Shown here: in pieces, positions 1 to 64,000 of the stretch
Layout: each line of letters begins with the position of its first letter
How positions within the stretch are numbered: the first letter of the stretch is position 1
Source of the DNA: Octopus bimaculoides
Taxonomy: Eukaryota
Assembly: GCF_001194135.2 (NCBI RefSeq)
Contig: NC_068996.1
Location: 13,108,852 to 13,172,851, forward strand
Direction of reading: 5' to 3'
Length of the DNA stretch: 64,000 nucleotides
Program-made: the position numbers and the translations under genes
Notes under the pieces: generated by a model
Told to the model about the DNA's origin: nothing
Databases searched by the model: none
What the model saw: only the letters and a program-made list of their open reading frames with translations

Positions 1-1250
1 GGGCTCGTTTGAAGGAGGGGAGGGGTCGGTTAGGGAAGATGTACGAAGTGGACGGTCGGACTGGAGTCGCCGAAAGGCTCGAAGAATGGTGCGTTGGAGA
101 GGTAGAGTGGTGAGGTGGTAGGTGAGGGGAAACGGGGGAGACGGTGGGGTGGATGCGAGTGGAGAGAGCAGATGCACGGTTCACGGAACGTGCTTCGGCA
201 AGGGCGGTGTGGATAGTGGTGAGGGGATATCCACGCAGGATGAAGTGGCGAGCCATGAGTTGAGACTGAGTCTCAAATCATGGTCGTCACTACAGAGCCT
301 GCGTAGACGGAGGAATTGGGAATAGGGGAAGGAAAGCTTGGTGTGTTTAGGGTGGGAGGAGGAGAAGTTGATGTATGAGTGTGAGTCTGTGTGTTTGTAG
401 TGGATGGAGTTGGTGAGAGTGGAATGATGAAAGCTGACCGAAATGTCAAGAAAGGAGACAGAGGTGTTAGAGATAGTGCAGGAGAAGTGGAGGGCAGGAT
501 GGAAAGATTTGACAAAAGAGAGGAAGGAGTCTATATGTTCGTGGGAGAGTGAGGTCGCACTGATACAGTCGTCAATATAACGGCCGTATAATTCGAGAAT
601 GGGGGGGGGGGTCAGGGAAACTTGAGAATATTTGGGCCTCAACGTAGCCAACGAACAGGTTGGTATAGTTGAAGCCCATTCTCGTTCCCATGGTCACTCC
701 CGAGAATGCTGGTAAAAAATCACCAGCGAACGAGAAGCAGTTGAGTGAGAGGACAAGTTCGGCAAAAGGAACGAGTGTGGATGTGTCGCGTTGGGGTTGG
801 GTCGAAGGTCAAGGAAATGCTGGAGTGCACGCACCTCCTCGCGGTGAGGGGTTACCGTAAGGCTCTGGATGTCGAGAGTGAAGAAAAGTTTAGAGGGGCC
901 AGGAGGAAAAGAGAAAGAGTTGAACAAACGAAGAGCGTGGTTGATGTCATGGATGTGAGAAGGGAGGGAAGCCACTAGGGGGGCAAGGAGATGAGGTCAT
1001 GGATAATGGAGGACACAGTCTGTTGGTAGCTGGGCGTGAGGTCAGAAGGCAGGAGAAGGAGGTATCTTAAAGTTGGCGGAGAGCTTCTGCCTTGTATAGG
1101 CCCGCGCGCCACACCACTATGGCTCCACCCTTGTCGGCCGCTTTTATGATGATGTCAGTGCGGCGTCGGAGACTTCGAAGATTTCAGCTGGTGAGATGTT
1201 CAGATGATGGAATGCATACTAGAGTGATATAATGTGGATTATGCGTTGTC
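1..1250 (-). mobile_element. Penelope-like retroelement (PLE), RT region, frameshifted; probably continues past the left window edge
   Basis: Minus-strand translation gives IIIKAADKGGAIVVW (~1115-1160), LPSHIHDINHAL..LFFTLDIQSL (694-975) and GRYIDDC (YIDD at 568-579). It also gives the PLE thumb motif FLDISV..IHYKHTDSHSYINFSSSHPKHTKLSFPYSQFLRLRRLCSDD. Motifs lie in different frames, so the copy is decayed. Confidence 0.92.
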
Positions 1251-1389
1251 GATAAAATGCTGTGTGGGGACCGGCATGTCAGAAATGGAAAAAAAGATCC
1301 AACATTTTCTCTGCGAGTCATAAAAAGCGACTAAAAGAGGCTGGTGTAGTATTTTCACCCTGATCTCGTAAATTCCTCACCACCAATGA

Positions 1390-1509
1390 CTACTCAAAAC
1401 AGACCCATGAGTCGGAGGGTTGTTGCAAGGGGGTCATATCTATCAGCACTAGGGAATTTCGAAAGAGTAGTGGATACAGCGATTCGCTGCTATAAAGCGC
1501 ATGCCCCCG

Positions 1510-1571
<62 letters not shown>
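1390..1571 (+). repeat. Short GC-richer segment ending in a (TAC)n tract; possible retroelement 3' end
   Basis: The (TAC)n run at ~1510-1571 is seen directly. The preceding ~120 bp are GC-richer than the flanks. Retroelement origin is inference only. Confidence 0.4.
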
Positions 1572-2401
1572 TTAGAATGTAATCCTGAAATAAACGCGAG
1601 AAGACATTACAAAACGAAGCGAAGCAGCAGTTCACAATTCAATTCATATTTCAATATTTCGGAGTTAAAACACCTTTACCAAGAAAATTAGAGACGGTAA
1701 GAATTAGGAACCGTTTGATCAGATAAGCAACGCACACTTTCTGTGCTTGTCAACTGATACATTTGTGTGGATTTGTTATTTATTGCAGGTATGCAGTTTA
1801 TGGACAGTGCTTCCGATGTCGGATCAAGTACATCTATTACAGTGTATCTGGAACAGTGTGTAGATCCTCGATTCCATATCCACATAGCCGATAAAGCGGT
1901 TAGTCGATATGTACATATCTCTGCTGCCTGTCAAGTGATCTTCAAACGGGAATTTCTTCAAGGAAAGACCTGTGTGCACCGTTACAGTAGCGGTTCTATC
2001 TTCAAACAGTTGGTGACCTCAAGAAGCGATTGTTAAGTATGGAGATATGAGTCGTCTTAGTTTAATAAAACAATTTGAGATTATGTGTGTATGTGTGTAT
2101 GTATATTTATATATACATATAGATATGTTCATGCATACTGCATACATACATACACACACGCACACACTTATGTGTTCGTTCTACGAGCCTACGACTTCCC
2201 CTCTCTCTCTATATATATATTTATAAATGCACATATATGCATACATATATACATACATGCTTTTTCCTAGTGTATTGAGTGCCATATTCCTTTGTTTGCG
2301 CACTCACACGCACACACGCACGCAACATACACGCACACACACACACGCACACACACCTGCGCGCGCACAGACACACACACAGACATACACACAGACACAC
2401 A

Positions 2402-2441
<40 letters not shown>

Positions 2442-2699
2442 TACACACATATAAATATTTGTTTCTTACGTTCAATTATAATACAAACAATTTTACATTA
2501 ATCTGATTGGTTGCTCTATACTTGTGTAGTGTACAATTTTATTATTCTTAAATATGAATATTATTGATAGTGACTTCGAAGTTTTGATCAGCTAAGCCAT
2601 TATCTGATTGCTGACAATGGCTTAGCCGGTTGAAACTTAGAGGTCACTCTCAATAATATTTTTAAGAAATATATATATGTAGGTGCAGAAATATACATA

Positions 2700-2996
2700 C
2701 CGGTGCAGGTAAGAAGCTTGCTTTCCAAACACACTTTTCTGGATTCAGTCCCACCATGTGGCATCTTCGGCAAGTGTCTTCTATTGTAGCCTCGGGCCGA
2801 CCAAAGCCCTCGTGAGTAGATTTGGTTGACGGAAACTGAAAGAAGCTCATCGTATAAACATATATATATACTTATGTGTGTGTGTGTATGTTTTTGTGTC
2901 TGTGTTTATCCCCTCATCACTGCTTGACAACCGGTGTTGGTGTTTTTAAGTCCCTTAACTTAGCGGTTCAGTAAAAGTGTTTGATATAATAAGTAA
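2700..2996 (+). mobile_element. tRNA-derived SINE, family B (internal (TG)n)
   Basis: Head gtaagaagcttgctttccaaacac..ggattcagtcccacc..ctcgggccgaccaaagcc, internal CA/TG tract and cttagcggttc body. Homologous to the copies at 22765 and 54898. Confidence 0.85.
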
Positions 2997-3999
2997 TACG
3001 CTTCATTTAATTCGTTCTTAGTCTAAAGACATCTGTTGTTATGTCCTGTTATTGTTTTTATTGTATTCGTGTAACCTTGTGCGTTTTTTTCTGTCCTTGG
3101 CTTAGTATACATTCGCTGTTTTCTTCCTAGGAATCTAATGCTCTTAGCTTAGTTCTTCCTTGGGGCTGGCCAGTTTGGAACAATTTCGAGTATAATCAGC
3201 CGAAATTGCAAAGATAATCTGGAACTCGACTGAGGAAAGAAAACTCCGAATGACCTGTCCTTGTTTTCTTTGTATCGTCTTTCTGGATGTTTTGTCTCCC
3301 TTTCTTTTATCACCTAACTGTCTGGATGTTTTGCGTTCTTGTCTCACTTAGTATTATATATATNNNNNNNNNNNNNNNNNNNNNNNNNNNNNNNNNNNNN
3401 NNNNNNNNNNNNNNNNNNNNNNNNNNNNNNNNNNCATACATATACATACATATATTTGTATATACATGCATATATGGGCACAGGATACCACGGAACGTAA
3501 ACAACATAAAATACAAAAACATGAAATACGAAAACATGGAATACGAACTTTTTTACAAACAACGAAAGAAACAAACGGAAAACAAGACAAACAACACGAA
3601 AAAACGACCCTTCATTAGTTGTTGGCTGTTTTTCTACTTCGTATTTCGAGCATTTCACAAGATACGTTTTCGATATAACAGTTGCTTCCGCAAAGCAAAT
3701 TAAATAAAATTTGGGATTTTGCGGAGGGTCAAAGTTGGTAACAAAAACAAGACAGTGAGAACAGATAGGAAGAGTTGCTAATCATAGACGAGCTGAGTAG
3801 GTGAACGCGGAGAAAGAAGCTCTGACAGGAGAAAGACAGTGGATATATACACTATTGTGCACATACACACCTAGATATACACCCATATATAAGAGTAAAA
3901 TTTAAAGTTTTTTCATCACTAACATACTTTAAATGTTTTAGTTAGATTATTTACATTATTTACATTTGACGGATATTTGTCCTCATCTTGTTTGTTGTT

Positions 4000-4045
4000 A
4001 ACACAACGTTTCGACTGATATACCCTCCAGCCTTCATCAGGTGTC
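4000..4045 (-). ncRNA. Minimal type I hammerhead ribozyme motif, intact
   Basis: Minus strand reads GACAC CUGAUGA A GGCUG gaggguauau CAGUC GAAAC GUU GUGUU. Stem I is GACAC/GUGUU, stem II is GGCUG/CAGUC, stem III is reduced to the palindrome ACGU, and the NUH triplet is GUU. Confidence 0.75.
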
Positions 4046-4098
4046 TTGGGAAAATCTCGAACCTGGGTTCTCATTCCTAAGGTTCGAAATTTTCTCAA

Positions 4099-4144
4099 GA
4101 CACCTGATGAAGGCTGGAGGGTCTATTAGCAGAAACGTTGTGTT
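4099..4144 (+). ncRNA. Minimal type I hammerhead ribozyme motif, stem II base mismatched
   Basis: GACAC CUGAUGA A GGCUG gagggucuau UAGCA GAAAC GUU GUGUU. The core is intact, but G10.1 faces A instead of C. Confidence 0.65.
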
Positions 4145-7100
4145 AACAACAAGATGAGGACAAATATCCGTCAAATGTAAAAAATGTAAATAAAGTAAAC
4201 AATGTAAATAATGTACATAATTCCTCATCTCTTAAATATAGATCTGTATTAAAATGCTTTATTTTAATATCGATTCTGATTTCAACTTGAAATCATTACA
4301 AATATGTCATTCCCTTCAGTCGCATAGACCCTTGATATTTTGACGATTCCATTCTCTGCCGGATCCATAACATCCAAATTGTTACTGCTCTTCTGATTGT
4401 CTTTGATCTTTCCTGCTGCCAAATATTTTATTGAAACGAAAATTCCTTTACTTTTTCTCTACTCTCAAACTCTATTACTGTTCCGATGTTTCTGAAATAT
4501 TTCTCTCTTTCATTAAACCTAGAATCCCTATAAACCTTTTATTCATAAGCTCTCTAGCTTCCGGTACTCTTAAGCAGGTAATTTGAAGTAATCTCATATG
4601 CCACATGTGTCACACTCTCCCATAGAACAATTGCGCCATGATCAATCATTTGTTTTAAATCTCACACTAAATCACGGTATTAAATCACTCAAAAACTCCG
4701 AATGCGTGCTCGTTGCAAACATCATTTGGCCGTTTCATTTACCCTCTTTCGGTGTTTGGCATGCCCATCCGATACGAAATACAACCGCTACGAGATCCAC
4801 GAAATACAGCCAACAACACGTTATATTAATTAACTTACTCGACATAATTTCCTCTGTGTTTGAATGAACATATCACTTATCTTCCTAATGCTACATCCAT
4901 TGATAATATCTATTTATTTGAATTTGTTTCTAGGAATGCTTTTACTTTTATTTTAAACTTATTTCAGCAATTTTAAAAGTCATTGGTTTTAATAGTAGTT
5001 TGTACATTTCAAGTTCAGCCAACTTTCACTTTACCTTTCGTCGTCTTGAGGTCGATAAATAAGTACCAGTCAAGCTTTAGGTTCGACGTAATTTTCTGAC
5101 TTTGTGCTTAAAATAGAAACAGATATTATTCTGTACATGTGCAGGAATCAGGTATTATCAAAAACTTCAACAATGTTTTCTTACATGTAATTGTAGATCA
5201 ATGACGTTAATACAACCCAGACCTCAGGTATTGTAAAATTATGCTGGTAAACGTGTTGTAGTAGACCGTACTCAAGTTTTTCCCCTCTATTCTTTTTGCT
5301 GCTTCATTCAATTTGACTCAACAACTTTCACACTTTACTTAATTGACTGCCACCATCTTTTACCGCCAGTCGCTGTATTTTCACATGTCCCAATTAGGTC
5401 ATCAGCTCTGTTGGGATGTTGTTTGATTCCAGCAGAATAAACTCCACGCTAGGCATATATGTTTACTGCAAGACTTTGTGGTTGGAGGTGGTGGTGGGGG
5501 GGGGGTATTGCCAACAAATGTTGATTATATATTGTAGCTGATGCAACTGGCAGATCAACAACTTTTTGATGTCTTAACGATACAATGCATAGGACTTAAC
5601 AGAATATAACAGGATAATGCTACTGTTTGGTAACATTTTCCCTTTCATTGACAGTTTTATGCCACATTGTTTCCACAATCGATAACTGAGCACTCCAGAT
5701 TTAACTTGATACAAGATTTCATCGTTTATTATTATTTTTTTTTTGTATTCACCGCACTTACACAATATCCAAAATGGTGAGCAATTTTCTAGATACGTTC
5801 AAGGTAAATAACTAGTCAAAATAAGTTTATCAGCGAAGTGAACTTTGCCAATACTCATATTGTAACACGTCCTGAGGGATATGAGTCTAGGTAGCTTCAA
5901 AAGTCCACCATACATTTTTGTGAGAATATATACATTCCACTTCGTAGTTCACTGGCCGTCGTCCTTTACCTTGAAATAGGTACGAGTGTTCAGCCCTGTT
6001 TACTGCATAGATAACCGGAGAAGAGGCCGTGGTGTCTCCTCTCCTAGAGTATTTCGTGGTCTTCATGGCTAACCTCTAACCTCTCCTATTTATACTGGAG
6101 TTCCATTTCTTTTGAGCAAAGTGCATAAGACTTCCCTTTCTTTATTTTCGTATGCGTTCGTTAAGGTAATGCATACGATAAAAGGTAAGAATTATTTTTT
6201 CGAAATCTAGTGCCTGAATTTGTCGCAAGGTGAAAATCATATTGTTGGTGACCCACACTGGTTTTGAAGAAGAATTCGTTCGGATGTTGTTTGCAGTTGC
6301 TCGAGCGAGTTTTTGAACGAATTATATCTGTGATCGAGGGAAGTCAATTTCATCGGTACTTCCCACACCATTCTGTTCATCTTGATTCTAGAAATATCGA
6401 TATTGTAGCACATCATTTCGTATCAGCTATATTCGGCTCTTCCAGAATTAGTCACATCCAATGTTGTTCTAATTTCATAAGTTGAAAATGAATTTGTTAG
6501 TTTCCTTCTTGCATTATTTTGACAACAGAAATAGAGAAACCAGTAAGCATACTTTCTCATCGAGAGTGGACTTTTCTTTTATCTTTTCTTGTATCGGACG
6601 TCCCCGGCTTGCAGATGCGTTTACGCACACATACACGAACACGAATTTGTATATATGTATACAGGTATACATGTATGTGTGTGTATACACACACGCACAC
6701 ATGCACATCTGTGTGTGTTTTCCTCTGTTAATTCATTCCTCAAATTTGCTGATATGTGAAACCAAGGAGATAAGCCGGCAAGACTTAATATCTGCGTTCT
6801 GCACTCCTTTATGAATAGGGAATATAGCACCTTCTTATGAATATTTGTGGAATTTACCACTTGCAAGAAATGTTTGGATAAGTATCTCAAGCGGCTTTAC
6901 TAGGGGAATTATTAAGAACCCAGCAGGCTTTGTTGCAGAATTTGCGATAATTCAATTTATGGTTGAGATTATATCTTCCTTCTTATGTCAATATAATCGA
7001 TGGCTGCCGCTTAACTGTGCAGAGTGTTAGTGACCAGGAGCACATCTGGTTGACGTATTTGTACGTGTTTCATCGAGAGTATGAACACAGTTTTTTAATT

Positions 7101-7559
7101 ATTCATTCAGTTAAACATTATGAGTCTGCTGCCAGGAAAATATTTCCTAGGAACAATGGTTATGCTTTGTAATGTATCGAAACTCATTCTCTTACAAATA
7201 TATTAAACATACCAATGTTCATGTTAATATTCTCTAAGAAATGGTTTCTATTTCTTTTTATTTCCTAATTTTCGTGCGGTTACTTGAGTTTGTTGTTTAT
7301 ATCTAAGGGAACTATTTTGAGTGATGTGTGTGCGTGCGTGCATGCACACACACACATTTTTATTTGATTCACTCATTATACTGCATACATAATGGAGGTA
7401 CTGCCTTGAAGAGATTTTTAGTCGACCCCAGTACATATTTTTTGAAAGGTTGTTAGTTATTCTATTGGTGTCTATGTGCGGACCGCTATGTCGTAGGGTT
7501 GTAAACACATCAACACCAGTTGTCACGAGGTGGTAGCAGACAAACACAAAGACACGCAC

Positions 7560-7644
<85 letters not shown>

Positions 7645-8549
7645 NNNNNNNNNNNNNNNNNNNNNNNNNNNNNNNNNNNNNNNNNNNNNNNNNNNNNNNN
7701 NNNNNNNNNNNNNNNNNNNNNNNNNNNNNNNNNNNNNNNNNNNNNNNNNNNNNNNNNNNNNNNNNNNNNNNNNNNNNNNNNNNNNNNNNNNNNNNNNNNN
7801 NNNNNNNNNNNNNNNNNNNNNNNNNNNNNNNNNNNNNNNNNNNNNNNNNNNNNNNNNNNNNNNNNNNNNNNNNNNNNNNNNNNNNNNNNNNNNNNNNNNN
7901 NNNNNNNNNNNNNNNNNNNNNNNNNNNNNNNNNNNNNNNNNNNNNNNNNNNNNNNNNNNNNNNNNNNNNNNNNNNNNNNNNNNNNNNNNNNNNNNNNNNN
8001 NNNNNNNNNNNNNNNNNNNNNNNNNNNNNNNNNNNNNNNNNNNNNNNNNNNNNNNNNNNNNNNNNNNNNNNNNNNNNNNNNNNNNNNNNNNNNNNNNNNN
8101 NNNNNNNNNNNNNNNNNNNNNNNNNNNNNNNNNNNNNNNNNNNNNNNNNNNNNNNNNNNNNNNNNNNNNNNNNNNNNNNNNNNNNNNNNNNNNNNNNNNN
8201 NNNNNNNNNNNNNNNNNNNNNNNNNNNNNNNNNNNNNNNNNNNNNNNNNNNNNNNNNNNNNNNNNNNNNNNNNNNNNNNNNNNNNNNNNNNNNNNNNNNN
8301 NNNNNNNNNNNNNNNNNNNNNNNNNNNNNNNNNNNNNNNNNNNNNNNNNNNNNNNNNNNNNNNNNNNNNNNNNNNNNNNNNNNNNNNNNNNNNNNNNNNN
8401 NNNNNNNNNNNNNNNNNNNNNNNNNNNNNNNNNNNNNNNNNNNNNNNNNNNNNNNNNNNNNNNNNNNNNNNNNNNNNNNNNNNNNNNNNNNNNNNNNNNN
8501 NNNNNNNNNNNNNNNNNNNNNNNNNNNNNNNNNNNNNNNNNNNNNNNNN
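7645..8549. other. Assembly gap (largest of 14 N-runs)
   Basis: Other N-runs are at approximately 3364-3434, 9268-9385, 10169-10806, 11195-11204, 21552-21670, 27466-27579 and 45530-46384. More are at 50469-51019, 51443-51498, 53578-54237, 58228-58658, 60152-60296 and 61432-61961. Most flank dinucleotide tracts. Confidence 0.99.
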
Positions 8550-8915
8550 AAGTAAGAAGAAAAAGTGAAAATGCACATTGAATATAAAAAAATAAAGGCT
8601 TTTTATGAAAAGTAGCAATAAATAAATACAATTAGATGAACTGAGGTAGAATTAAGAGGAATTAAATTCATTATTTTGAAATGTTAAAGAGATTCAAAGT
8701 CAAACCGGTATCGTCTTTGTTGTTCACTGGCTTTGAAATTGCACCGATTACCAAACGGTGTCAGGTCTACTAGTGCCCGAGTAAAAAGATTGTGTAAGGG
8801 AGGTAAGTAGTTCTGGACGTGGTGCAATTAGGGTCGATATAATACTGTAATACGAATGGTATAAGGAATGTATGGGTGTTAGTGGCATTATTGATAAGGT
8901 TAGTAGTGTTCTGTA

Positions 8916-9267
8916 TTATGTTGTGTTCATGTTAAGTTGTGGATGATATTTATTGACGAAAGCTACTTCTTTACTCATTCTTTGCTGTACTGAGGTGTTC
9001 TGTGACCATTGACAGAAGGGAAAAATTAGGAAATTAGGATTAAGGTTCCTAGTACACCTATTTATGTGTTCACTTACCTGTATCTGTCTGTATTGTGGGT
9101 GGAGGATTTGTTCTTTGTGAAGAGTAGTTCTTCGACGAAATGATATTCCTGTTTGGCCAATATATTAATTACAGCACCCTAAGCATAGATTAGGTCTTCT
9201 GAGGCACAGGTGAAATGTGATTTAATCTTAATTATATACATATACAATTCTTCATTCTTGAGATTAT
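8916..9267 (-). mobile_element. PLE 3' end, GIY-YIG endonuclease C-terminus; runs into an N-gap
   Basis: Minus strand gives HFTCASEDLIY, then QILHPQYRQIQVSEHINRCTRNLNPNFLIFPFCQWSQNTSVQQRMSKEVAFVNKYHPQLNMNTT* (stop 8916-8918). This is closely similar to the C-terminus at 19400-19617. Confidence 0.85.
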
Positions 9268-9559
9268 NNNNNNNNNNNNNNNNNNNNNNNNNNNNNNNNN
9301 NNNNNNNNNNNNNNNNNNNNNNNNNNNNNNNNNNNNNNNNNNNNNNNNNNNNNNNNNNNNNNNNNNNNNNNNNNNNNNNNNNNNNTATATACATAAATAA
9401 AATTATTTACACATACATACGCGCAAACGAAAAACAACCGCGTATATGTAAACATACAAGATGCATATTGTCGTATGTTTTATATATGTATGTGTTTGTC
9501 TGCTTGTGTATCTGTCTGCTTGTGTATCTGTCTGCTTGTGTATCTCTCTGCCTGTTTGT

Positions 9560-9602
9560 CTCTCTGTCTCTGTCTATGTATGTATGTATGTATGTATGTA
9601 TG

Positions 9603-9649
<47 letters not shown>

Positions 9650-9794
9650 ATCTATCTCTCTATCTAATCTATCTAACGATATGTATCCATCCATACATAC
9701 ATACAAATACTGCAAACTTGTAAAGCCAAGATGTAATGTCAGAAACACAAGTGAAAAATACATTTTTATGTGTTTAGGTGTGTGAGAGCATGTA

Positions 9795-9843
<49 letters not shown>

Positions 9844-10035
9844 TTATATATATTCATCGGACCAAGTAACCAACACCTACGTATGTATGTTTGCATATAT
9901 TTACGTATGTACGTATGTACGTATGTACGTATGTATGTATTATGTATGTATGTATGTGTCTGTCTGTCTGCCTGTCTGTCTGTCTGCCTGTCTGTCTGTC
10001 TGCCTGTCTGTCTGTCTGCCTGTCTGTCTGCCTAC
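9560..10035. repeat. Compound tetranucleotide microsatellites (TATG)n/(TCTA)n/(TCTG)n/(CT)n
   Basis: Direct inspection. Similar compound arrays occur at 11490-11655, 13080-13165, 38660-38910 and 59866-59940. Confidence 0.95.
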
Positions 10036-10806
10036 CCACCAACAAGTCTGTATACTTGTCGGTTTATCTATCTCTCAGTTTCTCTTCATTTACATAAACA
10101 TACATATATACATACATACATATATATATACATATATATGCATATATATATATATATATATATATATANNNNNNNNNNNNNNNNNNNNNNNNNNNNNNNN
10201 NNNNNNNNNNNNNNNNNNNNNNNNNNNNNNNNNNNNNNNNNNNNNNNNNNNNNNNNNNNNNNNNNNNNNNNNNNNNNNNNNNNNNNNNNNNNNNNNNNNN
10301 NNNNNNNNNNNNNNNNNNNNNNNNNNNNNNNNNNNNNNNNNNNNNNNNNNNNNNNNNNNNNNNNNNNNNNNNNNNNNNNNNNNNNNNNNNNNNNNNNNNN
10401 NNNNNNNNNNNNNNNNNNNNNNNNNNNNNNNNNNNNNNNNNNNNNNNNNNNNNNNNNNNNNNNNNNNNNNNNNNNNNNNNNNNNNNNNNNNNNNNNNNNN
10501 NNNNNNNNNNNNNNNNNNNNNNNNNNNNNNNNNNNNNNNNNNNNNNNNNNNNNNNNNNNNNNNNNNNNNNNNNNNNNNNNNNNNNNNNNNNNNNNNNNNN
10601 NNNNNNNNNNNNNNNNNNNNNNNNNNNNNNNNNNNNNNNNNNNNNNNNNNNNNNNNNNNNNNNNNNNNNNNNNNNNNNNNNNNNNNNNNNNNNNNNNNNN
10701 NNNNNNNNNNNNNNNNNNNNNNNNNNNNNNNNNNNNNNNNNNNNNNNNNNNNNNNNNNNNNNNNNNNNNNNNNNNNNNNNNNNNNNNNNNNNNNNNNNNN
10801 NNNNNN

Positions 10807-10863
<57 letters not shown>

Positions 10864-11131
10864 ATATATATATATATATGCATATATATAAGCTAAAATT
10901 CCTAAATTCTGGACAAGTGCCAAGATAAAGAACATTAAACAATTGTATGACTTACGACAATCAGAAGAAATGAACCAACAAAAGGAATAATGGTAAAGTT
11001 TTGATTGACGAACTATAAAATGTCAATAGAATATGTTACTAATTTTGTTAGTGGTAGACAATTTGAACTCTCCTCGTACTGCAGCCATTTACTTACATAC
11101 GTGTTCAAGTGTGTGTGTATATATACACGCG

Positions 11132-11173
<42 letters not shown>

Positions 11174-11493
11174 AACACACACACACACACTCACNNNNNN
11201 NNNNACAAACACAAACACACACACACACACTCACACACACACACACACACTCACACACACACACACACATATATACATATATACACACACACACAAACAC
11301 ACAGATATATTCGCACTCACATATATACACACACACGCACACATGCATGCATATACAGACACAGACTCATGTATACAGATATACAGCTCGCGGGCGCATG
11401 TGGCCCTTCCATTTATTCCACTGGTCCCTGTATGCATGTATGTGCATGCAAGTGTACATATGTCCATCTACTTCTCTACCTATTTAATTTTTT

Positions 11494-11545
<52 letters not shown>

Positions 11546-11563
11546 TTATCTGTCTGTCTGTCC

Positions 11564-11653
<90 letters not shown>

Positions 11654-12501
11654 ATACGCCTGAACAAGCAGGCACATACACAAACACACACACACATACA
11701 CACACACTTATTTGTATACTAGCATATATAAACATCCAAACACTTGCTTTTATATGTACTTCCTCAGTGTATAAGCACGAACTACGCGTTTGTGTATGTG
11801 TTTATAAGGTATATGTATGGGTTTGTGAGTCTATGTGTATATGTATTTGGTGCGTCCCTCATTCAATAGTAAAGTTAGAGGAAAAAAGATGACGTCACAG
11901 AGGCGCAATGCAGTGAAAATAAATAAATAAACAACCAACCATCTCTTCGTACCTGCTTGAATCAGTCGACCAAAGGCGTTTTATCAGTCACGAGATGAAA
12001 CATTTGAAGTGTTTATTATTAGCGAAAAAATTGAATCATACTTTTTTTATGGGAGCAGAGAAGGGAGAAAAAAAAACAGCCGAGAGTAACTAATACCACT
12101 AGGAATTCATTCTGCACCGTTCGAATTTGAGATAAATTGATATAAATATACACATACAAGAAAACATAATGTAACGCAAATAAATACGTATAAGCATATC
12201 AATGTATACATGAAGAACACATGGATAATGACACGCACACTGAGACATGTACCTGCACGTATGCATTGAACAGAGGCAGATATACATATTCATATTCTAA
12301 CACACACACACACACACACACGCACGCACGCACATACATATGCACACATATTTGTGAGTGTGTGTGTATATATATATATAAGATATAGATATAGATATAA
12401 ATATAGATATAGATACATACATACATCTACATGTATGTATGTATATATATATATATGCTATAATATAATATATATATATACATATATAAACATATATATG
12501 A

Positions 12502-12538
<37 letters not shown>

Positions 12539-12801
12539 CGTGTGTGTGTGTGTGTGTCTGTGCATGTGTGTATTGTGGGTATTCACATGTGTATATCTAT
12601 GTAGGCAGAAGCATGCAAATAGTCGGGCACACACATGTATTTATGAGCAAACTCGCACGCAGTCCAAAATGTGAAATGGCTCACTGAAAAACATTACGTT
12701 TGGTAATTAAACTGCTAACATTCATTCATATCAATACACACATATCTCTGTCTCTGTCTCTCTTTCTCTCATTCTCTCTCGCACATACACACGCACACAT
12801 T

Positions 12802-12839
<38 letters not shown>

Positions 12840-13305
12840 CGAATATAGCTATACGCCCATATAAAATGTGCAACATAAAAATGCTCCTCTGATTCTCCAT
12901 TCTTGCCAAATGTCTTAACTGTAAACGTTCGGTGTGCTCCGGTTCAAATCACAATGGTCACTGAAAGAAAAACGAGAATCCATTAGCTAAATGAAGGCAC
13001 TATAGCCATTGCCTAAAATTATTAGAAACACACTAATGGCTGTATAAAATATGGAACGTTTTTCTGTCGTATCTTGCATATACCTACCTACCTACCTACC
13101 TACCTACCTACCTACCTACCTACCTACCTACCTACCTATCTATCTACCAACTTACATACATACATACACCAAAGAGATAAAGCATTAATGGTGATACTCT
13201 TGTGACTGTGATTCGAAAACGTCAGGATGAGAAAGTACCAAGAAGAGATTTGATTCTTGGATAGTAGTACTACAAGAAGTTACCTTTACCGACCATATCT
13301 TATCA

Positions 13306-13408
13306 GCCTGTAGCCAGTTCTTAGCCTGTAGCCAGTTCTTAGCCGGTAGCCAGTTCTTAGCCTGTAGCCAGTTCTTAGCCTGTAGCCAGTTCTTAGCCTG
13401 TAGCCAGT
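13306..13408 (+). repeat. 18-bp minisatellite GCCTGTAGCCAGTTCTTA x5.7
   Basis: Five full units (one with a T>G change) plus a 13-bp partial unit. Confidence 0.95.
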
Positions 13409-13779
13409 ACACCACACAAGATAGCTCTGGCGGGGACAAAACTGATCCCCCTAAAAGCAGAACATGGCAAAACATTACCGATCAATTGAACGCCAGAACT
13501 TAATGTATAAAATAAATACAGCCTGCCTAAACCAATTTCTCTATGAGAATTATGAAAGTAATAACAACATCACAGCTGAACAAGCAGCTGGGCAGAAGGG
13601 TGTCCGAAGACGTGCTGAGAAATTGTTGAGAAAAAAAAAACTGTAATATCAGAGGTGCAACAGCATAGGAGGAACCTAATTTCAATGTGTCTGAACTACA
13701 AGAGAACCTTTCATTCTGTTCGCCACCTATGGATGCTAGAAATCCTTAACCTAAAGTTCTAAAATTCTAAAGTACTAAA

Positions 13780-15310
13780 GTTCCAGAGACTATAATCGAA
13801 ACCATAGCTGACCTTATTTCGTCTTGCGCCACCATCTTGAAATTGAATATAAGGTGTGATTGTATTACTATTGATAAAATTCAATGTCGCAGAGGTATAT
13901 TCCAAGGGGACAGCCTCCCTGATGCTGTTCATACTTTCAGTAAACCCCTTGTCATTTATGTTGTGCAAGTCTGAAGTTTATCTCATTGGTTCATAAGGTG
14001 AATGAAATACCAAATTTACTCATTGCTTCTTTGTGAATGATTTGAAACTATATGCCAAAGGCGGCGAGTTGGCAGAAACGTTAGCACGCCGGGCGAAATG
14101 CTTAGGGGTATTTCGTCTGCCGCTACGTTCTGAGTTCAAATTCCGCCGAGGTCGACTTTGCTTTCATCCTTTCGGATTAAATAAGTATCAGTAACGCACT
14201 GGGGTCGATATAATCGACTTAATCCGTTTGTCTGTCCTTGCTTGTCCCCTCTGTGTGTAGTCCCTTGTGGGCAGTAAAGAAATATGAAACTATATGCCAA
14301 TAACATGCATGAATTGAAAAAAAGCCTTGACCTGGGTACAACATTCTCAAAGGATATAAGATTGGAGTTTGGTCAGGATAAATGTTCCTATATGGTTGTG
14401 AACAGAGAGGAAACTGAAAATTAGAATAGCAGCATTCCCATCAATGGCTCGACTGTGACCTTGATATTTGATGAGGAGTGTTATATGTATTTATGAGTAG
14501 TTGAAGACATATCTTACGACGACAACTGTAACCAGCAACGCGTTACTAAATAATAGAAGAGCTAGATGGCAAAATATGAGCCTCGGGACTCTCTGTGTAC
14601 AATAAAGCAGTGGTCCACAATGTGTTTGCAGTACCAATACTCATACCAACATTTGAACTACTTGACGAAACCTGAGCCATTCATGAAAAATCCCCGAAAA
14701 TAGTAACCAACACAAATAATTTTCCCATCAAAAATGGCGTAGACCAACTCTGCCTAAACGAAAACATGGAGGAAGATGCTTAACAACGATCCAGACTGTT
14801 TTTGAATCTTTTGAATATTTCTTCGGCAGTATCCTTTAACCGTCAGGTGGCATAGGGCAACCCTTGACCAAGTCTGCATACACAATGCTGATAACTTTAT
14901 AAGACTTTATAAGTAGCTCTTCGAGCAACGTTCTTCGTCTGGTGACCTTGAATACATGTTCCAAAATTGCACGACTCTATTGTAACATATCATCACATGA
15001 AAAGAAGAGTGTATATCAGAAGAAAACCATGCATCGATATGTTAGCAGAAAGCCCCAGGATGGTAACATTCACCAAATTACCAACTTTCAAATTGTATGG
15101 TACTAATCCAGGTAGGGAAAAAAGCAACCCTGGTGCACAAAACGGACAGAGACGCAAAAAACACCAAAATATGATAACCGATACAGACTTTGTGAACTTA
15201 ACATCGAAGATATCACCGATATCATAACCAGCTGCCCAAAAATGTTATCACGTTATCCATCGATAACACATGATGTAGCCAAGAAACTATACAATGAGAT
15301 CTGTTAAAAC
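13780..15310 (+). mobile_element. R4/Dong-like (RLE-type) non-LTR retrotransposon fragment: RT to CCHC knuckle, decayed, SINE-interrupted
   Basis: RRGIFQGDSL..LFILSVNPLSFML (~13880-13970) and THCFFVNDLKLYA|NNMHELKKSLDL..FSKDIRLEFGQDKC, split by a SINE. Downstream are YNKAVVHNVFAVPILIPTF (~14595-14655) and YRLCELNIEDITDIITSCPKM..HDVAKKLYNEIC (~15180-15305). Confidence 0.88.
14059..14284 (+). mobile_element. tRNA-derived SINE, family A, full length with 16-bp TSD
   Basis: A-box-like ggcagaaacgttagc and B-box gagttcaaattcc. Identical TSD TGAAACTATATGCCAA at 14043-14058 and 14285-14300. Confidence 0.95.
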
Positions 15311-15716
15311 GATAATTATCAGATCATGTATACCTTCCCTGTTAATGTTATTGAAATCCCAATGAAGAAGAGTTGGATCTGGGTTAGAAACCGGCTCTTT
15401 CCCCATTGGCAAGAAATCTAGAATTCAAACTAATAACATACATATATGCGTACACACATATATACGTACGCATATACATACGTACCTACAAATGTACATA
15501 TATACGTATATATACGTACATACATGCATACGTACAAACTTACAAAGTTACCTCGCTGATGTGGTCTAAATTGCAATGAAAGAGCTTGTTTCTTGGCTAA
15601 AAACCAACTCTTTCCGTATTTGTGAGAAATGAATAAATAGATTAATAAATAAAGCCAAGAAAACACACATATTCACACAAACGGACATACACAGAGACAG
15701 ATATAAACACATACAT

Positions 15717-15762
<46 letters not shown>

Positions 15763-15834
15763 GTGTCTCTATGCATTGATGTGTATCTATATTTTTATGC
15801 ACGCATGTACATATGTTTAATATATATTTTATCG

Positions 15835-16030
15835 TTTAATTGATTCAGTCATTGGACTGCGGCCAAGCTGGGGCGCCACCTTTAAGGCTTCGTCGAATAA
15901 ATAGACCTTAGGAATTATGTCTGTTTCTGAAAATCTGCTATTTATTCTATCGGTCTTGCCGAACTGTTAAGTTACTGGGACGTAAACGAATAAACACCGG
16001 TCGTCAAGCGGTAGAAAGGCCAAACACAAA
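15835..16030 (-). mobile_element. SINE family B, 3' part
   Basis: Reverse complement of the ..gactgaaac/aaggcggtgccccagc../cttagcggttc body seen at 23030-23160. Confidence 0.75.
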
Positions 16031-16639
16031 GACTCAAATAGACATGCGCGCATATTTGACCAGCGGGGTTATAAGTATACACACACAGACACCACATTTA
16101 CATACATACACGCATGCAAGCACACACACATCCAAGCACACACACATCCAAGCACACACTACATACACACACACATACATACATACGTAATACATACAAA
16201 CACACACAGACACACAGACACACACACACACATATATACATACATGCATACGTACATACAAATATACAAATATACATACATACATACATACATACATACA
16301 TACACACATAAAACAGACAGAAATAACAGGTTATATGCGTTTATTTATCTATTACGTGCTTACAACTGACTCAGATACGAATTTGGGTGCGGTCATGGTT
16401 CAGTTTTATCGATCGATCAATTGATCAACTGAAAATAGAGGGAACGACCCTGGCAATAATACCTTCATCAGAGTTAAAATAAGTAAATTACACAAGTGTT
16501 AAGTAAAAAATGTAGACCCCCAAACAAAACCGAATTGAATCAAAGCGAAAGAAATCAACAATAAAACAAAAAGAAAAAGGAGAAAACTGAAAATAAAATG
16601 TAAGGGAATGGATATATGGGAATAAAAAACAGAAAGTAA

Positions 16640-19617
16640 AAGGAACATTTTCTTATTAAGTAAGACAAGGAAAAGGGATCGGAGCTAACTATAAAACGAT
16701 CGATGACGTGATGAACACAGGAATTCACGATACATGCCAATGAACAACTTCTACGAAATGTTATTAAACTATGGAAAGACGACTGTGAATCGGAAGAAAT
16801 TATTTCACTACAACGATGGGAAAACAATATCAATTTTTTACTCAACTACGAATACCAATTCAAAAAAGACTACACCTCAGACAACCCCTTTTTTTAAAAA
16901 TTCAAAACAAATACATCCACAGAAACCAATAATCGTACACCCAGATCAAACTTCCAACACAGACACACAAAACTACTCCACCACTGGGAAGACAACCACC
17001 ACCAACTTTACAATAACAATCCTCCATTAATAGGGAATACCAATAAGAACCACCCAATAATAGGAAACACCAGTAAGAAACACCCCATGACAAGGAAGAA
17101 TAATAATAATAATAACAATTATTATTTCAATTCTTTCCCTCCCACAGCTAGAAACAGACAGGGGATCCTACCTACTCCTCAACATAGGAATTCAACTTTC
17201 GGAATTACAACTCCCTCACCCAGACAAAGAGAACAACTTCACAGTATCCCATACAGGACCAAACACACCTACAACTCATTCCATCGTAAACACCCACACC
17301 ACATAATCCCAACCAATTCACCTACACAACAATACTCCCACAATAGCAGCCCTAACACTGAGAACCCCTTCCAACCTAATTACAACAAATAACGTTTTTT
17401 AGACAGAGTAGAAGAGACACAGGGACACGCGTTGGAACATATCTTACGGGAGAAACCCAAAATAATCAATTTATCTAAAAAAAAACTCTCTCCACAACAA
17501 AAATCCATATTTTAGCTAAAGGTTTAAAATTTACACCCACTCTACGTAGACCCAACGCCAATGAAATTAAAGATAATATTGCAGAATTCTGCAGAAAGCT
17601 TCGTTTGACAGAAGCACTTAACAACTACAATAACGATGACGAATCACTAGTGAGAAACGAAAGTAATTATCTACCCCCGAAAGGAAGGAATAAAACACTA
17701 GATGACTTCTGCAACCGTATCCAGAATTTTCCTCACACTATCTATAAACCAAAAATTGTACCTAACTTCAACAACCTACAATGAAAGCACCTACTACAGC
17801 TAAAAGACGACAAAGACCTCAAAGAATCAGACAAAAGTGGTGCTGTAGTAGTGATGGACACAGAATACTATAAAAACCTAGCATTGTCCATACTAGAAAA
17901 TAACTCCTTCTACGAAAAAGTTGCAAATTATAGGCAAAAGAATTTTTTTTATCTTGCAACTTTAATACTCAAACAGAAAAAGAAAAAGACTACATCACAA
18001 ACTTCAAATGCAAACCAAAACTTTTCTGTGGCCTCCCCCAAATCCACAAGAGTCAAATAATTACTATTGCCTGCAAATCGAATCCAGGTCTATGCATAAA
18101 TATCCCAACACCAGAAGACTTAAAATTAAGGCCTATTATAGCCTGTGAAACACACCGCCTAAGCAACTTTCTGGACATACTATTGAAACCTTTCCTCAAA
18201 TACATTAGAAGTTTCATTAGAGACGATCTGGAATGCTAGGGCATCAGCCAAAAACTACCAATGAATAAGACCTATTAATCTCCTTCGATGTCATTAACCT
18301 AACATTCCACATGTCTACGGAATAGAGGCAATAAAATTCTGGTTAGAAAAATACCCCGAAATTCTCCTGGATCGCATAAACCAGACTTCTGTCATTGAAT
18401 CCCTGAAGTTCATTCTACAAAACAATTACTTCCTATTCGATACAACATACTACCGCCAAAAATGCGGTATTGTGATGGGAACGAAAGCAGCGCCTGTTCT
18501 TGCGAACCTAATAATGGGTTTCTTTGAATCTACCCTATATGAACTTTCGCTCCAAAAATTTGGAACCCCATTCCACCAGTATATAAGAGAAAACTGAAAA
18601 AGGAACTTAGACGATTGTTTTATCATCTGGAATGAAGCCTATGATAAACTCCTGGATTTCAAATCCACACTGAACAATATAAACCCCAACATCAAATTTA
18701 CAATGGAATATAGCAAGGAACAGCTCCCATTTCTGGACATTTTGATTTTAAAATATCTAACAACCAAATTGCAACTGACATTTAGTACAAACCAACAGAC
18801 TCAAGACAGTATCTTCTTTTCAATTCATGCCATCCTAAATACACCAAAATATATATCCCATTCAATCTAGCGAAAAGGATCTTAACAATTGTATCTGACA
18901 CCACTCAGGAACTTCGCCTACAAGAACTCAAAATAACACTCATTGAACGTCAATACCCACCTAGACTTATAGAACATGGAATTAAATGTGCCAAGACATC
19001 GGACACAAACACTAAGGACAACAACACAAAACACTACACCTCACCTTAAATCACTCCAATGCATATCAACCCACAACCCCAGAAACAATGAAGCATACAC
19101 ACAATTATACAAAATCTCCCTCTGTTCACTCAAGACCCGAAAATGAACAGCATCCTAAACACACAAAAACTCCTCAAATCCAACAGACAAGAGAAATCAC
19201 TCAAGTGACTCCTAACAAATGCAAAACTATACTCTATACATACAATACCAACAGTTAAAAAATGCAGACGACCTAATTGTGGTACATGCCCATAACTAAC
19301 TGAAGGCTCGGAATTCACATTCCAGCAAGGACAAAAATTCTCAATTATGACCAACTTTACATGTGCTTCCCAGAACCTTATGTATGAGCCTTACTTTGAG
19401 ACGCAGATTCATGCCTCATAAAGAACAGATTCGTTTCCCTCAATACAGGCAGATAGCACTGAGCGGACATATCGACAGATGCGCAGGTAATAAAACGCCG
19501 AATTTTCATATCTTCCCATTATACCAATGCAAAGATTCAATCGCAGTACAAGAACGCCTAAACACTGAAAACCTTTTCATACAAAAGTACCGACCACACC
19601 TCAATATACAAATTTGA
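16640..19617 (+). mobile_element. Near full-length Penelope-like element (N-terminal region, RT, GIY-YIG), inactivated
   Basis: KPKIINLSKKKLSPQQKSI/LAKGLKFTPT (~17454-17541), KESDKSGAVVVMD and LISFDVINL. Also QNNYFLFD..RQKCGIVMGTKAAPVLANLIMG, N*KRNLDDCFIIW (LDD 18607-18615), NFTCASQNLMY and a C-terminus ending FIQKYRPHLNIQI* (19617). Multiple stops and frameshifts. Confidence 0.93.
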
Positions 19618-20249
19618 CCATTTTAAAAATTATATTAAGGAGCCAGTTGTCCCCCTTGCCACCTGTTGCTTCCCTTGGTTCACTCTCTAGACTCATTCTT
19701 ATTTTTCAAACATGATGAGTCCCCTTTGTCACGGGAATTGACTACCGTACAATATCCCTTGAAAAGCTAATTTAAATAGCGAAAACGGGTTGGATTTCAT
19801 GACATCCATATAATATGTGTATATTCATAAAAAGATATTAAACTATATGAAACGAAGGCATTTCTCTTCCACTTTTTATACTTGTTTTCCACATATTTTC
19901 AAATATATATATATATATATATGCGAGTAAAAATAAATACAAAAAAGGTGGGGTTTTTTTGTATGATTGTGTATAGAGGAATATATTATTTTGCTTAAAA
20001 GAGTTCCAACACTGTCTGTTTTTTATGTTTTATTTATATTCCTGCAGAACTAATGTGGGGTATAGAATATGGAATATACAATATATAATATGATATACAA
20101 TATACAATATAAAATAAAATAAAATAAAAATGGATGGCACCATGAAAGAAAGTATTGAATGTAGATGAAATATTGAGTGTTCAATATAAAGGATCAAATA
20201 TATAAATATATAAATATAAATATATATATATAATATATTTATATATATA

Positions 20250-20490
20250 ATAAGCATGTGTGTGTGAGCGTGTGTGTGTGTGTATCTGTGATTGTCCCTT
20301 ACCGCCGCTTGACGACTGGTGTTTGTGTGTTTGCGTCCCCGTGATTTAGCTGTTCGGCCAAAGACCGATAGAATAAGTACCAGGCTTAAAAACGTACTGG
20401 GGTTGATTCGTTCGACTAAAATTAATTGTTCAAGGCGGTGCCCCAGCATGGCTGTAGACTAGTGACTGAAACAAGTAAAAGTACAAGATA
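20250..20490 (+). mobile_element. SINE family B, 3' half
   Basis: cgcttgacgactggtg..gtccccgtgatttagctgttcggccaaagaccgatagaataagtacc..aaggcggtgccccagcatggc..gactgaaacaagtaaaag. Confidence 0.85.
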
Positions 20491-21254
20491 AGGGTCAAAA
20501 GATTTCGTCACTTTTAAATATATATATTTCCACCAAATCTGTCACCTGAGCGGTGTTGCTGATTCCATAGTGATATCTAAATTGTTGGCTTATACTTCAT
20601 AGTCCAAAACATACTATCATACTTGATAATTGTGCTACCTTTTAGTTTGTATGTTTCCAAATATTCCTCGCTCACATAACTTACAAAAATATAATAGTAA
20701 ATGCCAGAAGCCTGGTACTGATCTAACATAATTTTTCAAAAATATAGTAGTAAACTACAAAAGCCTAACACAGACGATAAAGAGGTTGTAGGGTGTCAAA
20801 TTTCTTTACTGGATGTCAAACCTATTCACCCGTCGTAAGAGATAACAATAGCTTAAGGTTGATGGCTAGATGCAGGCGACCTAGTTCTGTATAAATGCCA
20901 CACTAACCCTATTCCATTCTCTCTCTCTTTTTTTTTTATTTCTTGTGTTTCTTTGGCAGTCGATTTGCTTTTGCTCTGACGAAAGTATCATTGCCCTGAT
21001 CATTCCTTATATTTTAAGTCTATCAATCAATCGATTGATAAAATTGAACCACGAACGCACCCAAATGAATATCAGAAACTGCTATAAGCCTGTAACAGAT
21101 GTCAATAATATAATATTTCTGGCTATTTTATGTGTTACTCTATAAAAACGTATCATCTTCACTGGGTAATGCAACCATTAATTTATAAATTTCTCTGGTG
21201 ATGGACTTCGACGTCGGCTTTCGACTTCATATGACCTGGGGTATACCAGAGGGT

Positions 21255-21418
21255 ACTGTGAAGCCCCTAGATTGAAGGGTGTCGCAAAAGGCCTGGTTGA
21301 AGATCCAACCTTCCGAGTTCTTCTACAGGGCTTAGAAAATCTGAAGGAACGCTACAATAAGTATGTGAATCTGAGTGGGAAATATGTTGAATAAAATCAT
21401 AATTAACTGATCCTCCTA
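21255..21418 (+). mobile_element. Mariner transposase C-terminal remnant
   Basis: AWLKIQPSEFFY/GLENLKERYNKYVNLSGKYVE* (stop 21392-21394) matches the mariner C-terminus FY..GI.KL..RW.KCV...G.YVE. A homologous copy is at 51020. Confidence 0.8.
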
Positions 21419-21492
21419 CACACACTCACACACACACACACATACACACACACGTACACACACACACATACACACACACATACACACACATA

Positions 21493-21551
<59 letters not shown>

Positions 21552-22263
21552 NNNNNNNNNNNNNNNNNNNNNNNNNNNNNNNNNNNNNNNNNNNNNNNNN
21601 NNNNNNNNNNNNNNNNNNNNNNNNNNNNNNNNNNNNNNNNNNNNNNNNNNNNNNNNNNNNNNNNNNNNNNCACATATATATGTGTATATATATATACATA
21701 TATATACATATACATATATAATATATATATACACACACATATATATATGTATATATATAATATATATAAATATAAATACATATGGATCTAGGACTTTTCA
21801 TCTAAAACACTTCGGCCTAATGCACTTTGTATCTAAATGCCCTTTAGTATATAAAGATTTTTATCTAAACTCACTTTGGTCTAATAACTACTTTGCCTAC
21901 AGAAGCTCAAAAATGAAAATGTAAAAGATCTAAATAACTATACTCCAATAATCCTTTGTGTCTTTAGACGAAAATGCTTTTAGACCAAAGTATCTAAGAC
22001 CAAAGTGCCGTATTTCATGCATATATATATATATATATATATGTATACACACGCACGCGCGCATATATATATACATATATAGATATCAATATTTATATGT
22101 TAACAGAACAAACTTACACACAGTACAAAATTAAAGGGGAAAAGATATGATGTTACATGTCCTACAGCTGTTTCTGGGGGCTCAAAAGTTACTTGATAAT
22201 GTAGGCAGATGTAGTTCACCAGGATATGTAACCAATAATGGAAGCAAATAAAGGTACGACTTC

Positions 22264-22327
22264 CGTCTTCAGGATGGAGAGATAAAAATCAGACTGATTA
22301 GATTTTTATCTCTCCATCCTGAAGACG
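22264..22327. repeat. Perfect 27-bp inverted repeat with 10-nt spacer
   Basis: cgtcttcaggatggagagataaaaatc (22264-22290) / gatttttatctctccatcctgaagacg (22301-22327). Confidence 0.95.
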
Positions 22328-22764
22328 TGATCGACTTACACATACTCCTGTATTTGCTGGCCTTGTGCAAACATTTGGGACCAATATGTAATTTTCCATG
22401 AATCCTTGAAACGTGACTTTAGGAATGGAAGGGTAAATCAGTGGATGAAATGTAGCATATTGAATTGAATGAAAATGTTTCTTGGAATGTGCCTTATATT
22501 TTTATTCGTACACGATTTTATACTCTGTGCTGATCTAGGAAGATTTCCCGTTAATCTTTGATAAAAACAAATGAAATTAATATATTGAAAGTAAAGACTT
22601 AAGCAGAAATAGGAAAATAGATATGAATTATTTAGGAATAAAATTTTCCTTATTTCGAAAGTAAATTATTGTAAACCTGAAGTTGTGCAGATAAATAGTG
22701 TTTTTTCGTTGTGTATGGCTGTAATTTGGCATTGTTAGGCTTATTTCTATAAGAACAATATTTG

Positions 22765-23160
22765 TTATAGCGTGGCTGCGTGGTACGAAGCTTGCATCCC
22801 AATCACATGGTTCCGAGTTCAGTCCCACTGCGTGGCACCTCGGGTAAATGTCTGCTACTATAGCCTTGGGCCGACCAATGCTTGGTGAGTCGATTTGGCT
22901 GACGAAAACTGGAAGAAGTCTGTCGTATGCATGAATGCATGCATGTATGTATGTGTGTATGTGTGCGTATCTTTGTGACAATGTTTTTCCTTACCATCAC
23001 TTGAAAACCGGTATTGGTGTGTTTACGTCCCCGTAACTTAGCGGTTCAGCAAAAAAGAACGATAAAAAAGCAAGTACTAGTGTCTATTCATTCGATTAAA
23101 AAATTATTCAAGGCAGTGCCCCAGAATGAGTGCAGTCTAATGACTGAAACAAGTAAAAGA
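22765..23160 (+). mobile_element. tRNA-derived SINE, family B, full length
   Basis: gcgtggctgcgtggtacgaagcttgcatcccaatcacatggttccgagttcagtcccactgcg head, internal TG tract and gactgaaacaagtaaaaga tail. Confidence 0.92.
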
Positions 23161-24754
23161 TAAGAGATAGAAAATAAAGATATACTCAACACTGCACATT
23201 CTCGATAAGGCAACGTAGAGTTGCCCATGTATGATTAGTGGTTTTGCTAAATGCAAATTAATCTTCTAAAATGTCTGTCCTTGCGGTTTATTAATTGTCA
23301 TTGCCATTGCTAATCTAATAGGAAATTGCTGTCTAATTAATGTAAATAACTTTACACCAACTGAAGAAAGAGTGGCTCTTGGAATAAACAAAGTTTTCTG
23401 TGTCATGTGGGCCTTCAATCATAATTTTGCCTTAATGATTTTTGCATGAATATCTTGAATAACTAAATGTATACCATTACACATGCCATTAGCCTGGTTA
23501 ATTGTATGTCGTATGATAATATTTAATTTTAATTGGTGTGATGGCAAACCTGAAACGTTTAGTGTATTTAAGTACTCTGTAGTGAATTCTCAAGAGTTAG
23601 CCTGATTCGAACATTGATCTTGACTAAGCAATACATTTTCAACTCCTGGGAATATTTATAGTATCTCCTCATTAATAAGATCAGTATCAACATTTTTGAA
23701 GTCATTGAAATCATGAACAATGTTACATCCCTGGCCCTGTAGCAATTTCACTATTCCTACTACTACAAACCGATTTCCTACATGGGGTACGAACTTGTTG
23801 AACTGAATTTGTTTATTCTGATCCTCCGAATTCTGTGCATAGGGTTTTAGCCGCATGTTTTCTGTCAGTTGACTTTGTTTTTCTGTTTCCATAAAGAAGA
23901 ATTATTGAAACTACTGTCCACTACAAAGCAACATACAATGGACCAAGCCACAAAAGATTTATTTTCTAATTTAACAAAATTATTTAGTAAGGTACTCCTG
24001 AAACTGAAATACATTTTCTATTCACTTCAAGGTTATGATAATATTTCATTTCATCTTTCTCTTATATATTGCATTAAGAAAGATGAACAGAAAGAATGAC
24101 ATTTTAAAATTTCATAAATTGAAAAATGTTTTCAATAAATGCAAAAATATATAAGTTTAGGTTAACAATAAAATGTATTTTCAGAGTACATGTAAAATTA
24201 CATTTATGTATTGACTCCTAAGGTTTTTTAGGCTGGTGCTTCTAACAGGTTTATCGGCCAACGTATCTATGCACGCGTGTTTTTCCTACATACAGAGATA
24301 AGAAATTGAAATTGAAAGCTTTAAATTTCAGAAAGGGAAACAATGTTTTCAGTGAATGTAAAAATACATACATTTCAAGCAGTGAAGTATTTTTATGGGA
24401 GAGGAGGCGGGAAATACAGTTGTAGTTGTAAATTCTATAAGCCTTAATTTCAGAGAGGAAAGAGAAAATATAATTTTGAAGAAAAAGAACAGATTATTGT
24501 TTTATTTAAAATTAAAAAAAAACGAGTGGAAACTTTAACGGAAATTACTGCCTGGATCGTTGAGTTTCTCTATATGGCTGCTGAACCTATTAGAAATAGC
24601 AGTCAAACAATACTATCGGATGAAAATGTCTTGAGGAAATTTCGAACTTGGGTTCTCATGCTTCAGTCTGAGGATTGCGTGAAGGCACTAGGCGTGTTAA
24701 ATATGCTGTCTAAGTCGTTTTCATCGCAGTACCAGACAGTGGCTGTCATGGCTT

Positions 24755-25270
24755 CTGATCTTAATTGATTGGAAGTGTTATCATGTACATTGTTTTGTCT
24801 TGGTATAAAAGATGGGCTACAGCAAATATTCTGCTTAATACCACATATTTGCTTGTCAGTTGTTTGACCTTAACCAGTTGAGCATAGCCCTTGGTGGCTG
24901 ATGATATGTGCATCCCTGATCATGAGCAGAAGTAGTGGAGGAGCATCATAGCCATGTGTTGAGAGGAATTCTTTGGGGTTTGAATAATTCACCTTTGGAA
25001 ACATGGGTGTTTTGCTCAACATCCTTAAACAAATTTATTCAGGGACCTTTTGAGCGGGATGGGCTACTCGACCTGAAGAAAATTCTAACTGGGCCCCACC
25101 TGCGAGGTCATGCACTGTTTATCTTGATATGAGATCACCATGTCACGCACATATCGTTATGATGCATGTGCCTGGTGTACCCTTATCAGATGGGTAGTCA
25201 TGATGGGTATACTGGGCTTCGTATATTTTACCCCAGTGTCACTTTGATGGCATGCGCTGCTCTCTCACTC

Positions 25271-25334
<64 letters not shown>

Positions 25335-25345
25335 GTAATAATAAT
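24755..25345 (+). mobile_element. Retroposed repeat 3' region with (AAT)n tail (LINE 3' UTR or long SINE)
   Basis: A GC-richer ~500-bp block ends abruptly in (AAT)n at ~25270-25345. The family assignment is not established. Confidence 0.55.
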
Positions 25346-25394
25346 AGCTTCAAATTGTAGCTCAAGACTAGCAATTTCCGGTGTGTGCTCAACT

Positions 25395-25520
25395 GGTACT
25401 TATTCTATTGATCCCCGAATGGATGGACGGCATCGGTGGAACTTGAACCCAGAATGTGAAGACGGCCGAAATACTGCTAAGCATTTTGCCCAGCGTGCTA
25501 ACTATTCCGCCAGCTCGTCG
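25395..25520 (-). mobile_element. SINE family A head
   Basis: Reverse complement of ggcgagctggcggaatagttagcacgctgggcaaaatgcttagcagtatttcg..gggttcaagttcc. Confidence 0.85.
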
Positions 25521-26076
25521 TCTTTGATAATAATGATGACAATGATGATGATGATGATGCTGATCATGATGATGATGATGATAAGATAGAAATTTAGAAA
25601 AAAGAAGAAGAAAACAACAACAACAACAACAACAAGATGAAAATGCGAATCCTGCATATAATGAGATAAACACGAGGATAGAAAGCAAAAATTATATAAA
25701 TATAAATGAAAAATTTATGTTTGAATTTTTTAAAACATCTTTTTGGTTTTTCTGATTCCAAATAAGGAACGACATCGCAAATTAAAAGATAGATTTCTTT
25801 AAGTATACCTTTCAACTATTTATCTTTGTCTTGAATTTTTTTGGCTATATATTTCCATTTTATTTTTGTTTCTTTGTAATATTGTTTTCATTTTCAATTT
25901 AATCAGGTACATTTTTTCTTCTTTCTCTGCGAAACCAAATAGCTTTCATGTTAATGTTCGCATTACAAACAATCTTGAGTTTACTAAGTCAAGAAAACTA
26001 GTTTTGAAGAAACAAGTAGCTGCTGTTAAACTCATTCTTAATCATAACAATGTAAATTTTCTTTCCTTATTTATCA

Positions 26077-26145
<69 letters not shown>

Positions 26146-26339
26146 TAAAATTTGTTGATTTAATGCTTTTTGCCATGTATACTCACATTTCATCTTTTGA
26201 TAGTATTGTATTGTAAGTCTACTTACATTTCAAATCTATTTTACTTTAACATTCAACTCTATGTAAATCCTCAAATTTCATGTTCGTCTTTGTATTGCCC
26301 CAATTATACGATGACCCGGTGGCAAATAAAAGAAATCTG

Positions 26340-26516
26340 CCTCTCCCAGTTCGTCATTATCATAATCATCATCGTCATCGTCATCCTCATCGTAATCATC
26401 ACCATCATCATCATCACTATCATCATCGTCGTTGTCATCGTCATCGTCATCGTCGTCATCGTAACCCCCACCACCACCACCACCAACATTCCCCCATCAT
26501 CATCATCATAATCATC

Positions 26517-26574
<58 letters not shown>

Positions 26575-26617
26575 CCATCATCATCATCATTATCATCATC
26601 ATCATCATCACCATCAC

Positions 26618-26692
<75 letters not shown>

Positions 26693-26700
26693 TATCATCG
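26340..26700. repeat. (CAT)n/(CGT)n/(CAC)n compound trinucleotide tract
   Basis: Direct inspection. The poly-His/Ile/Met ORFs here are artefacts of the tract. Confidence 0.95.
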
Positions 26701-27996
26701 TCGGTGTCGTCGTTCTTTTTATTGTTGCTCGTTGTACTAACAACACTTACTCGATTGCTTTTTCATAAGATTTTTGTTTATTCATGTATTCTCGTTACAT
26801 TTTCATTGTTAATATGTCTAAATTTACCTTTTTCTTAATCTAACCAAGACTCCAGTCGGCTAGTTAGTCCTTTGTTTCTTGCCCCGTTCGAGGTTAAGAA
26901 AAAAAAATGTTGACAAAAATTCTGAAAAATCTTTGTTTCGAAAAAGCAATTTTAAGATGATGGTCGCTTTTACTGGTGGGTCGGGGAGGAGGAGGAGGAG
27001 GAGGAAGAACTGGAATGTAACTTTCAAAGAAGGGTGGAATTTATCTCTGAGTCTTTATTTTTCTGTCTATCAATGATTGAAGGTTTTCCCTTTCAGCGAA
27101 ATACAATGACTAAAATAGTACACCACTGCTTACTGTGACGGGCGTGAGCAACAGCAGCCGCGAAAGCTACAACAACAACAACAACAACAACAACAACAGC
27201 AACAACAACAACAACAACCCGCCACCTGTGAAATTTCCCCACAACAGGTAGTGGTGTCGACAACAAAAACTCTATCAAGACACTACCACAAACAATAGTA
27301 GCAGTAGTTAAAGGAAAGATAATGCAAAATCGAGAGTAATTCTTTTACCATTGCCACCACCACCATTATCCCCATCTTAGTACTTAACAGTGACAGTTAA
27401 AAAAATACAGAAAACAAAAACAACAACAACAACAACAAAAAAGCAGACAAAGGAACAAAAGCAAANNNNNNNNNNNNNNNNNNNNNNNNNNNNNNNNNNN
27501 NNNNNNNNNNNNNNNNNNNNNNNNNNNNNNNNNNNNNNNNNNNNNNNNNNNNNNNNNNNNNNNNNNNNNNNNNNNNNNNTTAAAAAAATACAGAAAACAA
27601 AAACAACAACAACAACAACAAAAAAGCAGACAAAGGAACAAAAGCAAATAAGAATAAAAGTGAAGCTGTTATATGACAATAAGGAAAGCACTAACATCGA
27701 TATATCACTACTATAACGACCAAAAGTAGATAAATAATCCTATTACGGCAACTTCGACAGCGGATAACTCTAACACCTATGCAACCACCACAACTACCAA
27801 TGTGACTACCCAAAGCAGTAGCAGCACTAATACCACGAAGGCCAAATGTTTCGAAGGAGCGGCAACGGTACCGCATGGGTTTCTAAGGCATTCAAACATC
27901 AAGTTTTAAAGAAATGAACATCAGGCAAAGATCTACGTTATAAGTGCCCCCGTAGCTTGCAGAAATAAGTGCCAGAGGAACACTAGTTTACAAGTA

Positions 27997-28047
<51 letters not shown>

Positions 28048-28265
28048 TATCATCCAGTGTTTTAAATCCGGGTTTTGTCCCCCATTAACGGGGTCGGCCG
28101 GATCTACCTCAATGCCATAAAAACCGCCCTCACACCATCTCGCCATCTTGCCCTGTTTTGGGCATCCCCCCTTCTCAAGACAACCCTCGCAGTCTTTTCC
28201 TCCACCTGTCTCCTCCGCGTTTTCCTCCGTCTACCACGCTTTCTCGATCGGTGAAAAAAGTGTGC
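27997..28265 (-). mobile_element. RTE-clade LINE 3' end with (GAT)n tail
   Basis: Minus strand gives RKRGRRRKTRRRQVEEK..LRRGDAQNRARWRDGVRA, matching the RTE C-terminal R.RGRP..TW...V..D....A.DR..WR. A short UTR and (GAT)n follow. Confidence 0.8.
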
Positions 28266-29499
28266 TGGTGGAAATGCTAGCCAATGTGGGGAGGTGCTTG
28301 CGGGAAATATGCGGGAAGTATCAGCCAACGTGGAAAGTTGCTCGCGGGAAATATGGGCGATATAGACCCGATCATTAAGACCCGATATTTCGGAGTCGGC
28401 GAAGTGCAGTTTCTTAACGAGACCCTCACAGTAGCGATTTCAGTTGTCTTCTGTCGGAGTGTGAAATTTATCTGGGAAGATGGATAATTAATGTGAAGAT
28501 ATAATGTGTACTACTGGTGCAGGACATATGATGAATCGTAGTATGTGTGTAGAAGGCATTCATGTGTGACACACGAGTCCTCAACCGTGACGTGGAATTC
28601 TAACCCACTCGGGAGTTGAATTAGATCCGGCGATAAAGATGAAAAAGATGGAAAATTGTTCCCATTAACTGTAAGAGATAAAGAAAAAAGGACAAAATAA
28701 ATCTTTCCTTATTAAAAAAAAAATGAAGAAAAACCAGATGATTTTTTAAGGATGATTTTTATGGTACATCATCAAAATTAACTCCATCATCGCCACCGCA
28801 TTCATCACCACATACACCACCACCACCACCACCACCACCACCATCACCCTGTACCAGTTCCATCGCCTTCACTACCACCTCTATCACCATTAACACATCT
28901 ATCACTACCACAACCACCACTTCTATCATTAGCACCACTGCCACAGCCACCGTCACCACCGCCATCACCTCCGTCGCTCCCTCCCTCTATCGGAGAGAAT
29001 TTCAACACTGCAAGCACATGACAAAAGCACAAGCACAGCTTAATCTGCATCTGCGCCATAACTAGAACAATAAATACTCACAAATAAATAGATAAATAAA
29101 TGAACATTAAAAGCTATAGGATTATAGACAACAAAGAAGTAATGAATAACATGTACCAAAAGCAAAACATTACACGCCATAACTATATATCTCAAACAAA
29201 TAATATATCAACGCACACAAATCTTAAATACAACATATCGTATCTAGATAGAGTATCCTCAATACACGTAAATAGAGATAACGTTGATAATAAACGTCAC
29301 AGATTTGTAATGTGTACGGTCGAATAGGGTACAGAGATGCATCTTTACCAGTGCGCAAAGATTCCAGATATTGGCTTAGCGTATATATTAAGCAGACAAC
29401 CGTCAACGAAAAATAGTAAAACGGCCGATGACAGTAATGGACTAGCGATAGACAAAACTATATTGGGTGGTGGGGGTATTGTTAGAGACTTAGAAAAAA

Positions 29500-31600
29500 A
29501 TGCTTAGGAAAGCCATTGCAACTGACCTGCTTGCAAGGAGATGAGCCTTTTACCAATTCTCCAACTCGAAGCATAAAGGCTATGCTGTAAGCGCTAAAAC
29601 GCGTACTCTAAAGCACACAGTGATGAAAAGTGCTCGATGCATCAAGATGACAGAGGTGTCACATGGCAATAAAGATGCCCGGTTTTTAGCGGGCCATGAT
29701 GCAGGCGTGCTACTCTATTCCAAGTAGAAAAAGGTGACTTTTTAATGGCACTTTGCGAACCGGATCGGTGGGTGATATTCAATGCCTACCTCCTCTGGTC
29801 TGCCACGACACTCGGTGAAAGAAGCAGATTTGCAGCTGCGGAAATATGAAAAGCGAGAGACAGTACCACTCTGAGCAAATCGATAACTTTGGTTTGTCTA
29901 ACAAACACTGCTTTATATTCTGAATTTCTTCACTGAACTCTACAGAAACGGGTAGCAGAATGGGAGAATCACCAGTTGTATGAGTGAGTCAAAGAGTGGT
30001 AGGGGTTTTAGAACAATGTAATCCTACCCCTCCGCAAAAGCGCATGGGTCTACATTGATAATTTTCGGACCATAACTTTCTTAAACGCAGATATCAAGAA
30101 TTTGGCCTAGGCGTGAGCGGAGCGGGTGGGCGTTTGTCGTCAGTAGACTGGTAATGCGTAGACAAACCCCACACAGAACACATTCTCCCCGATAACCTCC
30201 ATCTTCAGTTCATCATAGTGAGGGTGAGTAAAGAACCTAGCATAGCTGGATCCCTGATGAACCGAAAGCTTGAATCATCAGAAAGCTATCAATAGCGATA
30301 CCACTCTCAAATACTTGGCATTTGTTTTCACAGCAGCCAGTTTCCGTCCATCTATAAGGATAAGATCGCTGCAGTGAGGAAAGACATCCATTCAGTAATC
30401 AATGTAAATGACCACCTATTGGAATCATACAGTATCATGCACTCGGTCTGTCGAGGTTGTTGCTTCTTGTATCTGATATATGTACTAGATCTTGAGTCAC
30501 TACTGTGAAAACTAGAGACACTGAGAGACGTTACACGTAAACTAGCATATGATCAGTACCGGCATATTTCACTGTCATAGTATCGGACACCAAACTGATC
30601 TAGTTGACCGGCGTTGCCTTACGGGACTCCAGTGCATTGATAGTAACCATAATGAACCAGAAAACGTCAATGGATCTGGAGAAGCAGATCTTTACCACCC
30701 AACAGCGTCGTAAAGCGCTAATAGACTGGTTATAAATAGTTTGGAGTCTGGCTGGTTTGGTCCACCTCATTATTTAGAGAACTAGGACGAGGTAATGACA
30801 ACAAAGGTGTGTCTAACCCAGGACAAGTCGAGAGAAAGATACCACGCGCATAATATCTACCTCACCTGACCGTCGTGCCTTGCTGTATTGAATATCGTTC
30901 TGGACTAAAGGATCTGCTCTTTTGATTTTTGTAAAAGAACACGTCTCACTGATGAGGCGGTCCATTTGCGGTTAACATTCGCTATGTGGGGATCTTGGTA
31001 TGTTAAGACTGATAATGCGCAGGCATGCATTGAGTCTGCGACATTTCAGGCAATTCTTGAGAATAGACAGGTGTGATAGCTGCTTGTTTTTCCTCAACTC
31101 GTCTCTTTGACACAGCTACAGTCCTCGATCAAACAAATACCAAGACAGAGTACTTGATGTTCGAAATAGCGTAAATCACTCCTGTTCATCACTCCGTCGG
31201 GTAATGCGAAAAATAATTGTTCACAGGTAACGTTCTATTGAAAAATAGTTACGAAAAAAATCGACTAAGTCCTCGTGCTAAATCTAGGCGTCGATGAATA
31301 TTTACTGGCTGGTCTGAACCGAAAGACTTTTAGGTCAAAACTCATGGATAATTTCCAGAAATCTCTGGCCTGTTGGTGCTACCAGGACGCATTGTGGTTT
31401 AAACTCTTTAGACACGTGAAGGCTGTCAACTGGGTCTTTCTGAAACGCAAGCCGGGCAGCGAAAACTTTCTGCACGCAGTCGTCTAGTGCCCCAGCATTA
31501 TCAACTTGTGTGTTATGTCGAACACCTGCTGTCATACGTAAGACGGATTCAGCTACCAGCTGAGTCCACCGTGAAAATGTATCTACTACTGTTCTTTGAT
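29500..31600 (-). mobile_element. DIRS/Ngaro-like tyrosine-recombinase retrotransposon, heavily deleted
   Basis: Minus-strand order is gag-like LHVSKEFK..GQRFLEI (~31335-31450), RT-like VVIYID (30398-30415) and GIAIDS (30285-30302). RNase H-like KAVFVRQTKVIDLLRVVL (29861-29920) and YR-like AYSIAFMLRVGELV (LRVGEL 29554-29571) follow. Confidence 0.6.
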
Positions 31601-31999
31601 CAGGAAGGGCAGATAGATTTTTTCTGTCTCGAGTCTATAGTAAATTTAAATGGTTGAAGATTGACATTTCCACTTTGGTCAAGGTCTCAAGTTTTACAAG
31701 ATAGACTCGAAAAAGGAAACGAGAGCAAAGAGTGAAGTGCTTACCTCCAGCAAATTTGTTCAAAGATAAATGAGAATGGCGATTATAATCCGAGTGAATG
31801 GTCTGCTCTGCGGGGGCAATTGCAGACTGGAGAACTACAACTGGGAGAAGACCCTTACGTTAGAAGTCAAGGTGACTTTTTTGCTTGGTTTTGTTACAGA
31901 TAACCCTCAGAAGTTTGCCTTCTTTCTATGCTTTTTATGTAATCCCATACTAAACCCTGTACAACCTTCGATCTTTTTGTCAATACATGTGGTTAATTA

Positions 32000-33120
<1,121 letters not shown>

Positions 33121-33122
33121 AA

Positions 33123-33330
33123 CGATGAACTGGCAGAATCTTTAGAGCCTCGGTATAAAAAGTGCTTTGCAGTGCATTTTCTGGCTGTTTACGTTCTGAG
33201 TTCAAATTCTGTAGGAGCCGACTTTGCTCTCATCCATTCGTGGTCGATGAAATATGTATCAGTTAAAACCATGGATTCATTTTAATCGATAAGTCTCAAA
33301 ATACCTGGCCTTGCACCTATACTCAAAAGA
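33123..33330 (+). mobile_element. SINE family A, diverged
   Basis: actggcagaatc..acgttctgagttcaaattctg..gccgactttgctctcatccattcg, homologous to the 14059 copy. Confidence 0.8.
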
Positions 33331-33421
33331 ACTATTATTATCGTATCGAACTTTCTCTTTTGCTTGAGGCCCCGAGTGGGGGCAATAAAGAAATGATAAT
33401 AAAAATAATAATGTGATCGTC

Positions 33422-33424
<3 letters not shown>

Positions 33425-33481
<57 letters not shown>

Positions 33482-34990
33482 GTTGTTGTTGTTTTTTTTC
33501 TGTCTTCAAATTTTCTTCCATTTCTTGCCGAGTGTTTTCCGTACACCTAGGGCAGAGAAGCTCATTGTATGCATTCCCAGTTTACACACAAGCAAATTCA
33601 CAGGTAAAATATGTATGTAAAAAGATTAATAAATAAATAAATTCATGAATGGATGTTGTTTTCACAGTGATAATGCTCTTCTCAGTACATGAGTCGTTCC
33701 AGTTAACACGATTTTTTGCACTTCCTGTAGGGATGGTAAGCCTGGTATCATTTTCAAATAGGTTTCAGTGCCTTTTTTTTTATCATTGCTAGAGATCCTA
33801 CAATTACTGGTACGGTAGTCGCCTTGAGGTGCCACATTTTTTCAATTTCTATTTGCAAGTCTTTTCTATTAGAAAGTCTTTTCTGTTTCTTTCATGATGA
33901 TATGTTAATCTCCTGGTACTACTACCGTTTGGCAATTCTATGCCCCTACAATTTACTCTTTTCCTCGCTTCAAATAAGCACCACAAACTTCGAGATACCG
34001 AATCCCATCCCTATATTCTTGCTGTACATTTGCACAGTCTCAGCCAACCTCTCCATTTCAGGCTCTGTTTTTGCGAACAGTTTTAAATCATCCATGAAAA
34101 GAAGGTAGTTGAGACGAGGCCCGTTCTTTCGCATGGTGCACGTTGATTTTACGTAGGACTACAAAAAGCGGGATCAAGGCTATAACAAACAGCAGAGGTG
34201 AACAAGAGTCTCCTTGGAAGATACCTCTTTTGATTGTTACCTCCTTGGCTAAGTGCTAGTTGTTACAGGAAAGACACGATTTCCAACTAGGCATGCTGTT
34301 CTTAATCAGTGCACACACGTTCTCAGCTATTCCACACATGTGGAGTGTTTCCAAAATCCACGAGTGCGGCAACATGTCGTAAGCCTTTTTAAAATCTATC
34401 CAGGCCATACACAAGTTTTTTTGGTACCGTTTACAGTTCTTCCTTACTGCGTTGTCTATCACAAGGCAGTCCTTGGTGCTCTTGGATCCTTTTCAGTATC
34501 CCTTTTGTTTTACTGGCAGGAGATTGCTTTCTGCAAAGAACGTATATATTTTCCCTGCAAGAGTACCTGTCAATATTTTCTAGGAGGTTAAGACAAACAA
34601 CGGGTCGGTAATTACCAGCCTCATTGGCCTTTGACCGATCTTTCATTAACAATGTTGTTCTTCCCTCTACCATCCACTTCGGAACTGTACCGTTCTGTAG
34701 GCAATTGTCTAATTGCGACGCAATTCTCTTGTATATTGATCTAAACCATTTGAACCAGTAGCCTTGAATTCCATCTGGTCCTGTCGCTTTCCAGTTTGGC
34801 AGTTTTGATATCTGTGCAATGTCATCTTTCGTTGTTATGCACACATGGCCCTGCTGTGGAGCCTCCACGTGATGGAGTTCAGATCTCACGGAATGTATCT
34901 ACTCAGCACCGTGGTTGTGCGAAACTTCTTGCCCCAGATATTATTCCAAAATTGGCGGGTTTCTTCTGCATCAGGATCCTAAGCCCTTAA
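33425..34990 (-). mobile_element. R4/Dong-like RLE non-LTR element: RT domain joined to extreme C-terminus, 3' UTR and (AAT)n tail
   Basis: DPDAEETRQFWNNIWG, KLPNWKATGPDGIQGYWFK..NYRPVVCL, MAWIDFKKAYDMLPHSWILETL, RGIFQGDSCSPLLF and NYLLFMDDLKLFA. Then KDLQIEIEKMWHLKATTVPVIVGSL..LQEVQKIVLTGTTHVLRRALSL* and a (TAA)n tail at ~33425-33480. Confidence 0.9.
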
Positions 34991-35075
34991 AAAAACTGCC
35001 TCTGGTTATTTGAGAATAATCGGTTTTGTTGGAATTGTGATATGCGTTCAGTGTAGCGCTGCACCTTTAATGCTT

Positions 35076-35290
35076 TAACCCACCATCCGCCTTAGTGAAG
35101 GCAGACGGTATTGTTTTCAGTCGTGTTTGTTTGTTTGTTTGTCTGTGGACAAGATCTCTCAAGAACGGCTGGATGGATTCAGATGAAACTTTCAGGGATG
35201 TCTGGCCTCGTGACTGGCACGAACTGATTAGATTTTGGGATCGATCAGGTACTGGACAAAGATTCTGGATTATTTGTTATATTTACTTTA
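35076..35290 (+). mobile_element. Short non-autonomous element resembling DINE-1/HINE (Helentron-associated) repeats
   Basis: 5' hairpin ccgcct-tagtg-aaggc, then ggtattgttttc, a (GTTT)n microsatellite and gatggattcagatgaaactttcaggga..gattagattttgggatcgatc. The resemblance is from recalled consensus. Confidence 0.5.
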
Positions 35291-35579
35291 CATGAAGTAT
35301 TACGATCTTACGTTGACTTTTAAGACTTTTTTCTGATTATCTCCCATAAAAAGCTCACTCATGGTTTCCATGTAAGTTATGGCGGCGTTGCTGTTTCCAA
35401 AGTTTTATTTTCGTTTCTCTATTATTAATTTTACACGCATCTCTATCTTAGTAGAGATTGATTGATAAAGGAATCAAACTACATAAATAAACTGCAGCAA
35501 AACTGTTCAGAAATTTAATAACACTAACATATTCAGTAACAATAATAAATTTAATTTATCCTCGGCAATTTTTAGTTTT

Positions 35580-36545
35580 ACCAATTTTGAATATATATCC
35601 CTTGTTTAAAACCTCCTACATACTTGACAATTGGTTTGGCTCATCTTTCTCGTTTTCGGTCTTCACGATATTCTGGTCTGGAGGTATAGCTACGTCGATG
35701 AAGATCCATTCTTTGGATTCCTTCCGTATGAGAGTGATATCTGGTCGGTTATGTAACAACTTCTTATTTGAGTAGATTGGCATATCCTACATTAGTATTT
35801 CTTTATCACTCTCTGCAACTGGCAACAACATTGGTGCTCATACCACCCTGTTCCATCTTCCTGCACAATTCGCAGTGTATTCGCACTGTCACTTTTGTCA
35901 TGGCGCTTTTGTTCTTCTTTTGGGCAGTTTTGAACATCCACTAATTATATGTCTTACTGTCTCAGATGATTTACCACATAATCTACTCTGCAACTTGTTT
36001 GAGTTGGCTCATAAAGCTTGTTCGTGAGTAGCAAGAATCAATCCTTCTGACTCCTAAAGAAAAAAAAAAAACGTCTTAATCATTTCTAAAATATTGGGTT
36101 GTCCGGAAAGTTCGTGCCGATTTATAATAGCTTACCTTTCAACTTATTTGCCATGAAACCACCTCAATTCTGGGAAGAGGGTATTTTCAAATTAAAGGAA
36201 AGATAGAGACGCATTGTGCAACAAAATGGTTCATATTTGGTTGATTAAAAATGTAATGGCAAGTATTTATTGACCTTTTTCTTTCCTTTAAAAATCGGCA
36301 CAAACTTTCCGGACAACCCGATACTCCATTTTCTACTCCTGGAGGATCTCACCATTGTCAGTGATTACTTTCGCATTCAAGAATATTGTTTTCGTCGCCA
36401 TTTCTCATAAAGGTACTTGGCTTTCTTCATAACACTAACATATTTTCTAACCAATACTCTTCCATCATCGTCCCTACGTAAGTAAAACCCCGCTATGCTA
36501 CTTCTAGTTTTAAGGCGCCCATGCATAACCATTATCCTGATCAAG
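35580..36545 (-). mobile_element. R4/Dong-like fragment: post-RT region, CCHC knuckle and PD..D RLE endonuclease
   Basis: IMVMHGRLKTRSSIAGFYLRRDDDGR (36380-36540), ESEGLILATHEQAL, ETVRHIISGCSKL..KRHDK and HNRPDITLIRKESKEWIFIDVAIPPDQNIVKTENEK. Confidence 0.85.
36094..36321. mobile_element. Mariner-type MITE, 228 bp, 30-bp TIRs, TA TSD, nested in the R4-like fragment
   Basis: ta|ttgggttgtccggaaagttcgtgccgattt ... aaatcggcacaaactttccggacaacccga|ta. The TIRs match at 28/30 positions. Confidence 0.93.
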
Positions 36546-36547
36546 TT

Positions 36548-36742
36548 TTCTTCTTCTTCTTCTTCTTCTTCTTCTTCTTCTTCTTCTTCTTCTTCTTCTT
36601 CTTCTTTTTCTTCTTCTTCTTCTTCTTCTTCTTCTTCTTCTTCTTCTTCTTTCTCATCATCATCATCATCATCATCATCATCACCACCACCACCATCACC
36701 ATCATCACCATCATCACCATCACAAACACCACCACCACCACC

Positions 36743-36776
<34 letters not shown>

Positions 36777-36815
36777 TCAGCTGCAGCAGCAGCGGCGGCG
36801 GCGGCGGCAGCAGCA
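36548..36815. repeat. Compound trinucleotide tract (TTC)n(CAT)n(CAC)n(GCA/GCG)n
   Basis: Direct inspection. It explains the poly-E/D/G/A ORFs. Confidence 0.95.
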
Positions 36816-37778
36816 TTAATTTGGGTACAAGGCATAGCCAGCTAGTTTGAAAGTTGGGTGGCTGGTTAAATAAAGTTTGGCCTTGGAGAAATTTGACTGT
36901 CCTTCCCTGTAATGCTTCCCGGATCGATTAAATAAAGTATCGATATTGAACAACTAGGGATCAATGGTATCGACTGACCACCACCTCTTAAAAAATTGTT
37001 TTGTATGTTACATCTGTGTTACTTTGTTGTTGTGAGAAATTTTGTTTTATTTCTGTTGTTATTTTTTAATGTTTCATTACTTTTATGTAGAAACCACTCA
37101 ATGAACGCTGCGTTAATACCACTGATGGTGATTTCCTTTAAGTGTTGTATGAATTGTGTTTCACTTTCAGTTAAAATAAATTTGGCACTCAGAAAACACT
37201 ATAGCTTACCTCCTCCTCCTTCTCCTCGTTCATTAATTTTTATATTATTCAATCTTAAATAATTTCCATTAACATGCAGTTATTATCTTCCATTTACCTT
37301 TTAATGTTTTATAATATTTTTTTAGTGTTTTAGCGTTGACTGTTGGTTGTGTAGATTAATTTGCTGAATGGGGTGTATTACATTATTGAGTGGCAACTTT
37401 ATACAACAGAGGTTGTGTGAGTTGTTATGTGGTGTGTGGGTTGTATTATGATACCAGGTGTCGATTATTTAAGAGAATGACGTGTGTTGATTTATTGGGT
37501 GACAATTTCGAAGAGTATGTATCGAGTGTGTTTTGTCACTTTATTGGCTGGTGATTTTGCCCAATTAGGTTATTCTAGTTAAGGTCGTTTGTTTCGTCAC
37601 AAAATTGACGGCCAGATGGATCACTGTTTTGCTCAAGTTCAATTCAGCTTCATTTAGAATTAAACCTTGAAAGCAACTGAAATTTAATTAAAAAATTTGA
37701 ACCTAAAATTTATACCGTCTAAATAGTTTGTGTATATATATGTAATTATTTTTATATGTTGTATATAAGGAATCGCAT

Positions 37779-37819
<41 letters not shown>

Positions 37820-38664
37820 CAAGTATATATTTGAGATTGAAGGAGCTCTATTTAATGGTCGAGACGTATCAAAGTGGAGCATACCACACTTGACGGTTCG
37901 ACAGTATGACACAAATGAACAGATAAGCAATCCCTTCCATTAGTGAGTGTTCATGAATATAAAGAAGTTCACTGTTGCTTCGTAATTTGTTAATCCAATC
38001 ATATCCTAAATTGAGTGGAACTTTAAGCCTGGCATAATATCAGAATAGAAAACAGAGGAAAGGATTGTATGGTCTCGCTACAGTGTCTCATTGGGGTATG
38101 TAAGACTCGCAACAATCATAAGATTATGAAATGCATCATTATATAATAAAATCCGAAATATCAGGCAACCATATGCAGGTCAATATTTCATATGTCACTG
38201 AACTGAATGAGACATTGAATTCATACACCTATCTTCCTAAACATGTATAATGGTAAAATGTTGCACAGAAAGACGACGAAGGAACATACGGAACACAAGA
38301 AAGAAACGCACAAAAGATGTCAACCAATATTCCTCACAATTTCAACGCCTTATCGATAGTATTGTTCATTTTGATGGTGCCAACAAGAAACGCTGTTAGG
38401 ATATATGTGAGCGGAGATGAAGGTCGGAATGAAAGATGTAGGAACAAGAAGATAAAAAGAAAGAAAAAAATGACTAGGTCTAGACCAAACGGTAAACTAT
38501 ATGAAAGAACGGAAAATGAAAGACGGTAACAAAAACAAACAAATAATAAAGGATACAAGTATTAATTTATACAAAGAAAGCCTTTCAGCTGATAAGACAA
38601 TCAAAACAAGACATAACCGAAACGAAGATATAAACAGAGATAAACAACACACATATTTGTTATG

Positions 38665-38776
<112 letters not shown>

Positions 38777-38871
38777 TCTATCTATCGTCTTTTCTTTTTT
38801 TTGTAAATTTTCACTATAAATCTACCTACCTACCTACCTACCTACCTACCTACCTACCTACCTATCATCTA

Positions 38872-38912
<41 letters not shown>

Positions 38913-39124
38913 GCATGGAAGGCCTTACACCTATAAGACAAAACATGGGCGAAAGTAACTCTAACAAGAAATTCAAGTGTAAATTTCACAGATTTGAAGA
39001 TACATAGATGTTATTTAATATTTTGGTTATTAGCGGCAGAAGTAGCCTTTGGAACGAACGTTAACACAGCCAACCAAACTAGGATGTGTTGTTTATGACC
39101 CCGTAGACTGCTGTGAAAGTTTTG

Positions 39125-39411
39125 AAAAATCATTTTGTGTAGACTATAGGCGCTAAGAAACATCGAAATTCTATCGGTTGACGAAATTTCATCAGCACCA
39201 GTGGATGACATTATTGTATACAAAACTCACTAGCTTTTCTCGATATCACTGGCTGTTTGACCAGTATTACTCTTATATGTTGACCAATTTTCAGTCTGGC
39301 ACTCGGAGCTTGGCTTCCTACAGCAGTGCCATCCGCAAGTGCTGAAGAATTTTCGTCAACCGATAGAATTTCGATGCTTTTAGCATTTGTCATCTACACA
39401 AAATGATTTTT
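39125..39411. repeat. Inverted repeat, ~73-bp arms, 140-bp spacer; probable PLE 5' inversion
   Basis: 39125-39198 is the reverse complement of 39339-39411, with a diverged middle. Both arms begin GTG-CTGA(T/A)GA. Confidence 0.8.
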
Positions 39412-39529
39412 CGGGTCATTCACTGAGTCTCCGGCGTTATAAACAATACAGCCAAGTGAGGGAGAATGTTTAATATTTAATATAACTTTTTAGCTGTTGC
39501 ATCTCAAGTATTCGTTGTGTAAGCTTTGG

Positions 39530-41400
39530 CCTGTATACATGAAATATCAAAGAGCAGTATTGCAGAGACAGGCTCTCAGAGACGAAAGGACTTGGTCTGG
39601 TCCACACGGTGTTTTTTAAAGTTTGGTTATTGTATACATAAACATTCGCATGTAAATTACTTTAACGTCAGAATGAAATATATCTGGTGGTTAAATAAAC
39701 AATACATAAAACTAAATTTAATTTTCAAATATTGGACACGTGTTAATTTGAAACACTACGGCTTTCATCAACTATTGATTCACCCAAATTCAGTGTTTTA
39801 AGTTCTTTTTATCTTTGTCATCTGCTTATAACTGGTGTGTAACCGATTTACAATGAAAGGTGCAACCTGCGTGCTAAGCCTAATTTTAGGTGCTTCGTTT
39901 TTCTATTAGTTTCCTGAAATTTAAGTTTGTAACCGTTTAGTAGCAGGAACATATCTTGAACAAGAATGTATTTAAAGTATAATAACCTGTATATTTTTGT
40001 TTGCACTTATTGTATAGTGTGTTGTATACCTTCGAATTTGCACTTAAGTTCCTTATTCCCTTGTCTTTTTTTAAATGTTAAACGTAATTTGACAATAACG
40101 TGGGGGATAGTTTTGCTCCTGTATCTGAATGATTAAGTCTGTTGTGAATATCAAACTTGGAATGAACTTTTGATAACCCATATGTCAGATGAATGCTTAG
40201 AAACGCATCTGCTGGAATGAATGTGGTTAATAATTGCGGAGGGGTGGTTAAAACCTTTATTGCTCATTCGTTTGGCTTACGATGTGAATAATGTTTAGTT
40301 GTCATCAGGTTTAGTGTTATGTCTATTTTAGTGTTATACTATTTTTAGTCCATTACTTCTCGTAACTTTTAGATTAAATGTTCTGATTATACTAAAACGT
40401 TTTCCTGACTTTGTCCATATCGCACCCGTTCTTATTATGAGATATAATACGTCCATCATGTCTATCAGGTTTCTTATTGAGGGCTTTGTTATTCTATGTC
40501 CGTTTTTGTTATTCTATGTCTGATAGTTTCGCGCCCACAGATACCTATAAAAAGCTTATTTCTTTGTTTCGTAACACTGAAAGCTTTATCACTAATTATA
40601 ACATCCATATATTCATTATTGTATAAAGACTAATTTGCGTTGTGGTGGCGTACATTTTACCGAATTAGAGATATTACAGAGTATCATCCATCTATTTCAG
40701 GACAAAATAAATGAGTGGTACTTCACACTATGGAACTAGATAAATCTACAGCTAGTCTATTTATTGCTAGTAGTAAACGATTTCATACTAGTGCTGCTAA
40801 AATTATATTGACTTAAGTTTGTTATTGAACTAACTTCTATATTTATGGAATTTAATATGTTTTTATTGACTAGACCCAGTTTGCTTTACACTGGATTAAT
40901 TAGATACGCATGGAATTCGCTATAAAATTACTCTATAATCCTTTATAGATAAATATATATAGCAGCAAGAAATGCACAGTTGATTTTATTTCTTAAATAC
41001 TATATTGACGTTATTGAGTTAAATATTGCAAAGAGAAATTTCTCTGCAATATGTTTGAACATTAATGGTTTATGAATTTTATTTTGTAGATTTAGTATTC
41101 AGAAGTCTTCTTCGTAGACGTTTAGTTAGGAAGAAGTATTTTTTGCTGCATGTACGGAGGCATTCAGGAGAATCTATTTTAGCTGTGTAGGTAAGCTATT
41201 CGGCTTGTCATTTATTAGGTTCTATATGTTTAGACTAGATTTTAAGCCTCATTGTATCTATTTCTTATCTTTTGGATGTTTGCTTCGTGAGGATTTCTGT
41301 TTGCTTCGTAACTTCAACTTATAATTAAGTTTTATTGACACAGCTTTTATTTTCTCATTCGCCTAGTGTAAACATTTTGTGGGGAATGTGATATTTTTCA
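39530..41400 (-). mobile_element. Old, highly decayed Penelope-like element
   Basis: Scattered minus-strand remnants include FTC..NV.YTIT...KK..V.QTK (GIY-YIG-like, ~39590-39670) and LK*MDDT (YxDD-like, ~40680-40700). Boundaries are uncertain. Confidence 0.4.
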
Positions 41401-41911
41401 CCGAATGGATTGACTATGATTCAAAAACTACACACTGCTATTCAGCATTATCTTCATACTGTGCTCATTTGGTGGGGTTCAAACTAGGTTGCTCTGAGTT
41501 TTCACGCTTAACGGCTCTTCTGACGGCAAAAATCAAAACATAAAAGATGAGCAGCAAATTTAAGATCGCGTAAAAATGTATATGTCCTACTGGCTTAACA
41601 CTTCCACGAGTGATTAACAGGCTAATTAAGCGTAATTCAGTAGGAAGAATTTGGGAGTACCACATGGAATATAAAAGTAAAAAAAAAAAATACTAAAAAA
41701 GAAAAGAACCCAGCTGAGTTTGTATGATAATCTAAATAATTTGAAATTAAATAAAATTTAAGTAAATGAAGGGAAACGCCATGCACCTGTTCAAGAAACA
41801 TCAATTTGATGGAAGGAGCGAGCTGAAGTACAGCACATATATTTCATCATTATAAACAAATCATTTGTGCAGGTCGTTCGGTTTGCTTCGAAGGAGTCCA
41901 TCACCCCCTTC

Positions 41912-42008
<97 letters not shown>

Positions 42009-42506
42009 GAATATAGAAACGAAAACCTGAGGTATATAAATGTAAGATCTAATCACCTGCCTTCTTTATTTATTAGTCTGCATAATTCTCTCTTTCTTAT
42101 ATTCTGACTGTTAGAAAGAACAGAAATTTATAACCAAACGAACACTTTTAGTATTTTTTGTATAATCATTTATATTCTTATTTTGACTTTATTTCTTTAT
42201 CCTTTATCTATGTATTTAGTATTTTCATTGTAAGAGTATCTTATCTCTCCTTGAATCTATGGTTTTCAGATCTGTCTGTGAACTATTGTAATGGAACAAT
42301 GAATGGAATGCCGCATTTCACCTGTGGAGGTGCATTCCACACCAGAGATGTAAGATAACTGTTCAATTGCACAACAACTCACCTATGAAGTAAATGTGAG
42401 AAAATGCTTCGAAACGATCGTAGTGGTTTTGAATCTCGTTAATTCCGTTTTCTGTCATTTATATATTGTATATACACACGCGCGCGCATGTGTGCATGTA
42501 TGTATT

Positions 42507-42556
<50 letters not shown>

Positions 42557-42639
42557 TACACACACACACACAAATATATATATACATGCACACACACACA
42601 CATATGTACATGTATAAATACACGCACACACACATAGAG

Positions 42640-42735
42640 ATTAATGCAGAAGTTATTTGCCAAGGTACTACGCAGTGGGACTGAACTGGGAACAATGTGT
42701 TTGGGAAGCAAACTTCTTACCATACAGCCATGCCT
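42640..42735 (-). mobile_element. SINE family B head
   Basis: Reverse complement of ggcatggctgtatggtaagaagtttgcttcccaaacac..cagttcagtcccactgcg. Confidence 0.85.
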
Positions 42736-42822
42736 GCACCCACCCACCCACCTACCTACCTACCTATCTGCCTTCCTGCCTACAACAAACATATACACAC
42801 ACATATATGTATATATGTGTGT

Positions 42823-42857
<35 letters not shown>

Positions 42858-44589
42858 CTCTCTATATAATATACTTATGTATTTATGCATGTATATACTG
42901 CAGAATGTGTCTGAGGACTTCCACTTAATCTGTGCCCAATTACTTTAAATAAAATTATCTCTCGTATTCGTGCTTACGCTTATGCCATTAATGCCAGTGG
43001 CTGCAACACCAGTTGACATTTGATCTCTAATCTTTAACCTTATATCTGTATCAAATTTAATTTTCCTTGCGAACTTACCGTACCCTGATTGCACCCGCTG
43101 TGTGTTTCCCTAATTAATGCACTCAGCTTTACTGTGTAGCTTTAATTAATTAATTGATTCAATTAATCCTTCTAAAAACTTTAATAATTTAAGTCTTCAC
43201 TCTTATAATGGCCACACGCTACGTTATCTTCTTTTCAATTACCAGTATTTCACTTTCAGTTATAATTAATTTGTATCTTAGTAAACCTATAAATTAGCTC
43301 CTTCACTATGTTTAATATTATTTAATCTGCAACATTTTCCTCAATTATACATTTATCTCCCATTTGTATTTTATGTTTTATTATTTTCCGTTAATTATGT
43401 TCTGCAACAATTTGCGAATTCTCCTCCTTGTCCCATCCACCTATATTTATTGTTAAATCATGTTGTAAAGCGAATAGGTTGCTAATAATTCCACTTTATA
43501 CAGAATTGTGCTTCACTCTTGTATCGATAGCAGTATATGATAGAATTGTGAAGAAGCGGAGCTACGTGCAGACATTTAGAGTAATGATATGCCACCGTCC
43601 GAAAAAAATTTATAACACTAAAAGTATATTTTTCATAGTAAAATATATAGTGGTCAAAACAGATAAAAACATTCCATACTGATACACATACTCCTCGTCT
43701 TTAAAGGAAAGCTATATTTAATACAAATGTTCTGGATTTACGAAACATAAAAAATAAACAAAACATACGGGAAAATACTGGAAAAGTCATACTGAAACGC
43801 TTTTTGATTATTATAGACCTTGCTAATCAACTCTAATCTGGAGCTGAACAACGACGATGATGACGACAGCAAAGGCAACAATCGCCGGTTGAGAATTCCT
43901 TTGCCTTCCAAGTCACAGTCTTTGAGACGTTGAGAAAGATCATGGGAACTGTAAAGTCCCTCGACGGCAACAAAAGTATCATTAACAATAACAATAAAAA
44001 AAAACCAATGACAACAATTATGACAACGATAACGATTTGTGATTCGTATTCCAATACAAATGGTATTACCAACCACACTTTATCTAAGCTACCAAAATAC
44101 GTTGTATTAGAAATAGGTACCAACAATGGTGGTGGGAAGGTCCGAAAACAGTATAGTAAAAAACAACCTAATTTCATTAAACAGCCACAATATGCAATCA
44201 CAGCAACACCTTACTCTTCAAATTCATGGACAAGTTAACTACTTATATTCCCCATAAAATCTGCCTCCCTATCTGAGACAGTTCAACACATTAGATAATG
44301 TGGTCCCAGATGCACAATGATCAAGTGACAAATTAGCAGAGTCATTAGCATCGGATACAATGCTTTAGAAAACAATTTTTACCGATAGAAGCAGTAGTAA
44401 TACCAAGAAGTAGTATTTTTCCCCACTAGTGGATGTTGTGTTAGAACACAAAATACTAAGAGACCCTCACATATAGACCTCTGAAGAAATATAAGCACTA
44501 TTATTTATATTGCTAGCGGGAGATAAATCACCCACCATTGTCACCGCCACCACTACCAGTTCATGTGATTTCAATCTTCCCTGGTCTTA

Positions 44590-44670
44590 TGCTTTCCGAG
44601 TTCAAATCCTGCAGAAGTCAGCTTTGCATCTCATCCTTCAGAAGCTGATAAAATAAAGTTCCAGTCTTTC
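44590..44670 (+). mobile_element. SINE family A fragment
   Basis: ttccgagttcaaatcctgcagaagtcagctttgcatctcatccttc..gataaaataaag. Confidence 0.65.
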
Positions 44671-47028
44671 ATAAGGTTAAGTTCTTTCTTCTTTGTCTAT
44701 CTCTCCCCCACCTCTTCCTTTCTCCTTATAGAAACTACATTACTTTGTGTGAGGACCTTGGTGAACCATTTATGGCGACTCTTTCTTCAAAATAGAGATG
44801 AGTTGAGCGATATACTGACATAATCTTCTCATAGAAAAACCCTATATGCTATTGGAAACGTCCAAAGAATGACAGATGTGCAGTTCCGTATGAAGGAGAA
44901 ATAAATAAAAATTATAAAAAGGAAGATGCCGAAAGTTATTGTCATATAAAGAAGTGACTGTCATAGCTGGAACGTCTTTGATCTACGTGGCCATTCAGTT
45001 AGGGCTGATCTAAAGTAAAGCAGAGACTTTAAAAAATCCCAAACAAAATCAATAACAAGTGATATTTAATTGATTCGATTTATTTTACATTCATATTGAT
45101 CTTAATGAATTAAATATTAGAACGAGTTTCTTCAAGAAGATTAAAGATTAATACTTAATGCATTTTATTTAGTATATTTACAATTTATTCAAAATGGTAC
45201 TCCGTAGATGTTGAGTTATGAAGAATTATTCTAAAGGAATATCATTAAATCTGCTAACATCTTTATTGATATTTTGATGCCAATGTAAATTACATTTGAG
45301 CGCTTCAATCTTTCTTTTCTATGGTTCTATGACTGGAGATTCGGATAGTTATTGTAACACTCCGACTCACACTAGATATTTTTCAATAGTTCAAAATTAC
45401 AAATAGGATTCGTAGGATGATGGATTCTTTTTATTCACAACATGTACCGTTACCTTAAGAAATACACTGAACATTTAAAACACACGCATACACACATACA
45501 TACATATATATATAATATATATATATATANNNNNNNNNNNNNNNNNNNNNNNNNNNNNNNNNNNNNNNNNNNNNNNNNNNNNNNNNNNNNNNNNNNNNNN
45601 NNNNNNNNNNNNNNNNNNNNNNNNNNNNNNNNNNNNNNNNNNNNNNNNNNNNNNNNNNNNNNNNNNNNNNNNNNNNNNNNNNNNNNNNNNNNNNNNNNNN
45701 NNNNNNNNNNNNNNNNNNNNNNNNNNNNNNNNNNNNNNNNNNNNNNNNNNNNNNNNNNNNNNNNNNNNNNNNNNNNNNNNNNNNNNNNNNNNNNNNNNNN
45801 NNNNNNNNNNNNNNNNNNNNNNNNNNNNNNNNNNNNNNNNNNNNNNNNNNNNNNNNNNNNNNNNNNNNNNNNNNNNNNNNNNNNNNNNNNNNNNNNNNNN
45901 NNNNNNNNNNNNNNNNNNNNNNNNNNNNNNNNNNNNNNNNNNNNNNNNNNNNNNNNNNNNNNNNNNNNNNNNNNNNNNNNNNNNNNNNNNNNNNNNNNNN
46001 NNNNNNNNNNNNNNNNNNNNNNNNNNNNNNNNNNNNNNNNNNNNNNNNNNNNNNNNNNNNNNNNNNNNNNNNNNNNNNNNNNNNNNNNNNNNNNNNNNNN
46101 NNNNNNNNNNNNNNNNNNNNNNNNNNNNNNNNNNNNNNNNNNNNNNNNNNNNNNNNNNNNNNNNNNNNNNNNNNNNNNNNNNNNNNNNNNNNNNNNNNNN
46201 NNNNNNNNNNNNNNNNNNNNNNNNNNNNNNNNNNNNNNNNNNNNNNNNNNNNNNNNNNNNNNNNNNNNNNNNNNNNNNNNNNNNNNNNNNNNNNNNNNNN
46301 NNNNNNNNNNNNNNNNNNNNNNNNNNNNNNNNNNNNNNNNNNNNNNNNNNNNNNNNNNNNNNNNNNNNNNNNNNNNNNNNNNNNATATATATATATGGTA
46401 AGGAGACCTGATTCACATTTTATTCCACCTCCCCACATACTACAAGAAACACCTATATTATTCCGCTAGGTGAATACTCTCATGAATCTACATAAGATTT
46501 TTGAATTACATTTCCAAATGGTTTCGTTGACAGAAATACCACGTATCTTTCTAAAACCGGTGTCATAATTTATTTCTTATTATTTAACGCAACTAGATAT
46601 TATAGTATTTTGAAGAACGCCATAAACCTGTGGCAACCTGTAAGGAGAAATAAACCGTGTGGAATTATAATGGTAAATCTCTCAATATTCGCTGAAACAG
46701 TCAGATTGAAGAATAGCATTCATGAATTTACGCGACATTCTCAAAAGTAAGACTGCTTTATGCTCGTAGTAAACAGTAGTAAAGAAAACATGTGAACCCA
46801 CCATCCAGTTAGTATAGCATGAACTATAGAAGCAACGATTACCTAATTGCGCGATCTACAAGAAATGGTAGTCAAATCTTTCTCAAATCGAGGTCCACAT
46901 AAACATAGGAGGGCGCACGTATATTTTTAAAAAGTAAACGGCTAATTAACTGATGAACTCAATTACGGAAGTACAGACGCATTTACGTACTCACTTATTC
47001 AAACACTCACAATCTCCTGCATTCACAC

Positions 47029-47060
<32 letters not shown>

Positions 47061-47164
47061 TTACACACACACACACTTACACACACACACACACACACAA
47101 CAACTCATTAACACACTCTATCCTATACACCCTTATTCACTCACTGACCTAACTCTGTCACTCG

Positions 47165-47345
47165 TGCTAAAAATAGCAGTCAAACATTTCTCAAACTAAT
47201 ACCGTAGCATAATAGAACATATTAGATAATGAAGTCTTAAATGAATAGAGAAATAAATGAATAAATAAAGGCAGTAGGGATGGTCACATGATCGCAGCTG
47301 GAATTTCTTTGATCACGGGTATGTTCGATCACCAATGACTTTAAG
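47165..47345 (+). repeat. Dispersed repeat with core aaatagcagtcaaa / gatttggctgctat
   Basis: Related cores occur at ~24590, ~46865, ~51745 (minus) and ~59010. A related gctggaa..tttgatc segment is at ~44965. Confidence 0.45.
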
Positions 47346-47759
47346 CTGAAAGTATCACCACCGCCGCCCACGACGCTGACACCACGCCTTCACCACAAAT
47401 AGCAGCAGCAGCAACAGTAACAGCAGCAACAGTAGTAGCAACAAGTATTATTTTAGTAATTCAGTTCCAGATTTTACAATTCTTACTGGAAAAAAAAACA
47501 CAAAAAAAACAAAAAAACAAACAAGAAAACCGAAAAGCAAAATGAAAGAAAACAATATTAAAACACAAATAGTTAAGCAAGAGTCGAGATAACGTGTGAA
47601 GCCAGAAATTTTAATTAATCAAAACTCAATTACTGTTGAGGAGAGGCAAGTACTGGGGTCAGCTGATTCAAAGCAAGAAATAAAGACAGAAAGAAAGAAG
47701 GAAAGAAATAAGGAGAGAAAGAGAGAGATAGACCCACCTTAGTATTTGATGGAACTATA

Positions 47760-47875
47760 TTTTATCGAAATAAAGGATGAAAGGCAACGTTGACCTCTGC
47801 AGGATTTGAACTCAGAACTTAAAGGGCTTGAAGAAATACTGCAAAGCATTTTGTCCAGCGCTTTAACGATTGTAA
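47760..47875 (-). mobile_element. SINE family A head
   Basis: tgaaaggcaacgttgacctctgcaggatttgaactcagaac..aaatactgcaaagcattttgtccagcg is the reverse complement of the family A head. Confidence 0.8.
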
Positions 47876-50409
47876 ATCGATCGATTTCCGCCCGCCCGCT
47901 AGCCCTCTACCTTACACACACAAACACACAGAGACATGCACTTGTGTGCATATGATTTACAAAAGCGAGAAAAAGAATCCCAATCATACGCTTGTGTATG
48001 CATGCAAAATAATTTATTACATTTCTCGCTTCATACTATTTGTTTTTTGTTTTTACTGTGGCACATACCAAGGAATTTACAGAGGAATCGAATGAAACTT
48101 TTCGATGTCCAATCCTATTAAAACGATTTAGCAGCATAAGAAAACTAATGCAGCTTCAACGGGGAGTAATAACAATCTTGTGGATCCATTTCGGAGTACT
48201 AGTACTTCACTTATTTTATATTTCGTATTCTTAAAGTACAACGACTTAATAATTATATGCGTGCGTTACCTTAGGAAATGCATTAAGCCTATAAATTTTA
48301 ATTAATTAAAACTGCACCATTAGTGCTGTGAGCAATCATTACACACACGACTGATTCCAGCACAAAAAGCAAAGGAGCCTAAGCTGGAATTTTATTATAT
48401 TTAATTAAAATTAATTAATTATGAAAACCTGTAGAGAGTGAGTCAAATGTTTAGCAGTGCAGTGACTGGTTACGTTTCGGCTTTATTAGACCTCCTCAAT
48501 AACGCGGCGTCTAAACCTCAATTGATAAATGTTAAAGTGGCCAGAAAATATAAGTATTTTCAGAATTAACAGTAAAGATAACTTCATAGTTAAAAAAAAT
48601 TGATTGAGAAAAATTTCTGACTGGTGCCCACCACTCAAAACGTAGTAAAGTGGGATCTAACATTCCTGATATATGAGGGTGAGAAACTTATTTATTAAAA
48701 TCACACTTTTAGTGTTAACAATTTTCTAAATGACTAAACCCAATAAAGAAAAAGGCATGGGAGAAAATATTGGTATTTTTATTAATTAAAATTAATATAT
48801 ACCGACTACAATTCTTACCAGCTCACCTGTCAATCTTTCCTAATTTTCCCATAATACTCAGTATCAAAATATCACCAAAATAAAAATATTCAAAAGGAAA
48901 TAAATATTTTAATTTTAAAAGATGGCCCTCATTATATATTAGAAAACTCGTAAACCCTTAATAATTTTGTAGCTGAAGCATCAACAAATTTTCTATATAA
49001 CACATATAATGTAGAGTCATATTAGACAGTATAAATACCAATCCGAGATGAATAAATAACTAATGTCCAGTACACACCACATACAATTGGTGCTTAAATA
49101 TTTTAAATATACTTTTACATTGAATATGTTTTACGGTTAATTCATTCATAAAATGCTTTTCTAATTTATTTTCTCACTTGTGAAATTAACTTTCAATGAC
49201 TCGATGCCAGTTGTTTCTCCACGTATGCAGCATTCTTTCAGCTTAAATTCAACCCCTCTAATCTTCATATTTCTTGAATGAGAAGCGTTTCTTTTCGGGT
49301 GGTGCCCATGTTAACGTTACCCTCTGTATCGCGTCCTGTTCACTTCAATTTGGCCATCTAAACCGGTGACGCCTTATTTCAAAGACCTTGTTATTGCAAC
49401 CTGCTAAGCGATATTGCTCCTCACTTCATACATTGAGACTAGATGAATCGGTAGATTTTATTTGGGCTGTTTCCACCTAAAATTGCTGACACCAGATGGT
49501 ACAGAACGAAGGGATATCTTTGTTAAATCTAAAGTGATTTTGCCGCTTCCAATCATCGTAAACCCTTGTCTATGTCTATTGTTTATATTAAGGAGGACTG
49601 GTTCTATAAACGTTTAGATTTTGGCCTACGGGTTCGTAATCAGATGCGAAATTACAACTGTTCCGTCGGAATTCCAATATATTTGTTACTTGACCTGTCA
49701 TAGATTTAAGTTTATGACTATTTTCAGTATAAGTTTACGCTGCACGAATGACTTTTATTTATTTAAGTTTCTTGCGACAAAAGATAGAATTAGGAAAGTG
49801 TTTCTAATTCATTGTCCAGCACAATATATTTTATGAACAAACAAATGAAAGCCTGTCTGTATGACCTGGTCTTCACAGACTTGCTTATTTAGAACACGAT
49901 ATTAGTGATTAATTACTTCAACTCTTAGTGAAGAAATAGTGTCTATTAAATTATAAATAAAAAACGACGTGAAAACCTTTACCCCTTTAGAATCAGACTT
50001 GCGTGGTTTTGGCACACCTCACATGATGTGTGAATAACTTGTCTGAAGGATTCTGGTCACTGGTTTCTTGTTGAGAGATAATTAAATTTGATTCATTAAA
50101 ATGATTGATAACTTAATAATTTCACATTACTTATATCTTTAGAAAATTTATTGAAAAGCAACCAATTTTAGTAATATAAGAGAATCTTGAAAAATTATTA
50201 ATGTCGCAGTAAGTTGCCAATCTTCAGCAAAATAAGCTACAGACTTGGACCAACAATTAGAAAAACAACAAAAGGGTCACTGACATGAATTTTTAACTTC
50301 TGCTGAAAAATATGAATCCGAAGAGTGTCGTCTCACAATGTTAGGGTCTAAAAAATATGCGGGCAATAAAGAGGCCAGGGAAGTTCTCCAACAGACTACT
50401 TTTTCCCCC

Positions 50410-50468
<59 letters not shown>

Positions 50469-51019
50469 NNNNNNNNNNNNNNNNNNNNNNNNNNNNNNNN
50501 NNNNNNNNNNNNNNNNNNNNNNNNNNNNNNNNNNNNNNNNNNNNNNNNNNNNNNNNNNNNNNNNNNNNNNNNNNNNNNNNNNNNNNNNNNNNNNNNNNNN
50601 NNNNNNNNNNNNNNNNNNNNNNNNNNNNNNNNNNNNNNNNNNNNNNNNNNNNNNNNNNNNNNNNNNNNNNNNNNNNNNNNNNNNNNNNNNNNNNNNNNNN
50701 NNNNNNNNNNNNNNNNNNNNNNNNNNNNNNNNNNNNNNNNNNNNNNNNNNNNNNNNNNNNNNNNNNNNNNNNNNNNNNNNNNNNNNNNNNNNNNNNNNNN
50801 NNNNNNNNNNNNNNNNNNNNNNNNNNNNNNNNNNNNNNNNNNNNNNNNNNNNNNNNNNNNNNNNNNNNNNNNNNNNNNNNNNNNNNNNNNNNNNNNNNNN
50901 NNNNNNNNNNNNNNNNNNNNNNNNNNNNNNNNNNNNNNNNNNNNNNNNNNNNNNNNNNNNNNNNNNNNNNNNNNNNNNNNNNNNNNNNNNNNNNNNNNNN
51001 NNNNNNNNNNNNNNNNNNN

Positions 51020-51198
51020 GAAAGGCCTGGGTTGTACCCGAACCTTCCGAGTTCTTTTGCGAGTCTTTGAAAAACTAAAGGGCCGGTGTAATAAGCGTGT
51101 GTATCTGAGAGGGGAATATGCTGTATAAAATCATAATTAATTGATCCTCCTGTATTTTCTTTTACCCAAAACCAGGAATTTAGCAGCACTCACTCGTG
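51020..51198 (+). mobile_element. Mariner 3' end including the terminal region
   Basis: Homologous to 21255-21418 (aaggcctgg..aaccttccgagttctt..ataaaatcataattaa.tgatcctcc). It continues to a TIR-like end ccaggaatttagcagcactcactcg. Confidence 0.75.
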
Positions 51199-51390
51199 TA
51201 TATGTGTGTGTATGTAAGTTTGTATAGAAACTAATGAAAGACAGCAAAGTTTTAGTTCTCTAAGCTGAAACAAACTATCTGCAACTGGCTCCATTTTGAA
51301 AAAGGACACTATACTCTTCTTATCGATTCTACTACATTGTATAACTCTTGCCGTCGCAGACCAACACCAGCCATTTTGGAATCTGTTTGA

Positions 51391-51442
<52 letters not shown>

Positions 51443-51498
51443 NNNNNNNNNNNNNNNNNNNNNNNNNNNNNNNNNNNNNNNNNNNNNNNNNNNNNNNN

Positions 51499-51543
<45 letters not shown>

Positions 51544-51817
51544 ATTGTCTAAAACAGTGGGCAGTGTTAAGATTACAGTTGTCGTTCGACTTCGTGTCAA
51601 CTCTAATCAGGGAGGCCTATTTTCAAAACCATTCTAGCCAATGCAAAACTGTCTTGGTGAGGGCGTGGTGGGAGAAAAGACCTAGGATAGCATTAGCAAA
51701 AATGGCATTATCAGTGAAAAGTGGCGGGGTTCAGTTTGAGCGAGATTTGGCTGCTATATCTAACATGTCGCATAACCATGTTACTACGTTATCAAACTTT
51801 CAACGGTTTCAAGATAG

Positions 51818-51931
51818 CCATATTACTAATTGAGAAACACATTACTAATTGATGGACATATTGCTAATTGACAGACATATTACTAATTGAGAGACATATC
51901 GCTAATTGATACACTTACTGCTAATTGGATA
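51818..51931 (+). repeat. 19-bp minisatellite x6, consensus ACATATTACTAATTGAGAG
   Basis: Units start at 51818, 51837, 51856, 51875, 51894 and 51913. CTAATTG is invariant in all six. Confidence 0.9.
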
Positions 51932-52299
51932 AGATTGTACTATTTGGCAAAGAATTTGTCCATTAGAAGGTCTTTCACTAAAGTAAATGTCGTCTGTGAC
52001 ATGGCAGTGGACTTTGACTGCGTATAATACCTATTCTCAGAGCCACTAGAAAAAGGAGCATATATATACAGGGCCAGTCAAGCAAAGAGCTAGAAATAAT
52101 TCCCAAAAGTTCCTTATCTTGTGGTTTTGAAAAACGAGAACAATATTTAAGAAAGTATAGTCTTTTCCAAGACCCACGATGACGTTTGAATGCTTCTATC
52201 ATGAGAGTGTTTTCGTTGTATGAAAGGCAGCAGCAATTCAAACTGCAAGTTTCCCTTTTACGATATTGATAGTATATGGGTAGAAGGCAAAGATCAACA

Positions 52300-52530
52300 C
52301 AGTCGGGCGCTTGCCGTCGGAGACGAACTCAGGACGCAAAGATCTGCAGCAAATACGACAAAACATTTTGTCCAACGTTATAAAGATTCTACCATCCCAC
52401 CAGGCGACTGGTATTTTATTTTATCAGGCCAAGTGGAATGAAAGGCAACGATAACTTGGAGTGGAATTTGAACTCAGAATGCAAAGAGCCGGAATAAATA
52501 TCAGGAGGTATTTTGTTCGGTCCAAGCGAC
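52300..52530 (-). mobile_element. Two adjacent diverged SINE family A heads
   Basis: gaactcaggacgcaaag..aaatacgacaaaacattttgtccaacg and ggaatttgaactcagaatgcaaagagccggaataaata..gtattttgttcgg. Confidence 0.7.
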
Positions 52531-52939
52531 TATTGGTGATTCATCACATTAATCTAAGCTTCACAATAATTAAACATCTGCAACTAAGATGCCGTCGGTC
52601 ATAGATATCCCACATTATCCACCAGTTGCTAAATAACAGGGACTGTAACGACAAGAAAGCCTGATTAAAAAAAATATGCGACTGGTAGAACACTGCATAT
52701 GAAACAATGTTAATAGTAAATCCAGGAATGAGCGTTTTGAGTGTTGGTAAGTTCGTTGTCTTAAGCTGTGAGAAAATGCTTGCGTCTGGAACAAGTCTCC
52801 CCCACCTCCAAGAAGATGTATATGATATCAGTTAACGGTATCATACAGACAAATTATTCACACATCATATGAAGTGTACTAGCAACATATATATATAGGA
52901 TTCTAAAGATTTTTTAAAACACATTTCGTATGTGTGTTT

Positions 52940-53029
<90 letters not shown>

Positions 53030-53440
53030 TAATAATAACAATACCCTTCGATAGAATTCATAAACATTTCATGCATCACTAAGCGCGTTTCCGCAATTTA
53101 CATGTCACTTAAGATCACAGTTTGTATTCGTGGGATGATTACAGTGTATTCCGTACTATCCGTGGTCCCTGGATAAATCATCTTCATAGATTCATTTCTT
53201 CAGGCGATAGCACATTAATGGATGTTTAACAGAGGGACGTTTATCCCTTTCGATCAGTGTGTTACGTGTGTACTTTTGTGGGCATTTGATGGGGAGGGAG
53301 GAGGGAAGATGATGGAAAGAGAGAGAACTGAATGGTAGTTATATGAGGACGGAGGTATGTACGGAAACGCACGTAGCGATGCATTAGACTTTCATAAATT
53401 CCATCGAAGGGTATTGTTAATATTACTACACACACACACA

Positions 53441-53493
<53 letters not shown>

Positions 53494-54237
53494 ATATACG
53501 AACGGGCTCCTTTCAGTTTCCATCTACCAAATCCACTCACAAGGCTTTGGTGAGGCCGAGGCTATGGCAGAAGACACNNNNNNNNNNNNNNNNNNNNNNN
53601 NNNNNNNNNNNNNNNNNNNNNNNNNNNNNNNNNNNNNNNNNNNNNNNNNNNNNNNNNNNNNNNNNNNNNNNNNNNNNNNNNNNNNNNNNNNNNNNNNNNN
53701 NNNNNNNNNNNNNNNNNNNNNNNNNNNNNNNNNNNNNNNNNNNNNNNNNNNNNNNNNNNNNNNNNNNNNNNNNNNNNNNNNNNNNNNNNNNNNNNNNNNN
53801 NNNNNNNNNNNNNNNNNNNNNNNNNNNNNNNNNNNNNNNNNNNNNNNNNNNNNNNNNNNNNNNNNNNNNNNNNNNNNNNNNNNNNNNNNNNNNNNNNNNN
53901 NNNNNNNNNNNNNNNNNNNNNNNNNNNNNNNNNNNNNNNNNNNNNNNNNNNNNNNNNNNNNNNNNNNNNNNNNNNNNNNNNNNNNNNNNNNNNNNNNNNN
54001 NNNNNNNNNNNNNNNNNNNNNNNNNNNNNNNNNNNNNNNNNNNNNNNNNNNNNNNNNNNNNNNNNNNNNNNNNNNNNNNNNNNNNNNNNNNNNNNNNNNN
54101 NNNNNNNNNNNNNNNNNNNNNNNNNNNNNNNNNNNNNNNNNNNNNNNNNNNNNNNNNNNNNNNNNNNNNNNNNNNNNNNNNNNNNNNNNNNNNNNNNNNN
54201 NNNNNNNNNNNNNNNNNNNNNNNNNNNNNNNNNNNNN

Positions 54238-54305
<68 letters not shown>

Positions 54306-54364
54306 GAAGAAGAAGAAGAATGATGATGATGATGATTATGATGCTAATAATACTAATAATAATG

Positions 54365-54426
<62 letters not shown>

Positions 54427-54590
54427 CCACATCGAAAAATACCTTAAGAATGAGAACCCAAGTTCGAAATTTCCCCCAAGGCATCTGATGAAGACTGGAG
54501 GGTACATCAGCCGAAACGTTGTGTTAACGGCAAACAAGATGAGAACAAATATCCGTCAAATGTAAATAACGTAAATAATGGAATAATTAC
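54427..54590 (+). mobile_element. Single copy of the hammerhead-bearing PLE pseudo-LTR unit
   Basis: gaatgagaacccaagttcgaaatttcccccaaggcatctgatgaag..ccgaaacgttgtgttaac..caaatatccgtcaaatgtaaat, the same unit as 3947-4248. Confidence 0.85.
54480..54525 (+). ncRNA. Minimal type I hammerhead motif, one stem II mismatch
   Basis: GGCAU CUGAUGA A GACUG gaggguacau CAGCC GAAAC GUU GUGUU. Confidence 0.65.
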
Positions 54591-54897
54591 TATGAAGCAT
54601 TGTGTAGAATATATTGTATAAAAGATCGTGGGTAATGCCAAAACAATGCGAAGTAAATGCAAGGTAAATCACAAGAAAATACGTGAACTAATGTAGACTT
54701 ACCTTGTATTCAATATTTCGGGGAAATTAACCCATTTTCAAGAAATTGACGTATGTTGCCGATGTACGTACGTGTGAGCGTGTGTGGAGTGGACATTAAT
54801 TCACATATTTGTTTTCTTGTGTTACCTTGCATTTGCTTCACATTGTTTTGGCCTTGCCCACGATCTTTTATACAATATATATACATATATATATTTC

Positions 54898-55277
54898 TCT
54901 TTACTTCGTTCAGTCATTGAATTGCGGCTATGCTGGGATACCACCTAGAAATACTTTTTAGTCGAACAAATTGTCTCTGGTAGTTATTTTAAAGTTTGGC
55001 ACTTAATCTACAAGTCTCTTTTGCATAACCGCTAAGTTACAGGGATGTAAACAAACCAGTGCCGGCTGTCAAGCGACAATGGGCACACACATATACACAA
55101 AGACAAAGACATATAAAAAACGGTCTTTTCAATGCAATTTTATTCTACCAAATTCACTCACATGGATTTGATTGGCCCTGTACTATAGTAGAAAATATTT
55201 CCCCAAGGTGCCGCACGCTGGGAGTGAACCAAAAACTATGCGGTTGCAAGTGAGCTTCTTAACAACATAGCCATTCC
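54898..55277 (-). mobile_element. SINE family B, diverged, near full length
   Basis: Reverse complement of both head (ggaatggctatgttgttaagaagctcac..ttcactcccagcgtgcggcaccttgggg) and tail (gactgaacgaagtaaaa). Confidence 0.85.
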
Positions 55278-55284
55278 TACACCT

Positions 55285-56500
55285 TTTACATACACACAAT
55301 GTTTTTCATGAAACATTTCTGGCAGTTTTAAAATAAGTTCAGATCTTGCGTTTCGTCAGTTCTTGTGACATTGTTCTTCGTTTTGAACGTCACTTACTGT
55401 AAAAAATTATGAATCGTTATTCTGTAAAGGATTATTAAGAGAGTCAATTCTGTGATAAATCTTTTCCTTGCACTTTAAATTTCGACATAAATTTACTTCT
55501 CTCAATATTTTTACCTCCAAATGATTGAATTTGGAAAACACAGTTATATGTTCGAATGTTGTTAAAATGTTTTAATTCTGAAGTGGTACTCAAATGAAGA
55601 CTTGTCTTTATAAATCATTCTGGCTCAATTTTAGGTAAAATGGACATTACCAGTAGAATAACACATACCTAATGATTCTTTGTCCCACTTTCTAGCATCG
55701 CGTTCGTTATATGTTTTACACACAGAGCCCAGGGATAAAATACTTTCAGATATATAATCATGATTAGGATCATAATTAATCGCTATAGATTCCGTCCATA
55801 CTTTTTCTACACATTTTCTCAACAAGACTTTCTCTTTTAATCTTATTTCCCACATTTTTCACTCACCTGTGCTTTATTTCTACTATATCTCTCTCTCTCT
55901 CCTTTCTTGCAATCTTAATTTCTTTGCCTTACTTTTTTCTTGCGCTTTGTAATTTCTGTAATTTTCCTTCGCTCTCTGCAATCTTGTTTCTCTACTTCTA
56001 TCATTTTTTCTTTTGTTCTATTTTCATATTCTTTCAGTTTTTGCAACCATATTTCAGTCTTGTGATATATCTTTTTCCTTCACATCTCTCTTATCTTCAT
56101 AATGTATCATGAAAAAGAGGGCATCGTAGTGGTTGCGGTCAATTTCCCCACTATATGATACAAATATTTTTCATTTTGTAACCGTTCGATCACATATAGA
56201 GAAAGGTTAAAAACAAATTTCATAGACATTTTTGTGTTGAACCTGAATTGCTACATTATGCAATTCACTAATGGCTGCCAATTCAATATCATTACCGTAT
56301 GTTCCATCTCTACTCTTGTATGTTTGATATCCCTGAATTGTGCGTTTGGGGGCAAGGGAATGAAAATATCTCCAATTATTGCTATTTGTACTGTTATTGC
56401 GAAAGAGTGACACAGTTCTGCACAAGCGGTATCACTGCCCATAACATTTTAAAGTTAATTCCATTGTGTTCAATATTTTTTGATGAATCTAATAAAGTAC
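55285..56500 (-). mobile_element. Helitron 5' half: OTU protease, charged linker, Zn-finger and Rep N-terminus; decayed
   Basis: AINYDPNHDY..LGSVCKTY..ARKWDKESLGMCYSTGNV (~55640-55790), FNNIRTYNCVFQIQSFG (55516-55566), FKVQGK/YHRIDSL and LKLPEMFHEKH. These match Helitron RepHel N-terminal motifs. Confidence 0.85.
56108..56480 (-). pseudogene. OTU-family cysteine protease domain relic (part of the Helitron ORF)
   Basis: Degenerate Cys motif VMGSDTAC (Cys 56422-56424) followed by RTVS. Central SRDGTYGNDIELAAISELHNVAIQV (56240-56315). His motif SYSGEIDRNHYDAL (HYD 56123-56131). The three lie in different frames. Confidence 0.8.
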
Positions 56501-57297
56501 TTTGCCTTTAGTTTAAACTTTAGATGGCTTCTTCACGAAGAGACTGGTGATTGATAATGTGAACACCATAGACTGAAAAATGTATAAACAATACGAATTT
56601 CCTGTTAAGGAATCTGACTTTCTCGCTTCGAGATAGATGACAGGATAAGTGCAATTTTATAAGTTGTGAAAAAGAAATTAATATTTCTCAATGAATTTAA
56701 TAAGGTACTTCACCTTCAATGTTGACTTTAAACGTCTTCTTCGTGGAGAGTACGGGGATCAAGCAAAAGCGATATGACTCCAAGCAATTAACAAACGATA
56801 ACTTTTTTTTTTACAAAGGTATCGTCTGCTGGGAGAAAGGAATACTTCAGTTCTTTTCAAATGATATCAGTTTAAATACATGCGTGTATGTGTGTGCGTT
56901 TGTGTATGTAAATGCGAGAAGGAGAGAGAGAAAGAAAGAGAGAGAGAGAAGGAGAAAGTGAGAAAGAGAGAGAGAGAAAGAGATAGCGAGCGAGTAAACG
57001 GGAGCAAGAGAATGATATAAAAAGACAAAGAGAAAAAGGCAGATAGGATACCATACGGTAAGAGAAAATGATTTGCAAACAGGAAAATTGGATAAATAAA
57101 TAGATAGATTGATAGGTGGATTGATAGATAGATAGAGGGAGAGAAAGAGCAAGAGAGAGGGAGAGAGTAAGAAAAAGAGAGAGACAGACAGAAAGTGACA
57201 GACAGACAGGCAAACAGATAGCTAAATTGACACAGAGAGAAAGAGGGAAGAGAACAAACAGAAATAGATTGTATATGGACATTACTAAATTGAAATA

Positions 57298-57334
<37 letters not shown>

Positions 57335-57478
57335 ATGGTGTTGTTTAGCTCTACAGTAAACATAATCAAGTAGATCTATATTTTAAAGTACTCAAGCTAT
57401 AAACACGTCTTTGTTTTCTTCTAATTCAATGTGTTCTTGGATAACAGTGTGTGGTATTCAGGGAAGTTTGACTTTAAT

Positions 57479-57534
<56 letters not shown>

Positions 57535-57563
57535 GTATATATTGTGTGTATTTGGGGCTAGTC

Positions 57564-57623
57564 ATGTTGCCAGCTTAGCCAATAAAAACGCAGGCACTAT
57601 ATATTTGGCTAAACTGGCAACAT
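57564..57623. repeat. 19-bp inverted repeat (1 mismatch), 22-nt spacer
   Basis: atgttgccagcttagccaa / ttggctaaactggcaacat. Confidence 0.85.
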
Positions 57624-57737
57624 AACCATCTCCAAATACAACAATATCTGTCTCAACACACGAACTCACATCAAGAATCTTGTAAAACGAATACATAGAC
57701 GTACAAAAATATATGTGCCTCGGTGTGTGTGTGTGTA

Positions 57738-57781
<44 letters not shown>

Positions 57782-57909
57782 TGTGTGTGATCTTACAATG
57801 TTAGGGTCTAAAAAATGTGCGAGCAATAAAGAGGCCAGGGAAGTTCTCCAACAAACTACTTGTTCCCCAACTCTCTCTCTCTGTCTCTGTCTCTGTCTCT
57901 GTCTGTCTC

Positions 57910-57943
<34 letters not shown>

Positions 57944-57960
57944 CTTCTCTCTCTATCTCT

Positions 57961-58217
57961 CTTGGTTACGACGACAAGAGTTCCAGTTGATCCGATCAAC
58001 AGAACAGCTTGCTCGTGAAATTAACGTGCAAGTAACTGAGATATTCCACAGACACACGTACCCTTAACGTAGTTCACTGGGAACTTCAGCGTGTCACAAA
58101 ATGTGACAAGGCTGGCCCTTTTTAAAATACTCAATTTTGCCAGCTGAATGGAATAACATGAAATAAAGTGTCTTGCGCAAGGACACAACGCGTCGCCGGG
58201 AATTGAACTCACGATCG
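57961..58217 (-). mobile_element. tRNA-derived SINE, family C
   Basis: Minus strand reads gtgagttcaattcccggcgacgcgttgtgtccttgcgcaagacactttatttc.. (B box plus gtgtccttgNgcaagacactt core). It ends ..cgtcgtaaccaag followed by (AG)n. Confidence 0.8.
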
Positions 58218-58799
58218 TATGTATATANNNNNNNNNNNNNNNNNNNNNNNNNNNNNNNNNNNNNNNNNNNNNNNNNNNNNNNNNNNNNNNNNNNNNNNNN
58301 NNNNNNNNNNNNNNNNNNNNNNNNNNNNNNNNNNNNNNNNNNNNNNNNNNNNNNNNNNNNNNNNNNNNNNNNNNNNNNNNNNNNNNNNNNNNNNNNNNNN
58401 NNNNNNNNNNNNNNNNNNNNNNNNNNNNNNNNNNNNNNNNNNNNNNNNNNNNNNNNNNNNNNNNNNNNNNNNNNNNNNNNNNNNNNNNNNNNNNNNNNNN
58501 NNNNNNNNNNNNNNNNNNNNNNNNNNNNNNNNNNNNNNNNNNNNNNNNNNNNNNNNNNNNNNNNNNNNNNNNNNNNNNNNNNNNNNNNNNNNNNNNNNNN
58601 NNNNNNNNNNNNNNNNNNNNNNNNNNNNNNNNNNNNNNNNNNNNNNNNNNNNNNNNNNGAAAATGCACATATACTCATGTGTATTTGACCATGCGACATC
58701 AAAATCACATAAGGAAATGCATTCACAAATTTATCGACCAGTGAGTTCCGCATCTCTCCTCAAGAATTTACCCCATGTGCGCCACAAATAATCCCGCAG

Positions 58800-59180
58800 A
58801 AAAAGACTGCAGTTTAACCATCCAATAGAAGATCATCAATATAAATACAGGTATAGGGCAGGGAATTGCCAATTAGTTAATAAAATTAATAATTAACAAT
58901 TTTGCCAAGTAGTTCAGTATGCAAAAAAACCTTTATCGGTAAAAACATTTACAATTATAAATATATAGGGATCAACATGAGATTGCTTCACCAACATACT
59001 GAAAATTTAGAAATAGCAGTCAAAGAACTACTAACTCTAAACTACAATTTTTCTCTAACGGATGGCGATATTTACGGTACACATAGAACAAAAACAGAAG
59101 AGAAAATAAAAAAACAAACCTGGCTTTAGTTAATCATGTACGACGTTTCGTGATTAAGAATATAAAATGTTCACCAGAAA
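58800..59180 (+). mobile_element. Probable PLE GIY-YIG remnant
   Basis: SVCKKTFIGK..GINMRLLHQH resembles C..C.K.YIG.T..L..R...H. A degenerate hammerhead-like motif lies at 59142-59177. Confidence 0.4.
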
Positions 59181-59194
59181 TGATTTTTCGATCA

Positions 59195-59865
59195 ATTTAC
59201 AACAGTCGATCAAGATCAAGTTGTTCAATACCCTCTTGAATTTCTCAACATACTTAAACCCACTGGGATGCCACCGCATAAGTTGACACTAAAACTCGGT
59301 GCTCCCATTATGTTGCTTAGAAATTTTGACCGATCTCACCTATGTAATGGAATTCGCTTAATAGTTACTTCCATGAAGGCCCATGTCCTACAGGCAACAA
59401 TCATTACAGGTTGTCACAAAGGAGAAAATGTCTTTATTCTCAAACTTCCTCTCATACCTACAGATGTTCCATTTGAATTTAAGAGGCTTCAGTTTCCAGT
59501 CAAACTAAGTTTGGTATTTCAATTAACAAATCTCAGGGTTAATCCCTCAAGGTAGTTGGACTTGATCTCTCTACTACATGCTTCACCCAAGACCAACTCT
59601 ATGTTGCTTGCTCGCGAGTTGGAAACAACAACAATTTATTCATTTCAACACCTACAAAAAAATTACATGACAAATATTGTTTACCCTGAGGTGCTTCAAC
59701 ATTGACAGATTTTCAGTTCAAAATTCTATTAACATTAGAGTTTGGATATTTTTTGATAATATATTGATATTTTGAAATAATTATGAGAATATTTCTTTAT
59801 ATTTATTGTTTACTAATCTGAATAAGGACAGCTGCAACCCGGGCAACGCCAGGTCATTCAGTTAG
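59195..59865 (+). mobile_element. Helitron 3' half: PIF1-like helicase C-terminus, 3' hairpin and terminal TTAG
   Basis: QYPLEFLNILKPTGMPPHKLTLKLGAPIMLLRN..LCNGIRLIV..FEFKRLQFPVKL, then VGLDL..CFTQDQLYVACSRVG..NIVYPEVLQH* (stop 59703-59705). The subterminal hairpin acccgg-gcaacg-ccaggt is at 59837-59854. The end TTAG|T (CTRR variant) abuts (ATCT)n. Confidence 0.93.
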
Positions 59866-59936
<71 letters not shown>

Positions 59937-60296
59937 ATATATATATATAAATATATATAGAGAGAGAGCGAGTGAGAGTGATATACATCTATATACATAA
60001 AGTTATACATTCATGTCTATCTACACACAAATACACACGTATTGTTTTCTATAGTCATCGTCAGCAACGATTTCTGCTTGTTGGCGAATTATTGTGTGTG
60101 TATATATGCGTGAGGATCAGTGAGAGGGGGAAGAAAGAGAAGGGGAGAGATNNNNNNNNNNNNNNNNNNNNNNNNNNNNNNNNNNNNNNNNNNNNNNNNN
60201 NNNNNNNNNNNNNNNNNNNNNNNNNNNNNNNNNNNNNNNNNNNNNNNNNNNNNNNNNNNNNNNNNNNNNNNNNNNNNNNNNNNNNNNNNNNNNNNN

Positions 60297-60366
<70 letters not shown>

Positions 60367-61341
60367 TGTGCGTGTGCGTGTGTATGTGTGTGTGTGTTTG
60401 TCTGTGTAATTAAGCATATGATTCTGTGCCACGGACACAAAGACACGTTTCTCTGAATAACATCTGTTTTGAAGTTATCATTCATCTAGCGCTCCGCTTA
60501 TTTATATGCACCTCACACCCATCCTACTCTCCATTCCACTTACTGCTCAAACATAGCCCACTAGTCTATGACAATTTGTTAATTTATCAGAAGATAATTA
60601 CTCCCCCCCCCACACACACGTGTGTATGTATGTATGTAATTTAATAAACACTACTTTTTCATTAAAAGGTGAAATAATTGACAATTATTGTCGTGTTCTA
60701 AATATACAAAATACGGCTGTGGAAGCCAAGTTGTACAGAATATATATGTTAAACCCAACAAACTCTGCTGGGTCAAATATATCCCCATAATTTTCCCAAT
60801 CAACTAAGGAACAATGAAACTTGGAAACAATTTGGAAGTTAGAACTATTATACGATTGTTCAACGATCTATTTAAAAGACTTTGAAAAGCACTAATGCTG
60901 GAATAAGAATAAGACTCAGGTGAGTCGTATCGTTTTTAACTGCAGAATATTATCGGTGGTCAGAAAAATATCAGCCATGTTACAAATATCTGAATTATAT
61001 ACGGTGCAGCATGCAGGCTTATATAAATATAAAGAGTTTCTTGTTGTCATATATTTGTAATATATAAATATTTCTACTGTGAAATATCTCATGAGAGAAG
61101 AAGCGCGTGAAATTAAGTTACACCAACTGCTAAATTCGAAGAATCCACGGTTTGTGATCCCAATATAAATCATACCAAATTAATTAAATTTCGTATTGCT
61201 AAGTATCAAAGATTTTAGCTTTAAGAAAACACATGATTCTTTCTTTCGTTCTTTCTCATTTTGATCCTCTCTTTCTATAGGTGTGTGTATACATTCATAT
61301 ATACATAGATATATATGTATATGAATATATATGCGTGTGCA

Positions 61342-61380
<39 letters not shown>

Positions 61381-61961
61381 GTGTGCGTGTATGTATGTGT
61401 ATGTATGTGTATGTATGTGTATATCATATATNNNNNNNNNNNNNNNNNNNNNNNNNNNNNNNNNNNNNNNNNNNNNNNNNNNNNNNNNNNNNNNNNNNNN
61501 NNNNNNNNNNNNNNNNNNNNNNNNNNNNNNNNNNNNNNNNNNNNNNNNNNNNNNNNNNNNNNNNNNNNNNNNNNNNNNNNNNNNNNNNNNNNNNNNNNNN
61601 NNNNNNNNNNNNNNNNNNNNNNNNNNNNNNNNNNNNNNNNNNNNNNNNNNNNNNNNNNNNNNNNNNNNNNNNNNNNNNNNNNNNNNNNNNNNNNNNNNNN
61701 NNNNNNNNNNNNNNNNNNNNNNNNNNNNNNNNNNNNNNNNNNNNNNNNNNNNNNNNNNNNNNNNNNNNNNNNNNNNNNNNNNNNNNNNNNNNNNNNNNNN
61801 NNNNNNNNNNNNNNNNNNNNNNNNNNNNNNNNNNNNNNNNNNNNNNNNNNNNNNNNNNNNNNNNNNNNNNNNNNNNNNNNNNNNNNNNNNNNNNNNNNNN
61901 NNNNNNNNNNNNNNNNNNNNNNNNNNNNNNNNNNNNNNNNNNNNNNNNNNNNNNNNNNNNN

Positions 61962-61994
<33 letters not shown>

Positions 61995-62080
61995 AATTAA
62001 CTGCGTAAAAGACAATACGAAGAGTATTCCATCCAACGAGAGTTCAATATTACTAAATGTTTCAACTACATGTACTTGTC

Positions 62081-62125
62081 ACGCTACTAATAGTTTTCCC
62101 GAACATGCGTACGTTTATCAGGCAT
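62081..62125 (-). ncRNA. Type I hammerhead motif, degenerate (G8>A, extra A)
   Basis: AUGC CUGAUAA A CGUAC gcau GUUCG G GAAAAC UAUUA GUA GCGU. Stem I is AUGC/GCGU, stem III is ACU/AGU with loop AUU, and the triplet is GUA. Confidence 0.6.
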
Positions 62126-62288
62126 CAATCGCCTTTTGTAGTGTAGGTGGTCCTGAGTCGAAAAATATGGTTTTCCGACGCATACTTTGTACCAGTTCCT
62201 CAACTTTCTCTACCAGCCTTCTAAGATATAGCTGCTTAGATGGTATGGGTATATTTTTGGTGGAATAGTCGATATGATACAAGTCCAT
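62118..62288 (-). CDS. 56-aa open mini-ORF, PLE ORF N-terminus (below the ORF-track cut-off)
   Basis: MDLYHIDYSTKNIPIPSKQLYLRRLVEKVEELVQSMRRKTIFFDSGPPTLQKAIDA*. YSTKNIPIP..Y...L.EK.E....MR.K..FF is an N-terminal motif I recall from invertebrate PLE ORFs. Expression is unknown. Confidence 0.5.
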   Translation of the reverse strand: MDLYHIDYSTKNIPIPSKQLYLRRLVEKVEELVQSMRRKTIFFDSGPPTLQKAIDA

Positions 62289-62468
62289 ATTTGCGTGAAA
62301 CTTGATTGAGTCTTTTAAGAGTGTCTCCCTTATCCTGTATTCTTGCCAAAAATTAAATGAATATGCAGTGAACAGTAGTCACCAGGGCACGAATATAAGA
62401 AATTAACTGAGTAAAAGTCAATACGAAGTGTACTCCATCCAATGCGAGTTCAATATTACAAAACGTTT

Positions 62469-62682
62469 AAGGCGGTGAGGTGGCAGAAACGTTAGCCCGT
62501 CGGGTGAAATACTTAGCGGTATTTCGTCTGTCTTTACGTTCTGAGTTCAAATTCCACCGAGGTCGACTTTACCTTTTATCCTTTCGGAGTCGATAAATTA
62601 AGTATCAGTTGCGCACTGGGGTCGATCTAATCGACTGGTCCCCCTTCCCAAAATTTCTGGCCTTGTGTCTAGACTAGAAAAT
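62469..62682 (+). mobile_element. SINE family A with 17-bp TSD, inserted in the pseudo-LTR
   Basis: TSD aatattacaaaacgttt (62452-62468) / aatattagtaaacgttt (62683-62699). The uninterrupted repeat at 62046-62062 reads aatattactaaatgttt. Confidence 0.92.
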
Positions 62683-62716
62683 AATATTAGTAAACGTTTC
62701 AACTATATGTACTTAT

Positions 62717-62769
62717 CGCGCTGATGAACGTACGCATGTACGGGAAACTATTAATAGCTTAGTAGCGCG
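62717..62769 (+). ncRNA. Type I hammerhead motif in the inverted terminal copy
   Basis: CUGAUGA (62721-62727), A, CGUAC gcau GUACG, G, GAAAC (62744-62748), UAUUA, an 8-nt insert, GUA (62762-62764), GCGCG. The core is intact, but the stem I register is shifted so that C3 can pair. Confidence 0.6.
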
Positions 62770-64000
62770 ATAAGTACATGTAGTTGAAACGTTGAGTAAT
62801 ATATATATATATATATATTCATACATACAGCCACAGCATGAACTAATAATCAGAATTCCTGTGCGTGCTCGCAAGCGTAGGTGTGGTTGTGGTAAAAGGC
62901 TTAGAGACCCAACTTCATGTAAGTCTGCTCACACAAATATGACCTATACTGAATCAGGGCAAGTTTGGAATTGTTTCTTGATCCCATTGGTCCACCAGTA
63001 TGCGACTCAAATTGGAATCACCCTGTTACACTTTTAGTGCTTACGAGTAGACGTATGGAAGGCAAAAGGAACTGAGAATTATATTTGACTTATTCAGAAT
63101 TTGGATAACGAACATTGTTATGAAACAATCCCTTTAATTTTTATACATGTTTAAGCAGTGATACATTTTTCAGAGGGTACCATCCCTCTGAGTAGAAACT
63201 TTTTTAATGATAAAATTGCTTTTTCCACCAGACAAAATAAATAGAATATGAAGAGATAACAAATTTCCTCATTTTGAATCTACTCTTCAAGAAGAAAAAT
63301 ATTTTCTTTTATAACACGAATCAACTTAATATTTCTTTCAAGCGGTTTTAACAGTCAAAGTAGAATTCGGGAGCAGTAAAATTTATATTTATGCCCATTG
63401 AAATGCGTTATAAATGTTGCATATATTATTAGGATAGAAAGGTGAGAAAACTACATTAGAAGTGAGGAGAAGCCATATAATGGAAGGTGGGGAGGGAGTG
63501 GTGGAAGAAAACCAGAATGGAGAAAACATTTGGATTTTGATAAAAAGGATAGGAACGATCCAATGAAGTTTTGACTCGACATAACTCACCATGCAATTAC
63601 AAATAAAATTAACAGTTATTAACTGTAATAAATTTTGCTTTATAGTGTTACTTTATATAAGTGATGGTATAACAGGAAGATGAAAGTGTTCAGGTGATTT
63701 TGTAGCTCTGGGTTCTTTTGAGAATAAATGCCGTTTTTAATGTTATGTAGCCCATTATAGTCAGTGTAACTAATTATTTTATTTTATACTACAATGCACC
63801 CTCAAACGTTTGTATTGTACGTTATTACTATTCACATTTCATGAGTGCCGATTCAGTGATAACAGTCAAGGTATTTCGATGTGATACAATGAACTGTGTT
63901 TGACACGGTTGAGGAAACCTGTTTAAATGGTGGTAGGTTGGCGACTACCAAAATACTTGCGCTTTGGCGTCCAGGACAAACGGAGATGAATATTGTTATT

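What the first reader, a model, noticed from the sequence alone, without database searches (positions are those of the whole stretch)
61991..62802. Retrozyme-like mini-Penelope with a ~406-nt monomer between two predicted hammerhead cleavage sites
Seen: two diverged direct copies of a pseudo-LTR on the minus strand. The downstream copy contains a hammerhead motif with a GUA|GCGU cleavage site (62085/62084). The upstream copy starts at the equivalent post-cleavage base (62721). That span is 637 nt; removing the 214-bp SINE and one 17-bp TSD leaves 406 nt. No RT or endonuclease is present. Established: PLE pseudo-LTRs carry minimal hammerheads, and animal non-LTR retrozymes are short tandem hammerhead units that give self-cleaved, circularisable RNAs. 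Inference: this is a non-autonomous, ribozyme-processed retroelement derived by internal deletion of a PLE. I know of no description of such an element in octopus, though I cannot search for one.
Basis: partly seen in the sequence, partly recalled or inferred. Interest (0 to 1): 0.85.

Follow-up and report, generated by a model that had tools for sequence, protein, structure and literature searches.

The report
Decayed, internally deleted Penelope-like retrotransposon
This is one old, broken copy of a known kind of jumping gene (a Hydra-type Penelope-like element) that has lost almost all of its protein gene but kept its small self-cutting RNA motif; it is a tidy example of a known type, not a new class of element.

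Summary
The coordinates and arithmetic of the finding hold: direct repeats spaced 406 and 637 nt, a 214-bp SINE and a 17-bp TSD. Two things were missed.

- An 82-nt inverted fragment (62721-62802, + strand) carries the only intact hammerhead core.
- A 56-codon ORF stub (62288-62118, - strand) is homologous to the N-terminus of Hydra-clade PLE proteins (best E 6.5e-8).

The sense hammerhead is degenerate: CUGAUAA, a U.U mismatch in helix II, and GAAAA. Rfam finds no hammerhead. A covariance model built only from 25 relatives' hammerheads ranks the two local copies 1st and 4th in the window.

The locus is a single insertion into a (TA)n microsatellite, 585 nt without the SINE. Its layout is the published PLE one: inverted 5'-truncated fragment, partial tandem (pseudo-LTR), then body. 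The PLE origin and the internal deletion are therefore well supported.

The upstream repeat begins at the predicted cleavage base. That suggests, from this one case, a ribozyme-cut RNA template.

It is not a retrozyme here. It has one sense ribozyme and no tandem array, and the upstream "site" has no sense ribozyme. Whether a family shares the deletion could not be tested. Interest is low to moderate.

The parts
62799..62818 (.). (TA)n microsatellite flank on the 5' side of the element (element read on the minus strand). The last ATAT overlaps the element end.
   Evidence: Sequence read.
62721..62802 (+). Inverted, 5'-truncated fragment, sense on the + strand. It holds the hammerhead core CUGAUGA-A-CGUAC-GCAU-GUACG-G-GAAA-CUAUUAAUAGCUUAG-UA, then 38 nt of post-cleavage sequence. 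It starts at C3/U4 of the first box. It is the only intact core at the locus.
   Evidence: Inverted repeats I4 and I6. 83% identical to the sense copy. Lineage covariance model: 23.4 bits, E 4e-4 at 62716-62770, the top hit in the window. Hairpin of -57.5 kcal/mol, z -9.3.
62683..62721 (-). Upstream direct pseudo-LTR, first part. It begins at the base equivalent to G1.1, the first base after the predicted cleavage site. The start is ambiguous from A17 to C1.2 because of a 2-nt CT/AG overlap with the inverted fragment.
   Evidence: Direct repeat D3; alignment.
62469..62682 (+). Secondary insertion of a 214-bp SINE.
   Evidence: 72-86% identical to other copies in the window, e.g. 14058-14219. 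ARAGORN calls no tRNA in it.
62683..62699 (-). SINE target-site duplication, copy 1 (AAACGTTTACTAATATT).
62452..62468 (-). SINE target-site duplication, copy 2 (AAACGTTTTGTAATATT; 15/17 identical to copy 1).
62393..62451 (-). Upstream direct pseudo-LTR, second part, ending ...TTTCTTATAT.
   Evidence: Direct repeat D2; alignment.
62289..62392 (-). 5' UTR of the element body (104 nt). The body starts where the downstream pseudo-LTR copy instead runs into (TA)n.
   Evidence: The same situation is seen in relative L069.
62118..62288 (-). ORF stub of 56 codons plus stop. Codons 1-46 (MDLYHIDYSTKNIPIPSKQLYLRRLVEKVEELVQSMRRKTIFF) are homologous to the N-terminus of Hydra-type PLE proteins. The TGA stop lies inside the CUGAUAA box. 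The deletion junction lies between about 62153 and 62127.
   Evidence: HMMER: 124 hits, best E 6.5e-8. Hit sequences. tblastn E 1e-9 to 7e-12.
62079..62127 (-). Sense hammerhead, now degenerate: UGAUGC-CUGAUAA-A-CGUAC-GCAU-GUUCG-G-GAAAA-CUAUUAG-UA|GCGUGA. The predicted cleavage is between 62085 and 62084.
   Evidence: Lineage covariance model: 13.0 bits, E 0.44, 4th hit in the window. Helix III CUAUUAG-UA|GC is identical to relatives L068 and L081. No stable monomer fold (z +0.7).
61987..62084 (-). Downstream pseudo-LTR: 98 nt after the cleavage site, ending ...TTTCTCATAT. This is the 3' end of the insertion.
   Evidence: 86/98 identical to the upstream copy.
61962..61990 (.). (TA)n flank on the 3' side, followed at once by an assembly gap (61432-61961). 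More (TA)n and (TG)n lies beyond the gap.

Best explanation
The interval 61987-62802 (minus strand) is one old insertion of an internally deleted Hydra-clade Penelope-like element into a (TA)n microsatellite. It is 585 nt once the later SINE is removed.

The order of parts is:
1. An 82-nt inverted, 5'-truncated fragment.
2. A 98-nt upstream pseudo-LTR.
3. A 104-nt 5' UTR.
4. The first ~46-56 codons of the PLE ORF.
5. The deletion junction.
6. The hammerhead.
7. The 98-nt downstream pseudo-LTR.

Full-length relatives have about 2.4 kb between successive hammerheads. Here about 2 kb, holding all of RT and EN, is missing, which leaves a 406-nt repeat unit.

The ribozyme is the dimer-type minimal type-I hammerhead of this PLE lineage. 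It has a non-Watson-Crick pair flanking helix II, and helix III is a 7-nt quasi-palindrome.

Inferred mechanism: a longer-than-unit RNA was cut by its 5' hammerhead but not by its 3' one. It was reverse-transcribed from a (TA)n nick primed on the ...AUAU 3' end. A second priming or template-switch event produced the inverted fragment.

The copy has since decayed. The pseudo-LTRs differ by about 12%, the sense ribozyme has lost G8, and a SINE has inserted. As it stands, the locus cannot release a monomer or a circle.

Whether the deletion arose in a master copy, during reverse transcription, or in place is not known. Without evidence of other copies I treat it as a single defective copy.
For: ORF homology:
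- The ORF stub matches PLE N-termini.
[quoted passage not shown] These are the traits PMC8557442 lists for the Hydra clade.

Hammerheads in relatives:
- In 82 relatives' loci my descriptor finds 65 hammerheads against about 0.45 expected from shuffles, all but one on the ORF strand.
- The cleavage site lies 136-216 nt upstream of the ORF start in all but one of 34 cases (one outlier at 358), and again about 2.2-2.6 kb downstream. Here the upstream distance is 219 nt.
- Covariation in 25 of these hammerheads supports helices I, II and III: 84.6% of cells paired against 61.7% shuffled, 15 of 17 pairs with double changes, and every register shift falls to 47% or less.
- The model built from them, with no local sequence, ranks the two local copies 1st and 4th in the window.
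- With relatives as outgroups, each local copy keeps what the other lost. The inverted copy keeps G8, the helix II pair and GAAA. The sense copy keeps the 7-nt helix III. So the core was intact at insertion.

Insertion layout:
- Both flanks are (TA)n.
- Relatives L069, L005 and L001 also abut (TA)n, and the L069 3' end lies about 100 nt after its cleavage site.
- The layout matches the published PLE pattern of an inverted 5'-truncated copy next to a partial tandem.
Against: - Rfam's hammerhead models do not hit either copy.
- Pfam recognises neither the stub nor P0079. The Hydra assignment therefore rests on motifs read by eye and on the paper's description.
- The sense copy scores only E 0.44 with the lineage model.
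- Thermodynamic folding does not recover the hammerhead fold.
- The link between the 5' end and the cleavage site is a single coincidence, naively about 3 in 406. In another family of the lineage, upstream pseudo-LTRs begin about 10 nt upstream of the ribozyme, not at the cut.
- The assembly gap 25 nt past the 3' end prevents proof that nothing of the element continues beyond it.
- Copy number in the host genome is unknown.
Confidence: 0.72

Rival explanations
1. The locus is one copy of an amplified, non-autonomous 'mini-PLE' family with a 406-nt unit, comparable to animal non-LTR retrozymes. The family would be mobilised in trans by Hydra-type PLEs through hammerhead-processed, possibly circular, RNA.
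For: - The unit size is in the range of mussel retrozymes, 350-390 bp.
- The deletion removes about 2 kb yet keeps the ribozyme with its helix I strand, the pseudo-LTR and the 5' end.
- The upstream repeat starts at the predicted cleavage base.
- Retrozymes have been proposed to be PLE derivatives.
Against: - The other 63 kb of the window holds no second copy; only the SINE matches elsewhere.
- No close relative of the stub was found: at most 64% identity among the 120 hits listed of 241, and none in 80 metagenome loci. These collections probably lack the host genome, so this is weak evidence.
- There is one sense ribozyme and only about 1.24 units, not a tandem array.
- Among 23 downstream hammerheads in relatives' loci, only those of L001 mark an internally deleted copy.
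Confidence: 0.18
2. The locus is the edge of a longer tandem (satellite-like) array of 406-nt units, cut off by the assembly gap at 61432-61961.
For: - The gap starts 25 nt after the last repeat.
- PLE structures are known to break short-read assemblies.
Against: - The downstream copy leaves the unit sequence exactly where the upstream copy continues into the 5' UTR, and it runs into (TA)n instead.
- (TA)n and (TG)n also lie on the far side of the gap.
- Relative L069 ends the same way.
Confidence: 0.05
3. The hammerhead resemblance is chance. The structure is just a palindrome plus a duplication of unrelated origin, for example a foldback, MITE or Helitron.
For: - There is no Rfam hit.
- Rfam gives sub-threshold miRNA-like hairpin hits only.
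Against: - The lineage model ranks the two copies 1st and 4th in the window.
- Helix III and the cleavage triplet are identical to relatives L068 and L081.
- The adjacent ORF stub is homologous to PLE proteins.
- By reading the sequence, there are no terminal inverted repeats and no Helitron ends.
Confidence: 0.02

Closest known systems
Hydra clade of C-terminal-EN Penelope-like elements (Craig, Yushenova, Rodriguez, Arkhipova 2021, PMC8557442)
   Same: - The N-terminal region carries the RWK motif (RRK in this copy).
- The insertion is in (TA)n.
- A hammerhead sits in the pseudo-LTR.
- Relatives are short, about 2.4 kb between hammerheads.
- The layout is a partial tandem plus an inverted 5'-truncated fragment.
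- The clade is reported from molluscs among other aquatic invertebrates.
   Different: - About 2 kb is deleted, including all of RT, the linker and the GIY-YIG EN. Only ~46-56 codons remain.
- The copy is old and decayed and carries a SINE.
Minimal type-I hammerheads of PLEs (Cervera and de la Pena 2014, PMC4209133)
   Same: - It is type I with a short helix I and lies in the pseudo-LTR.
- There is an extra nucleotide after A9.
- Helix III is a palindrome that cannot fold alone, which implies action as a dimer.
   Different: - The pair flanking helix II is non-Watson-Crick (A.G here; non-standard in 20 of 25 relatives, mostly U.U) instead of the conserved G10.1-C11.1.
- The sense copy has lost G8.
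- The inverted copy has an 8-nt insertion in helix III.
Animal non-LTR retrozymes (Cervera and de la Pena 2020, PMC7229834; Li, Clavereau, Pollet 2026, bioRxiv 10.64898/2026.07.22.740005)
   Same: - The unit is 406 nt, AT-rich, with a hammerhead and without RT.
- It plausibly depends on PLE enzymes.
- It derives from PLE terminal sequence.
   Different: - It is not a tandem array. There is a single sense ribozyme and about 1.24 units.
- It keeps a piece of the PLE ORF.
- The ribozyme is the minimal PLE type rather than the canonical loop-loop type.
- There is no evidence for multiple copies or circular RNA.
5' inversions by twin priming in LINE-1 insertions (from my own knowledge, not tested here)
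   Same: An inverted 5' piece is joined to a direct 3' piece at a short microhomology (2 nt here).
   Different: - The inverted piece here duplicates sequence that is also present in direct orientation.
- The PLE mechanism is unknown.

Membership tests
Penelope-like element, Hydra clade | [quoted passage not shown] | tested here: not met
   No RT or EN coding sequence at the locus (tblastn with P0079 and others). Only the ORF start remains. The locus is therefore a derivative, not an autonomous member.
Penelope-like element, Hydra clade | N-terminal region with the RWK motif (PMC8557442) | tested here: met
   Codons 1-46 match the PLE N-termini consensus M..YS.KNIPIPS...Y..LIEKVE..IKRMRWKA.FF. 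HMMER best E 6.5e-8 with 124 hits. This copy has RRK in place of RWK.
Penelope-like element, Hydra clade | DKT in place of DKG, and a CxCX5C linker before the EN | tested here: inconclusive
   Seen by eye in the full-length relative P0079 (SDKTRNLY; CNCMDPSNC). These regions are deleted in this locus. Pfam does not recognise P0079.
Penelope-like element, Hydra clade | Insertion into (TA)n | tested here: met
   (TA)n lies on both flanks. The same is seen in relatives L001, L005 and L069.
Penelope-like element, Hydra clade | Pseudo-LTRs formed by a partial tandem, often with an adjacent inverted 5'-truncated copy | tested here: met
   98-nt direct repeats, 86/98 identical, plus the 82-nt inverted fragment. 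The pattern is described in PMC8557442.
Hammerhead ribozyme (type I, PLE minimal form) | Conserved core: CUGANGA, GAAA and a UH cleavage site | tested here: inconclusive
   The inverted copy is intact (CUGAUGA, GAAA, GUA). The sense copy has CUGAUAA and GAAAA.
Hammerhead ribozyme (type I, PLE minimal form) | Helices I, II and III supported by covariation | tested here: met
   In 25 relatives, 15 of 17 pairs show double changes, and 84.6% of cells pair against at most 47% when the register is slid. The local copies fit this structure. Caveat: my descriptor required the inner 3 bp of helices I and II. Helix III was not required.
Hammerhead ribozyme (type I, PLE minimal form) | Match to the curated Rfam hammerhead models | tested here: not met
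   No hit at gathering score in the window or at E<=10 in 61950-63000.
Hammerhead ribozyme (type I, PLE minimal form) | Self-cleavage | not testable with these tools
   This needs in vitro transcription of a dimer. The only indirect hint is that the upstream repeat starts at the predicted cut.
Animal non-LTR retrozyme | Tandem direct repeats (dimer or longer), each with a sense hammerhead | tested here: not met
   There is one sense hammerhead (62079-62127) and about 1.24 units. The upstream repeat lacks a sense core.
Animal non-LTR retrozyme | Monomer of about 150-450 bp without coding capacity | tested here: inconclusive
   The 406-nt unit fits the size range. It still carries a 56-codon PLE ORF stub.
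Animal non-LTR retrozyme | Multi-copy family expressed as circular RNA | not testable with these tools
   No access to the host genome or transcriptome. Window ORFs are not on record in the collections.

The most novel reading that the evidence does not exclude
The locus represents an amplified family of 406-nt mini-PLEs in a mollusc, and it still carries the start of the PLE ORF. That would make it a direct intermediate between an autonomous Hydra-type PLE and a retrozyme-like element in invertebrates. Its 5' end at the hammerhead cut would show that minimal PLE hammerheads cleave in vivo and that cut RNAs serve as templates for insertion.
Probability: 0.15. Interest if true: 0.55.

Novelty: new member of a known kind. 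Interest (0 to 1): 0.3.

Why it matters
As a single locus it matters little. It is a decayed copy of a described PLE clade with a described class of ribozyme.

Two details are worth a genome-wide follow-up.

1. A deletion derivative that keeps the pseudo-LTR, the hammerhead and the ORF start is the kind of intermediate expected if animal retrozymes arise from PLEs. The 2026 preprint proposing that idea says it did not examine invertebrates.
2. The upstream repeat starts at the predicted cleavage base. If this recurs across copies, it would be in vivo evidence for the processing role long proposed for PLE hammerheads, whose in vitro activity is low.

Separately, the lineage hammerheads collected here mostly have a non-Watson-Crick pair where G10.1-C11.1 is regarded as conserved.

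Tried and rejected
- Rfam at gathering score and at E<=10: no hammerhead, only sub-threshold miRNA-like hairpin matches to the 39-bp-arm palindrome.
- Word-indexed protein search with the 86-codon frame: nothing. The exhaustive HMMER search was what revealed the homology.
- Pfam on the stub, on the 181-651 ORF and on P0079: nothing useful.
- My own strict hammerhead descriptor: fails on both local copies. In the + strand copy, helix I is one base out of register. The sense copy has G8A and a broken helix II.
- Minimum-free-energy folding and cofolding: do not recover the hammerhead fold, even for relatives. I therefore gave these no weight.
- blastn of the SINE-free element against the window and against 82 relatives' loci: matches only the SINE and the ORF stub, so no family member was found.
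- Exact look-ups of three window ORFs in the assembly collection: none on record.
- Helitron, TIR/MITE and foldback readings: rejected from the termini. There are no terminal inverted repeats and no TC...CTRR ends.
- Test of whether 5' ends at the cleavage site are general in the lineage: they are not. In the L014 family, upstream pseudo-LTRs start about 10 nt before the ribozyme. The other hammerhead pair in this window joins about 45 nt upstream of the ribozyme. The one inverted pair in relatives (L038) is tail-to-tail.
- Lunse, Weinberg and Breaker 2017 (PMC5785218): not held.
Full report
**Observation**

I read the element on the minus strand from 62802 down to 61987.
- 61987-62062 and 62393-62468 are 88% identical, 406 nt apart.
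- 62046-62085 and 62683-62722 are 88% identical, 637 nt apart.

The 231-nt difference has two parts. One is a 214-bp SINE at 62469-62682, which has diverged copies elsewhere in the window. The other is one copy of a 17-bp target-site duplication, 15/17 identical between copies. With these removed, the two direct copies align over 98 nt without indels, 86/98 identical. GUA|GCGU lies at 62085|62084, and the upstream copy begins at the equivalent G, 62721.

Both outer ends run into (TA)n, at 62799-62818 and 61962-61990. Each end shares a 4-nt ATAT overlap with the microsatellite. A 530-N assembly gap follows the 3' flank, with more (TA)n and (TG)n beyond it.

First, the stretch 62721-62802 is an inverted copy. 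On the + strand it reads CUGAUGA-A-CGUAC-GCAU-GUACG-G-GAAA-CUAUUAAUAGCUUAG-UA, followed by 38 nt of the post-cleavage segment. It is 83% identical to the sense copy. With the upstream direct copy it forms a hairpin with 39-bp arms (-57.5 kcal/mol, z -9.3).

This inverted copy has the only intact core. The sense copy (62127-62079) reads CUGAUAA, has a U.U mismatch in helix II, and has GAAAA. It does not fold stably as a monomer. The upstream 'cleavage site' at 62722/62721 is preceded by the antisense of a ribozyme. The locus as it stands therefore cannot release a 406-nt monomer.

Second, the internal region contains an 86-codon open frame (62378-62121). The word-indexed search found nothing for it. 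The exhaustive HMMER search of 1.84 billion representatives gave 124 hits at E<=1e-3, best 6.5e-8. In these hits, frame residues 31-76 align to residues 1-46 of many proteins that start M..YS.KNIPIPS...Y..LIEKVE..IKRMRWKA.FF.

One hit, P0079 (713 aa), is full length. [quoted passage not shown] So the ATG at 62288 is the start of a PLE ORF, of which ~46-56 codons remain. Its stop codon lies inside the CUGAUAA box.

**Which PLE**

Craig et al. 2021 (PMC8557442) describe the Hydra clade with these traits:
- short elements (<3 kb);
- an N-terminal RWK motif;
- DKT in place of DKG;
- a CxCX5C linker;
- readily detected hammerheads;
- insertion into (TA)n in almost all families;
- presence in Cnidaria, Mollusca, Echinodermata and Arthropoda.

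The relatives found here fit this description, and so does the remaining part of this locus. Pfam does not recognise these proteins. The clade assignment therefore rests on motifs read by eye and on the paper's description.

**Is the hammerhead real?**

Rfam finds none. I fetched 82 loci that encode the N-terminal motif.

A simple descriptor found 65 hammerheads in 266 kb, against about 0.45 in shuffles. All but one are on the ORF strand. In all but one of 34 cases their cleavage sites lie 136-216 nt upstream of the ORF start (one outlier at 358). They recur about 2.2-2.6 kb downstream, which gives a unit of about 2.4 kb. In this locus the cleavage-to-ATG distance is 219 nt.

The lineage architecture is:
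- helix I of 4-6 bp;
- CUGAWGA;
- one nucleotide;
- helix II;
- one nucleotide;
- GAAA;
- a 7-nt quasi-palindrome C-N-N-N-N-N-G;
- UH.

L068 and L081 have exactly CUAUUAG-U(C/A)|GC, the same helix III as the sense copy here.

In 25 of these sequences, all three helices covary. 84.6% of cells pair against 61.7% in shuffles. 15 of 17 pairs show double changes. Sliding the register drops pairing to 29-47%. The two nucleotides that flank helix II do not form a standard pair in 20 of 25 sequences.

I built a covariance model from these 25 sequences, with none from the window, and searched the whole window with filters off. The results were:
- 62716-62770 (+) is the top hit (23.4 bits, E 4e-4).
- 62127-62079 (-) is 4th (13.0 bits, E 0.44).
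- The 2nd and 3rd hits are an unrelated inverted pair of canonical PLE minimal hammerheads near 4000-4145.

With the relatives as outgroups, each local copy keeps what the other has lost. The ribozyme was therefore intact when the element inserted.

**Structure and likely mechanism**

The order of parts is: inverted 5'-truncated fragment, upstream pseudo-LTR, 5' UTR, ORF stub, deletion junction (between about 62153 and 62127), hammerhead, downstream pseudo-LTR. This is the published PLE insertion pattern.

The 3' end lies 98 nt after the cut and merges into (TA)n. Relative L069 ends the same way.

The upstream direct copy begins at G1.1. A 2-nt CT/AG overlap makes the start ambiguous from A17 to C1.2. 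The inverted fragment begins at C3/U4.

My preferred reading, which is inference, is this. The template was a longer-than-unit RNA cut at its 5' hammerhead and uncut at its 3' one. It was primed from a (TA)n nick. A second priming or template switch gave the inverted piece.

The naive chance of a 5' end within that 3-nt window is about 3/406, but this is one case judged after the fact. Other families of the lineage do not show it:
- In the L014 family, upstream pseudo-LTRs start about 10 nt before the ribozyme.
- The other hammerhead pair in this window joins about 45 nt upstream of the ribozyme.

The roughly 12% divergence between the pseudo-LTRs and the 2 differences in the 17-nt SINE TSD show that the insertion is old.

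**Comparison and novelty**

The PLE origin and the internal deletion are well supported. The retrozyme label is not. Retrozymes are tandem arrays of sense hammerhead units that yield circular RNA (PMC7229834). Here there is one sense ribozyme, about 1.24 units, and a coding remnant.

The idea that retrozymes are non-autonomous PLE derivatives is already in the literature for vertebrates (bioRxiv 10.64898/2026.07.22.740005). That preprint states that invertebrates were not examined.

Internally deleted copies exist among the relatives (L001) but are a minority.

Whether this deletion defines a family could not be tested. The window has no second copy. The searchable collections hold no close relative, and they evidently lack the host genome. 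The host identity ('octopus') also could not be checked.

**Verdict**

This is a new member of a known kind: a decayed, internally deleted Hydra-type PLE. Interest is about 0.3. A genome-wide check of the junction and of 5' ends is the step that could raise it.

Noticed in passing
window 3999-4046 (-) and 4098-4145 (+), palindrome about 3960-4200: An inverted pair of canonical PLE minimal hammerheads (GACAC CUGAUGA A GGCUGG...UCAGUC GAAA CG UU|GUGUU). They belong to a different PLE family, with no nucleotide similarity to the finding. The two copies join about 45 nt upstream of the ribozyme, not at the cleavage site. Rfam does not report them either.
   Followed up: partly
window 181-651 (-): A 156-aa ORF that looks by eye like a PLE RT and thumb fragment (RYIDDC; HTDSHSYINFSSSHP). 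Pfam is silent, and the ORF does not match the Hydra-type protein P0079 by tblastn.
   Followed up: partly
window 40706-40927 (-): A tblastn match (E 1e-5) to residues 187-260 of the Hydra-type PLE protein P0079. This is a second, separate fragment of this PLE lineage in the window.
   Followed up: no
relatives' loci L001-L082 (alignment A3): In 20 of 25 lineage hammerheads, the pair flanking helix II (positions 10.1/11.1) is non-Watson-Crick, mostly U.U. Cervera and de la Pena 2014 describe G10.1-C11.1 as highly conserved in PLE hammerheads. Helix III is a 7-nt quasi-palindrome, which implies obligate dimers.
   Followed up: partly
window 62745-62754 (+), inside the inverted fragment: The inverted copy has an 8-nt insertion in helix III. 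It creates a perfect 10-nt palindrome (CTATTAATAG) and a helix III that can fold within one molecule. The origin of the insertion is unknown.
   Followed up: no
window 62684-62802: The inverted fragment and the upstream pseudo-LTR form a 119-nt hairpin with 39-bp arms on either strand (-57.5 and -51.4 kcal/mol). It gives sub-threshold miRNA-precursor matches in Rfam (mir-1277, 37 bits against an 81-bit cut-off). It could be a source of small RNAs if transcribed.
   Followed up: no
window 14058-14219, 25385-25524, 33123-33264, 47772-47851, 52461-52487: Further diverged copies or fragments (72-93% identity) of the SINE that interrupts the element. ARAGORN calls no tRNA in the 62469-62682 copy.
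   Followed up: no
whole window: There are 14 runs of N (5203 bases in total). Those I read or saw in ORF translations abut microsatellites such as (TA)n, (TG)n and (TC)n. The gap next to the finding is of this kind.
   Followed up: no
L001 6001-7550 (ENA ERZ25072740 contig): Another internally deleted Hydra-type PLE (RT core missing, EN kept). Right after its hammerhead comes a 5'-truncated copy of a second family with its own hammerhead. Its 5' end also abuts (TA)n.
   Followed up: partly
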